Source: Candidatus Micrarchaeota archaeon (GTDB lineage Archaea > Micrarchaeota > Micrarchaeia > Norongarragalinales > SBBD01). From it: a stretch of DNA of 39,023 nt. Positions within the stretch are counted from its first letter, which is position 1, and every line of letters begins with the position of its first letter. Below are positions 1 through 39,023 of the stretch, in pieces. The stretch is from contig JBDRLB010000062.1 of the NCBI GenBank assembly GCA_043813365.1, positions 1 through 39,023 of the forward strand. The letters run 5' to 3'. The notes under the pieces were generated by a model that saw only the letters and a list, made by a program, of their open reading frames with translations, had not been told where the DNA came from and did no database searches. A program made the translations under genes and the position numbers.

Positions 1-780
1 CATATAGATGTCGGACGCGCGGATCCCCATCCCGTCCAGCACCGCATATTTCAGCAATTCATGCTCGTAAAGCATCTCCAAAATCTCCTGCGTCCTCCCT
101 ACTGCAAAGGAAGGCACGATAACGGATTCCCTCCTTTCCACAGCAGCCTTAATTTTGCCGCAGAACTCCTTCACCAATTTTTTCCTATTCGGGTGCTCCC
201 TGTTCCCGTAAGTGCTCTCCATGATCAGGCAGTCGACTTTTTCCTTCGGGATTTTAGCCCTCCTATGCATCACGGTATCCATCAGGTTGAAATCCCCGGA
301 ATAAAGCAGCCTTCTCCCTTCCGTTTCAAGCAATACCTGCGAGCTTCCGAGTATGTGCCCGGCATCATATAATTTCAAATTTGTGCCGTCGTAGAACTCG
401 TATTCCGTCTCATACGGGATCGCAACAAAGCTCCTGCTCATCCTCTTCAAATCAACTGCATTGAAATATTGCGGTATCCCTTTCTCATCAAGCAGCTTCT
501 GCATGTCCTCTAATAATATGTTCACGAGCGGGATGGAAGGGAAAGTTGTGATTATCGGCGGGTTCGAATGCTTGTAAATCGCAGGCAGGAAACCCGAATG
601 GTCAAGATGCGCATGCGTCAGCGCAATTGCATCCGGCTTCTTGAATTTTTCCTCGGGCAACAGCGGCTTTTTGTCATTCGGCGCAACTCCCGCATCAAGC
701 AAAATGCTTAGCTCGCCGGTTTCGACGCCTATGCAGCTCCTCCCCACTTCCCTTGCTGCGCCGAAATATTGTATATTCAT
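1..780 (-). CDS. MBL-fold metallo-hydrolase, beta-CASP ribonuclease family (partial, runs off the left edge)
   Basis: Translated by hand from the ATG at 780: MNIQYFGAAREVGRSC..., LLDAG, LTHAHLDHSG (HxHxDH) and AGHILG motifs. The start overlaps the stop of the upstream gene (ATGA). Confidence 0.88.
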   Translation of the reverse strand, partial: MNIQYFGAAREVGRSCIGVETGELSILLDAGVAPNDKKPLLPEEKFKKPDAIALTHAHLDHSGFLPAIYKHSNPPIITTFPSIPLVNILLEDMQKLLDEKGIPQYFNAVDLKRMSRSFVAIPYETEYEFYDGTNLKLYDAGHILGSSQVLLETEGRRLLYSGDFNLMDTVMHRRAKIPKEKVDCLIMESTYGNREHPNRKKLVKEFCGKIKAAVERRESVIVPSFAVGRTQEILEMLYEHELLKYAVLDGMGIRASDIYM

Positions 781-1394
781 TTGCGTTCCTTTTTTTGTTT
801 CTTCCCCGATGCCTTAACTGGCAATTTTCGGTCCCTTTTCCCTGCCTTCCCAATACTTGCTGCTTTTGAGTTTTTATAGATGGCCTGCGCCTTCAGCCTG
901 TCCTCCCCGCGCAACTTAATCAGCACAGCGCCCCTATCCGGCTGGCCGTAGACGATAAATGACCCCCGTGGGGCGAACATCATGCACGGGATTGCCGCGA
1001 GGTCCTCCTCCCCATCCACAAGCACTTTCACATTTTCCTTCAGTCTTCCTATAAGTATTGCCTTCGTTGTTCGCATCAATTCTGCGGATATCATCCCGGC
1101 CGGGTTCGTTATTTTTATCAATTTTCCCCTCATGAACAGCAATTCCCTCTTATCCTCTGCCATTATGGGCTTCCTTTTGCAGGTGAAGTCGAAAAAACTC
1201 ACGTCCGGAGTTATGCCGTTCCTCATGAGCAGCAGGGTGGATATGTCCCCCACTGCGATTATGGGCGCCTTTGGATTTTTCAGTGCAGCCAGCAGCTTCC
1301 GGGGCGCCAACAGCTTCCCGAAAGGCCTCTCGAGCGCCTTCCTTATGGATGCAGTAATCAGCCTGTCGCCGGATCCCTGCACGGGTTTATTCAT
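777..1394 (-). CDS. GTP-dependent dephospho-CoA kinase (DUF359 family)
   Basis: Motifs VGD, NPAG, VDGEEDLAAIP and YGQP typical of DUF359. Lys-rich C-terminal tail. Confidence 0.85.
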   Translation of the reverse strand: MNKPVQGSGDRLITASIRKALERPFGKLLAPRKLLAALKNPKAPIIAVGDISTLLLMRNGITPDVSFFDFTCKRKPIMAEDKRELLFMRGKLIKITNPAGMISAELMRTTKAILIGRLKENVKVLVDGEEDLAAIPCMMFAPRGSFIVYGQPDRGAVLIKLRGEDRLKAQAIYKNSKAASIGKAGKRDRKLPVKASGKKQKKERK

Positions 1395-1471
1395 AGGCTA
1401 CCGCCGTGTGCCGCTGGAAACAAGAACAGCTTGCGCTTGTTGAAAATCAGAAAAAAAGAAAAGGGAAAAAA

Positions 1472-1591
1472 TTATTCGTCCGAGCCTCCTTCGTCGTCCT
1501 CATCATCAAGCTCGTCCCAGTCCTCTTCATCCTCCCAGTCCTCCTCATCCTCGTAAAAATCGTCTTCGGGCTTGCGTTTTCCTTTGGGCAT
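1472..1591 (-). CDS. 39-aa hyperacidic small protein (MPKGKRKPEDDFYEDEEDWEDEEDWDELDDEDDEGGSDE)
   Basis: Not in the ORF track. AGGTGA ribosome-binding site just upstream of the ATG, TTTATAAA TATA-like box at about 1639-1646, and a T-rich tract after the stop. Confidence 0.7.
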   Translation of the reverse strand: MPKGKRKPEDDFYEDEEDWEDEEDWDELDDEDDEGGSDE

Positions 1592-1684
1592 GGACTTTCA
1601 CCTCAGCATAAAAAGTGCTAATCCAATACTGCTTCTGGTTTATAAACCTATCTTGGCCTGAAAGGCGCGAAGCTGCGAGGTAAA

Positions 1685-2230
1685 TCAGCCCATTTCGAGC
1701 AGCTTTTCTTGAGGCATGTTTTTCAGCCACCGCACCTGCTTCATTTTCCGGGTTTTTTTGAACCTTTTTATTTCCCAAAGCGCCGTTTTTGCGGCACACT
1801 TCCTTGTTGCTACTATCTGCAGCACCTTCCCCATTCCGAAATTATGGATCGCATTGATGAGGCAGTAATCCAGCGCTTCGGACATCACATTATCATTGAC
1901 TTTCCAAACCGGGTATCCCCTTTTCCGCAGCCGCTTCGCCAGCTCATCCGGTTCGCACCTCATCACGATTACAAGGTCGCATGGAAGCTTCAAATCAGAG
2001 AGGAGATGGCTTTCGAGGATGATGCTTTTTTCCTTCCGGAGCATTTTCCGTAGCAATTTTCCCAATTTCCCGAAATCCGCTACATGTTCCCCATTCTCAA
2101 TATGCGAATACAGTTTCCTCTCACGGATCAGCCTGTTTACCTCAACCGCTTCGCATCCCAGCTCCTTTGCGAGCCCTTTGGAAATGCTGGTTTTGCCAGT
2201 GCCCGGCGTGCCGGTTATTATAAGCCTCAT
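1685..2230 (-). CDS. Adenylate kinase, AK6/Fap7-like atypical family
   Basis: Walker A GTPGTGKT, ILESH motif and LAKRLRKRGY...KVNDNV..E segment. Confidence 0.85.
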   Translation of the reverse strand: MRLIITGTPGTGKTSISKGLAKELGCEAVEVNRLIRERKLYSHIENGEHVADFGKLGKLLRKMLRKEKSIILESHLLSDLKLPCDLVIVMRCEPDELAKRLRKRGYPVWKVNDNVMSEALDYCLINAIHNFGMGKVLQIVATRKCAAKTALWEIKRFKKTRKMKQVRWLKNMPQEKLLEMG

Positions 2231-2303
2231 GCGACTTCCGTATACACTCTAAACAACGGTATTTTTAAGTTTGTGAGAGTGTTCAATAACGGGGAGGTAA
2301 GAC

Positions 2304-3041
2304 ATGTCTTTTTCAGAGGTCCTGAACCATACTTTCGAAGCGTACAAGCAGAACTTCAGGCTGATCTCATTCTTTTCCGTTCCCTTCGTATTCGTATTCT
2401 TCCTTTCCGTGTTCCTGCCCAATTTCGTCTCCTTGTCGGGGATATTCCTGCGGTATGGAAGCATCCAGACGGACCTAACGAGCTGGGATACATTCGTCAT
2501 TGTCGCAGCTTTCCTCGTCTCGCTCGCATTGTTCTCCTTTGCGCTTGTAATGGTAAACATGTCCGTGAAGGCGCAGCGAACGCTCAAGAAGCTCTCCCAC
2601 TATGACAACGAGAAAATCGAGATCAACGTCATGCGGATGTTCACAATTTTCCTTGCAGTGTTCGTGATGACCCTGCTGGTGAACCTCTTCCTTTACGATT
2701 ACCAGCTTACATCATCCCTCGGGCTCTTCTTTTCGCTCTTAATTTCTCTTGCGGTGATTTTCGTCCCCCAAGCAATTGTAATCGACGATCTGAGCATCAC
2801 GAATGCAGTTTACATGAGCATCTCCGTCGTATTCCGGAGGTTCACGTACTTCCTCGCGTTCCTTCTAATCGCATCCGGTCTTGTGCTGCTCAACACGCAG
2901 CTCTTCCTTGAGATAGGGAATTCCGTCCCCAATGCGCGCTATTTTGCAGTGCTTATCAATGCGCTCATCATCCTTCCCTTCCTGGAAGTGATGAAGGTCC
3001 AGATCTACCTGAGCAAGTACACCGTCCTTCGGACCGCTTGA
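2304..3041 (+). CDS. Multi-pass membrane protein, unknown function
   Basis: About six hydrophobic segments, GGAGG RBS and an upstream TTTTTAA box. Confidence 0.75.
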   Translation: MSFSEVLNHTFEAYKQNFRLISFFSVPFVFVFFLSVFLPNFVSLSGIFLRYGSIQTDLTSWDTFVIVAAFLVSLALFSFALVMVNMSVKAQRTLKKLSHYDNEKIEINVMRMFTIFLAVFVMTLLVNLFLYDYQLTSSLGLFFSLLISLAVIFVPQAIVIDDLSITNAVYMSISVVFRRFTYFLAFLLIASGLVLLNTQLFLEIGNSVPNARYFAVLINALIILPFLEVMKVQIYLSKYTVLRTA

Positions 3042-3185
3042 TTTTCGCCTAATTCCTGAAGATCATTTCATCTGCATTTTGCGTCCAAACCTCCCGCTTG
3101 CGATAGTTTTTTTCCCAATGCCATGAGTTTCCCGCTTTTTCTCACTCACATATATAAACCCATTGTTGCCTTCAATATAGCTCCT

Positions 3186-5252
3186 ATGGCAAAGCAGAAA
3201 GTGCAGCTGATAATTGCGGAAAAGCCGAAAGCAGCAGAAAAAATAGCGCACGCGATCTCTCCTTCAGCAAAAATGCACAACCTCCACGGGGTCAACTATT
3301 TCGAGCTTGAGCTTGCAGGAATGAAGGTGTATGTTGCGCCGGCGGTTGGCCATATTTACACGCTTGCACAAAAGGAAAAGGGCGCAGCCTATCCCGTATT
3401 CGACATCGAATGGAAGGAAGCGCACGAGATCAACGAATCTTCCAGCTTCACCAAAAAATACCTTCTGCTTATAAAGAAGCTCGCAAAGGAAGCGAACGAG
3501 CTCGTATCCGCTTGCGATTATGACATCGAGGGCAGCCTCATCGCAGGGAACATTATCCAACATGTCGGAAAAGGGAAGCCCGCAAAAAGGATGCTCTTCT
3601 CCACGCTCACGGCAGATGAGCTGAAGGATGCTTATGAAAACCTTACTCCGCTTGATGTCACCTCCATCGCTGCGGGAGAAGCGCGCCATATTCTCGATTA
3701 TTATTGGGGGATTAATACGAGCAGGGCGCTGATGGCAGCTATAAAAAGCGCAGGAAGGTTCCGGATAATGAGCATCGGCAGGGTGCAGGGGCCTGCTTTA
3801 TCCATTCTTGCCCACAAGGAAAAGGAAATTTCCGCTTTCAAGCCGCAGAAATACTTGGAAGTGCATGCGTTTGCAAAGAGAACGGATTTCATCCATGAGA
3901 AGGGGCGTTTTTTCGAAATTGAGGAGGGCGAAAAGGCTTACCGGGAGTGCAAGAACGAAAAAACCGGCATGATAACTGGCGTAATTCGCAGGAAATTCAA
4001 GCAACTGCAGCCCGTGCCCTTCGACCTTACCACTTTGCAGGTGGAATCTTACAGGAATTTCGGGTTCTCGCCAACGCGCACATTGCAGCTGGCGCAATCG
4101 CTTTATGATGATGCATTGATTTCATACCCGCGCACTTCCTCGCAGAAGCTGCCCTCGAAATTGGGGCTGAAAAAAATCATCGAAATGGTCGGGAAGAACC
4201 CACTCTACTCGAAATTCACCTCGCAATTGATTTCACAAAACCGTACTACCCCCCACGAGGGCGAAAAGGTCGATTCGGCGCACGTTGCAATTTACCCAAC
4301 TGGCCAGCTGGCGAACCGCATAGCAGCGGACGAAGCCAAATTGTATGATCTCATAGTGAAGCGCTTCCTTTCCACGTTCGCCTCCCCCGCAATAAGGGAA
4401 AGCATGAAAGTGACGCTCCAGATTGCAAATAACAATTTCCTCGCAGACGGCACGCGCACCCTGGAGGAGGGTTGGTTCGCTTTCTATAGGCCATATTTGC
4501 ATCTGGAGGAAATTATCCTGCCCGAATTCAAGGAGAGTGAAAATGTCGCAATTGAAAAAGTTGAAAAGCTGGAAAAAGAAACCCAGCCTCCTAGGAGATA
4601 TACCCCTGCATCCATCATCAGGGAGCTCGAGCGCCAGAATCTGGGCACCAAAGCCACGCGTTCGGTTGTAGTTGACACGCTTTTCAACCGCGCCTACCTT
4701 TCGGACAAGAAATCAATCAAAGTCACGCAGTTTGGGATGGCGGTTTATGATGCACTTTCGGAGAATGTGCCCGAAATTACCAATGAGACGCTCACGCGCG
4801 AATTCGAGGAGAAGGTGGAGAAGATCGAGAAGGGGGAAATAAAGGGCGACTCGGTAATTGCGGAAGGCAAGAAAATAATCACCAAAATTCTGGATGAATT
4901 CAGGGAGAATGAGGAAAAAGTGGGGAAGCAGCTGCTTAAGGGACACGATGTTGCCCAGAAAGCAGCCAGCATTCTTGGGAAATGCAACCTTTGCAAATCA
5001 GGGAACCTGCAAATCCGGAGGAGCAAGTTCGGCTTTTTTGTTGGGTGCAGTAGCTACCCCAATTGCAAGAACATATTCCCGCTTCCCAGAAATGCACTGA
5101 TTGAAGCCAAGGGCACTGTCTGCAAGGTTTGTGGCGTGCCGGAGATTAAAGTGATCCGTAAAGGAAAACGACCTTGGGAGATGTGCCTTAATCCTTCGTG
5201 TCCCACAAAAGAGAATTGGTCTAAAAAATCATTTAAATCTCCAGAAAGTTAG
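3186..5252 (+). CDS. topA: DNA topoisomerase type IA with C-terminal zinc ribbons
   Basis: TOPRIM AEKP and DYDIEG, GRVQ, catalytic SYPRT, LGTKATR and C-terminal CxxC motifs. Start placed at MAKQK, downstream of TATATAAA. Confidence 0.95.
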   Translation: MAKQKVQLIIAEKPKAAEKIAHAISPSAKMHNLHGVNYFELELAGMKVYVAPAVGHIYTLAQKEKGAAYPVFDIEWKEAHEINESSSFTKKYLLLIKKLAKEANELVSACDYDIEGSLIAGNIIQHVGKGKPAKRMLFSTLTADELKDAYENLTPLDVTSIAAGEARHILDYYWGINTSRALMAAIKSAGRFRIMSIGRVQGPALSILAHKEKEISAFKPQKYLEVHAFAKRTDFIHEKGRFFEIEEGEKAYRECKNEKTGMITGVIRRKFKQLQPVPFDLTTLQVESYRNFGFSPTRTLQLAQSLYDDALISYPRTSSQKLPSKLGLKKIIEMVGKNPLYSKFTSQLISQNRTTPHEGEKVDSAHVAIYPTGQLANRIAADEAKLYDLIVKRFLSTFASPAIRESMKVTLQIANNNFLADGTRTLEEGWFAFYRPYLHLEEIILPEFKESENVAIEKVEKLEKETQPPRRYTPASIIRELERQNLGTKATRSVVVDTLFNRAYLSDKKSIKVTQFGMAVYDALSENVPEITNETLTREFEEKVEKIEKGEIKGDSVIAEGKKIITKILDEFRENEEKVGKQLLKGHDVAQKAASILGKCNLCKSGNLQIRRSKFGFFVGCSSYPNCKNIFPLPRNALIEAKGTVCKVCGVPEIKVIRKGKRPWEMCLNPSCPTKENWSKKSFKSPES

Positions 5253-5790
5253 CAATTTTGTTTATTTCGCTCTCTGAAATAGGATTCCAGTAGAACTCGT
5301 AAATAAAAAATGTTTTCAAGAACTCAACCATTGGGATGCTTAATATACTGCACGTGCTTTCCCCATAGGAAACCGCTTTTAGTTTAAACAATTTTTCGAC
5401 TTTTTTCGCATCACCGTGCACAAGCAAAACTCCTTTTCCGCTCTCAAGGAATTTTTCTATTTACGGCTTCACTTTATTTCCAGCTACAACTTGGAATGGT
5501 ATGCCGGCTTTCTGCAAATTAGCCTTTGAAAGCTCAAGCATTTGAGGGGAAATTTCAAGTGCTACTACTTTACTTCCTTTTCTTGCTAACGGAATTAGAT
5601 GTTGGCTTGTTCCGGCTCCTATATAGAGGACATTGCCATTCATCGCATCGAGCTTCTCCTGCTCCCTTGTCCTGAAATTTGTAAGCTTCGGAACTCCGGT
5701 TTTCCCTTCATCAATTGCCCGCTCGAACTCATTGTAGCGGCCGGCATTGGAATTGTAGAACTCTCTTGAGCCTTTGAATAAAGGAGCCAT
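5233..5790 (-). pseudogene. Disrupted class I SAM-dependent methyltransferase
   Basis: Motif I VLYIGAGTS and VVALEISPQML. An in-frame TAA at 5461-5463 is followed by an open continuation in the same frame (IEKFLESGKGVLLVHGDAKK...) to 5233. Confidence 0.65.
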
Positions 5791-5838
5791 AAGTTGTTTT
5801 CCTTCGCAATGAATAAATAGCTAAGCTAATCCGCCATT

Positions 5839-6170
5839 CGTTCCAGTTCCCGCCAATCTCGCTGCTTCTCCTTTCCATGCTCTCGCGGGTTCCAACTTAA
5901 GCCTTATCCCTCCTTTAAGGAGGACCGCTGCGTCGCTCACCTTCACTACCGCTACGGTTCACGTCGCAACGCTAAAGGCATAAGGGAACGCCGCTCGCCA
6001 ACGGACGCTTGAAGTCGAATCAGCTTCGATTTGGCTTCTTAATAGGACCTTCCGCTCACATCAGACGGAAGAATTGCTTAGTTGTAGATTCAATTGAGCA
6101 AAGCTTGCCTGAAGACAAGAACGCTAAAGTCAGGCAGGCAGCCTTACGCAACCCAAAGACAACGCGCTAA
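5839..6170 (+). ncRNA. Putative structured non-coding element (tandem hairpins), family unknown
   Basis: At least six stems, e.g. CCTCCT/AGGAGG, AAGTCGAA/TTCGATTT, CTTCCG/CGGAAG, TTGCTTAGTTG/CAATTGAGCAA and GCTTGCCTGA/TCAGGCAGGC. The imperfect pairs are G-T on the + strand. Confidence 0.45.
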
Positions 6171-6207
6171 AATAACTCTTTTTAAATCACCCCTGCGAAT
6201 CTGTATT

Positions 6208-7596
6208 ATGGTCAAGCAAGAACTCTTATACGAACGGATTTTCTCCGAAATAGCCCTAAGGGTCTCCCCAACTGCGAAGGAGGCTGCAATGGAAAAGGAA
6301 TTTGCTGAAGGGATTAGAAAAAAGCTCCAGAAGGCGCTCGGAAAAAAGGCAAATCTGTTTTTCGTAGGCTCCACCGCAAGGGACACCGGCATCCGGGGCG
6401 ATAGGGACATTGATATTTTCGTTGCGTTCCCGAAAGGAAAAAGCAAGGAGGAGATAGTCAAAACAACCATTACGACTGTGAAGCGCATCCTTCCCGCTAA
6501 ATGGGAAATGCATTATGCGGAACACCCGTATTTGCAGGCGAAATTGGGCAATTTCAAGGTGGAAATTGTTCCGTGCTTCAAGATAAAGGTAAACGAGGGG
6601 ATAATTTCCGCAGTTGACAGGACCCCTCTGCATGCGCTTTATTTGCAAAAACACCTCACGCAGAAGCAAAAAAGGGATGTGCGGGTCCTGAAGGCACTGC
6701 TTAAAGCGCACGAAATCTATGGGGCAGAATTGGAAATCGAGGGTTTTTCAGGCTTGGTTTGCGAATACTTGGTGCTTAATTACAGGTCGCTTTCCATCCT
6801 CCTTTCAGAAGCATCCAAATGGAAGCCACCCGTCATCTTAGATATCGAGGACTATTATGACCAGCAATACGAGCCCCTCATTCAAAAGTACAAAAGCCCG
6901 CTGATAATAATCGATTTCATTGACAGGAACCGGAATGCTGCTGCTGCGATAAGCAGGAAAAGCTTCGACAAGTTCGTTTCGCTTTCAAAAGCGTTCCTCT
7001 CAAACCCGTCTGAAAAATGGTTCAGGAAGCCCGAAATCACCTTCACGGAAAAGGAACTAACTGCGGCAATAATGAAGCGGAATTTCCTCCTATTGAAAAT
7101 GAGGAAGCCCTCCAATTTGGTGGATGATATAATAATTCCACAGTTGAGAAAAAGTGAACGGGCCTTGGCAACACAGCTTGAGCTCGCTGATTTCGAAGTG
7201 GAGCAAACAGCATCATTCCAAAACGAAAATGAAAGCTATATCCTGCTGGATATGCGGGCGTTAATCCTTCCAACAAAAAAAACCATATTTGGCCCCCCTG
7301 TTGAAATGGAGGAAAACGTAGGGCGGTTCATGGCCGCGCATCCTAAACCAATAAAGGGCCCCTACAAAACCAAAGGGAGGCTCGCTGTTGATATTAAGCG
7401 CAAAAGCCCCGATGCCGCAAAGCTTCTTGCAATGCTGATACGGAATCCCGCTTCAGCAGGGGTAGCATCCCATTTCATAAAGCCGATGAATTCCGCGAGG
7501 CTGTTATCGGGGCATAATTTATTATATGAGCTTAAAAAGAATAGCTACTTGCAAGTAAAAATTGCCGAACTTCTTTTTTCAAAGCCGATAAGGTAA
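6208..7596 (+). CDS. cca: CCA-adding enzyme (class I tRNA nucleotidyltransferase)
   Basis: GSTARDT...DIDIF, YAEHPY, SAVDRTPLH, YGAE and GFSGLVCE motifs. Start moved to MVKQ, behind a TTTTTAAA box. Confidence 0.95.
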   Translation: MVKQELLYERIFSEIALRVSPTAKEAAMEKEFAEGIRKKLQKALGKKANLFFVGSTARDTGIRGDRDIDIFVAFPKGKSKEEIVKTTITTVKRILPAKWEMHYAEHPYLQAKLGNFKVEIVPCFKIKVNEGIISAVDRTPLHALYLQKHLTQKQKRDVRVLKALLKAHEIYGAELEIEGFSGLVCEYLVLNYRSLSILLSEASKWKPPVILDIEDYYDQQYEPLIQKYKSPLIIIDFIDRNRNAAAAISRKSFDKFVSLSKAFLSNPSEKWFRKPEITFTEKELTAAIMKRNFLLLKMRKPSNLVDDIIIPQLRKSERALATQLELADFEVEQTASFQNENESYILLDMRALILPTKKTIFGPPVEMEENVGRFMAAHPKPIKGPYKTKGRLAVDIKRKSPDAAKLLAMLIRNPASAGVASHFIKPMNSARLLSGHNLLYELKKNSYLQVKIAELLFSKPIR

Positions 7597-7613
7597 ACGA
7601 TGGTGATCTGTAT

Positions 7614-7949
7614 ATGGGAAAAATACTGGTATCAACTTTGCAGTCAATTGAAGGCTATTCCATGAAGGAGCACAAAGGGCTGGTATGGACGAGCAGCGCG
7701 AGGAGCAAGAACGTGCTGCAGGATTTCACCGCGCTTACAAAAAGCCTGACCGGGGGGGAAACGAAGCACTTCCGCGATTTGCTCCACGATGCACGCAATG
7801 ACATTGTCAACGGGCTTGCGGAGCAGGCCAAATCAATCGGCGCAAACGCGGTGTTGGGGGTGCAGATGGGCTCGACGCAAATCTCCCCTGCCATAATGGA
7901 CATTTTCGCCTACGGATCCGCCGTTGTCCTCGAAAAAAGGAAAAAATGA
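7614..7949 (+). CDS. YbjQ/UPF0145 family protein
   Basis: GGE...AR...A..IGANAVLGV...AYGSAV pattern. Confidence 0.9.
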   Translation: MGKILVSTLQSIEGYSMKEHKGLVWTSSARSKNVLQDFTALTKSLTGGETKHFRDLLHDARNDIVNGLAEQAKSIGANAVLGVQMGSTQISPAIMDIFAYGSAVVLEKRKK

Positions 7950-8034
7950 ACGGATCTGGTTTTTTTCAAGACGGTTGAAGCAGGATCCCTTCCAGAGCGA
8001 AATCTTTTATAACAACGGAAGTGTTTCCATACTT

Positions 8035-8826
8035 ATGAAACCTATTGGCGTCTTCGTGCTCGCTATCCTGCTCGCATCCTTTGCCCATTCGGCCGAAGAG
8101 CCGCTATCAGAAGAGAACCTGTTTCCGCCATCTTATGAGGAGCTAATGAATAATATGACCCAGATTTTTGCGATTGAGAACGAAACCCTGGGGCTGGCGC
8201 CTTATTTCAATAACGACGTCGTGGAAAGCGATTCGATTCTTTCAGCCGAGATCCCCCTTTCCATTTCGGCACGGGAAATCACAACCTTCCAATGCATCGG
8301 CCCCACCATCGGCCAGAAGTGCGAATGCCAGCCCAACATCAATAAAAACCGCCCGGATGAGATGTACTGCGAGTTCCGCCCGCCGGTTTCCGGTTATTAC
8401 TACATCTACATCGAATCAAAAACCAGGAATGCATATGGAAATTTCACCATCAATTTGGAGAAGGGAAAGCCCCCGGTCGTGATCATGCCGGAAAGGGGCG
8501 GCATATCAACCGAGCTGGTGAGGTTTGCGCTGATTTTCGCGTTCCTTACCGTTTTTTCATACGTCGCATATTTTGCGTACAAATTCGCAATGCGCAAGCG
8601 CGATGCGATGAACAGGCTGTATGACGCCCGCCAGAAAACCGAAGACGACATGAAGGTGCTGCGCTACAGGTTCTTCAAGCGGGAAATCGATGCGAACACT
8701 TACAATACCGTATTCAAGCAGAAGGAGCAGGAACTGGCCGTCATTAACGGGCGCATACTGAAATCCCTGAAAAGCAGGGAGAAGAAAAAGCCAGAAGGGA
8801 CGCCGCAGCCGGAAAAAAACCAGTAG
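8035..8826 (+). CDS. Membrane-anchored protein: signal peptide, Cys-containing extracellular domain, TM helix, SHOCT-like tail
   Basis: MKPIGVFVLAILLASFAHS signal peptide, four Cys, a C-terminal TM helix and LRYRFFKREIDANTY. Confidence 0.7.
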   Translation: MKPIGVFVLAILLASFAHSAEEPLSEENLFPPSYEELMNNMTQIFAIENETLGLAPYFNNDVVESDSILSAEIPLSISAREITTFQCIGPTIGQKCECQPNINKNRPDEMYCEFRPPVSGYYYIYIESKTRNAYGNFTINLEKGKPPVVIMPERGGISTELVRFALIFAFLTVFSYVAYFAYKFAMRKRDAMNRLYDARQKTEDDMKVLRYRFFKREIDANTYNTVFKQKEQELAVINGRILKSLKSREKKKPEGTPQPEKNQ

Positions 8827-10725
8827 CTACTTTTTCACTTCCGTGAAATCCGCATCCTGGACGTCATCCTTCCCGTAGCCGCTTTCGGATCCGTTTGAAG
8901 GGCCCGTGCTTCCCGAGAAATCCGAATGATCACTTCTGCCTTGCCCTTGTCCCGCTCCGCCGCTTCCTTCACCCCCCTTTTGGTAAAAGGATGCGCCCAT
9001 CGCTTGGAGCTCTTTCCTGAGTTTTTCAATTCCCTGCTTTATCCCTTCCTTTTCCTTCGCCTCAAGTGCTTTTTTCAGCCCGTCCGCCGCATCCTTCACT
9101 TTCTGTTTCTGCTGGTCGTTGACCTTTTCCCTCAGCTCCTCCATTGACTTTTCCGAAGTATATATCATGGCATCCGCCTCATTCTGGAGGTCAACAAGCT
9201 CCTTGCGCCTCCTGTCCTCCTCGGCGAATTTTTCCGCATCCTTCATCATCCTGTCGACCTCATCCTGTTTAAGCTTGTGGGGCGCGGTGATGGTAATTTT
9301 CTGCTCCTTTCCCGTTCCCATCTCCTTGGCCGAAACATGCAGAATGCCATTTGCATCGATATCGAAAGTCACCTCTATTTGCGGAATCCCCCTCTGGGCT
9401 GGCGGTATTCCTACCAATCCGAAATTCCCGAGCTCGACATTATCCCGGGCCATGGGCCTTTCCCCCTGAAAAACGTGTATGTCCACGGAAGTCTGCATGT
9501 CCGCCGCAGTTGTGAATGTTTGTGACTTCTTTGTCGGGATGGTGGTGTTCCTATCCAGTATTTTCGTGAAAACCCCGCCCATTGTTTCAATTCCCAGCGA
9601 GAGCGGCGTGACATCCAGCAGCAAAATGTCCTTCACTTCCCCGGCAAGTACTCCTGCCTGGATGGACGCGCCCAATGCGACGCATTCCATCGGATCCACC
9701 CCCCTTTCCACCTTCCTTCCCAAATTCTCCTCGACGAATTTCTGCACTATCGGCATCCTGGTGGGGCCGCCAACCAAAATTACCTTGTCAATTTCTGAGC
9801 CCGTGATTTTCGCATCCCCAAGCACGCGCTTGACTGGGTTCTCGCATCTCTTGATGATCGGCTTGATGATCTCCTCGAGTTTTGAGCGCGTCATCTGCAT
9901 CTGCAGGTGCTTAGGCTGGTTTGCAACGGATGTTATGAATGGAAGGTTGATTTCCGTCTGCACAACCGTAGATAGCTCGATTTTCGCCTTCTCAGCTGCT
10001 TCCCTCAGCCTTTGCATGGCAGTGCCGTCATTCCGGAGTTCCACGGCCTCCTTCTTCTTGAACTCCTGCACAAGGTATTCCACAAGCGCATTATCCATGT
10101 CGGTGCCGCCAAGCTGAGTATCCCCGGCCGTGCTTTTGACTTCGAAAACGCCCTTCCCAAATTCCATGATTGTAACGTCGAGCGTGCCTCCTCCCAAATC
10201 AAAAACCATTATCCGCTGCTCCTTCTCCGACTTGTCCATGCCGTACGCAAGGGCCGCTGCTGTCGGCTCGTTTATGATCCTTACGACCTCCAAGCCTGCG
10301 ATTTCGCCCGCATCCTTCGTCGCCTGCCTCTGGTTGTCGTTGAAATATGCCGGAACCGTGATCACGGCCTTTTTCACCGGCACGCCCAGGTGCGCTTCCG
10401 CGTCGTTCTTGATTTTCTGCAAAAGGAATGCGCTTATCTGCTGCGGCGTATACGCCTTCCCGAATATCTGGTAAATATGGTCAGTGCCTATTTTGCGCTT
10501 TGCCGCATAAACGGTCCCATCGGGGTTGCTTACAGCCTGCCTTCTTGCGGGCTCTCCAACCAGCATCTGCCCGTCCCTGGTGAATGCAACAAACGAAGGA
10601 AACGCCTTCCCTGCTACCGTAGTCCCTTCCGCGGAAGGGATGATTTCCGGCCTTCCGGCCGTCATCACAGCGGCTGCAGAATTTGATGTGCCCAGATCGA
10701 TTCCGATTATTTTTTCCATTGCCAT
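8827..10725 (-). CDS. dnaK: Molecular chaperone DnaK (Hsp70)
   Basis: [32 protein letters not shown] and DVTPLSLG signatures. Confidence 0.99.
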
Positions 10726-10807
10726 ATTTTCCTCACCCTATAAAGCTAATTGTTAGTTTCCCACGAATATTTTTCCTAAAACTGTCATTTCCCAATTTTC
10801 AATTCAA

Positions 10808-11401
10808 TTATTTCTCCTTCCCTTCGGCATAAACCGCCACTTTCGCAAACCTGAGCACCTTCCCATTAAGCAAATAGCCCTTCTGGATGATTTTTGCCAC
10901 CTTGCCAGCTAACTTTAAATCATCCGTTTTCTCCTTGCTCACCGCCTCCGCGCAATCATGGTCGAACCCTTCTTTCTCCATCAGCGGGATTTCCTGCAGC
11001 CCGTTCTCCTTTAGCGCCAGAAGCAAATTCGACCTTATCAGCTGCATCCCCTTCCTATGTTCGCCTTCCTCCATTTTCTGCAAAGCATCGCCCATCGCAT
11101 CAAGAGTTGGCAGCAAATCGGAAAGCAGCGCCTCGTTTGCCTGCAAAATAATTTCCATCTTCTCCTTTGCCGCCCTCTTCCTGAAATTCTCCAAGTCCGC
11201 CTGCATGTACTTCAGGCGTGTAAGGTATTCCTCACATGCCTTTTTCGCTTCCAAATATTCCTTATGGTAATCGGCATTATTTTCCGTTTCAGGCAGGTTT
11301 TCCAAAACCTTCCCCTCGCCGTCCATTTCCCCTTCAACTTTTTCCTTCCCCCTCTGTTCCTTTTCATCCCCAGCTCTTTCGTTCCCTTCGTTTTCAGCCA
11401 T
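10808..11401 (-). CDS. grpE: Nucleotide exchange factor GrpE
   Basis: ADLENFRKR, LLPTLD and QKGYLLNGKVLRFAKVAV. Directly upstream of dnaK. Confidence 0.96.
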   Translation of the reverse strand: MAENEGNERAGDEKEQRGKEKVEGEMDGEGKVLENLPETENNADYHKEYLEAKKACEEYLTRLKYMQADLENFRKRAAKEKMEIILQANEALLSDLLPTLDAMGDALQKMEEGEHRKGMQLIRSNLLLALKENGLQEIPLMEKEGFDHDCAEAVSKEKTDDLKLAGKVAKIIQKGYLLNGKVLRFAKVAVYAEGKEK

Positions 11402-11413
11402 ACGTAAACACCA

Positions 11414-11824
11414 TCAGAATCTCTCTATCCCCATCTCTTCGTCAATTTCCACAGCCATCCTCTTGATCATCTTGAACATCCTGCGCATATCGTCCTCCAT
11501 CTCATCCACCGTGTCCTGCAGCGACTGGCCGCGCAATTCGTATTCCCTTCCCCTCCTCACGATCAGCCCGCTTTCCATCAATTTATTGAGGTGGTAAACC
11601 GTTCCTCCCCTTGTGAGCTGCATCTTCCTGCTTATCACTATGCTTCTGACCCCACCCTCCTTTCCCTTCTGCTCCTTTTGCAGTATTTCCCTGAAAATGT
11701 TTTTTGCAACGGAATTCTCGTCCGTAGCCATTCCAAGCGAATTGCAGAACGCCTCCAGCTCCTGCTCCAACGCCTTCTTCGCAGGCCGCTCCATCCTCCT
11801 CACCGTGATCTGCTGCGCATCCAT
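11414..11824 (-). CDS. Winged-helix transcriptional regulator, probable regulator of grpE-dnaK
   Basis: HTH segment LTRGGTVYHLNKLMESGLIVRRGREYEL. AGGAGG RBS before MDAQQ. First gene of the grpE-dnaK run. Confidence 0.8.
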   Translation of the reverse strand: MDAQQITVRRMERPAKKALEQELEAFCNSLGMATDENSVAKNIFREILQKEQKGKEGGVRSIVISRKMQLTRGGTVYHLNKLMESGLIVRRGREYELRGQSLQDTVDEMEDDMRRMFKMIKRMAVEIDEEMGIERF

Positions 11825-11849
11825 TTTTCCCAACCTCCTTTGCAGCAAT

Positions 11850-11931
11850 GTTAGGTTTATCAACATTTATATATTGGTTGGTTAAAATGAATTAATTGCT
11901 ATTTTTGAACAGTAATTTGCTATTCATAGCA
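11850..11931 (-). promoter_or_regulatory. TATA-like promoter region with palindromes upstream of the regulator-grpE-dnaK genes
   Basis: TATATAAA on the - strand at about 11866-11873, flanked by a CAAC...GTTG inverted pair. Palindrome TGCTAT-TC-ATAGCA at 11918-11931. Confidence 0.45.
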
Positions 11932-11971
11932 GTTGCCGTATTTTCCTATTTTAAAAAGATGATTAGGAAAA

Positions 11972-13162
11972 TCAGACCTGTGCAATGGCTTCCTCCATCT
12001 CCCCCTCTGCAAGCAATTCGAACAGCTCCTCCGGATTCTTTATCTCAAGTTTCTTCTCCTTGATTTTTGACTTCAGGATGCCCATTCCCAGCTCTTTTAC
12101 GCTCCTTCCTTCCGCTCGCAAGTTCCGGATAGTGTCGATTTTCTCCTTCAAATCATCCGATTCAAAATCCCTATCTAAGAAAATCTGCGCCCTCCCCGAA
12201 TGCTTCCTTATTATTTTTTCCAGCTCCAGCACCGCACCGTCCGCTTTCCTCAAATTCCCGGTCAATTTGATCTTTATAACGGGCTTCTTTATGCAATGCG
12301 CCTTCAGCAGCTCCTGCAGCTCCTTATCAACCCTTTCCTCAACTTCCTTTGCCGTGGGGTTTTGGAACTCCAGCTCCCTGAAAAAGAACGGCCTTCCCTC
12401 AATCCTCTCGAATTCCGCCTTCCCTGTTTTTGTGTCGAACAAATAGAACCCCTTCGGCTTCTCCTCGTTCTTCTTCATCTGCGTGACAATTGTTGAGCCG
12501 GCAACGAGCAATCTCCTCCCATTTATTTTCAGCTCCTGGTTCCAATGGATGTGCCCGTTCACATACAAATCAAAGCCAGCGGGAAGCTCCTCCATTGCAA
12601 CATCCTCCTCCCTCTCAATAGGAAGGAGCTCCTTGAGGTTCTGGTGGAAAACGAAAATGTTGAAAGCACCTTTCAGCGGCTTGAACGCTGCAACTTCCAG
12701 CGTCCTCCTGAAATACTCTTCCGGCACTCCCCCAAGGCCCTGGATGCAAACACTCTCCCCCTCTTTCTTCAATATGATTTTTTTCGCATGCACGCTAACG
12801 ACCATGTTTGCCGCTTCCAAAATTTGTATTATGTTGGAAAGCCCCTTGCTCCTTCTTTCATGCGTTCCCCATATTGCAAGGACCGGTATTCCCTCGTGCG
12901 AAAGCGGATTCCCCGTACCCTCGTTTTCCTCCGAAATTTTAACATCCGCGTGCTTTCCGGAAGTTTTCCTCTGCAATTCGGCAAAAAGGTTCATCGTCTC
13001 GTGCACGGTCTCCTGCTTTGGCACCCTGTAGTCGTATATGTCCCCCGGCATCAGTATCGCATCCGCCTTCAGCTCCATTGCTTTCTCCAGCGCCTCCCTT
13101 GCCTGGGGAAGCGCATCCTCATTGAACCCGAAATGGCAATCGGATATTATCGCGATCTTCAT
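11972..13162 (-). CDS. mre11: DNA double-strand break repair nuclease Mre11 (SbcD family)
   Basis: Phosphoesterase motifs SDCHFG, GDIYD, GTHE, FHQ and GHIH, plus AGS and KGFYLFD. Confidence 0.88.
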   Translation of the reverse strand: MKIAIISDCHFGFNEDALPQAREALEKAMELKADAILMPGDIYDYRVPKQETVHETMNLFAELQRKTSGKHADVKISEENEGTGNPLSHEGIPVLAIWGTHERRSKGLSNIIQILEAANMVVSVHAKKIILKKEGESVCIQGLGGVPEEYFRRTLEVAAFKPLKGAFNIFVFHQNLKELLPIEREEDVAMEELPAGFDLYVNGHIHWNQELKINGRRLLVAGSTIVTQMKKNEEKPKGFYLFDTKTGKAEFERIEGRPFFFRELEFQNPTAKEVEERVDKELQELLKAHCIKKPVIKIKLTGNLRKADGAVLELEKIIRKHSGRAQIFLDRDFESDDLKEKIDTIRNLRAEGRSVKELGMGILKSKIKEKKLEIKNPEELFELLAEGEMEEAIAQV

Positions 13163-13288
13163 TTTTACCGGAATAATAACCGGATCGGAAAATTATAAAC
13201 CCTATCAATGAATGCAAGGGCCGCTTCCCCCAAGCCATTTCTTTAGATAGTAATTTAAACCTCCGTCGCGTGAAAGGGTTGGATTTTT

Positions 13289-13720
13289 ATGGCCGAATGG
13301 TACGTTTACGCGCTGCTCACGATGCTCCTTTTCTCATTTGCGAACATCACCCTCAAAACTTTGCTTACAGACCAGCTTGTAGAGCAGGTAAAGAAGAACT
13401 CCGGCATAATACTGCCAACAATACTGATTTTCGTGCTTGCAACTGTTGCAGTTTACTTCCTTTTCCTCACAAAGCTTAATCTCCCGCTTAATATCATTCT
13501 GACCGCAATAGGGTTCGTAATCATGGCGATGGCAGGCTTCGTATTCCTCCTTATGGCAACCTCCTCCGGCCCCATCTCGCTCGTCACTGCAATTGTAAGC
13601 ACGAGCAGCCTGACGGTTGCGCTGCTTTCCGTATTCCTGCTGAAGGAGCAGCTTTCCTTAAAGGAGATCGGCGGCATCGCGCTCGCGTTCATCGGCATAC
13701 TGATGATTATCTGGAAATAA
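13289..13720 (+). CDS. EamA/DMT family transporter (single repeat)
   Basis: Five TM helices, with GPISLV and LSVFLLKEQLSLKEIGGIAL motifs. Confidence 0.85.
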   Translation: MAEWYVYALLTMLLFSFANITLKTLLTDQLVEQVKKNSGIILPTILIFVLATVAVYFLFLTKLNLPLNIILTAIGFVIMAMAGFVFLLMATSSGPISLVTAIVSTSSLTVALLSVFLLKEQLSLKEIGGIALAFIGILMIIWK

Positions 13721-13746
13721 CCGATCTTTTCGGCGCTATTTGCATT

Positions 13747-15594
13747 TCATCTGGAAATCAGTATGAACGCGATCACCAAGCTCAGTATCAGGATTGATGG
13801 CGCGAATATCTTTGCAATTGAAACAATCGAATTGATGGTGGAGATCACTTCCGGCGACCTGCGAGAGCCGAGCACCTCTATTTCAATGCGCTTCATGCTC
13901 GTTGCGGCTTCCGTAACCTCGAGGTCCTCAATGGCCGCATCTATCCCCTTCTCGATCCGTGCGATCAGCTTCTGCCTGTCGCAATATTTCCCCAACGGAT
14001 TGTGTATCCCTGAAATGGTATTGACTGCGTGCGTATCCGTTGTCATCACATCGCAGAAGCCGAACCGGTATTTCTGCGACAATTTGAGGAGAATTTCCCT
14101 CCTGAACTCGGGCAGCACATTGTTTGCATCGATGAGCACTGTGCATGTCCGCTTTCCCTTTACCTCAAAAACCGAAACGATCATCCCCATCTTCCCTATT
14201 CCTTGTTGCATCCCGAAATCATCGAGCCTATCCGAACAAGTGCCGAACCTGAACGGCGCGCTTGCGGCCGGGGAGTATTCGTCTATGAGGTCGTAAATTT
14301 CATAAAATTGGGGGGTGCCGCTCAGCATGTAGTCGCCATCCGTCTTGCTGTTGTGCATGTCCACCAGGATCGCATTTTCCAGCCCCCGCGTCTTCAATTT
14401 GTTGATCAATATGAGCCCAAGCGGGAACTCGATGTCCTCCGTGCTGTTCGGTGCGTTGGAAAGGCAGAAAAAGCCGTTCCTTTCGCCGAAATTCATCGAA
14501 ATGATGCGGCCGCTTCCTTTTCTGGATGAAAGCACGCGGCTCTGGAACCCGGGCTCGAATTTTCCGCCCTTCCGGAGCCGCATAATTTCCGTAGAAAACG
14601 CGTTTTCGAATTTCTCATGCACCGAGGAATAAACCGGATTGAAATCATGGTTCACCGTCGCATGGTAGACTGAAACGGGAACGCCGAGCTTTTCCGAAAG
14701 CGGCCTCGAGAGCAGGGCCGGGAATTCGCTCCCCCCAAGATTTCCGACCGGCCCGAAATGCACGTACGGCACAAGCCAAGCGGCCTTGAGTTTTTTTGTC
14801 CTCGAGTTCCTGAAAACCACCGTGCCGTAAAATGTCTCCACCTTCTCCCCCATTTCCGCGAGTATGTCTTCCAGCCCCTTCGATCCGTATGCCCATTGCG
14901 CGCTGAAAAGCGCCATCACCTGAAGTGTCGAGATGCCGAAATTGCGCTGCGCAGGGGCATTGATGATGTAGAATATGAATCCCATTGCAAGCAGGAGCAC
15001 CGATGCTGAGATGACGAATTTTATCCCGAGCACTATGGGGTCCTGCAAATTGGCGGCAATGAATGTGCTGTAGATTATCAGGAACGAGATGTTGAGTGCG
15101 GGTTGGATGAGCGAAATTATCAGCGTCTTCAGCCCGTAATTGAGCATGATGAAAAGTGCCAAAAACCAGATGCCGAAAATCACCGTGTTTGTGAGCAGGA
15201 TAAGCGTCTGCTGCTGGTTCTGGTCCGAGGCAACCAGCAGCGTAAGTATGTAGAGCACCGCACTTGCCGCCACGGATAGCAGCGCCACGAATGAGAAATG
15301 CCTGAGGCGGTTCCTGAATTTTTCCTTGCGCGTTATGCTCGCCGCAAGAGCCGCAGAGAGGATTGCGGGCACCCCGAGTATGATGACTCCCTCCGCACCG
15401 CCGAAGAGCAGGTAATTGCCGATCGCTGAGAAATGCAGCGATTTGACGAACAATGTGTTCAGCCCTACGCCTGCAATGAAGCTCAGTACGATGATGAACA
15501 ATATGCTCTTCTTGTATGATGGCAGGGGCGCAAATAGTTTTGTGATTGTCACTGCCTTCAGGTCCCTTTGCGCATCTGTTGTCTGCGATTTCAC
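13747..15594 (-). CDS. DUF2070 family membrane protein
   Basis: N-terminal TM bundle with HFGPVGNLGGS, HDFNP, DMHNS, DANN and TTDTH motifs. Confidence 0.88.
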   Translation of the reverse strand: MKSQTTDAQRDLKAVTITKLFAPLPSYKKSILFIIVLSFIAGVGLNTLFVKSLHFSAIGNYLLFGGAEGVIILGVPAILSAALAASITRKEKFRNRLRHFSFVALLSVAASAVLYILTLLVASDQNQQQTLILLTNTVIFGIWFLALFIMLNYGLKTLIISLIQPALNISFLIIYSTFIAANLQDPIVLGIKFVISASVLLLAMGFIFYIINAPAQRNFGISTLQVMALFSAQWAYGSKGLEDILAEMGEKVETFYGTVVFRNSRTKKLKAAWLVPYVHFGPVGNLGGSEFPALLSRPLSEKLGVPVSVYHATVNHDFNPVYSSVHEKFENAFSTEIMRLRKGGKFEPGFQSRVLSSRKGSGRIISMNFGERNGFFCLSNAPNSTEDIEFPLGLILINKLKTRGLENAILVDMHNSKTDGDYMLSGTPQFYEIYDLIDEYSPAASAPFRFGTCSDRLDDFGMQQGIGKMGMIVSVFEVKGKRTCTVLIDANNVLPEFRREILLKLSQKYRFGFCDVMTTDTHAVNTISGIHNPLGKYCDRQKLIARIEKGIDAAIEDLEVTEAATSMKRIEIEVLGSRRSPEVISTINSIVSIAKIFAPSILILSLVIAFILISR

Positions 15595-15672
15595 GCTAAG
15601 TTGAGAGAAAGCATATTTTAAAGGCGTAACGGATGGCGGATCGAACGGAAAGCGGATCGGGGCTTGCCCGGC

Positions 15673-15915
15673 CTATCTTTTAAGCTGGTTCTGCACGGGC
15701 CGGTAGCTCAGCCTGTAGGATTTCGGGTAATGGAGGGTGAGGATTTTGCGCTTCAGCTTGTATGCATTCTGGAAATATTCCGCAAGCACGTCCTCAAAGC
15801 TCATGTGCTTTTCGAGCGCGATCTTCATCAGCTCGACCGTGAGGAACCTGAGCTCGGAGTTCATCAGTGCCATTTCCTCATAATTTTCGGCGGGCATGGA
15901 CTCATTATTCCGCAA
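15673..15915 (-). CDS. Small hypothetical protein
   Basis: 80-aa ORF with plausible helical composition and an upstream TTTAATATA box. Confidence 0.6.
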   Translation of the reverse strand: MRNNESMPAENYEEMALMNSELRFLTVELMKIALEKHMSFEDVLAEYFQNAYKLKRKILTLHYPKSYRLSYRPVQNQLKR

Positions 15916-16095
15916 AGTATATTAAACGTAGGCCTACGGCGGCTTTTGCATGCCGCATCAAAGATATGATTTTCAACGGAACTGGCGGACGCATGGGGAG
16001 GCCCGCGAACCTTCCCTTTACATGAATATTTCATCCCCAATCCCCTTCGAGGCAGAAAGATTTATAACCCCCGTTCCGTAATTGCTCTGATTGAA

Positions 16096-16428
16096 ATGGA
16101 AGTCGCATGCCCGCAGTGCGGGAACCCGAACCTCGATGTAGATGAGGCCAACTCCGTCGTGTTCTGCAGGAAGTGCGGCTTCGCGGTCCGCGTTGACCCG
16201 CAAACCGGGAACGTCACTCCCCTGAATGAGGCTGGGGCGCCCCCGGAAGGCAGTATGGCGCCTCCAGAAGCATACTCCCGAAAGACGATCCTTGGAACCG
16301 ACCCGCTCACGTTTTTCCTAGGTGGGACGGCGCTCCTTCTCCTCCTCACATGGATCGGTCAGCTCACGTCCGGCTGGTTCATGATTTTGGAATCAGTTGT
16401 GCTGATCTTCTGGTGGTACAACCGGTAA
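16096..16428 (+). CDS. Zinc-ribbon protein with two C-terminal TM helices
   Basis: CPQCG...CRKCG zinc ribbon, hydrophobic C-terminus and upstream TTTATAA. Confidence 0.75.
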   Translation: MEVACPQCGNPNLDVDEANSVVFCRKCGFAVRVDPQTGNVTPLNEAGAPPEGSMAPPEAYSRKTILGTDPLTFFLGGTALLLLLTWIGQLTSGWFMILESVVLIFWWYNR

Positions 16429-16658
16429 TTTGTGCCGCATTTTGTGCTGCTGCCTGAATATTCCCCAAACTGGAATTTTATCTCCCCACTCATTGTTGCC
16501 CCGCATGCAAGGGTTTCGTAAATCCTTGCATCCATCTTCCCCAATTCAAATTTTGCCTCCATTCCTAGTGAATTTGACAGTGAAATCAGCAGGCAAAGGA
16601 ATGCGAATGCTGCTGCAAGCAACATTAGGAATTCAAGCGAACCTTGCGCCTTCCTCAT
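16359..16658 (-). CDS. Class III signal peptide protein (archaeal pilin-like)
   Basis: N-terminus MRKAQGSLEFLMLLA matches the archaeal prepilin motif KA/Q-x-S-x-E followed by a hydrophobic helix. Confidence 0.75.
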   Translation of the reverse strand: MRKAQGSLEFLMLLAAAFAFLCLLISLSNSLGMEAKFELGKMDARIYETLACGATMSGEIKFQFGEYSGSSTKCGTNYRLYHQKISTTDSKIMNQPDVS

Positions 16659-17269
16659 CCGAATCCCTCATCCATGGTGATGACTGCCACCTTTTCTAAC
16701 CTGTCGTCATGCAAGCTGATCCCGAAATGCGCCCTTAAGGGCAGCGCGGCAAAACCCGTGCTTTCGGGGAATTCCGAAAAGGATTTTCGCGATATTCCGA
16801 GCCCTCCCGGGCCGTCGAAAAGGAACGCTTCGGAAAAAAACGCCATTCTGCCATCGTAAGCGACGGATGTGCGGGTGAAGTCGAAACATATGTTGCACTT
16901 TTCAGCCCCCTTTCCGGATTCCATTTTTCCAACAATTCTTCTCATCTCCCCATCCGATGCAATTCCGAACCATGCATCCGCATCAAAGCCATCCTCTCCG
17001 AATTTCGCCTCAAGCGCCCGTTCCAACTCATTAAGTTTGCTTGCCGCATCAGCCGCCCGGAGCCTCCCCTTTCCCAACGAATTCCCAAGGACCTGCCTGA
17101 ACGCGTTCCTTGCCTCCTCCCCGGCTGAAAAAAATCTCTCCGCTGAGATCTGCCCCGAAATTGCGGATGATGCGGACTCATGCGCCTTCCTGAAACTGCC
17201 CGCAACCATCAGCAGCGGAAACAGCATCGCCAGCAGCAGCGCGAATGAAACGATCCCCCTCATCCCCAT
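16655..17269 (-). CDS. Secreted or pilin-like protein with a probable class III signal peptide
   Basis: MGMRG followed by hydrophobic IVSFALLLAMLF. Stop/start overlap with the downstream pilin-like gene. Confidence 0.6.
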   Translation of the reverse strand: MGMRGIVSFALLLAMLFPLLMVAGSFRKAHESASSAISGQISAERFFSAGEEARNAFRQVLGNSLGKGRLRAADAASKLNELERALEAKFGEDGFDADAWFGIASDGEMRRIVGKMESGKGAEKCNICFDFTRTSVAYDGRMAFFSEAFLFDGPGGLGISRKSFSEFPESTGFAALPLRAHFGISLHDDRLEKVAVITMDEGFG

Positions 17270-17310
17270 CGCATATAACCTTTATTAAGTTCCTAATTAT
17301 TATTTGGTTT

Positions 17311-18021
17311 ATGAGAAATCAACTTCTCGTTTACATGCTCGCGCTCGCAGTTGCGCTGAATGCATATTCCGACTTCTCGTTTTCCGGCCATGTGAAGATA
17401 AACGAGGACGGCACCGCCCACGTGACGGAAAAGACCGTTTTCCTGTTTGAAACGCCCGAGGAGCGCAAGGCATTCGAGATCAACATGAACCTCGGGGAGA
17501 GCACAATACTGGAATGGAAGAAGTTCAGCAATAACATCGGCTACCACATCAGCGGCATAGCGAACAATTCAAAAATAACCGCAAAGCGCGAGTTTACCGT
17601 GAGCTTCGAGGCTGGCACTGTCATTGTGGAGTATGACACGAACAACCTTTTCCATCAGCAGCTTGTTGGCAGCAGGCGCACGACATTCGATTTGGATGCG
17701 GGCCTGCTCTCCTTTGAGCGCACCAAAACCGGCCAGATGAGCCTTGGGAACAACATGGACCTTACGTTCGAATACCCCAAGGGCAGCGACCTCCTGAAGG
17801 TTGCGCCCGTATATGAGCAGGAGGGGAACTTGGTCGTATGGAGGGGGCCCATAGCCGGGATATGGGAATTCTCGTACGCCAGGGAAATACCCCTGAGCCA
17901 GGAGGTAAGCGAATTCTTCGTTGACACCTACAATACGGCAATAGAAAAGCTGCCTTTGCTACTTCTTTCGGGCTTTTCCCTCCTTGTGCTTTTCGTGCTT
18001 GTAAAGTTCGGCCGCAAGTGA
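17311..18021 (+). CDS. Exported beta-rich protein with C-terminal membrane anchor
   Basis: Signal peptide MRNQLLVYMLALAVALNA, VKINEDGTAHVTE, and a C-terminal TM helix plus basic tail. Confidence 0.7.
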   Translation: MRNQLLVYMLALAVALNAYSDFSFSGHVKINEDGTAHVTEKTVFLFETPEERKAFEINMNLGESTILEWKKFSNNIGYHISGIANNSKITAKREFTVSFEAGTVIVEYDTNNLFHQQLVGSRRTTFDLDAGLLSFERTKTGQMSLGNNMDLTFEYPKGSDLLKVAPVYEQEGNLVVWRGPIAGIWEFSYAREIPLSQEVSEFFVDTYNTAIEKLPLLLLSGFSLLVLFVLVKFGRK

Positions 18022-19179
18022 CATCTCATCCTCATCAAGCTCGAAATACTTGGAGAAGCCTTCGGATGCGGAAAGCGCCGACGATGCATCGATCGCATCC
18101 TTAAGCGATACGTGGAGCTTCCGTGCAACCTTCCTATTGATGGACTTCAGCAATCCCCTATTCTTCTTCGTCTGCCCCATCATCTTGATCGAGGAAGGGA
18201 ACTGGTATTTTGAGAATTTCCTGTAAGTTTCATGCTTGCTCAGCGCCACTCCTGCAGTTGAGAGCGCATTTACGTATTTCAGGAAGCCCCAATGCTGCCT
18301 CCTCATGATCCTTCCCCGGAAAATGTCCGACCTGCTCAGCCAATGGTATGCCTCCGCGACCTCCTCGGGCTTCTCGTATTCCAGCGGTATGTTCTCATCA
18401 ATCCATTTCGAGAACATGTCGAATTCCTGGGTGTTGTAATTCTCGCCAGCTTCCCTTGCATGGCTGAAATTCATCGTCTTGAAAACCGTCCTTACGGCAT
18501 CGAAAATATTTTCATCCCGATCCCTGCCCATCAATCCCGGCACATACTCCTTCAATTCGCTCGTCCCCTGCAAATCGTTCAATGCTGCCCTTATGTCCCC
18601 CGACGATTCCTTCGATATCGCTTCCGCCTTCTCCCCGTCCGGCACATTTTCCTTCTGCGCTATTTCTGAAAGGCGCCTTCGTATGCTCGCCGAATTGATC
18701 TTCTTGAACCCTATCTGCTTGCATGCGAACCTTATTGCGGATAGTTTCTGGTTCCAGACGTCGTTTGCAATCAGCACGACCGGCTGTTGGCTTTCCTTTA
18801 TTATCTGCTGCAATGCCGAGAACTCCTGCCTATCCGAAACGGAATCTATCTCATCAATAAGCAGCATCCGCTTCTCGCCATATAGGCTGCCAGAGGAAAC
18901 GCTCAGCCCGTATATTTTCTTCAGCGTTTCGGCGTCGCGCAAATCGGATGCATTGGTTTCGATTATTTCCCATCCCATCTCCTTCGCTAGTGCAACTGCA
19001 GCAGCTGATTTCCCGGTTCCAACTGCCCCATGGAGGAGCAACGGCTGTACCTTCTTCCCCCTATCGGCCTCAAGCGCCCACTTCCTGATCTCCTCCTTCG
19101 CCTCCTCATTGCCTGCAACCTCCTTCAGATTGGAGGGCGCATACTTCATCGTGTACAATTCCGCATTCCCCTTTCCCAT
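17959..19179 (-). CDS. rfcL: Replication factor C large subunit
   Basis: KYAP, Walker A GAVGTGKS, ETNASDLR, Walker B LLIDEID, GDIRAALNDLQ and WIDENIP. Confidence 0.95.
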   Translation of the reverse strand: MGKGNAELYTMKYAPSNLKEVAGNEEAKEEIRKWALEADRGKKVQPLLLHGAVGTGKSAAAVALAKEMGWEIIETNASDLRDAETLKKIYGLSVSSGSLYGEKRMLLIDEIDSVSDRQEFSALQQIIKESQQPVVLIANDVWNQKLSAIRFACKQIGFKKINSASIRRRLSEIAQKENVPDGEKAEAISKESSGDIRAALNDLQGTSELKEYVPGLMGRDRDENIFDAVRTVFKTMNFSHAREAGENYNTQEFDMFSKWIDENIPLEYEKPEEVAEAYHWLSRSDIFRGRIMRRQHWGFLKYVNALSTAGVALSKHETYRKFSKYQFPSSIKMMGQTKKNRGLLKSINRKVARKLHVSLKDAIDASSALSASEGFSKYFELDEDEMSLAAELYKHEKHKEGKARKK

Positions 19180-19183
19180 CAGC

Positions 19184-19276
19184 TCACTTCCCCAATATCA
19201 CGTAAAACGAGAAAACCAGTGCAGCAGCAAGCGCCACCAGCAGCATCACATTCCTCCTTACCAGAAACTCCTCCAT
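19184..19276 (-). CDS. 30-aa single-TM microprotein (MEEFLVRRNVMLLVALAAALVFSFYVILGK)
   Basis: Not in the ORF track. Purine-rich RBS-like sequence upstream. Its stop lies 4 nt before the rfcL start. Confidence 0.5.
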   Translation of the reverse strand: MEEFLVRRNVMLLVALAAALVFSFYVILGK

Positions 19277-19363
19277 AAAAACCTTCCCGACTATTTTATT
19301 ATCCTCGAGTTTTTATTGTTATTGCGGGGAGGCAGCCGGGCGGTTGCAAGCGGTTGATGATAA

Positions 19364-20533
19364 ATGCTAATTGCGATAATAGGTTTGCCGAACAAGGGGA
19401 AGAGCACGCTTTTCAACGCGCTTACTTTGGGGAATGCGGCAGTTGCGAATTACCCCTTCACGACCATTGATCCTAACAAGGGAGTTGCTTTTGCATCCTC
19501 CGAGTGCCCCCATGTAAAAATAGGGAAGGAATGCAACCCCAACAACAGCCGATGCGAGAACGGCATTCGGAAGATACCGATCAATGTTATTGATGTCGCG
19601 GGTTTGGTGGAAGGCGCCCACGAAGGAAAAGGCATGGGCAATCAGTTCCTTGCGGATGTTGCTGCTTCCGACTGCGCAATTCTGGTTGCGGACGCTTCCG
19701 GCGGCTCGGATGGCAGCGGCAATATAGTTGCTCCCGGAACCCACGATCCTATTGAAGATGTGAAAGTAATCGAATCTGAACTTGATTTCTGGTATGCGGA
19801 TGTTCTGAAAAGGAACGGCCAGAAAGCGAAAATGAAGAAACTTGTTGATCTCGCGGATCTCCTTTCAGGTTTGAAAATCACCTACGATGACCTGAACCAT
19901 GCGGTAATGGAGCTCGAGTTCGATGAGATTTTCTGGGAATGGAACAAGGAGCAGCTTCTGGAAGTTGCGAAAATCATCCGCCAGCGAACCAAGCCCATTG
20001 TGATTGCAGCAAACAAAATCGATTCCGAGCATGCGGATCCCAACCTCGAAAATTTGAAGGAGGAATTCCCGGATTACAAAATTTTCCCCATTTCAGCTGA
20101 CACCGAGCTCGCCCTGAGGAAGGCGCAGGAGAAGAGCCTGATCAAATATGATGGTAAGGATTTCCAGATCGCAGCGGATAACCTTCCCGATCCCATCAAA
20201 AATGCGCTCTCCAAATTCCAGAACAGCGTGATAAGCAAATACGGCTCAACCGGAGTGAACGATTTGATCAACTACTGCGCTTTCGACCTCTTGCACCAGA
20301 TCGTCGTGTATCCGGTGGAGGACGAGATGCACTTCTCAAACCATTTCGGGAAGGTGCTTCCGGATGCCATATTGCTGAAGAAGGGCGCGAAAGCAGTTGA
20401 TCTTGCGGGAAAAATCCATTCCGATCTCGCACAGCGCATCCTCTATGCGCTTGATGCGGAAAAGAAGATGCGGATCGCTAAGGATTCCGAATTGCACAAC
20501 AACCAGATTGTGAAGATCGTTTCTGCGAAGTGA
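19364..20533 (+). CDS. ychF: YchF/Obg-family ATPase/GTPase with TGS domain
   Basis: GLPNKGKST, NYPFTTIDPN, DVAGLVEGAHEGKGMGNQFL, NKID and IHSD. Confidence 0.93.
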   Translation: MLIAIIGLPNKGKSTLFNALTLGNAAVANYPFTTIDPNKGVAFASSECPHVKIGKECNPNNSRCENGIRKIPINVIDVAGLVEGAHEGKGMGNQFLADVAASDCAILVADASGGSDGSGNIVAPGTHDPIEDVKVIESELDFWYADVLKRNGQKAKMKKLVDLADLLSGLKITYDDLNHAVMELEFDEIFWEWNKEQLLEVAKIIRQRTKPIVIAANKIDSEHADPNLENLKEEFPDYKIFPISADTELALRKAQEKSLIKYDGKDFQIAADNLPDPIKNALSKFQNSVISKYGSTGVNDLINYCAFDLLHQIVVYPVEDEMHFSNHFGKVLPDAILLKKGAKAVDLAGKIHSDLAQRILYALDAEKKMRIAKDSELHNNQIVKIVSAK

Positions 20534-21156
20534 ACACCATGACGCATACCCCGATGCATAAGATCAACTGGCATTCCCTCTATATGAAAAAAACCAGGAA
20601 AAAAATGCTTTTTGGGGCTTCCCAATTCAGCAAATACCGGATGCAGGAGAAACCCTTCGTTGATTTTGTGAAAAAATTCGCCAAAAAAAGGGGTCGAATC
20701 CTTGATTGCGGAACCGGACTTGGCAGGGCTGCGCTATTCCTTTCACTTGAAGGCTTTCGGGTGACTGCTATTGACAGCAACCCAAAAATGCTTTCCATTG
20801 CAAGGAAAAATATCCGGAACTTTGGCGGAAAGGCGGAATTGGTCCTTGCAAATCTCAAACATTTGCCTTTCAAAGCCGGGAAATTCGACGCGATTGTGCA
20901 TCAGGGCATTCTTGAGCATTTCACGGAAAAAGGGGCAATTGCAATAATCCGGCACCACCTATCCCTTGCGCCCCTCGTAATTTTTTCCGTGCCGGTCCGT
21001 TCGCCTTACACGGAGGATTATTTTTCTTCAGATTCGGTTGGGAGAAACCTGCATCCCCGTGAAAAATGGGGAAAAATGCTTGGTTCATTTAATGTGAAGG
21101 AAATGAAAGTGGCAAAACAGCGGACTACAAACCTTCTAGTGGTGATCTCAAGATGA
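20530..21156 (+). CDS. Class I SAM-dependent methyltransferase
   Basis: ILDCGTGLG, LPFKAGKFD and GILEHF. Start uncertain. Confidence 0.85.
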   Translation: MNTMTHTPMHKINWHSLYMKKTRKKMLFGASQFSKYRMQEKPFVDFVKKFAKKRGRILDCGTGLGRAALFLSLEGFRVTAIDSNPKMLSIARKNIRNFGGKAELVLANLKHLPFKAGKFDAIVHQGILEHFTEKGAIAIIRHHLSLAPLVIFSVPVRSPYTEDYFSSDSVGRNLHPREKWGKMLGSFNVKEMKVAKQRTTNLLVVISR

Positions 21157-21770
21157 CTCGTCTGCTCCTGATAAGGCACGGCCTCACGCCGATGAACATC
21201 GACAACCGGATTCAGGGGAGCATTGAAACTACCCTTACAAAGCACGGCCTGAAGCAGGCGAGGGATTTGGCGCGGAGGCTCAAGGATGAGAAAATTGACG
21301 CGATCTACAGCAGCACCATGCAGAGGGCCATAATGACCGCAAATGAGGTGCTGAAATATCATCCGCGCCTGAAGCTGAAAACCTTTGAAGGCCTGATGGA
21401 GCGCGATTTCGGCGAATTCGAAGGCCTGCACTACGGGCATGCGAAGAAAAGGGAGCCACGGCTGCTTGCAAATGTGAATTTCACGGATTTCGATTATGTT
21501 CCCAAGGATGGCGAGAGCTGGGAGCATGTGAGGAAGCGGTCAATGACTGTAATCAACCACTTGCTCCGGATACATAAGGATGACACGATTGCAGTAATAG
21601 CCCATGGGGGTACCAACCGCGTGATTATTGCCACCCTGATCGGCCTGCCATTGAACTCCATCCCAGTTTTCAAGCAGCACAATGCGTGCGTGAACGTGAT
21701 AGACATCAATGGAAAGAAGGTGCGGCTCGTCCTCCTTAATGATACGGACCATACGATTTCTAACTACTGA
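21153..21770 (+). CDS. Histidine phosphatase family protein (PGM/CobC-like)
   Basis: RHG, QG, ERDFGEFEG, GES and AHGG motifs. Confidence 0.92.
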   Translation: MTRLLLIRHGLTPMNIDNRIQGSIETTLTKHGLKQARDLARRLKDEKIDAIYSSTMQRAIMTANEVLKYHPRLKLKTFEGLMERDFGEFEGLHYGHAKKREPRLLANVNFTDFDYVPKDGESWEHVRKRSMTVINHLLRIHKDDTIAVIAHGGTNRVIIATLIGLPLNSIPVFKQHNACVNVIDINGKKVRLVLLNDTDHTISNY

Positions 21771-21780
21771 TGATTTCCGT

Positions 21781-22299
21781 TCAGGGAAGGATAATCCATT
21801 CGTTGCGCTTCTGCTTTCCCACAACATTGCTGTACTTTACTCCTGCCCGGCCCATGGCCTTTATGCAATCCGCAACTGCATCGTCGGTTTTGAAGGTTGA
21901 GAATGGTATATGGAGTGCGAAACCCATCCTCCTGGAGAGCCTTATCGCATCCAGAATTGCCCCAACCCTCCAGTTTCCGTATTTCTTATGCAGTTCCTGC
22001 GGGAGTTTTTTTTCGGGGTCCTCCCCGCTCACCCTGTAATGTGATTGCACGCCTGATAGCACGAGCTCGTTTCCATACTTGTCCAACCTCAAGGAGCCAA
22101 TGCTCCCATTGTACCTCATTGCGGGCCCACCTGGCACCCGCAGCCCCAAATATGATTTTTCAAAACGCCTTACGTCTTCTTCCATGGGCATCGCGACAAT
22201 CCTGTAGCCTGGAGCGAGGTCATATTTATGGGATGTAGCGATCTCTTCGGGGAACGCAAGGTTTACGATGCTATCCCTGCGTTTCCTGCCCACGAACAC
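21781..22299 (-). CDS. Hypothetical protein, paralog of 26031..26618; 5' end possibly disrupted
   Basis: Shares GSIGS...LSGVQSH...YGNWR with 26031..26618. An in-frame ATG at 22356 is cut off by a TGA at 22318-22320. Confidence 0.6.
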   Translation of the reverse strand: MFVGRKRRDSIVNLAFPEEIATSHKYDLAPGYRIVAMPMEEDVRRFEKSYLGLRVPGGPAMRYNGSIGSLRLDKYGNELVLSGVQSHYRVSGEDPEKKLPQELHKKYGNWRVGAILDAIRLSRRMGFALHIPFSTFKTDDAVADCIKAMGRAGVKYSNVVGKQKRNEWIILP

Positions 22300-22572
22300 C
22301 GCATCCTGCGTTGCGGGTCAGCTCCTGAATTTTTTTATCCAATATGGTTCCTCCATTTTATTTCACAAACGCATTTTCATGCAATATTCTTGTGGATAAT
22401 CGAATTATAAACCACAATCCATTGATTTTTCCCTCTCGGAAGCAAAAAAACCGGGAAAAGATTTATATACGGCGCCTGATTTATTTTTTCCCCACTGGAA
22501 TATTCACATCCAAAGAGTTGAGGCCATATCTTTTCGTCGATAAGGTCTGCGTTCAGCAGGCCAAAGAACCTG

Positions 22573-22833
22573 ATGCAATTCAAAGGCCATGACTTATCGT
22601 CAGTCGGGACTTTGGCAAACCAGCTGGACATGGCTTTTGCGGACAAGGAACTGAAGCTGCTGCTTATATGGGCGATAATTTCCCCTGCTGCAGGGGTCTC
22701 CTACCTCATTTGGCTGAAATACCCCAAGCTGCGGCTGCTTGCGCTGCTGGGGTTTGCAATTGCGCTAATCCAATTCTACTCGCAGATGGGAACGCTCCAA
22801 AACTCATTGAGGCAGGTCGGGATAGTGCTTTAA
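22573..22833 (+). CDS. Small two-TM hypothetical protein
   Basis: Two hydrophobic segments. Start uncertain. Confidence 0.45.
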   Translation: MQFKGHDLSSVGTLANQLDMAFADKELKLLLIWAIISPAAGVSYLIWLKYPKLRLLALLGFAIALIQFYSQMGTLQNSLRQVGIVL

Positions 22834-22915
22834 AAGCGAGGCAATTGTTTTTAACTCCTCCAATGCCTATCTATTCCATCTCTGGGCTAGCTTCAAGGAT
22901 GTTCTTAGAACTAAT

Positions 22916-23087
22916 GGGCCCGTAGCTCAGCCTGGATAGAGCGACAGCCTTCTAAGCTGTAGGTCGTGGGTCCGAATCGCCTGCCTTGCCTTTCTTTTCA
23001 GAAAAGAAAGGCGTAAGGCGCCGCCAAAGAAAACAATTTGCGGCTCCGCCAATTAGTCGGCAAGGCATGGATATCCCACCGGGCCCG
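22916..23087 (+). tRNA. tRNA-Arg(TCT) with a 97-nt non-canonical intron (22977-23073) in the T-loop at position 59/60
   Basis: Acceptor GGGCCCG/CGGGCCC, D-arm GCTC/GAGC, anticodon arm ACAGC-CTTCTAA-GCTGT and T-stem GTGGG/CCCAC, split by an insert with a bulge-helix-loop junction. No encoded CCA. T-rich tract downstream. Confidence 0.92.
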
Positions 23088-23122
23088 CTTGTTTTTTTTG
23101 GAAATGTTGATTTGGTGATGAA

Positions 23123-23908
23123 ATGAAAATAGAAAACGCGCCTCTTGAACTGGAGCTTATTGAGAATTTCGAGCTTCTTGTGCAGGGTGCGAAGCACAAG
23201 GTGGACGTCCGTACTGTAAGGCAGATGCTGGATGTGGTTTACGACCCCCTAATGGCAAGGAGGATGGACTTCCACAAGCCGCTTTATTACATGTTCCGCG
23301 ACGTGAAGAGGCAGGAGGATTCTGCCCTGCTGGAAAATTCAAGCATCCGTTATGATATTACAGTTGTCCCTCCGATCATGATCGGGCAGGAATACAATAA
23401 AACCTACGGCCACTACCACGAATTGGCAACGCAGAAGCTTACATACCCCGAATTATACGAAGTGCTTTACGGGGAGGCGCTTTACGTTGTGCAGCTCCGG
23501 CAGAGCACAGTCAGCAATGAGGTGCTTAAGGTGTATTTGGTGCATGCTAAAGCAGGGGAGAAAGTTCTCATACCGCCGAATTTCGGCCATGTGACCATAA
23601 ACCCCTCCAAAACGGAACCTCTCGTTATGGCTAACCTGGTTGAAGCCAAATTCCGCAGCGAATACATACTTTATAGGCAAAAGAAGGGCGCTGCAATGTA
23701 TGTGCTGGAGCATGAGAAGCTGAAAAACCGCAATTACCACCAGTTCCCATTCGAGGAAGTCGAGGCAAAGCAATTCGACCGGATGGTAAACCCTGTAATA
23801 GGGACGAAAATAGAGGAAGGGAACATCTACCAGCACTTCCTGAACGACCCGAAACTATTCGATTTCCTGAAGGATCCAAAGCTGGTTGAGTTTAGGGTAC
23901 CTAAATAA
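23123..23908 (+). CDS. Cupin-type glucose-6-phosphate isomerase
   Basis: RYDITV, EYNKTYGHYH, PELYEVLYG and IPPNFGHVTIN motifs. Confidence 0.88.
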   Translation: MKIENAPLELELIENFELLVQGAKHKVDVRTVRQMLDVVYDPLMARRMDFHKPLYYMFRDVKRQEDSALLENSSIRYDITVVPPIMIGQEYNKTYGHYHELATQKLTYPELYEVLYGEALYVVQLRQSTVSNEVLKVYLVHAKAGEKVLIPPNFGHVTINPSKTEPLVMANLVEAKFRSEYILYRQKKGAAMYVLEHEKLKNRNYHQFPFEEVEAKQFDRMVNPVIGTKIEEGNIYQHFLNDPKLFDFLKDPKLVEFRVPK

Positions 23909-23930
23909 GGAAATATCGGTATTATCGAGG

Positions 23931-24542
23931 CTATTGTCTGGATTTTGATCGGAATGCCTTGAGTTTTTCCTCGAATTCCCTTATTGCAGCGGCGACCGCA
24001 TCAGCTTTAGCACTGTTCTCCCTCAACATTCTGAGCCTTGCTTCTGGAGGCGTGTTATCAGGGGCCGTTTTGCCCAAAATCATCTGGTGCTGAGTTCTGA
24101 GCTTTTCTACTACGTCATCCATTACTGCATGAGTAATAGCAGTCCAATGCCTGCTATCGACCATCATGCCCAGGTGCATCATTGCTTTTACGGACTCGGG
24201 GGTTATATCCCCCGGACGACTTTTTTCGTGTAAGTCAAGCATATGCCCCGCATATCTGGCCGCAACCTTTGCCTCAGAGATTCCTGTGAATTTTGAAATC
24301 CGCCCTATTTCGCTTCTCATTGCCTCTTCACTGTGCAATAGTCCTGCCGCTACTTTTCCTTCAAATCCTTCCTGCTTTATTCGGGTCTGGGTGTCTTTGC
24401 TTTTAGAGAATGACCACCGCCTTTTTTTTACGGGTTGCACCTCTGGTTTTTCTTCCATAGAGAGGCGCCCGTGCCATATGTCCGCTAGCACTTTTCTTTC
24501 CAATGGTTTCAATTCTGGAGTACCTTCAAAATAATCGCCCAT
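23931..24542 (-). CDS. Hypothetical helical protein
   Basis: 203-aa ORF with an AGGTG RBS. No recognisable motif. Confidence 0.65.
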   Translation of the reverse strand: MGDYFEGTPELKPLERKVLADIWHGRLSMEEKPEVQPVKKRRWSFSKSKDTQTRIKQEGFEGKVAAGLLHSEEAMRSEIGRISKFTGISEAKVAARYAGHMLDLHEKSRPGDITPESVKAMMHLGMMVDSRHWTAITHAVMDDVVEKLRTQHQMILGKTAPDNTPPEARLRMLRENSAKADAVAAAIREFEEKLKAFRSKSRQ

Positions 24543-24577
24543 GGAAACACCCTAATTTAATGGCTTGCAAAAGCTTA

Positions 24578-24934
24578 TTACCACTCCAGTCTCTCGCCGA
24601 TCCTTATCCCCAGCCGTCTAGCCTCCCCGGCCTTGCACTCAATGAAATATTTCGCCGGCTTCCTTGGCGCTATGTATATTTTCCATGCGGGGATATTCTC
24701 AATGATGTCCACGACAACCTTGTTGCCATTCAGGAACACCGCATCAAACCTGATGAGGCAGAAAAAAGAGTGGATTGCCGCCCTTACCCGGTCCTCGTAA
24801 TCCAAAATGAATAAGACCGGCTTCTCCAATTTCTTCCTAAGCATTATCCCCTTCGTTTTCTTCCAAGGAGTGTCCGCAAGCTCGTAGTTGTGGAACAGCA
24901 CCTTCTTCCTTGGAACGCTCCGAATGGCAGGCAT
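24578..24934 (-). CDS. DUF192 family protein
   Basis: ADTPWKKTKGIM, IHSFFC...DAVFL and AKYFIECKAG...IGERL. The start could also be 24979. Confidence 0.85.
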   Translation of the reverse strand: MPAIRSVPRKKVLFHNYELADTPWKKTKGIMLRKKLEKPVLFILDYEDRVRAAIHSFFCLIRFDAVFLNGNKVVVDIIENIPAWKIYIAPRKPAKYFIECKAGEARRLGIRIGERLEW

Positions 24935-24996
24935 GATTTGATATAATCCGAACTGCTTTTTATCCTGTCGCCTACCCATAGTATCTGTTGTTATTC

Positions 24997-25602
24997 ATGG
25001 GCTGGAAAGTAAAAAGGGAAAGGCCGGAGGAGAAATTTTCGGGGAAGGCGGAGGAGTTCTACTCGCAGGAAGGAAGGAATTACGAGAAGAACGCGATAAG
25101 GAACATACAGGAAAAAATACTCCTAAGGGGGCTCCAATTGGTGCAATTCCCCCCCAGCTCAAAATTATTGGATGTCGGATGCGGAACCGGGCTCGGCATG
25201 GAACTATTGAGAGAGCTGGAATTTGAGGTTATAGGAATTGACGTATCGGAAGAGCTGCTTGCTATTGCGAAAAAGAAAAAGCTGCGCGTGCAATTTGGGG
25301 ACATGAGGAAAGTCCCTTTCACTGCTGCCACGTTTGACGGGATCGTCTCCATTTCCGCTTTGCAATGGGTCAGCTCCAGAACCGATTATTCCGCAAAATC
25401 CGATTTGAAAAAAACCGCAAATGAATTTTACAGGGTGCTTAGGAAAAACGGCCGCGCATTGGTTCAGTTTTACCCCAAATCGGAGGAGGAAATGCTTGCG
25501 GCTGCAAAGGAATTCAAATCCGCAGGGTTCACCGGCTCCATCCAAATAGATAATGAGAACAATGCGAGGAAAAGGAGGATTTACCTGATGCTCAATAAAT
25601 AG
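24997..25602 (+). CDS. SAM-dependent methyltransferase resembling the Bud23/WBSCR22 rRNA guanine-N7 methyltransferase
   Basis: RPEE...EFY...IQ...R.L.L, LDVGCGTGL, FDGIVSISALQW, QFYPKS, AGFTG.I.ID and K.+.YL.L, all collinear with Bud23 as recalled. Confidence 0.8.
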   Translation: MGWKVKRERPEEKFSGKAEEFYSQEGRNYEKNAIRNIQEKILLRGLQLVQFPPSSKLLDVGCGTGLGMELLRELEFEVIGIDVSEELLAIAKKKKLRVQFGDMRKVPFTAATFDGIVSISALQWVSSRTDYSAKSDLKKTANEFYRVLRKNGRALVQFYPKSEEEMLAAAKEFKSAGFTGSIQIDNENNARKRRIYLMLNK

Positions 25603-25736
25603 CACCCGAAGCCACCCCCCAATTTCCTTATATACTCCGTTTCTCCTCCTAACATGACCCAACTTACCGAAGACATCAAGTCTTCGTAAGTAAGTAGAGC
25701 CAAAAGCTCTACGCAACTTTCAACAGAGTGATTTGC

Positions 25737-26000
25737 ATGATAGAGGATGAGATAACCCACTGGTTCAAGGATGAGAAAGGCGAGTCGCACAAAAGCACTT
25801 TGAGGCTGGAAACCGAGCCTCCAACTTTGCAGAATACCTACCCGCGTGACGGCATCATCACTCTCCGGATGATGAACGGAATAGGCACAATCGGCTTCAA
25901 GATGTCGCCTGATGAGGCGCTCAGGTTGGGCACACATCTGCTTAATCTAGCAAAGGAGGAGCTGCAGATGAAGAGGAAATTGTGGAACCAGAGGGAATAG
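25737..26000 (+). CDS. Small hypothetical protein
   Basis: 87-aa ORF with a GAGTGA RBS-like site. No motif recognised. Confidence 0.65.
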   Translation: MIEDEITHWFKDEKGESHKSTLRLETEPPTLQNTYPRDGIITLRMMNGIGTIGFKMSPDEALRLGTHLLNLAKEELQMKRKLWNQRE

Positions 26001-26030
26001 GAAGGCCTTTTATTTTCCAAACCCCATTGC

Positions 26031-26618
26031 ATGCATATGGACGAACAGATGCTTCTAAAGGCGAAATCGCAGTTCAGGCCCGGAAAACCGCGCGAGTGGA
26101 CTCATTCAAAAAGCGGAAAGATCCACCTGCTCATGCCAAAATTGGACCTTGGAGCTGAAAGCGGCGGGCACATACTTACGCTTCCCGACCGCTGGATGGA
26201 TTTTGAAAAACTGGCTCACCATTCCGCAAAGCTTACAAAATACGGCCCCGCTAGCGAATACCCTGGCACAATAGGCTCCATGTTCATCATGAATATGCCT
26301 GGAGAAGGGTTGAGGCTATCCGACGTGCAGGCGCATTCGAGTTCAAAACTGTCCCAGGAAATGCGGCCCATTCAGAGGCGCTATTCAGGCTGGAGGCATA
26401 GGAGCTATCTGACCGCTTTGGATATCGCGAAGAAAAACAACCTTCCCCTTATCCTTACTTGGAAGGATTTTCACGGGGTCAAGTCGAAAGCCGCCGCAAG
26501 GGATTTCCTGGATGCGGCAAAAAAAGCCGGCGCAAAAGTAAGCTTATCGAGGGGCCGTTTCAGGACTGATATAGAGCATTTAAAGGGCATGGCTACTTTT
26601 ACTGCAAAATTCGATTAA
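26031..26618 (+). CDS. Hypothetical protein, paralog of 21781..22299
   Basis: GTIGS...LSDVQAH...YSGWR...ALDIAKK motif series. Confidence 0.7.
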   Translation: MHMDEQMLLKAKSQFRPGKPREWTHSKSGKIHLLMPKLDLGAESGGHILTLPDRWMDFEKLAHHSAKLTKYGPASEYPGTIGSMFIMNMPGEGLRLSDVQAHSSSKLSQEMRPIQRRYSGWRHRSYLTALDIAKKNNLPLILTWKDFHGVKSKAAARDFLDAAKKAGAKVSLSRGRFRTDIEHLKGMATFTAKFD

Positions 26619-26628
26619 GTATGGCTGT

Positions 26629-27087
26629 TTAATCCGACTTCAGGACTCTTTTCATCCGTTTTATGATTAAGCCGATTTTCGATGGAGGTTTGTATATGCG
26701 GAAAAACATAGGATCTCCATCCATATCTACATATTTGTACTTATGACTCTGGAATATGCCTGCGAGTTTGTGCGGCGCGGTCGGCTCATATATCCCCCTC
26801 AACAGCTCAAAATGAATTATTGGCCGGCCATTCTTTGCAGCGACTTGGGGCAGCGTCTCAACTGTTTTTTGAATCAACGCCCGGGGGATGCCCTGCCCCA
26901 GTTTCATGGAATTCATAGCCCCCATGAACACTTCCTGAGGGCCCGAAGGAAGATTGATGAAGTCTCTTCTCACCCCATACCCACCAACAATCTCATCGCC
27001 GATTTTTGCAGTCAGCTTCAGCCCATCGGAATTCAGTTCTTTTATTGAGACGTCCACAACCGGTCTTTTCTGCTGTTTTTCAGGCAT
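26629..27087 (-). CDS. Divergent GNAT-like protein
   Basis: AKIGDEIVG beta-hairpin and KLGQGIPRALI resemble the GNAT acetyl-CoA-binding motif A. Confidence 0.5.
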   Translation of the reverse strand: MPEKQQKRPVVDVSIKELNSDGLKLTAKIGDEIVGGYGVRRDFINLPSGPQEVFMGAMNSMKLGQGIPRALIQKTVETLPQVAAKNGRPIIHFELLRGIYEPTAPHKLAGIFQSHKYKYVDMDGDPMFFRIYKPPSKIGLIIKRMKRVLKSD

Positions 27088-27095
27088 GTTATCAT

Positions 27096-28646
27096 CTATA
27101 AAAACGCATCGTGCACATCTACGTCCTTAACCAGATCAGCGATGCTCAGCTTCTCCTCGAACCGTTTTGCGAGTTCTTCCAGTGTTTCTCCCTTGTTTGC
27201 CTTCTTGGTTTTCCTCATCCGGACGCGGATGAATACAGGATAATTGACCGCTTCCCCGATCAGTACTCCCTCCCCCACCCTCAAGCTACTGATTTGGTTC
27301 TGCGTGTGCGAATCAATCGCCTCCGCGCTTTTCGCTATGTGGTCCAAATCGTAGGGGTTTGTTATCTTCATAATGAGCATCGTATTGCATTGCGATAATG
27401 CGGTTGTTGAAAGCTGAACCGGCCTTTGCGAAATCAGGCAAAGGCTCGCGCCGAACTTTCTCCCTTCTCTAGCAACTGTGTTGATGATGCTCTTGCTCAT
27501 CGCATACCTCTTCTCCACTTTTTCAGGGGCGAAATTGTGCGCCTCCTCCACAATCATCGCATATGGCGGCAGCTCCTCCTTCCTTCTCAGAGTGAACATC
27601 TTCTTTGCTATATAAGAAACGATTATCTGCTTCTTCTGCTGATTTATTATGTCCGAAAGGTCGAAAACCGTAAGCCCGCCCAGTTTTATTGCCTTCTTCA
27701 ACCCGGGGTAGTCGCTCTCCCCGATAAGATTCATATGCTTCAACTCCGTAAGCCATGCCATGAGCGCTGATTTCGTCTGCTCCTTCATTTCCGTAGCATT
27801 TATTTCCGAAATAATGCTCTCCAGCCCGTACAGATTCCCCGTAGCCCTGTAATTCTTCCTCAATTTCTCCAGAATGGGCGAAAGCTCCCTTCTCTGCGGA
27901 GGCGACATTTCCGGCAGCAGCTCCGAAAGCATCCCGGTTGTCAAATGGGTAGCTCCGATTCTCACCTTGTTCCCGTTTATCACTGCTACCTTTTCCGCAT
28001 ATTCGGGATTGCTCTTCCTGTCCGAGAAAGAAACGTATTCCCCATGCGCATCGAAAACAACCGCAGCAATTCTCCCATCCTCCTTCTTGCGTGAAAGGAG
28101 CTCTTCAATCATCACTGCAGTAGTTACGCTCTTGCCGCTTCCGCTTATTCCCAAAATAGCAAGGTGCTTCTGGAATAATTTATTGAGATTCAGCTTCACT
28201 TCCAAATCATGAACAAGCAGCTTCCCCAGATTCAGCCCGTTGTCCTCAAATGCGAAGAATTCCTTCAGCAATTTCATGTCCGCATCCAGCACTTTTGCTC
28301 CCGGCGCAGCTGGAAAAGAAGCCCTCCTTAGCGTTTTGTCAATCGTACCCAGCACTGCGCATTCCGCAACCGCGAATTCCCATTCATTTGCGGGGAAATT
28401 CTCAGTGAATGAGGAATTCAACCCGCCCGCAGTTTTGCCGTTCTTCTCATACTCCGAAACGCTTTCCGGCCTCTCGAAATACCTGTTGGCACGTACAATG
28501 TCCTGCACTACCCCAAGAAGCGTCCCCTCCTCCGTCTGCAGCTGCACGAACCTCGCCTTCCGCACCACTTTCGTGTTTGCAATCACGAACGAGAACTTGT
28601 TGGTTGTCGGCGAATCCATTGTTGATATGACGGTTCCCAGCTCCAT
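27096..28646 (-). CDS. herA: HerA-family ATPase/helicase (HAS barrel plus FtsK/HerA domain)
   Basis: KHLAILGISGSGKS, FDAHGEY, EEAHNFAP, REGRKFG and SQRP. Confidence 0.9.
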   Translation of the reverse strand: MELGTVISTMDSPTTNKFSFVIANTKVVRKARFVQLQTEEGTLLGVVQDIVRANRYFERPESVSEYEKNGKTAGGLNSSFTENFPANEWEFAVAECAVLGTIDKTLRRASFPAAPGAKVLDADMKLLKEFFAFEDNGLNLGKLLVHDLEVKLNLNKLFQKHLAILGISGSGKSVTTAVMIEELLSRKKEDGRIAAVVFDAHGEYVSFSDRKSNPEYAEKVAVINGNKVRIGATHLTTGMLSELLPEMSPPQRRELSPILEKLRKNYRATGNLYGLESIISEINATEMKEQTKSALMAWLTELKHMNLIGESDYPGLKKAIKLGGLTVFDLSDIINQQKKQIIVSYIAKKMFTLRRKEELPPYAMIVEEAHNFAPEKVEKRYAMSKSIINTVAREGRKFGASLCLISQRPVQLSTTALSQCNTMLIMKITNPYDLDHIAKSAEAIDSHTQNQISSLRVGEGVLIGEAVNYPVFIRVRMRKTKKANKGETLEELAKRFEEKLSIADLVKDVDVHDAFL

Positions 28647-28717
28647 AAAATCACTGCCAGAAGTACCAATAGCTCTTGCAATCTTTAAAATGGCAACGGG
28701 GGGTGGGTTCTGTTGTA

Positions 28718-28924
28718 TCAGTAAACGATGTTCGCTATCCCCAGCCGCAGCGGCGCCTTCTCGATTGATGCAAATGGCTTCCTCAGCTGCTCCTGCAGAT
28801 CAACCATGATCCGCGTGAAACCGGGTCTGTCAATTTTAAGCGGTATCCTCGTTCCCTCGGCAGCAAGTATCACCTGTGCGAGCGTCAGCAGCTTTTCCCC
28901 TCCCGATCCGTTGTTTTCCTCCAT
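28718..28924 (-). CDS. Small hypothetical protein
   Basis: AGGTGA RBS before the ATG. 68 aa. Confidence 0.5.
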   Translation of the reverse strand: MEENNGSGGEKLLTLAQVILAAEGTRIPLKIDRPGFTRIMVDLQEQLRKPFASIEKAPLRLGIANIVY

Positions 28925-29081
28925 ATCGATCACCTATTTTCCTGATGGGAAAGGAGAAGCCATTCCGCTTGCTCTCTTCCTCCTCAGGGGTTACTAACGT
29001 GGCTTCCAGCGGTATATATACGATCAACCAACGGTTGATTTCGGGTGCTCCCTTTTATTTTCCAATGCAATAGGTTGTGGT

Positions 29082-29723
29082 ATGGAAGGTAAGACCCACC
29101 TATTCTGCGCATTCATGTACTTGGGAGCAGCTGCGTTTTCGGCGTTCAAGCTCGGATACGCCAATGTCCTTGATTCAGTGCTGTTCGTTGTTGCTGTTGT
29201 CATTTCGGTGCAATTGCCGGATGTTGACGTTACAGCAGGAAAGAACAATCTGAACCGCATCATCCAAATTCCGGTGATGGTGACGAAATACTTTCTGTTC
29301 TTACCGATATCCTTGCTTCTGTTCTTTTTGGGAAAAAAGGGCGCGGAGCATAGGGGGGTCATGCATTCGCTCAAAGGGCTTTTTCTGGTTTTCGCTTTCT
29401 GGCTGGTAATTGGAGTTTTGCTGCTGAATTATTTCGGCGCCCTCAATAATTTACGCCCACTTTCAATCGCTGTTCTGGGCCTTCTTGCTGGCTATTTATT
29501 CCATTTGTGGAACGATGCGCTAACGGTTTCAGGCGTGCAGCTCACAGATAAGCTGAAAATAAAAGGTTGGCTGAAAACAGGGAAGCACGAATGGGTTTTG
29601 CAGATGTTCTTCCTGATTATTTCGGCTGTTGCCGCGAACCTAGCGAATATGGGGAATATCGTTTATGCTGCGTGTGCGCTCATTCTCGCTTTTCCGCTAT
29701 CCTTTTTATTGTTTGTAAGATGA
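29082..29723 (+). CDS. Membrane-bound metal-dependent hydrolase (YdjM-like)
   Basis: MEGKTH, LPDVD, HRGVMHSL and HLWNDALT motifs with TM helices. Confidence 0.85.
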   Translation: MEGKTHLFCAFMYLGAAAFSAFKLGYANVLDSVLFVVAVVISVQLPDVDVTAGKNNLNRIIQIPVMVTKYFLFLPISLLLFFLGKKGAEHRGVMHSLKGLFLVFAFWLVIGVLLLNYFGALNNLRPLSIAVLGLLAGYLFHLWNDALTVSGVQLTDKLKIKGWLKTGKHEWVLQMFFLIISAVAANLANMGNIVYAACALILAFPLSFLLFVR

Positions 29724-29739
29724 ATATGTGTTGATCCTT

Positions 29740-31038
29740 ATGATGCGCTCGCATTACGTTTCAGAAGTTGAGTCAAAGGACGAGGGGAAACTTGTTACCT
29801 TAGCCGGCTGGGTGCACGAGACCCGCACTTTCGGGAAGATCAATTTCGTGCTGCTGAGGGACAGGAGCGGCATCATGCAAATAATTCTGAAGGAAGGCGA
29901 AGTGGATGAAAAGCTGATCGAAACCTCCAAAAAACTCATCAAGGAAACCTCAATAGTGGTGAAAGGAAAGGTCCGCAGCTCCAAAATGGCGAATCTGGGA
30001 AGGGAGCTGGTTCCGGAGAGCATTGAAGTTGTAGGGGAAGTGATGAAGCAGGTGCCGTTTGAAATAACCGGCAAAGTCCCGGCAGAAATAGATGTGAGGC
30101 TGGATAAGAGGTTCATTGATTTGCGCCGGATTGAAGTGCAGGCGATATTCAAAATCCGTGCTGAAGTGCAAAAGGCGTTCCGTGATAAGCTCATTGAATT
30201 GAAATTCCAGGAAATCAACCCACCCTCCCTTGTGGAGGCCGCTACGGAAGGAGGGACCGACCTTTTCGAGGTGAAGTATTTTGAGAAGAAGGCGTATTTG
30301 GCGCAGTCCCCGCAATTGTACAAGCAGCTTGCTGTGATGGGCGGCATGGACAAGGTGTTCATGATATGCCCCATTTGGCGCGCTGAAAAGCATAACACAA
30401 CCCAGCATTTGAACGAGATAACGCAGATGGACATCGAGATGGGCTTTGCGGATGACCGGGATGCGCTTGATGTGCTTGAGGAGGTATTTTTGCACATTCT
30501 GAAGAGCGTGAAGGAAAACTGCAAGGAGCAACTGAAAACCTTGAAGGTGGAGCTGGAGATTCCCAAATCACTGAAGCGCCACACTTATTCCCATCTTGTT
30601 GATTTGCTCAACAAGCACAAGCACAAAATGGAATGGGGCGAGGATTTTAGCAAGGAAAACGAGGAGCACCTGTTCAAATTGGTAGGGGAGGAAGCGTTCA
30701 TAATAACGGAATGGCCAACTGCTGTCCGCGCATTCTATTCCATGCCGCACCACGAGAACCCCAAGATCTGCAAAGCATATGATTTGATGTATAAGGGGCT
30801 GGAAATTGCCAGCGGAGCGCAACGTATTCACATTCCGGAGCTGCTGATCAAGCAATTGAAAGCCAAGGATTGCAACCCAGCTGATTTCGAGAGCTACATT
30901 GATGCATTCCGTTATGGTGCAATCCCACATGCCGGCTGGAGCATCGGCTCTGAAAGATTAACGATGAAAATCTGCAATCTTTCAAACATCCGGGAAGCCG
31001 CGCTCTTCCCGAGGGATAGGAACAGGCTGCTTCCGTGA
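29740..31038 (+). CDS. aspS: Aspartate--tRNA ligase, archaeal type
   Basis: OB fold GWVHE...LRDRSG, LAQSPQLYKQ, WRAE, SGAQRIH and FPRD. Confidence 0.93.
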   Translation: MMRSHYVSEVESKDEGKLVTLAGWVHETRTFGKINFVLLRDRSGIMQIILKEGEVDEKLIETSKKLIKETSIVVKGKVRSSKMANLGRELVPESIEVVGEVMKQVPFEITGKVPAEIDVRLDKRFIDLRRIEVQAIFKIRAEVQKAFRDKLIELKFQEINPPSLVEAATEGGTDLFEVKYFEKKAYLAQSPQLYKQLAVMGGMDKVFMICPIWRAEKHNTTQHLNEITQMDIEMGFADDRDALDVLEEVFLHILKSVKENCKEQLKTLKVELEIPKSLKRHTYSHLVDLLNKHKHKMEWGEDFSKENEEHLFKLVGEEAFIITEWPTAVRAFYSMPHHENPKICKAYDLMYKGLEIASGAQRIHIPELLIKQLKAKDCNPADFESYIDAFRYGAIPHAGWSIGSERLTMKICNLSNIREAALFPRDRNRLLP

Positions 31039-31042
31039 TATC

Positions 31043-31636
31043 ATGTCCCCAATACCTACTACGCTAAGGAAAGCCGCAGAAGAAAGGGCAGATAGGCTTG
31101 CATTGAGGTTGCCAAGGATGCTGGATTATGGCTGGCGGTCTGAAAAACGCGTAAAAAATCCAGAGAGGCGTTTTGATGTCTGGGCGTATGGCTGGCATTA
31201 TGCTGACACGACGAGCTTTATACATGAGCTTGCCGATAAGAAAATAGACGTTATGATGAGGCGGCACCGCATTGACCCGATGGATGCCGCTGCAAGATCA
31301 GAAATATTCGGCATTTTTGAAAACCGGGTGATGGGCGCGCTTCACCGAACCCTGCACGGGCTGGAGATAACCCGTGATGGAGCCAATCATGCGTTGCGTT
31401 TCGTGTATTTAGGTCATGGCGAATTAAAGGTAAAATTTGTTAAGGGGCAGGAGCCTCGACTGACATACTCTGTTGGCCACGCAGATATTCCGCCCTCACG
31501 CGAAATTCTCGAAAGGGTAGCAACTGATTATTTTACCTATCGCCAGCGAATAGCCGCATCAGCTGACGCACCATTGCGGGCGCGGGCAATTCTTGCGAGA
31601 TGCGAGGGGCATTTCAAAAAACTCGGCTCTAAATGA
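31043..31636 (+). CDS. Hypothetical protein
   Basis: 197-aa ORF starting 5 nt after aspS. No motif recognised. Confidence 0.65.
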   Translation: MSPIPTTLRKAAEERADRLALRLPRMLDYGWRSEKRVKNPERRFDVWAYGWHYADTTSFIHELADKKIDVMMRRHRIDPMDAAARSEIFGIFENRVMGALHRTLHGLEITRDGANHALRFVYLGHGELKVKFVKGQEPRLTYSVGHADIPPSREILERVATDYFTYRQRIAASADAPLRARAILARCEGHFKKLGSK

Positions 31637-32027
31637 CCTTGAACTTGTAGCCGTAAGCAATGACTCCGTCGCTGTCGTCCTCCGATATCTTCCTGAACAT
31701 CATCTTCACAGGAGCGCCGAACTTGATTTTCTCGTCTTCAGAATCAACGATTTGCGTCATCAACCTAACGCCGTTGGCGAGCTCAACCATTGCCAAGTAA
31801 TAGGGCGCTTCCGCTTCATGGCCAATTGGCGCTGCATGCACATGGGTGAAAGAGAAAATTTTCCCCTCATTTGGCATCTGGTGATTCGCAATTTTGCCCT
31901 TCCTCCTGCATTTCGCGCAGAATTTCCTCTGCGGGAAATATTCCGTCTTGCAGTTCTCGCAGATCGAGCCTATAAGTGCGTATCTCTCCGGAATCCTCCT
32001 CCATAAAAGCGGAATTGCGCCTCTCAT
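31629..32027 (-). CDS. DUF35 family zinc-ribbon/OB-fold protein (thiolase partner)
   Basis: CENC...PQRKFCAKC, G.IFSFT, PYYLAMVEL and YGYKF. Clustered with thiolase and HMG-CoA synthase. Confidence 0.92.
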   Translation of the reverse strand: MRGAIPLLWRRIPERYALIGSICENCKTEYFPQRKFCAKCRRKGKIANHQMPNEGKIFSFTHVHAAPIGHEAEAPYYLAMVELANGVRLMTQIVDSEDEKIKFGAPVKMMFRKISEDDSDGVIAYGYKFKVI

Positions 32028-32320
32028 TTTAAACTACCCCTTAATTTTTCAAATCCGAACGAAACAATGCAGCCTATCAGGTACCATATGATCAGGTTTA
32101 GCAGGAAATTCGCGCCTGAAAATTCCGGTGGAAGAGGGCAGGCGGCATATAGTTCGCAATACATCGATCCTATGGGGTAGAACCCGAGCGGGAAGCCAAC
32201 AAGCGCCACGCCGTCCAAGACCCTTGTTTGCGTGATGAAGATGTAATTTATCGCTGCAAACAATGCAAATACTATACCGGATACCCATGTTGGTTTCAGG
32301 AAATCTTTCCAATCTCCCAT
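32024..32320 (-). CDS. Two-TM membrane protein, paralog of 34004..34357
   Basis: FLKP, GFPLGFY and NLIIWYLIGC. Closely abuts the thiolase and DUF35 genes. Confidence 0.7.
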   Translation of the reverse strand: MGDWKDFLKPTWVSGIVFALFAAINYIFITQTRVLDGVALVGFPLGFYPIGSMYCELYAACPLPPEFSGANFLLNLIIWYLIGCIVSFGFEKLRGSLK

Positions 32321-32321
32321 A

Positions 32322-33485
32322 TTAGTCCCCCCTTTTGAATATATGCACAACAGCAGTTGCTCCGGATCCCCCTACATTGTGCGTGAGGCCGTATTCCGCT
32401 CCGGCAACCTGCCTTCCTTCTGCCCTGCCTTGCAGCTGCCAATAAATCTCAACCGCCTGCTTAACTCCGGTTGCACCTACAGGATGGCCACAACCCTTAA
32501 GCCCTCCGGATGTATTGATTGAAATTTTCGAATTAAGCGCCGTATTGCCTTCCTCCGTGAATTTCCCGCCCTCGCCCTTCTTGCAGAACCCCAGATCCTC
32601 AATGGCCATTATTTCCGCAATGGAAAAGCAATCATGTACCTCTGCAACCTGTATATCTTTCTGCGTCAACTTTGCTTGCTCGAACGCCTGCCTCGATGCT
32701 TCCTTTGCAGCTGCAATTTCCGTCATGCTCTTCCTATTTGAAAGCGCAAGCGAATCCGATGCCTGCCCGCTTCCCATGATTTCAATCGGAGTATCTGTGT
32801 ATTTCCTTGCCTTTTCAGAGGCGCATAAAATCACCGCAGCAGCCCCGTCCGTTATGGGAGAGCAGTCAAGCAGCTTCAAGGGCGATGCGATTGGCGAGGA
32901 ATCCATAACGTCCTCTATGGTAATTTCATTCTGGTACTGCGCGAACTTGTTCTTGCTAGCATTTTTATGGTTTTTAACAGAGCAAGCGGCCATTTGTTCT
33001 TCCGTAGTCCCGAAATCCTTCATGTGCCTCCTTGCCATCAGCGCATAAATCGCGGGGAAAGTCGCTCCAAAAAACAACTCCCATTCCTGGTCCCCTGCTC
33101 CCCCCAAAGCGAAGGACACCTCTTCGGTTGACACTTCTGTCATTTTCTCAACGCCGCCAACAGCTACAACATCGTACATTCCCGAAGCAATTGCAAAATA
33201 GGCGTTCCGAAGCGCAACCGAACCCGAAGCGCATGCCGCCTCCACTCTTGTTGAGGAGATCGGCGTCAATCCGAGCTGGTCGGCAATGAGTGCGCCCACG
33301 TGCTCCTGCCCTATCAGCCTTCCCGGAGCCATCGTTCCCCCATAAATTGCCTGCAAATCCTTCCCTTCAATTTTCGCATCCGCAAGCGCCATGGTTGCAG
33401 CTTCCGCAATGAGGTCGCGGAATGCCGCATCCCACCTTTCCCCGAATTTGCTGAGACCAGCGCCGATAATTGAAACTTTACGCAT
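32322..33485 (-). CDS. Acetyl-CoA acetyltransferase (archaeal thiolase)
   Basis: EAACASG catalytic Cys, DGAAA, EVHDCF, GHPVGATG and HNVGG. Confidence 0.95.
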   Translation of the reverse strand: MRKVSIIGAGLSKFGERWDAAFRDLIAEAATMALADAKIEGKDLQAIYGGTMAPGRLIGQEHVGALIADQLGLTPISSTRVEAACASGSVALRNAYFAIASGMYDVVAVGGVEKMTEVSTEEVSFALGGAGDQEWELFFGATFPAIYALMARRHMKDFGTTEEQMAACSVKNHKNASKNKFAQYQNEITIEDVMDSSPIASPLKLLDCSPITDGAAAVILCASEKARKYTDTPIEIMGSGQASDSLALSNRKSMTEIAAAKEASRQAFEQAKLTQKDIQVAEVHDCFSIAEIMAIEDLGFCKKGEGGKFTEEGNTALNSKISINTSGGLKGCGHPVGATGVKQAVEIYWQLQGRAEGRQVAGAEYGLTHNVGGSGATAVVHIFKRGD

Positions 33486-33528
33486 AATTTTACCAACTCG
33501 TTCAAAAATTCCTTTTCATCACTGGAAA

Positions 33529-33999
33529 TTATTCGCTGAAATACGCCCTGTTTTTGTGGAAGACCCACATGAAAACGCCGCTGATGATTACAGTTATTGC
33601 TATTCCCACCATCCCTATTGTCCTTCCCATCTCCAATGCCTGCGCCTGCTGTGCTGCCGTAATCCCTTGCGCCGAAGCAAGTGCGAGCTCCATGCTCTGG
33701 TCCAGGTAAGGTATTTGCCCGAGGGAAAGGAATATCTGGACCGCTAGCAATGCAATGGTCAAATCTACCGCCCATTGCTTCCGGAGCCATATGCCGTAAA
33801 GTTGTGCCGCTTCAGCCAGCCCGTTTACAAGGACGTATGCGAATAGCATTTCGCCCGTCAATACGGCACCGAGCACCATCGCCGCACCGTTCGAAAATGT
33901 CGCGAGCGTCCAGACGGTGCCGATTATTCCCAATGCTAGCAGCACTAGGTAAATTGTCACTCCAGTTGGCCGTTCCATCTTTTTCGTTTCCTTCTCCAT
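33529..33999 (-). CDS. Four-TM membrane protein, unknown function
   Basis: RPTGVTI N-terminus, four hydrophobic helices and a C-terminal RAYF. Confidence 0.7.
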   Translation of the reverse strand: MEKETKKMERPTGVTIYLVLLALGIIGTVWTLATFSNGAAMVLGAVLTGEMLFAYVLVNGLAEAAQLYGIWLRKQWAVDLTIALLAVQIFLSLGQIPYLDQSMELALASAQGITAAQQAQALEMGRTIGMVGIAITVIISGVFMWVFHKNRAYFSE

Positions 34000-34003
34000 G
34001 CAA

Positions 34004-34357
34004 TCACCCAACTTCCCCCAATCTGCCTTTTCCAGTAAACCTCTTGTAAGCGTAAATCAGGAGGCATGAAATGCCATACCATATCAGCAAATCCATTGCA
34101 AATCCAAAAAGGAAAATCTTGTTGAGGTTGTTCAAATCCTCCCCCATGACCAAACCCGACTCCTCGTAATTAGCGTAAATCCCGTACGGGAAGCCCATCT
34201 GCTTGAACTTCACCAAACTGACTCCCTCGCCGACCTCGTGCTCAGAAACCATCAAAAAGGAGACCACGATCATCAGCGTGACCAGCAGTGCGATCTTTTC
34301 GGTCCGTGGTGATACAAACTCCGCAAAATCGAAATCCAGCGCTTTCAAATCCACCAT
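34004..34357 (-). CDS. Two-TM membrane protein, paralog of 32024..32320
   Basis: FVSP, GFPYGIY and DLLIWYGISC. The start could also be 34408. Confidence 0.7.
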   Translation of the reverse strand: MVDLKALDFDFAEFVSPRTEKIALLVTLMIVVSFLMVSEHEVGEGVSLVKFKQMGFPYGIYANYEESGLVMGEDLNNLNKIFLFGFAMDLLIWYGISCLLIYAYKRFTGKGRLGEVG

Positions 34358-34427
34358 ATAAATCCACCAATATTTTGAATAATTCCGAAAAACCCTACTC
34401 TCCGCCATCCACCAAAACCAATTGTAT

Positions 34428-35477
34428 TCATTCCCCGCTCTTCAGCTTCTTCCGGTGTTTCGCATAAACCGCATAATTGACGTATGCCTTCTCCTTTATC
34501 TGCTCCATAACTGCCACTTCCTGCCTTCTGCCCTTCTCGGTGATTTCCTTCGTAACCTTAATGCTAAATGCATCGCTTCCAGCTCCCGAACCATACGAAA
34601 CCAGCAGTATCCTATCCCCCGGCTTGGCAACATCCAAAACAGCTGCCAATCCGATTATTGATGAGCCGGAATATGTGTTCCCAATCATTGGCGTGATCAG
34701 CCCCGGTGCGACTTTCGAATGCTCGAACCCCAGTAATTTTGCTACCCTCACCGGAAACTTGCCATTCGGCTGGTGCGGGACGAAGTAATCATAATCCTTC
34801 ACGCTAGTTCCCATCCTCTCCATGAGCCCTTTCGCAGCAGCAAGCACGTGCTTGAAATAAGCTGGCTCCGCAGTGAACCTTCCCCCGTGCCTCGGGTATT
34901 CCGCGTGCTGCCTCCTCCAGAAATCCGGCGTGTCCGTAGTATAGGAATAAGTACCCTCAAATTCGGCGATAAGGTTTTCCCTCCCAATAATGAATGCGGC
35001 CCCTCCGGAGCCGGCTGAGAACTCAAGCGCGTCATTCGGCCTTCCCTGAGCTGTATCCGCCCCGATTGCAAGCCCGTATTTGATCATCTTGCTTTCAGAA
35101 AGCCCCATGCACGCCTGCATTGCCGTTGTTCCTGCCTTGCAGGCGAACTCGAAATCTGCAGCCGTATAATGCGGTGCGCAATCGAGCGCTGCTCCCACAA
35201 TTGTTGCTGTTGGCTTTACCGCATACGGTTTGCTCTCGCTTCCCACAAATATCGCGTTTATCTCATCCGGATGGATTTTTGCGCATTTTACGGCCCTTTT
35301 CGCAGCTTCAACCGCTATTGTAGCCGTATCCTCGTCAATGCTTGCAACCGACTTCTCCTTCATCCCGAGCCCTTCGGAAATGCGTTTCGCATCCTTCCCC
35401 CAAACGCTGGCTATCTCCTCCACCTTGATTCGCATCTTCGGGACGTATGTGCCATATCCAGCAATGCCGGTTACCAT
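34428..35477 (-). CDS. Hydroxymethylglutaryl-CoA synthase (archaeal type)
   Basis: [19 protein letters not shown] catalytic Cys, [19 protein letters not shown] and SYGSGAGSD. Confidence 0.96.
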
Positions 35478-35668
35478 GCAAACTACCTTTTTTAGGAACA
35501 AAAACAAGGGATTATTTTACCGGTTTCAGATTTATAAATATGCCGAACAATATTCGTAAAAACATCGGCAGGAAACGTATATTTCGGGCTTTTGCTCCGA
35601 TTTTTAAACCTGCAATTTGATACTTGTTGGATTTTCATGAAAAACGGATTTTTCAAGGGTGAAGCGGA

Positions 35669-36913
35669 TTGAATAATGAAGGCTTCTACAAATTGCCAAT
35701 TGAAGAGCGCAGGAAACGCCTGCTGGAAGAGGGGAAATTAACCGAGGAGGAGCTCTCCCTGCTCGACCGTTCCCTTGATGTCAATGTTGCGGATAAAATG
35801 ACCGAGAACGTCATCGGGACGTTTTCCCTGCCTTATTCACTGGCGATGAATTTCAAAATTAATGGCAAGGAGCTGCTTGTTCCCATGGTGACGGAAGAGC
35901 CCTCCGTAGTTGCAGCTGCCTCGAACGCTGCCAAAATGAGCTTGCCGCAGGGATTTACCGCTTCCTCCAATCCTTCCATCATGATTGGGCAGATCCAGCT
36001 CGTAAATTTGGAGGATCCTGAAAATGCCTTGAAGAACGTTCTGGGCCAGAAGGAAAAATTGCTGGAAATGGCGAACTCGACCGATTCAACCATCGTCAAA
36101 CTAGGGGGCGGTGCGAAGGGAATTGAGGGGAAAATACTTGCAACTTCGAGGGGCAAAATGCTCGTGCTGCACCTTCTAGTAGATGTGAAGGATGCGATGG
36201 GCGCTAATGCTGTGAACACAATATGCGAATTAATCTCGCCCGAAATAGAAAAGATTACGGGCGGCGAAGCGAGGCTGAGGATATTGTCGAACCTGGCAAT
36301 TCACCGGCTCGTGAAAGCATCCGCAATCTGGAAGAAAGACTTGTTAGGTGAAGGCACAATAGAAAAAATCCTCGACGCTTATGAATTTGCAGCCAGCGAC
36401 CAGTTCCGTGCAACAACGAACAACAAGGGCATAATGAACGGAATCAGCGCGGTTTGCCTGGCAACAGGGAACGACACCCGGGCAGTTGAAGCGGCATGCC
36501 ACTCCTACGCGAGTTTCAGGGAAACGGGGAAATACCTCCCATTTGCAAAATATTCAAAAAATGAAAATGGGGATTTGGAGGGAGAAATCGAGCTTCCCCT
36601 CGCAGTTGGGATTGTGGGTGGCGCAACCAAAACCCTGCCTCTCGCACAGCTTTCCCTCAAAATCATGGGCGTGAAATCTGCATCCGAACTTGCGGAAACA
36701 ATGGCTTGCGTCGGGTTGGCAAATAATTTCGCGGCATTGAGGGCACTTGCTACCGAAGGAATACAGCGCGGGCACATGGAATTGCATGCGAGGAACGTTG
36801 CAATTGCAGCCGGAGCGGAAGGCGAGCAGATTGAGAAGATTGCAGAACAGATGGCAAAGGAGAAAAACATCAGTTCCGCAAGGGCAAAGGAGCTGCTAAC
36901 GGAGGAAACGTAG
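35669..36913 (+). CDS. Hydroxymethylglutaryl-CoA reductase, class II
   Basis: ENVIG, TEEPSVVAAAS, DAMGANAVN, NKGIMNG, GNDTRAVEA and GIQRGHMELH. TTG start. Confidence 0.95.
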   Translation: MNNEGFYKLPIEERRKRLLEEGKLTEEELSLLDRSLDVNVADKMTENVIGTFSLPYSLAMNFKINGKELLVPMVTEEPSVVAAASNAAKMSLPQGFTASSNPSIMIGQIQLVNLEDPENALKNVLGQKEKLLEMANSTDSTIVKLGGGAKGIEGKILATSRGKMLVLHLLVDVKDAMGANAVNTICELISPEIEKITGGEARLRILSNLAIHRLVKASAIWKKDLLGEGTIEKILDAYEFAASDQFRATTNNKGIMNGISAVCLATGNDTRAVEAACHSYASFRETGKYLPFAKYSKNENGDLEGEIELPLAVGIVGGATKTLPLAQLSLKIMGVKSASELAETMACVGLANNFAALRALATEGIQRGHMELHARNVAIAAGAEGEQIEKIAEQMAKEKNISSARAKELLTEET

Positions 36914-36940
36914 TAATTAGGCATAGTCGGGTGATCGTTT

Positions 36941-37600
36941 ATGGGTGCGATGAAGGTTTCGATGTGGGCGCTGATTGTAGCAGCGTTCGTGATCGCATTT
37001 TATTTCTACCCGCTTGTGCCGGATAAGGTCGCTTCACATTGGGGCGCTGCCGGCGAGGTCAATGGCTATTCCGACAAGCTGGTCGGGCTTTTCCTACTCC
37101 CTTGCATAATGTTGTTCATCGTGGTGCTTTTCTGGGTAATCCCGAAAATCGACCCTTTAAGGTTCAATTATCCGAAGTTCCGGGAATTCTACGACCGCTT
37201 CCTTGCGGTGCTGATCGCATTCATGTTCTATCTCCACCTTCTGACGGTTTATTGGAACACCGGCAATACGTTCAACATGTCGCAGGCGCTTGTGCCGGCA
37301 TTTGCAGTGTTATTCTTTTACTCCGGAACCCTCATCGGCGCAGCAAAGAGGAACTGGTTCGTGGGAATACGCACGCCCTGGACACTTAGCAGCGAATCGG
37401 TGTGGAAAAAGACGCATGATGTTGGTGGACGGCTATTCAAGGCATGCGGAGTCATCGCCCTGCTGGGCCTGATTTTTCCGGAAGAGGCGATATGGTTCAT
37501 GATTGTGCCCGTCCTTGCAAGCAGCGCGTACACCTTCATCTATTCCTACCTCGAATACAGGAAGGAGAATGGTGGCGGGAAAGGAGAAAGCGGAAAATAG
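36941..37600 (+). CDS. SdpI/DUF1648 family membrane protein
   Basis: PDKVASHWG..GEVNG and NWFVGIRTPWTLSSESVWKKTH motifs. Confidence 0.9.
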   Translation: MGAMKVSMWALIVAAFVIAFYFYPLVPDKVASHWGAAGEVNGYSDKLVGLFLLPCIMLFIVVLFWVIPKIDPLRFNYPKFREFYDRFLAVLIAFMFYLHLLTVYWNTGNTFNMSQALVPAFAVLFFYSGTLIGAAKRNWFVGIRTPWTLSSESVWKKTHDVGGRLFKACGVIALLGLIFPEEAIWFMIVPVLASSAYTFIYSYLEYRKENGGGKGESGK

Positions 37601-37614
37601 GAATCAAGCCACTA

Positions 37615-38796
37615 TCATTTTATCGCTCCCAATTCCTTCCCAATTTTCTCGAATTTTTCAAGAGCGGAATTCAGGTCCTCCTTCTTCAGGCCGGCATTCA
37701 TCATTGTGCGGATCCGGGCTTTTCCTTGAGCAACCATCGGGAATACTATCGGGAGAGCGAAAATCCCCTCCTCCATCAGCCTGACCGAGAATTTCTGCGC
37801 AATAGCGCTCTCCCCAAGCATTACGGGGACAATGGGCGTCTCCGTTACCCCGGTGTCAAGCCCGATTTTCTTCAGCCCCTTCTTCCAATAGTTTGTATTG
37901 CTCCATAATTTTTTCACGTGCCTCGGCTCATTCTTCACAACATCCAAGGAGGCCATGCATGCTGCAGCAGTTGCAGGCGGGCATGAACCTGACAAAAGCC
38001 ACGTGCGGCTCTTGTTGTATGCGAATTCCTTCAATGCTTGCGTGCCGCTCACGTATCCCCCAACTACTCCGAACGCCTTGCTGAACGTTCCCATCTCGAT
38101 ATCCCATTTTCCTTCCAAATGGAAATGGTGCACTATGCCAATCCCATCCCCGAGAACACCATCTCCGTGCGCATCATCAACATAGGAAATCGCATTGTAC
38201 TCGCGGCAAAGGTGCGCAATCTTATCCAGCGGTGCAATGTCGCCGTCCATCGAAAAAACCCCGTCCGTAATTACCAAAATTCTCCGATATTTCCCCTGCG
38301 CTTCCTCCAGCAATTTCTTCAGCTCGTCCGTATTCTTATGGGGGAAGATTTTTCTTTCAGCTTTTGTAAGCCGCACGCCGTCGATGATGCTTCCATGGTT
38401 GAGCTCATCGGAAATCACCAAATCCCCTTCCCCTATCAATTGCGGTATCAGCCCCGCATTTGCCGCGAACCCCGTCTGGTAGTAAAGCGCGTCCTCGCTG
38501 CCCTTGAATTCAGCGATTTTTTTCTCCAATTGGAAGTGCAGATCCATGCTCCCTGCAATAGCCCTTACACTGCCGCTTCCGGCTCCGTGCGATTTAACTG
38601 CCGCTATCGATGCCTTCTTCAGTTTTGGGTTGTTGCTCAAATTTAGGTAATTGTTCGAGCACAGCATCAGCACGTCCTTCCCATCCACTTTCGCCCTCGG
38701 AACAGAGGGCCCCTGCAATTCCCGCAGCGTCCAGTTGAGGCTCTTTGCCTTCAGTTCATCAACATCGTTCTTCAGGAAGTCCAGGTAATGCGCCAT
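37615..38796 (-). CDS. kbl: PLP-dependent alpha-oxoamine synthase, probable glycine C-acetyltransferase (Kbl/BioF family)
   Basis: CSNNYL, DELNHGSIIDG, DGVFSMDGD, DDAHG, GTFSKAFG and ARIR. Confidence 0.85.
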   Translation of the reverse strand: MAHYLDFLKNDVDELKAKSLNWTLRELQGPSVPRAKVDGKDVLMLCSNNYLNLSNNPKLKKASIAAVKSHGAGSGSVRAIAGSMDLHFQLEKKIAEFKGSEDALYYQTGFAANAGLIPQLIGEGDLVISDELNHGSIIDGVRLTKAERKIFPHKNTDELKKLLEEAQGKYRRILVITDGVFSMDGDIAPLDKIAHLCREYNAISYVDDAHGDGVLGDGIGIVHHFHLEGKWDIEMGTFSKAFGVVGGYVSGTQALKEFAYNKSRTWLLSGSCPPATAAACMASLDVVKNEPRHVKKLWSNTNYWKKGLKKIGLDTGVTETPIVPVMLGESAIAQKFSVRLMEEGIFALPIVFPMVAQGKARIRTMMNAGLKKEDLNSALEKFEKIGKELGAIK

Positions 38797-38908
38797 ATCC
38801 CCACCTCGATGAAATCAGCAAGAAACTTACCCCTACTAACTTTTAAGCAATTGCGTTTCTGAATAGTATGCGGGGGATTTGGCGGATTTTGGGGTTTTAA
38901 TACCTTAG

Positions 38909-38948
38909 GCTGAGAAATCCGTCGCTTTCAAACGACGGATGAATCAGC
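38909..38948. mobile_element. Hairpin resembling an IS200/IS605-family subterminal end
   Basis: GCTGA-GAA-ATCCGTCG-CTTTCAAA-CGACGGAT-GAA-TCAGC. No transposase lies within the window. Confidence 0.4.
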
Positions 38949-38983
38949 ACATTTCTTTTTCTTCAGCGCGAGCGTTATTGATT

Positions 38984-39023
38984 CGGCGGCGAGGCCCCTT
39001 ACGGGGCCGTAGCTTCGCCGCCG
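38984..39023. repeat. Nested GC-rich palindrome (REP-like)
   Basis: CGGCGGCGA / GGCCCC-TTAC-GGGGCC / GTAGCT / TCGCCGCCG at the window edge. Confidence 0.5.

Follow-up and report, generated by a model that had tools for sequence, protein, structure and literature searches.

In the window, by which we mean the whole 39,023-nt stretch of Candidatus Micrarchaeota DNA analysed here (GenBank assembly GCA_043813365.1, contig JBDRLB010000062.1), the interval that separates a broken methyltransferase gene from cca is with a probability of about 0.6 the gene for an undescribed structured RNA that belongs to the flexible genome and is predicted to be transcribed on the + strand. An undescribed non-coding RNA had been one of two readings offered by the original prediction, and it is the best supported one: the element matches no Rfam family, its five full copies have a fold of many helices in common, in which both partners of a pair have often changed, and folding of the + strand is favoured. 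The claim is built on these five copies in three metagenome bins.

The element and its locus

The window is contig C62 of the genome bin G000 (1.34 Mb in 78 contigs, 88.6% complete) and represents a core chromosomal stretch. It was compared with the genomes G001, G002, G003, G005 and G007, of which G002 belongs to the genus of the window; all genomes are metagenome bins. Alignment to the four other full copies and a covariance model delimit the conserved core of the candidate RNA gene to positions 5855-6167 on the + strand (~313-315 nt), and homology to the other copies begins sharply at 5855, with AATCTCGC. The G+C content is 0.55-0.58 over 5850-6074 as compared to ~0.43-0.47 in the surroundings. 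The claim that this stretch holds no credible open reading frame was borne out, as each of the six frames of the window copy is interrupted by 3 to 9 stops, and none stays open throughout the five copies. Substitutions among the element copies distribute over positions modulo 3 as 23/18/12, and no frame is conserved on either strand. Coding on the - strand, considered for short peptide-like conserved stretches in the 5' module, was rejected, as a 1-nt length difference within a conserved block shifts the frame between copies.

The short motifs from which the original prediction had assembled its stems all lie where it placed them. These are CGTTCC at 5839 and GGAACG at 5985, CCCGC at 5849 and GCGGG at 5885, CCTTAT at 5902 and ATAAGG at 5980, followed by CCTCCT at 5909, AGGAGG at 5918, GGACCG at 5922, CGGTTC at 5955, CTTCCG at 6049 and CGGAAG at 6066, while the arms of the tandem stems are found at 6012 (AAGTCGAA), 6025 (TTCGATTT), 6074 (TTGCTTAGTTG), 6091 (CAATTGAGCAA), 6103 (GCTTGCCTGA) and 6130 (TCAGGCAGGC). 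The repeated AACGCTAAAG is likewise present at 5968 and 6120; this pair is retained in the second G000 copy on contig C36, and G007 retains part of it only.

On the upstream side, topA ends at 5252, as read from gene order, and the broken methyltransferase gene (5233-5790, - strand) runs divergently from the element. It is split into pieces of 109 and 64 aa, of which only the 109-aa piece matches Pfam Methyltransf_25 and Methyltransf_11. An intact 243-aa homologue of this methyltransferase with the same promoter is found in G005, and the homology stops at window position 5847, just ahead of the element. On the downstream side, cca (6208-7596, + strand; Pfam tRNA_NucTransf2, CAA_C and NTP_transf_2) encodes the archaeal CCA-adding enzyme, has its own promoter box and lies outside the element; its promoter and start are conserved in G002, which is without the element. 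BLAST of window 4300-7700 against the G002 locus revealed that the segment 5253-6176 is absent there. As topA and cca lie ~75 nt apart in G002, the broken methyltransferase gene, its promoter and the element together constitute a 0.92-kb insertion in the window.

Between the divergent methyltransferase gene and the element, an A/T-rich, TATA-like box can be read from the sequence at 5812-5820. It is a possible promoter shared by both, in which case the RNA would start at ~5838-5842. Comparable A/T boxes were seen by eye 40-47 nt ahead of the sharp 5' edge in 7 of 14 aligned copies of the 5' part. After the element, a run of five T on the + strand (6179-6183), which overlaps the cca promoter box TTTTTAAAT, a box also present in G002, is a possible archaeal terminator, and transcription of the element would extend from the A/T box to this T run. 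As a separate observation, a near-identical promoter-like stretch of ~45 nt (AATAAATAGCTAAGCTAATCCG...) occurs at window 5800-5847 and in the loci L017 (927-975), L022 (9540-9597) and L012 (~1500-1560). In three genomes it heads a methyltransferase gene (G000, G005) or a 271/452-aa gene of no known function (G000:C36, G001), three unrelated genes by our count.

None of the 4227 models of Rfam 15, against which the original prediction was checked, matches the region at gathering scores, and at E<=10 no match was obtained for window 5700-6300 or for the loci with the four other copies either. ARAGORN found no tRNA or tmRNA gene in window 5600-6400. The sole Rfam match in the window at gathering scores is a tRNA elsewhere in it. 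A tRNA gene at 22916-23087 (+ strand) has the anticodon loop CUUCUAA (UCU, Arg) and a T-loop that is apparently split by an insert of ~100 nt, beyond which the T-stem is completed by its 3' half and the acceptor stem is closed at ~23074-23087, with a T run thereafter; Rfam covers only 22916-22974 (36.5 bits), and ARAGORN does not report it.

RNase P RNA and SRP RNA, to which the original prediction could not match the element, were both located elsewhere in G000. The RNase P RNA (RF00373) lies at C77:13338-13614 with 103.5 bits and the SRP RNA (RF01857) at C70:5477-5744, full length at 69 bits, which is below its cut-off of 96.5 bits. Archaeal RNase P and SRP RNAs resemble the element in size and in a G+C content above the local average. 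However, neither model matches contig C62, and with the genome's own copies on C77 and C70 both RNAs were rejected as its identity. OLE, GOLLD, ROOL and HEARO are orphan large structured RNAs found by comparative genomics, and the element is likewise ~300 nt long, rich in helices, patchy in distribution and linked to mobile or accessory DNA. Unlike them, it matches no Rfam model (0 of 4227), is archaeal and is confined to one Micrarchaeota family. In the literature on Micrarchaeota, on non-coding and structured RNA of DPANN archaea, on archaeal integrons and attC sites and on mobile elements and defence, neither an RNA nor an array of this kind is described in those parts of the sources that were accessible.

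The predicted fold and its strand

Folding the five copies jointly with RNAalifold yields 70 pairs in 10 helices, 18 of these pairs being changed on both sides. In total, 89.2% of the cells are paired, as compared to 81.4% in column shuffles and at most 48% with the partners slid. The 18 both-side changes stand against a shuffle mean of 9.5 (sd 1.9), with none of 500 shuffles attaining 18, and against at most 8 with the partners slid; these counts are conservative because MAFFT displaces an arm of helix 8 by a single column in the row of the window copy. The five sequences stem from three genomes and represent about three independent lineages, and related sequences can beat shuffles without structure, so the covariation figures are weak statistics that are suggestive and do not amount to a formal test.

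The RNA would fold into an unpaired pyrimidine-rich leader, a domain closed by a long-range helix and holding two hairpins, a conserved core and three tandem hairpins, all on the + strand. The leader (5855-5884) is unpaired up to 5877 in the consensus fold, while 5878-5884 takes part in a weak closing helix; it is also the stretch common to all cut-off copies described below, as seen in the 14-copy alignment and in BLAST pieces in G001, G003 and G007. The 5' domain (5886-5992) is closed by 5886-5905 pairing with 5975-5992 and encloses a hairpin at 5908-5924 and a variable hairpin region at 5926-5972. It is followed by the most conserved stretch of the element (5993-6048), which contains a hairpin at ~6011-6038 whose register is ambiguous, with 82% of the cells paired in the register chosen by RNAalifold. 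The three tandem hairpins (6049-6139) comprise 6049-6054/6066-6071, 6074-6084/6091-6101 and 6103-6112/6130-6139 and correspond to helices 8, 9 and 10. A possible closing helix that spans 5878-6164 pairs 5878-5884 with 6158-6164 (helices 1 and 2, 80-87% of the cells paired). In the window copy this helix is weak, and a small hairpin at ~6142-6158 seems degenerate when the alignment is inspected by eye.

Compared with this consensus, the stems proposed from the window sequence alone held up in part. The hairpins at 5908-5924, 6049-6071, 6074-6101 and 6103-6139 recur in the other copies, as does one at ~6011-6038 with its ambiguous register, but the pairings of CGTTCC at 5839 with GGAACG at 5985, of CCCGC with GCGGG and of GGACCG with CGGTTC are not conserved. 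The conserved partner of 5985-5992 is 5886-5893 instead of CGTTCC at 5839. The CCTTAT/ATAAGG stem is not kept in its exact register; the other copies have CTTA/TAAG plus GCCTT/AAGGC in its place. The long-range helix (5886-5905 with 5975-5992) was recovered in separate folds of all five copies, and in both G007 copies the insertion of a G into the 5' arm is compensated by that of a C into the 3' arm. G001 builds the same helix from a different sequence. A covariance model of the 5' domain (R2), made from the type-b copies, that is the four full-length copies other than that of G001, reaches only 14.1 bits (E 0.1, not significant) on the 5' domain of G001, so homology in this domain of G001 rests on position and fold.

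As for the folding energy, a comparison proposed in the original prediction, the window copy folds only modestly better than shuffled sequences. Folded as single RNA sequences, the + strand gives a z-score of -2.76, which 0 of 100 shuffles equalled, and the - strand one of -2.74, equalled by 1 of 100, and hence no strand preference; the corresponding values for folding as DNA are -1.64 (+) and -2.09 (-). With z-scores this modest and nearly equal, thermodynamics alone neither proves structure nor picks the strand, but the comparative data do both. The argument that G-T pairs point to folding of the + strand is supported, as the same helices contain 40 G-U cells on the + strand vs 12 on the - strand. 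Consensus energies are -54.96 kcal/mol on the + strand vs -36.58 kcal/mol on the - strand for five sequences, and -67.3 vs -51.8 kcal/mol for four. In helices 9 (6076-6084 with 6091-6099) and 10 (6103-6112 with 6130-6139), 100% of the cells are paired; 4 and 3 of their pairs, respectively, have changed on both sides, and their G-U pairs would become A-C if read on the - strand.

These data also bear on the view that the element is a decaying remnant, a pseudogene or dead mobile DNA, whose apparent structure reflects chance and shared ancestry. Its dispensability (present in 3 of 10 genomes), the adjoining broken gene, the modest z-scores that are equal on both strands and the small number of independent sequences would all suit such a remnant. 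We nevertheless regard it as highly improbable, as no frame is conserved on either strand, helices 9 and 10 are fully paired with seven both-side pairs and with wobble pairs on one strand, and the core is 76-79% identical between the genera of G000 and G007, whose RadA proteins are ~75% identical.

Full-length copies, their distribution and neighbours

By BLAST and covariance model, five full-length copies were identified, namely the window copy and those on G000:C36, G001:C75, G007:C55 and G007:C19. The G000:C36 copy (1829-2143, with a BLAST match over 1831-2154) is 85% identical to the window element; it lies on a 2.4-kb contig and could come from a related strain. A covariance model of the 3' 172 nt of the element (R1) scores 153-200 bits on the five copies and at most 16 bits on anything else in 67 genomes of the order. 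Within one Micrarchaeota family of groundwater archaea, 3 of 10 genomes carry the element (G000, G001 and G007), none of the 57 other genomes of the order yields an R1 match above 16 bits, and a sample of 151 genomes of the phylum gave matches in G000 and G007 only, with no further copy. Most of the 7 family genomes without the element are ~90% complete and some are assembled in 7-8 contigs, so the element is dispensable. A weak R1 match on the - strand of G007:C51 (40046-40152, locus L044; 13.7 bits, E 0.08) may be due to chance or represent a very divergent relative.

An exact-pattern scan of genome, metagenome and viral contig collections returned nothing for the conserved core. For the 5' module, true matches were limited to the loci L049 and L053, where the two cut-off copies of G003:C100 are met again; five bacterial and two other metagenome matches were discarded, as they agree in the pattern only. 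Groundwater metagenome contigs, which are short and of low depth, hold further sequence variants, one of them with a different flank up to the position equivalent to 5855, and no joints are visible in them.

Conservation along the element is mosaic. Across the most conserved stretch (5993-6048), identity is 96% for the pair of G000 copies and 76-79% for G000 against G007, while the hairpins of these two genomes share ~50%. In G001 the three 3' hairpins are 82-90% identical to those of G000, and the core is 45% identical. Many differences between the G000 copies involve A, for which a template/variable pair of a diversity-generating retroelement was considered. This candidate was rejected, as inspection by eye showed many differences without an A and both copies are located outside genes.

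As to whether the copies flank variable genes, a check named in the original prediction, their neighbours differ from copy to copy, and no nuclease or recombinase gene stands beside them. The window copy is flanked by the broken methyltransferase gene and cca, the G000:C36 copy by a B3/4-domain gene and a small orphan gene, and the copies on G001:C75 and G007:C55 are followed by the small orphan gene and then by an AAA_14/DUF4143 ATPase gene, whose product matches the PADLOC candidate PDC-S01 (5.6e-108). The G007:C19 copy lies at the end of a ribosomal protein operon next to a convergent gene for ribosomal protein L30; ~750 nt upstream of it, on the - strand at 495-1145 (locus L024), a gene with the transposase-type domains HTH_33, HTH_32 and HTH_23 was noted. 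On G001:C75 (locus L022), the ATPase gene is flanked by direct repeats of 50 nt (5840-5889 and 7322-7371, 80% identical). These match the final part of the small orphan gene, at its 3' end, and look as though the ATPase gene had entered there with a duplication of its target.

The small orphan gene (98 aa, MQAKGSW...) stands directly 3' of three of the five full copies in the same orientation (G000:C36, G001:C75 and G007:C55), and among the 10 family genomes it occurs in exactly the three that carry the element. Four homologues only were found among 5.77 billion proteins, Pfam, PHROGs and PADLOC contain nothing matching the protein, and an AlphaFold model was unusable (mean pLDDT 49.9). The shared occurrence and orientation would be expected if the element were a long structured 5' leader controlling the orphan gene, with the window and G007:C19 copies as displaced remnants. 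We consider this unlikely, given that two of the five copies precede unrelated genes: the window copy stands before cca, whose separate promoter is also found in G002 and which begins after the T5 run, and the G007:C19 copy faces the convergent L30 gene. Both solitary copies keep the fold. Moreover, the orphan gene starts only ~90-110 nt beyond the element, after a spacer that contains T-rich stretches.

Cut-off copies and a possible site for the uptake of accessory genes

Besides the full copies, ten cut-off copies of the first 35-130 nt were found, nine of them clear and one weak: five on G001:C75, one on G000:C36, two on G003:C100, one on G007:C29 and the weak one on G003:C23. The 5' module was aligned in 14 copies, comprising the four full-length type-b copies, the full G001 copy and nine cut-off copies, with the weak G003:C23 copy left out. 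All 14 begin at the same sharp 5' edge, equivalent to window position 5855, and the cut-off copies vary in their 3' ends. Such variable ends (35 to 130 nt) fit poorly to a single site-specific core, and the cut-off copies could also have arisen by decay of whole copies or by homologous recombination. The long-range helix cannot form in them, and the arrays do not repeat the 3' two thirds of the element, where most of the hairpins lie.

On G001:C75, the five cut-off copies all lie upstream of the full copy in the same orientation and separate units of 0.7-4 kb that contain unknown genes, a DUF2130 gene, a Schlafen/AlbA-type gene, a ParE pair and methyltransferase genes. Most copies of the module have, as judged by eye, a divergent gene start 16-124 nt ahead of the edge with an A/T box in between. 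The G000:C36 array consists of one cut-off copy upstream of the full copy, again in the same orientation. The window reads as the upstream flank of the C36 cut-off copy joined to the body of the C36 full copy, minus the intervening B3/4-domain gene. From this comparison, the two loci may differ by the presence of a single unit between a pair of modules.

The second reading of the original prediction, a folded single-stranded DNA site of a mobile or gene-cassette system that had carried the neighbouring methyltransferase, finds its partial support here. The methyltransferase gene and the element do lie in one 0.92-kb insertion, and cut-off 5' copies do mark the borders of accessory genes, but the repeats are not attC-like and the hairpin-rich part of the element is not repeated. 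The attC sites of integrons have the boundary consensus RYYYAAC...GTTRRRY, and a search for such box pairs 40-140 nt apart on both strands of nine regions (the window element, two on C36 and six intergenic regions of G001) found none. Folded as single-stranded DNA, the cut-off modules yield -2.4 to -10.9 kcal/mol with z-scores between -3.1 and +0.7, and the first 25 nt, which are conserved, remain unpaired; without an end-to-end hairpin in single-stranded DNA and without paired boundary boxes, the repeats cannot be called attC-like. No tyrosine recombinase is encoded on the contigs with the element or arrays or among the array genes; genes with a Phage_integrase domain lie on other contigs (G000:C63, G001:C57, G007:C1 and C50), and G003 has none.

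A wider form of this idea, in which the element is a recombination site acting as DNA, be it a folded single strand or a duplex, and the hairpins serve a recombinase and not a functional RNA, is in line with several observations: the 5' module occurs ten times at the borders of small accessory genes, toxin-antitoxin genes included, mostly in one orientation, the window reads like the left flank of the upstream C36 module joined to the full C36 copy without the B3/4 gene, and the element entered the locus together with the methyltransferase gene. We still hold it to be rather unlikely, for it is the first 35-130 nt alone that recur and not the hairpin-rich 3' two thirds, attC box pairs are missing from all nine regions, folding as single-stranded DNA is weak and these contigs carry no integrase. 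A fold of 300 nt with a long-range helix and with unpaired stretches conserved across two genera is, in addition, typical of an RNA.

Archaeal integrons with canonical attC sites have been described (Ghaly et al. 2022, PMC9668308), in a paper whose main text does not contain the word Micrarchaeota. As in the arrays found here, integron arrays hold short accessory genes between similar repeats, mostly in one orientation and including toxin-antitoxin genes, and the CALIN clusters of the same source likewise have no integrase beside the array (PMC9668308). In contrast to integrons, the repeats reported here are without attC boxes or a hairpin, many of the array genes have A/T promoter boxes of their own, and no integron-type integrase adjoins them.

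Genes for tRNA and tmRNA are integration sites of genomic islands and integrative elements. The arrays resemble such sites in that the end of an RNA gene is found in direct partial copies at the borders of inserted accessory or defence genes, with the intact gene at one end of the array, which is an arrangement expected of an RNA gene that serves for island attachment. They differ in that the repeated part is the 5' end, measures 35-130 nt and borders units of 0.7-4 kb without an integrase, and in that the RNA of the element is not universal and itself lies on inserted DNA; the likeness to islands is one of sequence arrangement.

A further candidate is an RNA that serves a mobile element as guide or scaffold, such as an omega-RNA of TnpB or IscB or a bridge RNA of IS110, whose protein gene is lost or located elsewhere. 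The sharp 5' boundary with unrelated flanks is in line with such an RNA, and so are its size and structure and its association with inserted DNA, as are the three G007 copies with variable ~10 nt between conserved segments just ahead of the edge. On the protein side, no TnpB-type zinc-ribbon domain (PF07282) scores above cut-off in five genomes, the IS110 transposase domain (PF01548) is found in none of these five, and a serine recombinase in G002 and G007 only. As the element furthermore has no match in Rfam, which includes the HEARO family, and its varying neighbours comprise no nuclease or recombinase, we judge a guide RNA to be very improbable.

Under the preferred reading as a gene for a structured RNA, the RNA would act in trans, perhaps together with the small orphan protein. 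The first 35-130 nt of its gene may at the same time provide an attachment or recombination site for circular or incoming gene units that carry this stretch and are inserted upstream. With each such event the RNA gene would be restored to full length, while a truncated 5' copy would stay behind on the distal side of the unit, much as at tRNA and tmRNA genes that have received islands. One could go further and take the RNA gene for the anchor of a cassette capture in DPANN archaea for which no classical integron integrase is needed. Small units of promoter and gene, each with a copy of the 5' leader, would be inserted serially into that leader and so build up an array of defence and accessory genes, and the RNA, perhaps with the orphan protein, might help to choose or join the site. 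We mention this as a speculation with a small chance of being correct.

To our knowledge, almost nothing is known of the non-coding RNAs of DPANN archaea, which have tiny genomes, or of how accessory genes are gained and shuffled there. A multi-helix RNA of ~315 nt without an Rfam relative would be a new candidate RNA family, and its cut-off copies amid toxin-antitoxin, methyltransferase and candidate defence genes suggest a concrete site of gene uptake in these archaea that can be put to the test and would be comparable to tRNA-gene hotspots or integrons while being built on other sequence features.

Follow-up and report, generated by a model that had tools for sequence, protein, structure and literature searches.

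A tail-less Bud23-like methyltransferase gene in a Micrarchaeota genome: family membership, distribution and predicted function

The locus and its neighbourhood

The window analysed here is a stretch of 39,023 nucleotides, contig JBDRLB010000062.1, from a Candidatus Micrarchaeota archaeon of the DPANN group whose genome assembly comprises 1.34 Mb in 78 contigs and is 88.6% complete. Its gene content is archaeal, including a class I CCA enzyme, RFC, HerA, DUF2070, DUF359 and a cupin-type GPI, together with a HMG-CoA synthase/thiolase/DUF35 trio and a DnaK-GrpE pair. On the forward strand, positions 24997..25602 (stop included) hold the gene of a class I SAM-dependent methyltransferase of the Bud23 family (P0001), which the list of open reading frames translates into 201 amino acids between an ATG at 24997 and a TAG at 25600-25602. 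An in-frame TTG at 24988, three codons upstream, is a second possible start, and the ATG is the likelier one because homologues begin with M-x-W-x-V-K. The closest homologues carry the NCBI names Micrarchaeota or Norongarragalinales.

Both hallmarks of the class I SAM-dependent domain are present in the translation. The glycine loop of motif I that binds SAM, L58-D-V-G-C-G-T-G65 (25168..25191, +), is equally found in generic methyltransferases (8/8 outgroup rows), and its G61 and G65 do not vary among 46 archaeal homologues. Likewise invariant in those 46 homologues, as well as in 16/16 eukaryotic and 27/27 DPANN rows, is D82 (25240..25242, +), an acidic residue closing strand beta2; we take a residue of this type to be the ligand of the SAM ribose in class I methyltransferases. 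As far as the sequence can tell, the SAM site is intact. The family motifs lying outside that site (RPE...FY, the IQ helix, SxSxxQW and QFYP) are all kept too. They include the N-terminal signature R9-P10-E11 (25021..25029, +), which aligns with the RPEE of yeast, S118-I-S-A-L-Q-W124 (25348..25368, +; SISAIQW in yeast) and Q157-F-Y-P160 (25465..25476, +; QFYP in yeast), the last two being specific to Bud23 by their counts in family and outgroup. An earlier note on this DNA had read from the letters alone a series comprising RPEE...EFY...Y...IQEKILLRGLQL, SISALQW, QFYPKSEEE, AGFTGSIQID and RKRRIYLML, all of which occur in the translation. The yeast Bud23 series that the same note set beside it (RPEEL..PEIFY, IQAKMTLRALELL, SISAIQW, QFYPKN, AGFSGGLVVD and KKYYLVL) matches the HMMER alignment to 4qtt_B.

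The closest neighbour is a DUF192 gene on the reverse strand (24578-24979), which diverges from the Bud23-like gene with its annotated start only 17 bp from position 24997. Such spacing leaves two arrangements: either both genes are leaderless, with promoters in each other's coding region, or the DUF192 gene starts later, at M16. This divergent neighbour recurs in 6/7 loci of the window's own family, and the cupin GPI lies near the gene in 7/7. Other families of the order show M24 and PmbA/TldD peptidases as neighbours, and a second phylum carrying the gene shows a Cdc48-like ATPase with an M50 peptidase, MetRS with aIF5A, or a SpoU methylase with a diphthamide-synthase-like gene. Across the 20 open reading frames scanned, no consistent ribosomal link appeared in these neighbourhoods, which are not conserved beyond the family; they vary and elsewhere hold mostly peptidases, and the genomic context supports no functional inference. 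In this regard, the earlier note had drawn attention to a Fap7-like kinase in the window as another factor of small-subunit maturation. The gene is real: a Fap7/adenylate-kinase-6-type NTPase is encoded at 1685-2230 (-), with AAA_18 at 4.7e-21 and 4cvn_A as its best solved match at 1.5e-20, a chain deposited as 'putative adenylate kinase' behind which the CINAP/adenylate kinase 6 chains rank. A kinase of this type is, however, ordinary for archaea. Table S10 of Birikmen et al. 2021 (PMC8481954) has Fap7 in each of the four archaeal groups, and with the two genes 23 kb apart their co-occurrence therefore carries no weight for a role at the small subunit.

Other features of the window deserve mention in their own right. 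A second methyltransferase, a generic one, is encoded at 20530-21156 (+; Methyltransf_25, best PDB match 2avn_A at 1e-10), with start/stop overlaps with a YchF/YGR210-like GTPase gene (19364-20533) on one side and a histidine phosphatase gene (21153-21770) on the other; in the relatives L019, L020 and L022, all three of those in which both flanks were seen, GTPase and histidine phosphatase are adjacent without the methyltransferase. A short methyltransferase-like tblastn match (E 0.13) lies at 5491-5637 (-), in the gap before the CCA-enzyme gene. Finally, a candidate tRNA at 22916-22974 (+) scores 36.5 bits with Rfam and packs model positions 1-71 into 59 bases; ARAGORN reports no tRNA anywhere in the window, and the candidate may be a tRNA gene that is truncated, split or unusual in some other way.

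Assignment to the Bud23 family

Domain databases return generic assignments for the protein. Pfam gives generic families only, with Methyltransf_11 at 2.6e-19. All NCBIfam models stay below their cut-offs, the best being DVU_1556 with 69 bits (cut-off 155) and BioC with 58.6 (cut-off 184.95). These results, together with the UbiE label attached to some of the JGI homologues, speak for a generic Methyltransf_11 enzyme or an ordinary one for small molecules, of the UbiE or BioC kind, whose resemblance to Bud23 would be superficial. We consider such an identity very improbable in view of how the protein compares with enzymes of solved structure. A phmmer search of the PDB found yeast Bud23 as the closest of them (E 5.1e-31, residues 9-200 against 3-200), human BUD23 being matched at 1.8e-26. 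The five best distinct PDB sequences comprise two constructs of yeast Bud23, two of human BUD23 and 9xab_1 ('Methyltransferase-like protein'), all spanning residues 9-200 with E-values from 5.1e-31 to 1.8e-22. The best chain outside Bud23, PH0226, is found at 1.4e-9, which leaves a gap of 21 orders of magnitude between Bud23 and any other solved methyltransferase. The alignment with the methyltransferase domain of Bud23/BUD23 runs from end to end at 34% identity.

The same gap recurs in fold space. The AlphaFold model, built with 46 homologues as input (pLDDT 94.2, pTM 0.90), shows the alternating strands and helices of a Rossmann-like fold, and Bud23/BUD23 chains fill the first eight Foldseek ranks obtained with it, with E-values from 1.6e-19 to 3.7e-18, query TM-scores of 0.77-0.87 and an rmsd of 1.6-2.3 A. 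From rank 9 on, the matches are generic methyltransferases, starting at an E-value of 1.2e-11 and an rmsd of 4.9 A. Moreover, the relationship is reciprocal: for all five tail-bearing eukaryotic Bud23 proteins used as queries, the top match anywhere in the genome is C62:25021-25626 (E 4e-27 to 3e-32), and the runner-up lies between 4e-4 and 6e-9. No paralogue of the protein was found in its own genome, where the next tblastn matches stand at 3e-6.

A detailed view of the signature residues was obtained from an alignment of 65 family rows, among them 16 eukaryotic, 27 DPANN and 14 named Asgard ones, with 8 outgroup rows. Q38, S118 and S120 are present in 65/65 family rows, as against 1/8, 2/8 and 1/8 of the outgroup, respectively, and Y159 in 62/65 as against 0/8. 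Other positions separate groups within the family. The P10-E11 of RPE is kept in 15/16 eukaryotic and 21/27 DPANN rows and in none of the 14 named Asgard ones; R44 in 16/16, 26/27 and 4/14. The pair Q123-W124 is universal in eukaryotes (16/16) and DPANN (27/27), as is Q157 (16/16 and 27/27), whereas the named Asgard rows have N-F and E at these places, in 14/14 cases each. To judge from this alignment, the micrarchaeal protein keeps the pocket residues specific to Bud23. Its isoelectric point of 9.56 was also considered as a discriminating feature and was dropped, the generic outgroup being basic as well (median 8.9).

Scores, fold, reciprocity, the absence of family-specific residues from the outgroup and the trees described below, which split the family from 25 generic outgroup rows, largely refute the identity as a generic methyltransferase. 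The proposal of the earlier note that the protein is a relative of Bud23 rather than a generic Methyltransf_11 enzyme is borne out by sequence, predicted fold, reciprocal best hit, trees and signature residues alike; neither the best hits nor the tree placement, which that note had named as its decisive observations, fell with generic Methyltransf_11 enzymes. Homology to the Bud23 family is thus practically certain.

Distribution and phylogeny

A survey of the phylum (201 sampled genomes, P0001 as query, E <= 1e-15) recovered the gene in 16/201, all of them in the order of the window. Within this order an intact gene without internal stops occurs in 15/25 sampled genomes besides the window's own, and in the rest of the phylum it was found in 0/175. 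This pattern is one of purifying conservation of the gene across an archaeal order, as far as intact reading frames reveal it. A second phylum of small genomes was reached through locus L004, the one true locus that a search with P0047 returned along with two bacterial chance matches. There, 17/31 genomes carry the gene with profile E-values <= 1e-54, a generic methyltransferase of the same genome scoring 5e-7 with that profile. By source name, further homologues belong to Diapherotrites and Aenigmatarchaeota, and Asgard ones to Loki-, Thor-, Odin-, Hod- and Promethearchaeota, the Asgard names accounting for 14 rows among the 120 matches listed. The Asgard Bud23-like proteins (Loki-, Thor-, Odin- and Hodarchaeota, by automatic names only), retrieved with one profile, are members of this family too and likewise tail-less, with about 210-220 amino acids.

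HMMER, run exhaustively against 1.84 billion representatives, yielded 361 proteins at E <= 1e-10, 27 of them at <= 1e-30. A FastTree phylogeny was computed from 215 rows, including 25 generic outgroup rows; fragments shorter than 175 amino acids were omitted and two fused proteins were cut into their domains. In it the family stands apart from the outgroup and falls into two clades. The first clade (71 rows, support 98) contains all 51 tail-bearing eukaryotic rows, and the second gathers the short forms (119 rows, support 88), with the micrarchaeal protein among the archaeal ones. In a second tree, obtained with IQ-TREE from 73 rows under LG+C20 with a quick search, three groups are each monophyletic, namely the 16 eukaryotic rows (support 100), the 14 named Asgard rows (99) and the 8 rows of an archaeal clade 'A' (100), and the backbone gives no resolution between eukaryotes, Asgard and the other archaeal groups. 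A constraint joining eukaryotes and Asgard was not rejected in the AU test (p-AU 0.79), its tree scoring 20.5 log-likelihood units above the quick free one. With such a backbone, and with the constrained tree scoring higher, neither DPANN nor Asgard is established as the sister of the eukaryotes; in these trees it is clear that the micrarchaeal protein is not nested within the latter.

That last point bears on whether the gene could stem from a recent transfer from a eukaryote, or from eukaryotic contamination of the assembly. The sampled DPANN proteins are on average closer to eukaryotic Bud23 than the sampled Asgard ones (mean identity 31.6% over 432 pairs vs 27.3% over 224), a comparison in which the Asgard rows were collected with a profile built on divergent members and may miss Asgard copies of the Q-W type. 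RPE, Q-W and Q157 are also common to DPANN and eukaryotes. Against such an origin, the whole contig has archaeal gene content (class I CCA enzyme, RFC, HerA, DUF2070, cupin GPI and mevalonate genes), the synteny with DUF192 is kept in 6/7 family loci, the eukaryotic sequences are monophyletic with all archaeal ones outside them (support 100), and the archaeal clade is deep and diverse (119/215 rows). Altogether, contig, synteny, eukaryotic monophyly and the depth of the archaeal clade refute a recent eukaryotic transfer, which we hold to be extremely improbable. With 197 alignment columns, an ancient exchange of the gene between DPANN and stem eukaryotes may still have taken place.

Fused forms of the family exist as well. 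P0118 (412 amino acids), from a small archaeal genome, is a tandem of two Bud23-like domains, the first falling in a divergent short-form clade and the second among DPANN sequences. In P0126 and in an open reading frame of L013 (1336-2622, +), from other small archaeal genomes, a very divergent methyltransferase-like domain follows the Bud23-like one; the genome of the window holds no convincing homologue of this second domain, the best tblastn match being found at 4.7e-4.

Tail, partner and predicted target

The reference enzymes of the family are Bud23 of S. cerevisiae and BUD23/WBSCR22 of human (PDB 4QTT/4QTU, 6G4W and 7WTS-7WTW), which depend on Trm112/TRMT112 and form m7G1575 and m7G1639 of 18S rRNA, respectively. 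The micrarchaeal protein shares with them motif I, D82, RPE, Q38, SISAxQW, QFYP and GF(S/T)G. Unlike them, it has no WBS_methylT tail, a free-standing Trm112 was not found in its genome, and its activity and target are predictions; the nucleolar and processome context of eukaryotic Bud23 does not exist in an archaeon either. That the eukaryotic C-terminal extension is missing, as the earlier note had observed, is confirmed: the protein stops with its catalytic domain at residue 201, and Pfam gives no hit in it for the basic extension PF12589, which the eukaryotic homologues P0054 and P0056 carry. According to excerpts of Bourgeois et al. 2017 (PMC5372719), the crystallised yeast construct likewise lacks the C-terminal tail, so the tail does not define the Bud23 fold.

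The search of the genome for Trm112, which the earlier note had proposed, came out otherwise than in eukaryotes, the domain being present only as a fusion to another methyltransferase, with no convincing free-standing partner. The sole match to PF03966 over the cut-off is the N-terminal zinc ribbon of a 361-aa class I methyltransferase (contig C4, locus L001 559-1644, -), and a second PF03966 match is the zinc ribbon of a TFB-like protein of 299 aa, judged by eye. No free-standing Trm112 passed the Pfam cut-off in 31 genomes of the order or in 31 of the second phylum. In the former, the matches covering the whole model all lie in frames of 361-402 aa, similar fusions found in 5 genomes, and the remaining ones are partial and lie in frames of 299-336 aa, save one of 121 aa; in the latter, a single match over the cut-off sits within a 540-aa frame. 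In M. jannaschii, H. volcanii, S. acidocaldarius and M. acetivorans, the four archaeal controls, this search did give matches over the cut-off. Thus no convincing free-standing Trm112 was seen in the window's own genome (88.6% complete) or in 61 other small archaeal genomes, in a search with a 40-position Pfam model over incomplete genomes that a divergent partner may escape, and we infer that the DPANN Bud23-like genes are probably not accompanied by one. A complex prediction between the protein and the Trm112-like domain of the C4 fusion (residues 1-58) scored 0.00, run without controls, and speaks neither for nor against binding. Portions of Bourgeois et al. 2017 (PMC5372719) describe Trm112 as required for the stability and SAM binding of eukaryotic Bud23, for which reason a partner-less enzyme may behave differently.

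Other archaeal methyltransferases do work with Trm112. Hvo_0019, Trm9 and Mtq2 of Haloferax and the Trm11-Trm112 pair of Archaeoglobus are class I enzymes of the translation apparatus, as is proposed for the micrarchaeal protein. Unlike it, they are without the Bud23 signature motifs and pair with a free-standing Trm112, not found here. Hvo_0019 (6f5z_A) and Trm11 (6zxw_G) are weak Foldseek matches to its model, with E-values of about 1e-10, at least 8 orders below Bud23.

As for the target, we take the guanine gating the P site in 16S rRNA to correspond to G1575 in yeast, G1639 in human and G1338 in E. coli, and place it in the 16S rRNA of the relatives at the second G of GGAAU; in the carriers, the m7G site would presumably be the second G of CUGGAAUCCC. 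A search of the assembly found no 16S gene. Of five relatives searched, four have one, and all four, carriers themselves, keep CUGGAAUCCCUAGUAAUCG around the presumed target. Such a guanine is universal, so its presence in the relatives is necessary but not discriminating.

The protein may best be pictured as a minimal, catalytic-domain-only member of the Bud23 family. Most likely it would dock on the small subunit's head, in nascent or mature ribosomes, and use SAM to methylate, at N7, the gate guanine of the P site, which is universally conserved in 16S rRNA; for this it would need no basic C-terminal extension and probably no free-standing Trm112 to activate it. Substrate, position, N7 chemistry and Trm112 independence are wholly inferred, and we consider a tail-less, probably Trm112-independent enzyme making m7G at this guanine, in line with the eukaryote-like methylation suggested by the earlier note, a fairly probable reading. 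On the other hand, the fold and pocket of the family might have been kept by an enzyme acting on another RNA (tRNA, 23S rRNA or a different 16S site) or by a factor whose role in small-subunit assembly is mainly non-catalytic, as that of the eukaryotic protein is in part, which we regard as rather unlikely. The missing tail and Trm112, both parts of the eukaryotic working unit, would suit such a protein, as would gene neighbourhoods without a ribosomal link. So would the statement, in portions of Bourgeois et al. 2017 (PMC5372719), that ribosome biogenesis needs the presence of Bud23 and not its catalysis, and the archaeal surveys covered in excerpts of the same paper and of van Tran et al. 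2018 (PMC6144793), which mention no m7G at the G1575-equivalent 16S position in the archaea analysed. In Thermococcus kodakarensis, excerpts of Tsai et al. 2025 (PMC12124282) place m7G mainly in 23S rRNA, made by the unrelated enzyme TK0008. Opposed to all this are pocket-lining signature residues identical to those of eukaryotic Bud23, intact SAM motifs and a universally conserved rRNA target region. TK0008, acting on the 23S P-loop, and bacterial RsmG (16S m7G527) are the prokaryotic analogues of rRNA guanine-N7 methylation named in excerpts of the two sources (PMC5372719, PMC12124282), but they belong to unrelated families, modify other rRNA positions and do not appear among the PDB sequence matches of the micrarchaeal protein.

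In the specialist literature Bud23 is treated as a eukaryotic invention of small-subunit maturation, and excerpts of Bourgeois et al. 2017 (PMC5372719), like those of van Tran et al. 2018 (PMC6144793), say that archaeal genomes are without a significant homologue. The novelty is nevertheless lower than the earlier note had assumed. Several homologues are already called '18S rRNA (guanine1575-N7)-methyltransferase' by automatic JGI annotation. In Table S10 of Birikmen et al. 2021 (PMC8481954), BUD23 figures under 'ALL' for Asgard, Euryarchaeota and TACK, under 'Abund' for Asgard, and in no DPANN column, so that labels and table anticipate such homologues in part; the main text of that paper does not mention Bud23 at all. 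A portion of Ebersberger et al. 2014 (PMC3919561) assigns BUD23 'orthologs', minus one Pfam domain, to all taxa including bacteria, a call too broad to be specific. Our literature search found no paper whose main text names Bud23 together with Asgard or with DPANN. The gene in the window adds to the Bud23 family a member from a lineage for which specialist reviews say there is none, a finding partly anticipated.

Clear and conserved homologues in DPANN and Asgard, catalytically intact by their sequences, correct the statement that archaea have no Bud23, and the predicted consequence is specific: an rRNA mark that can be mapped at a functionally central nucleotide. We advance only tentatively the wider scenario in which some DPANN archaea would mark the P-site gate guanine with eukaryote-type m7G by means of a minimal Bud23 needing neither Trm112 nor tail. 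Bud23 would in that case have existed before the eukaryotes as an enzyme working on its own, to which Trm112 dependence, the tail and the role in processome disassembly would have been added later, and the active site of DPANN would be nearer to the ancestral one than that of the sampled Asgard. A natural minimal form of this kind, tail-less and apparently Trm112-less, could separate the role of the catalytic core from the eukaryotic additions.
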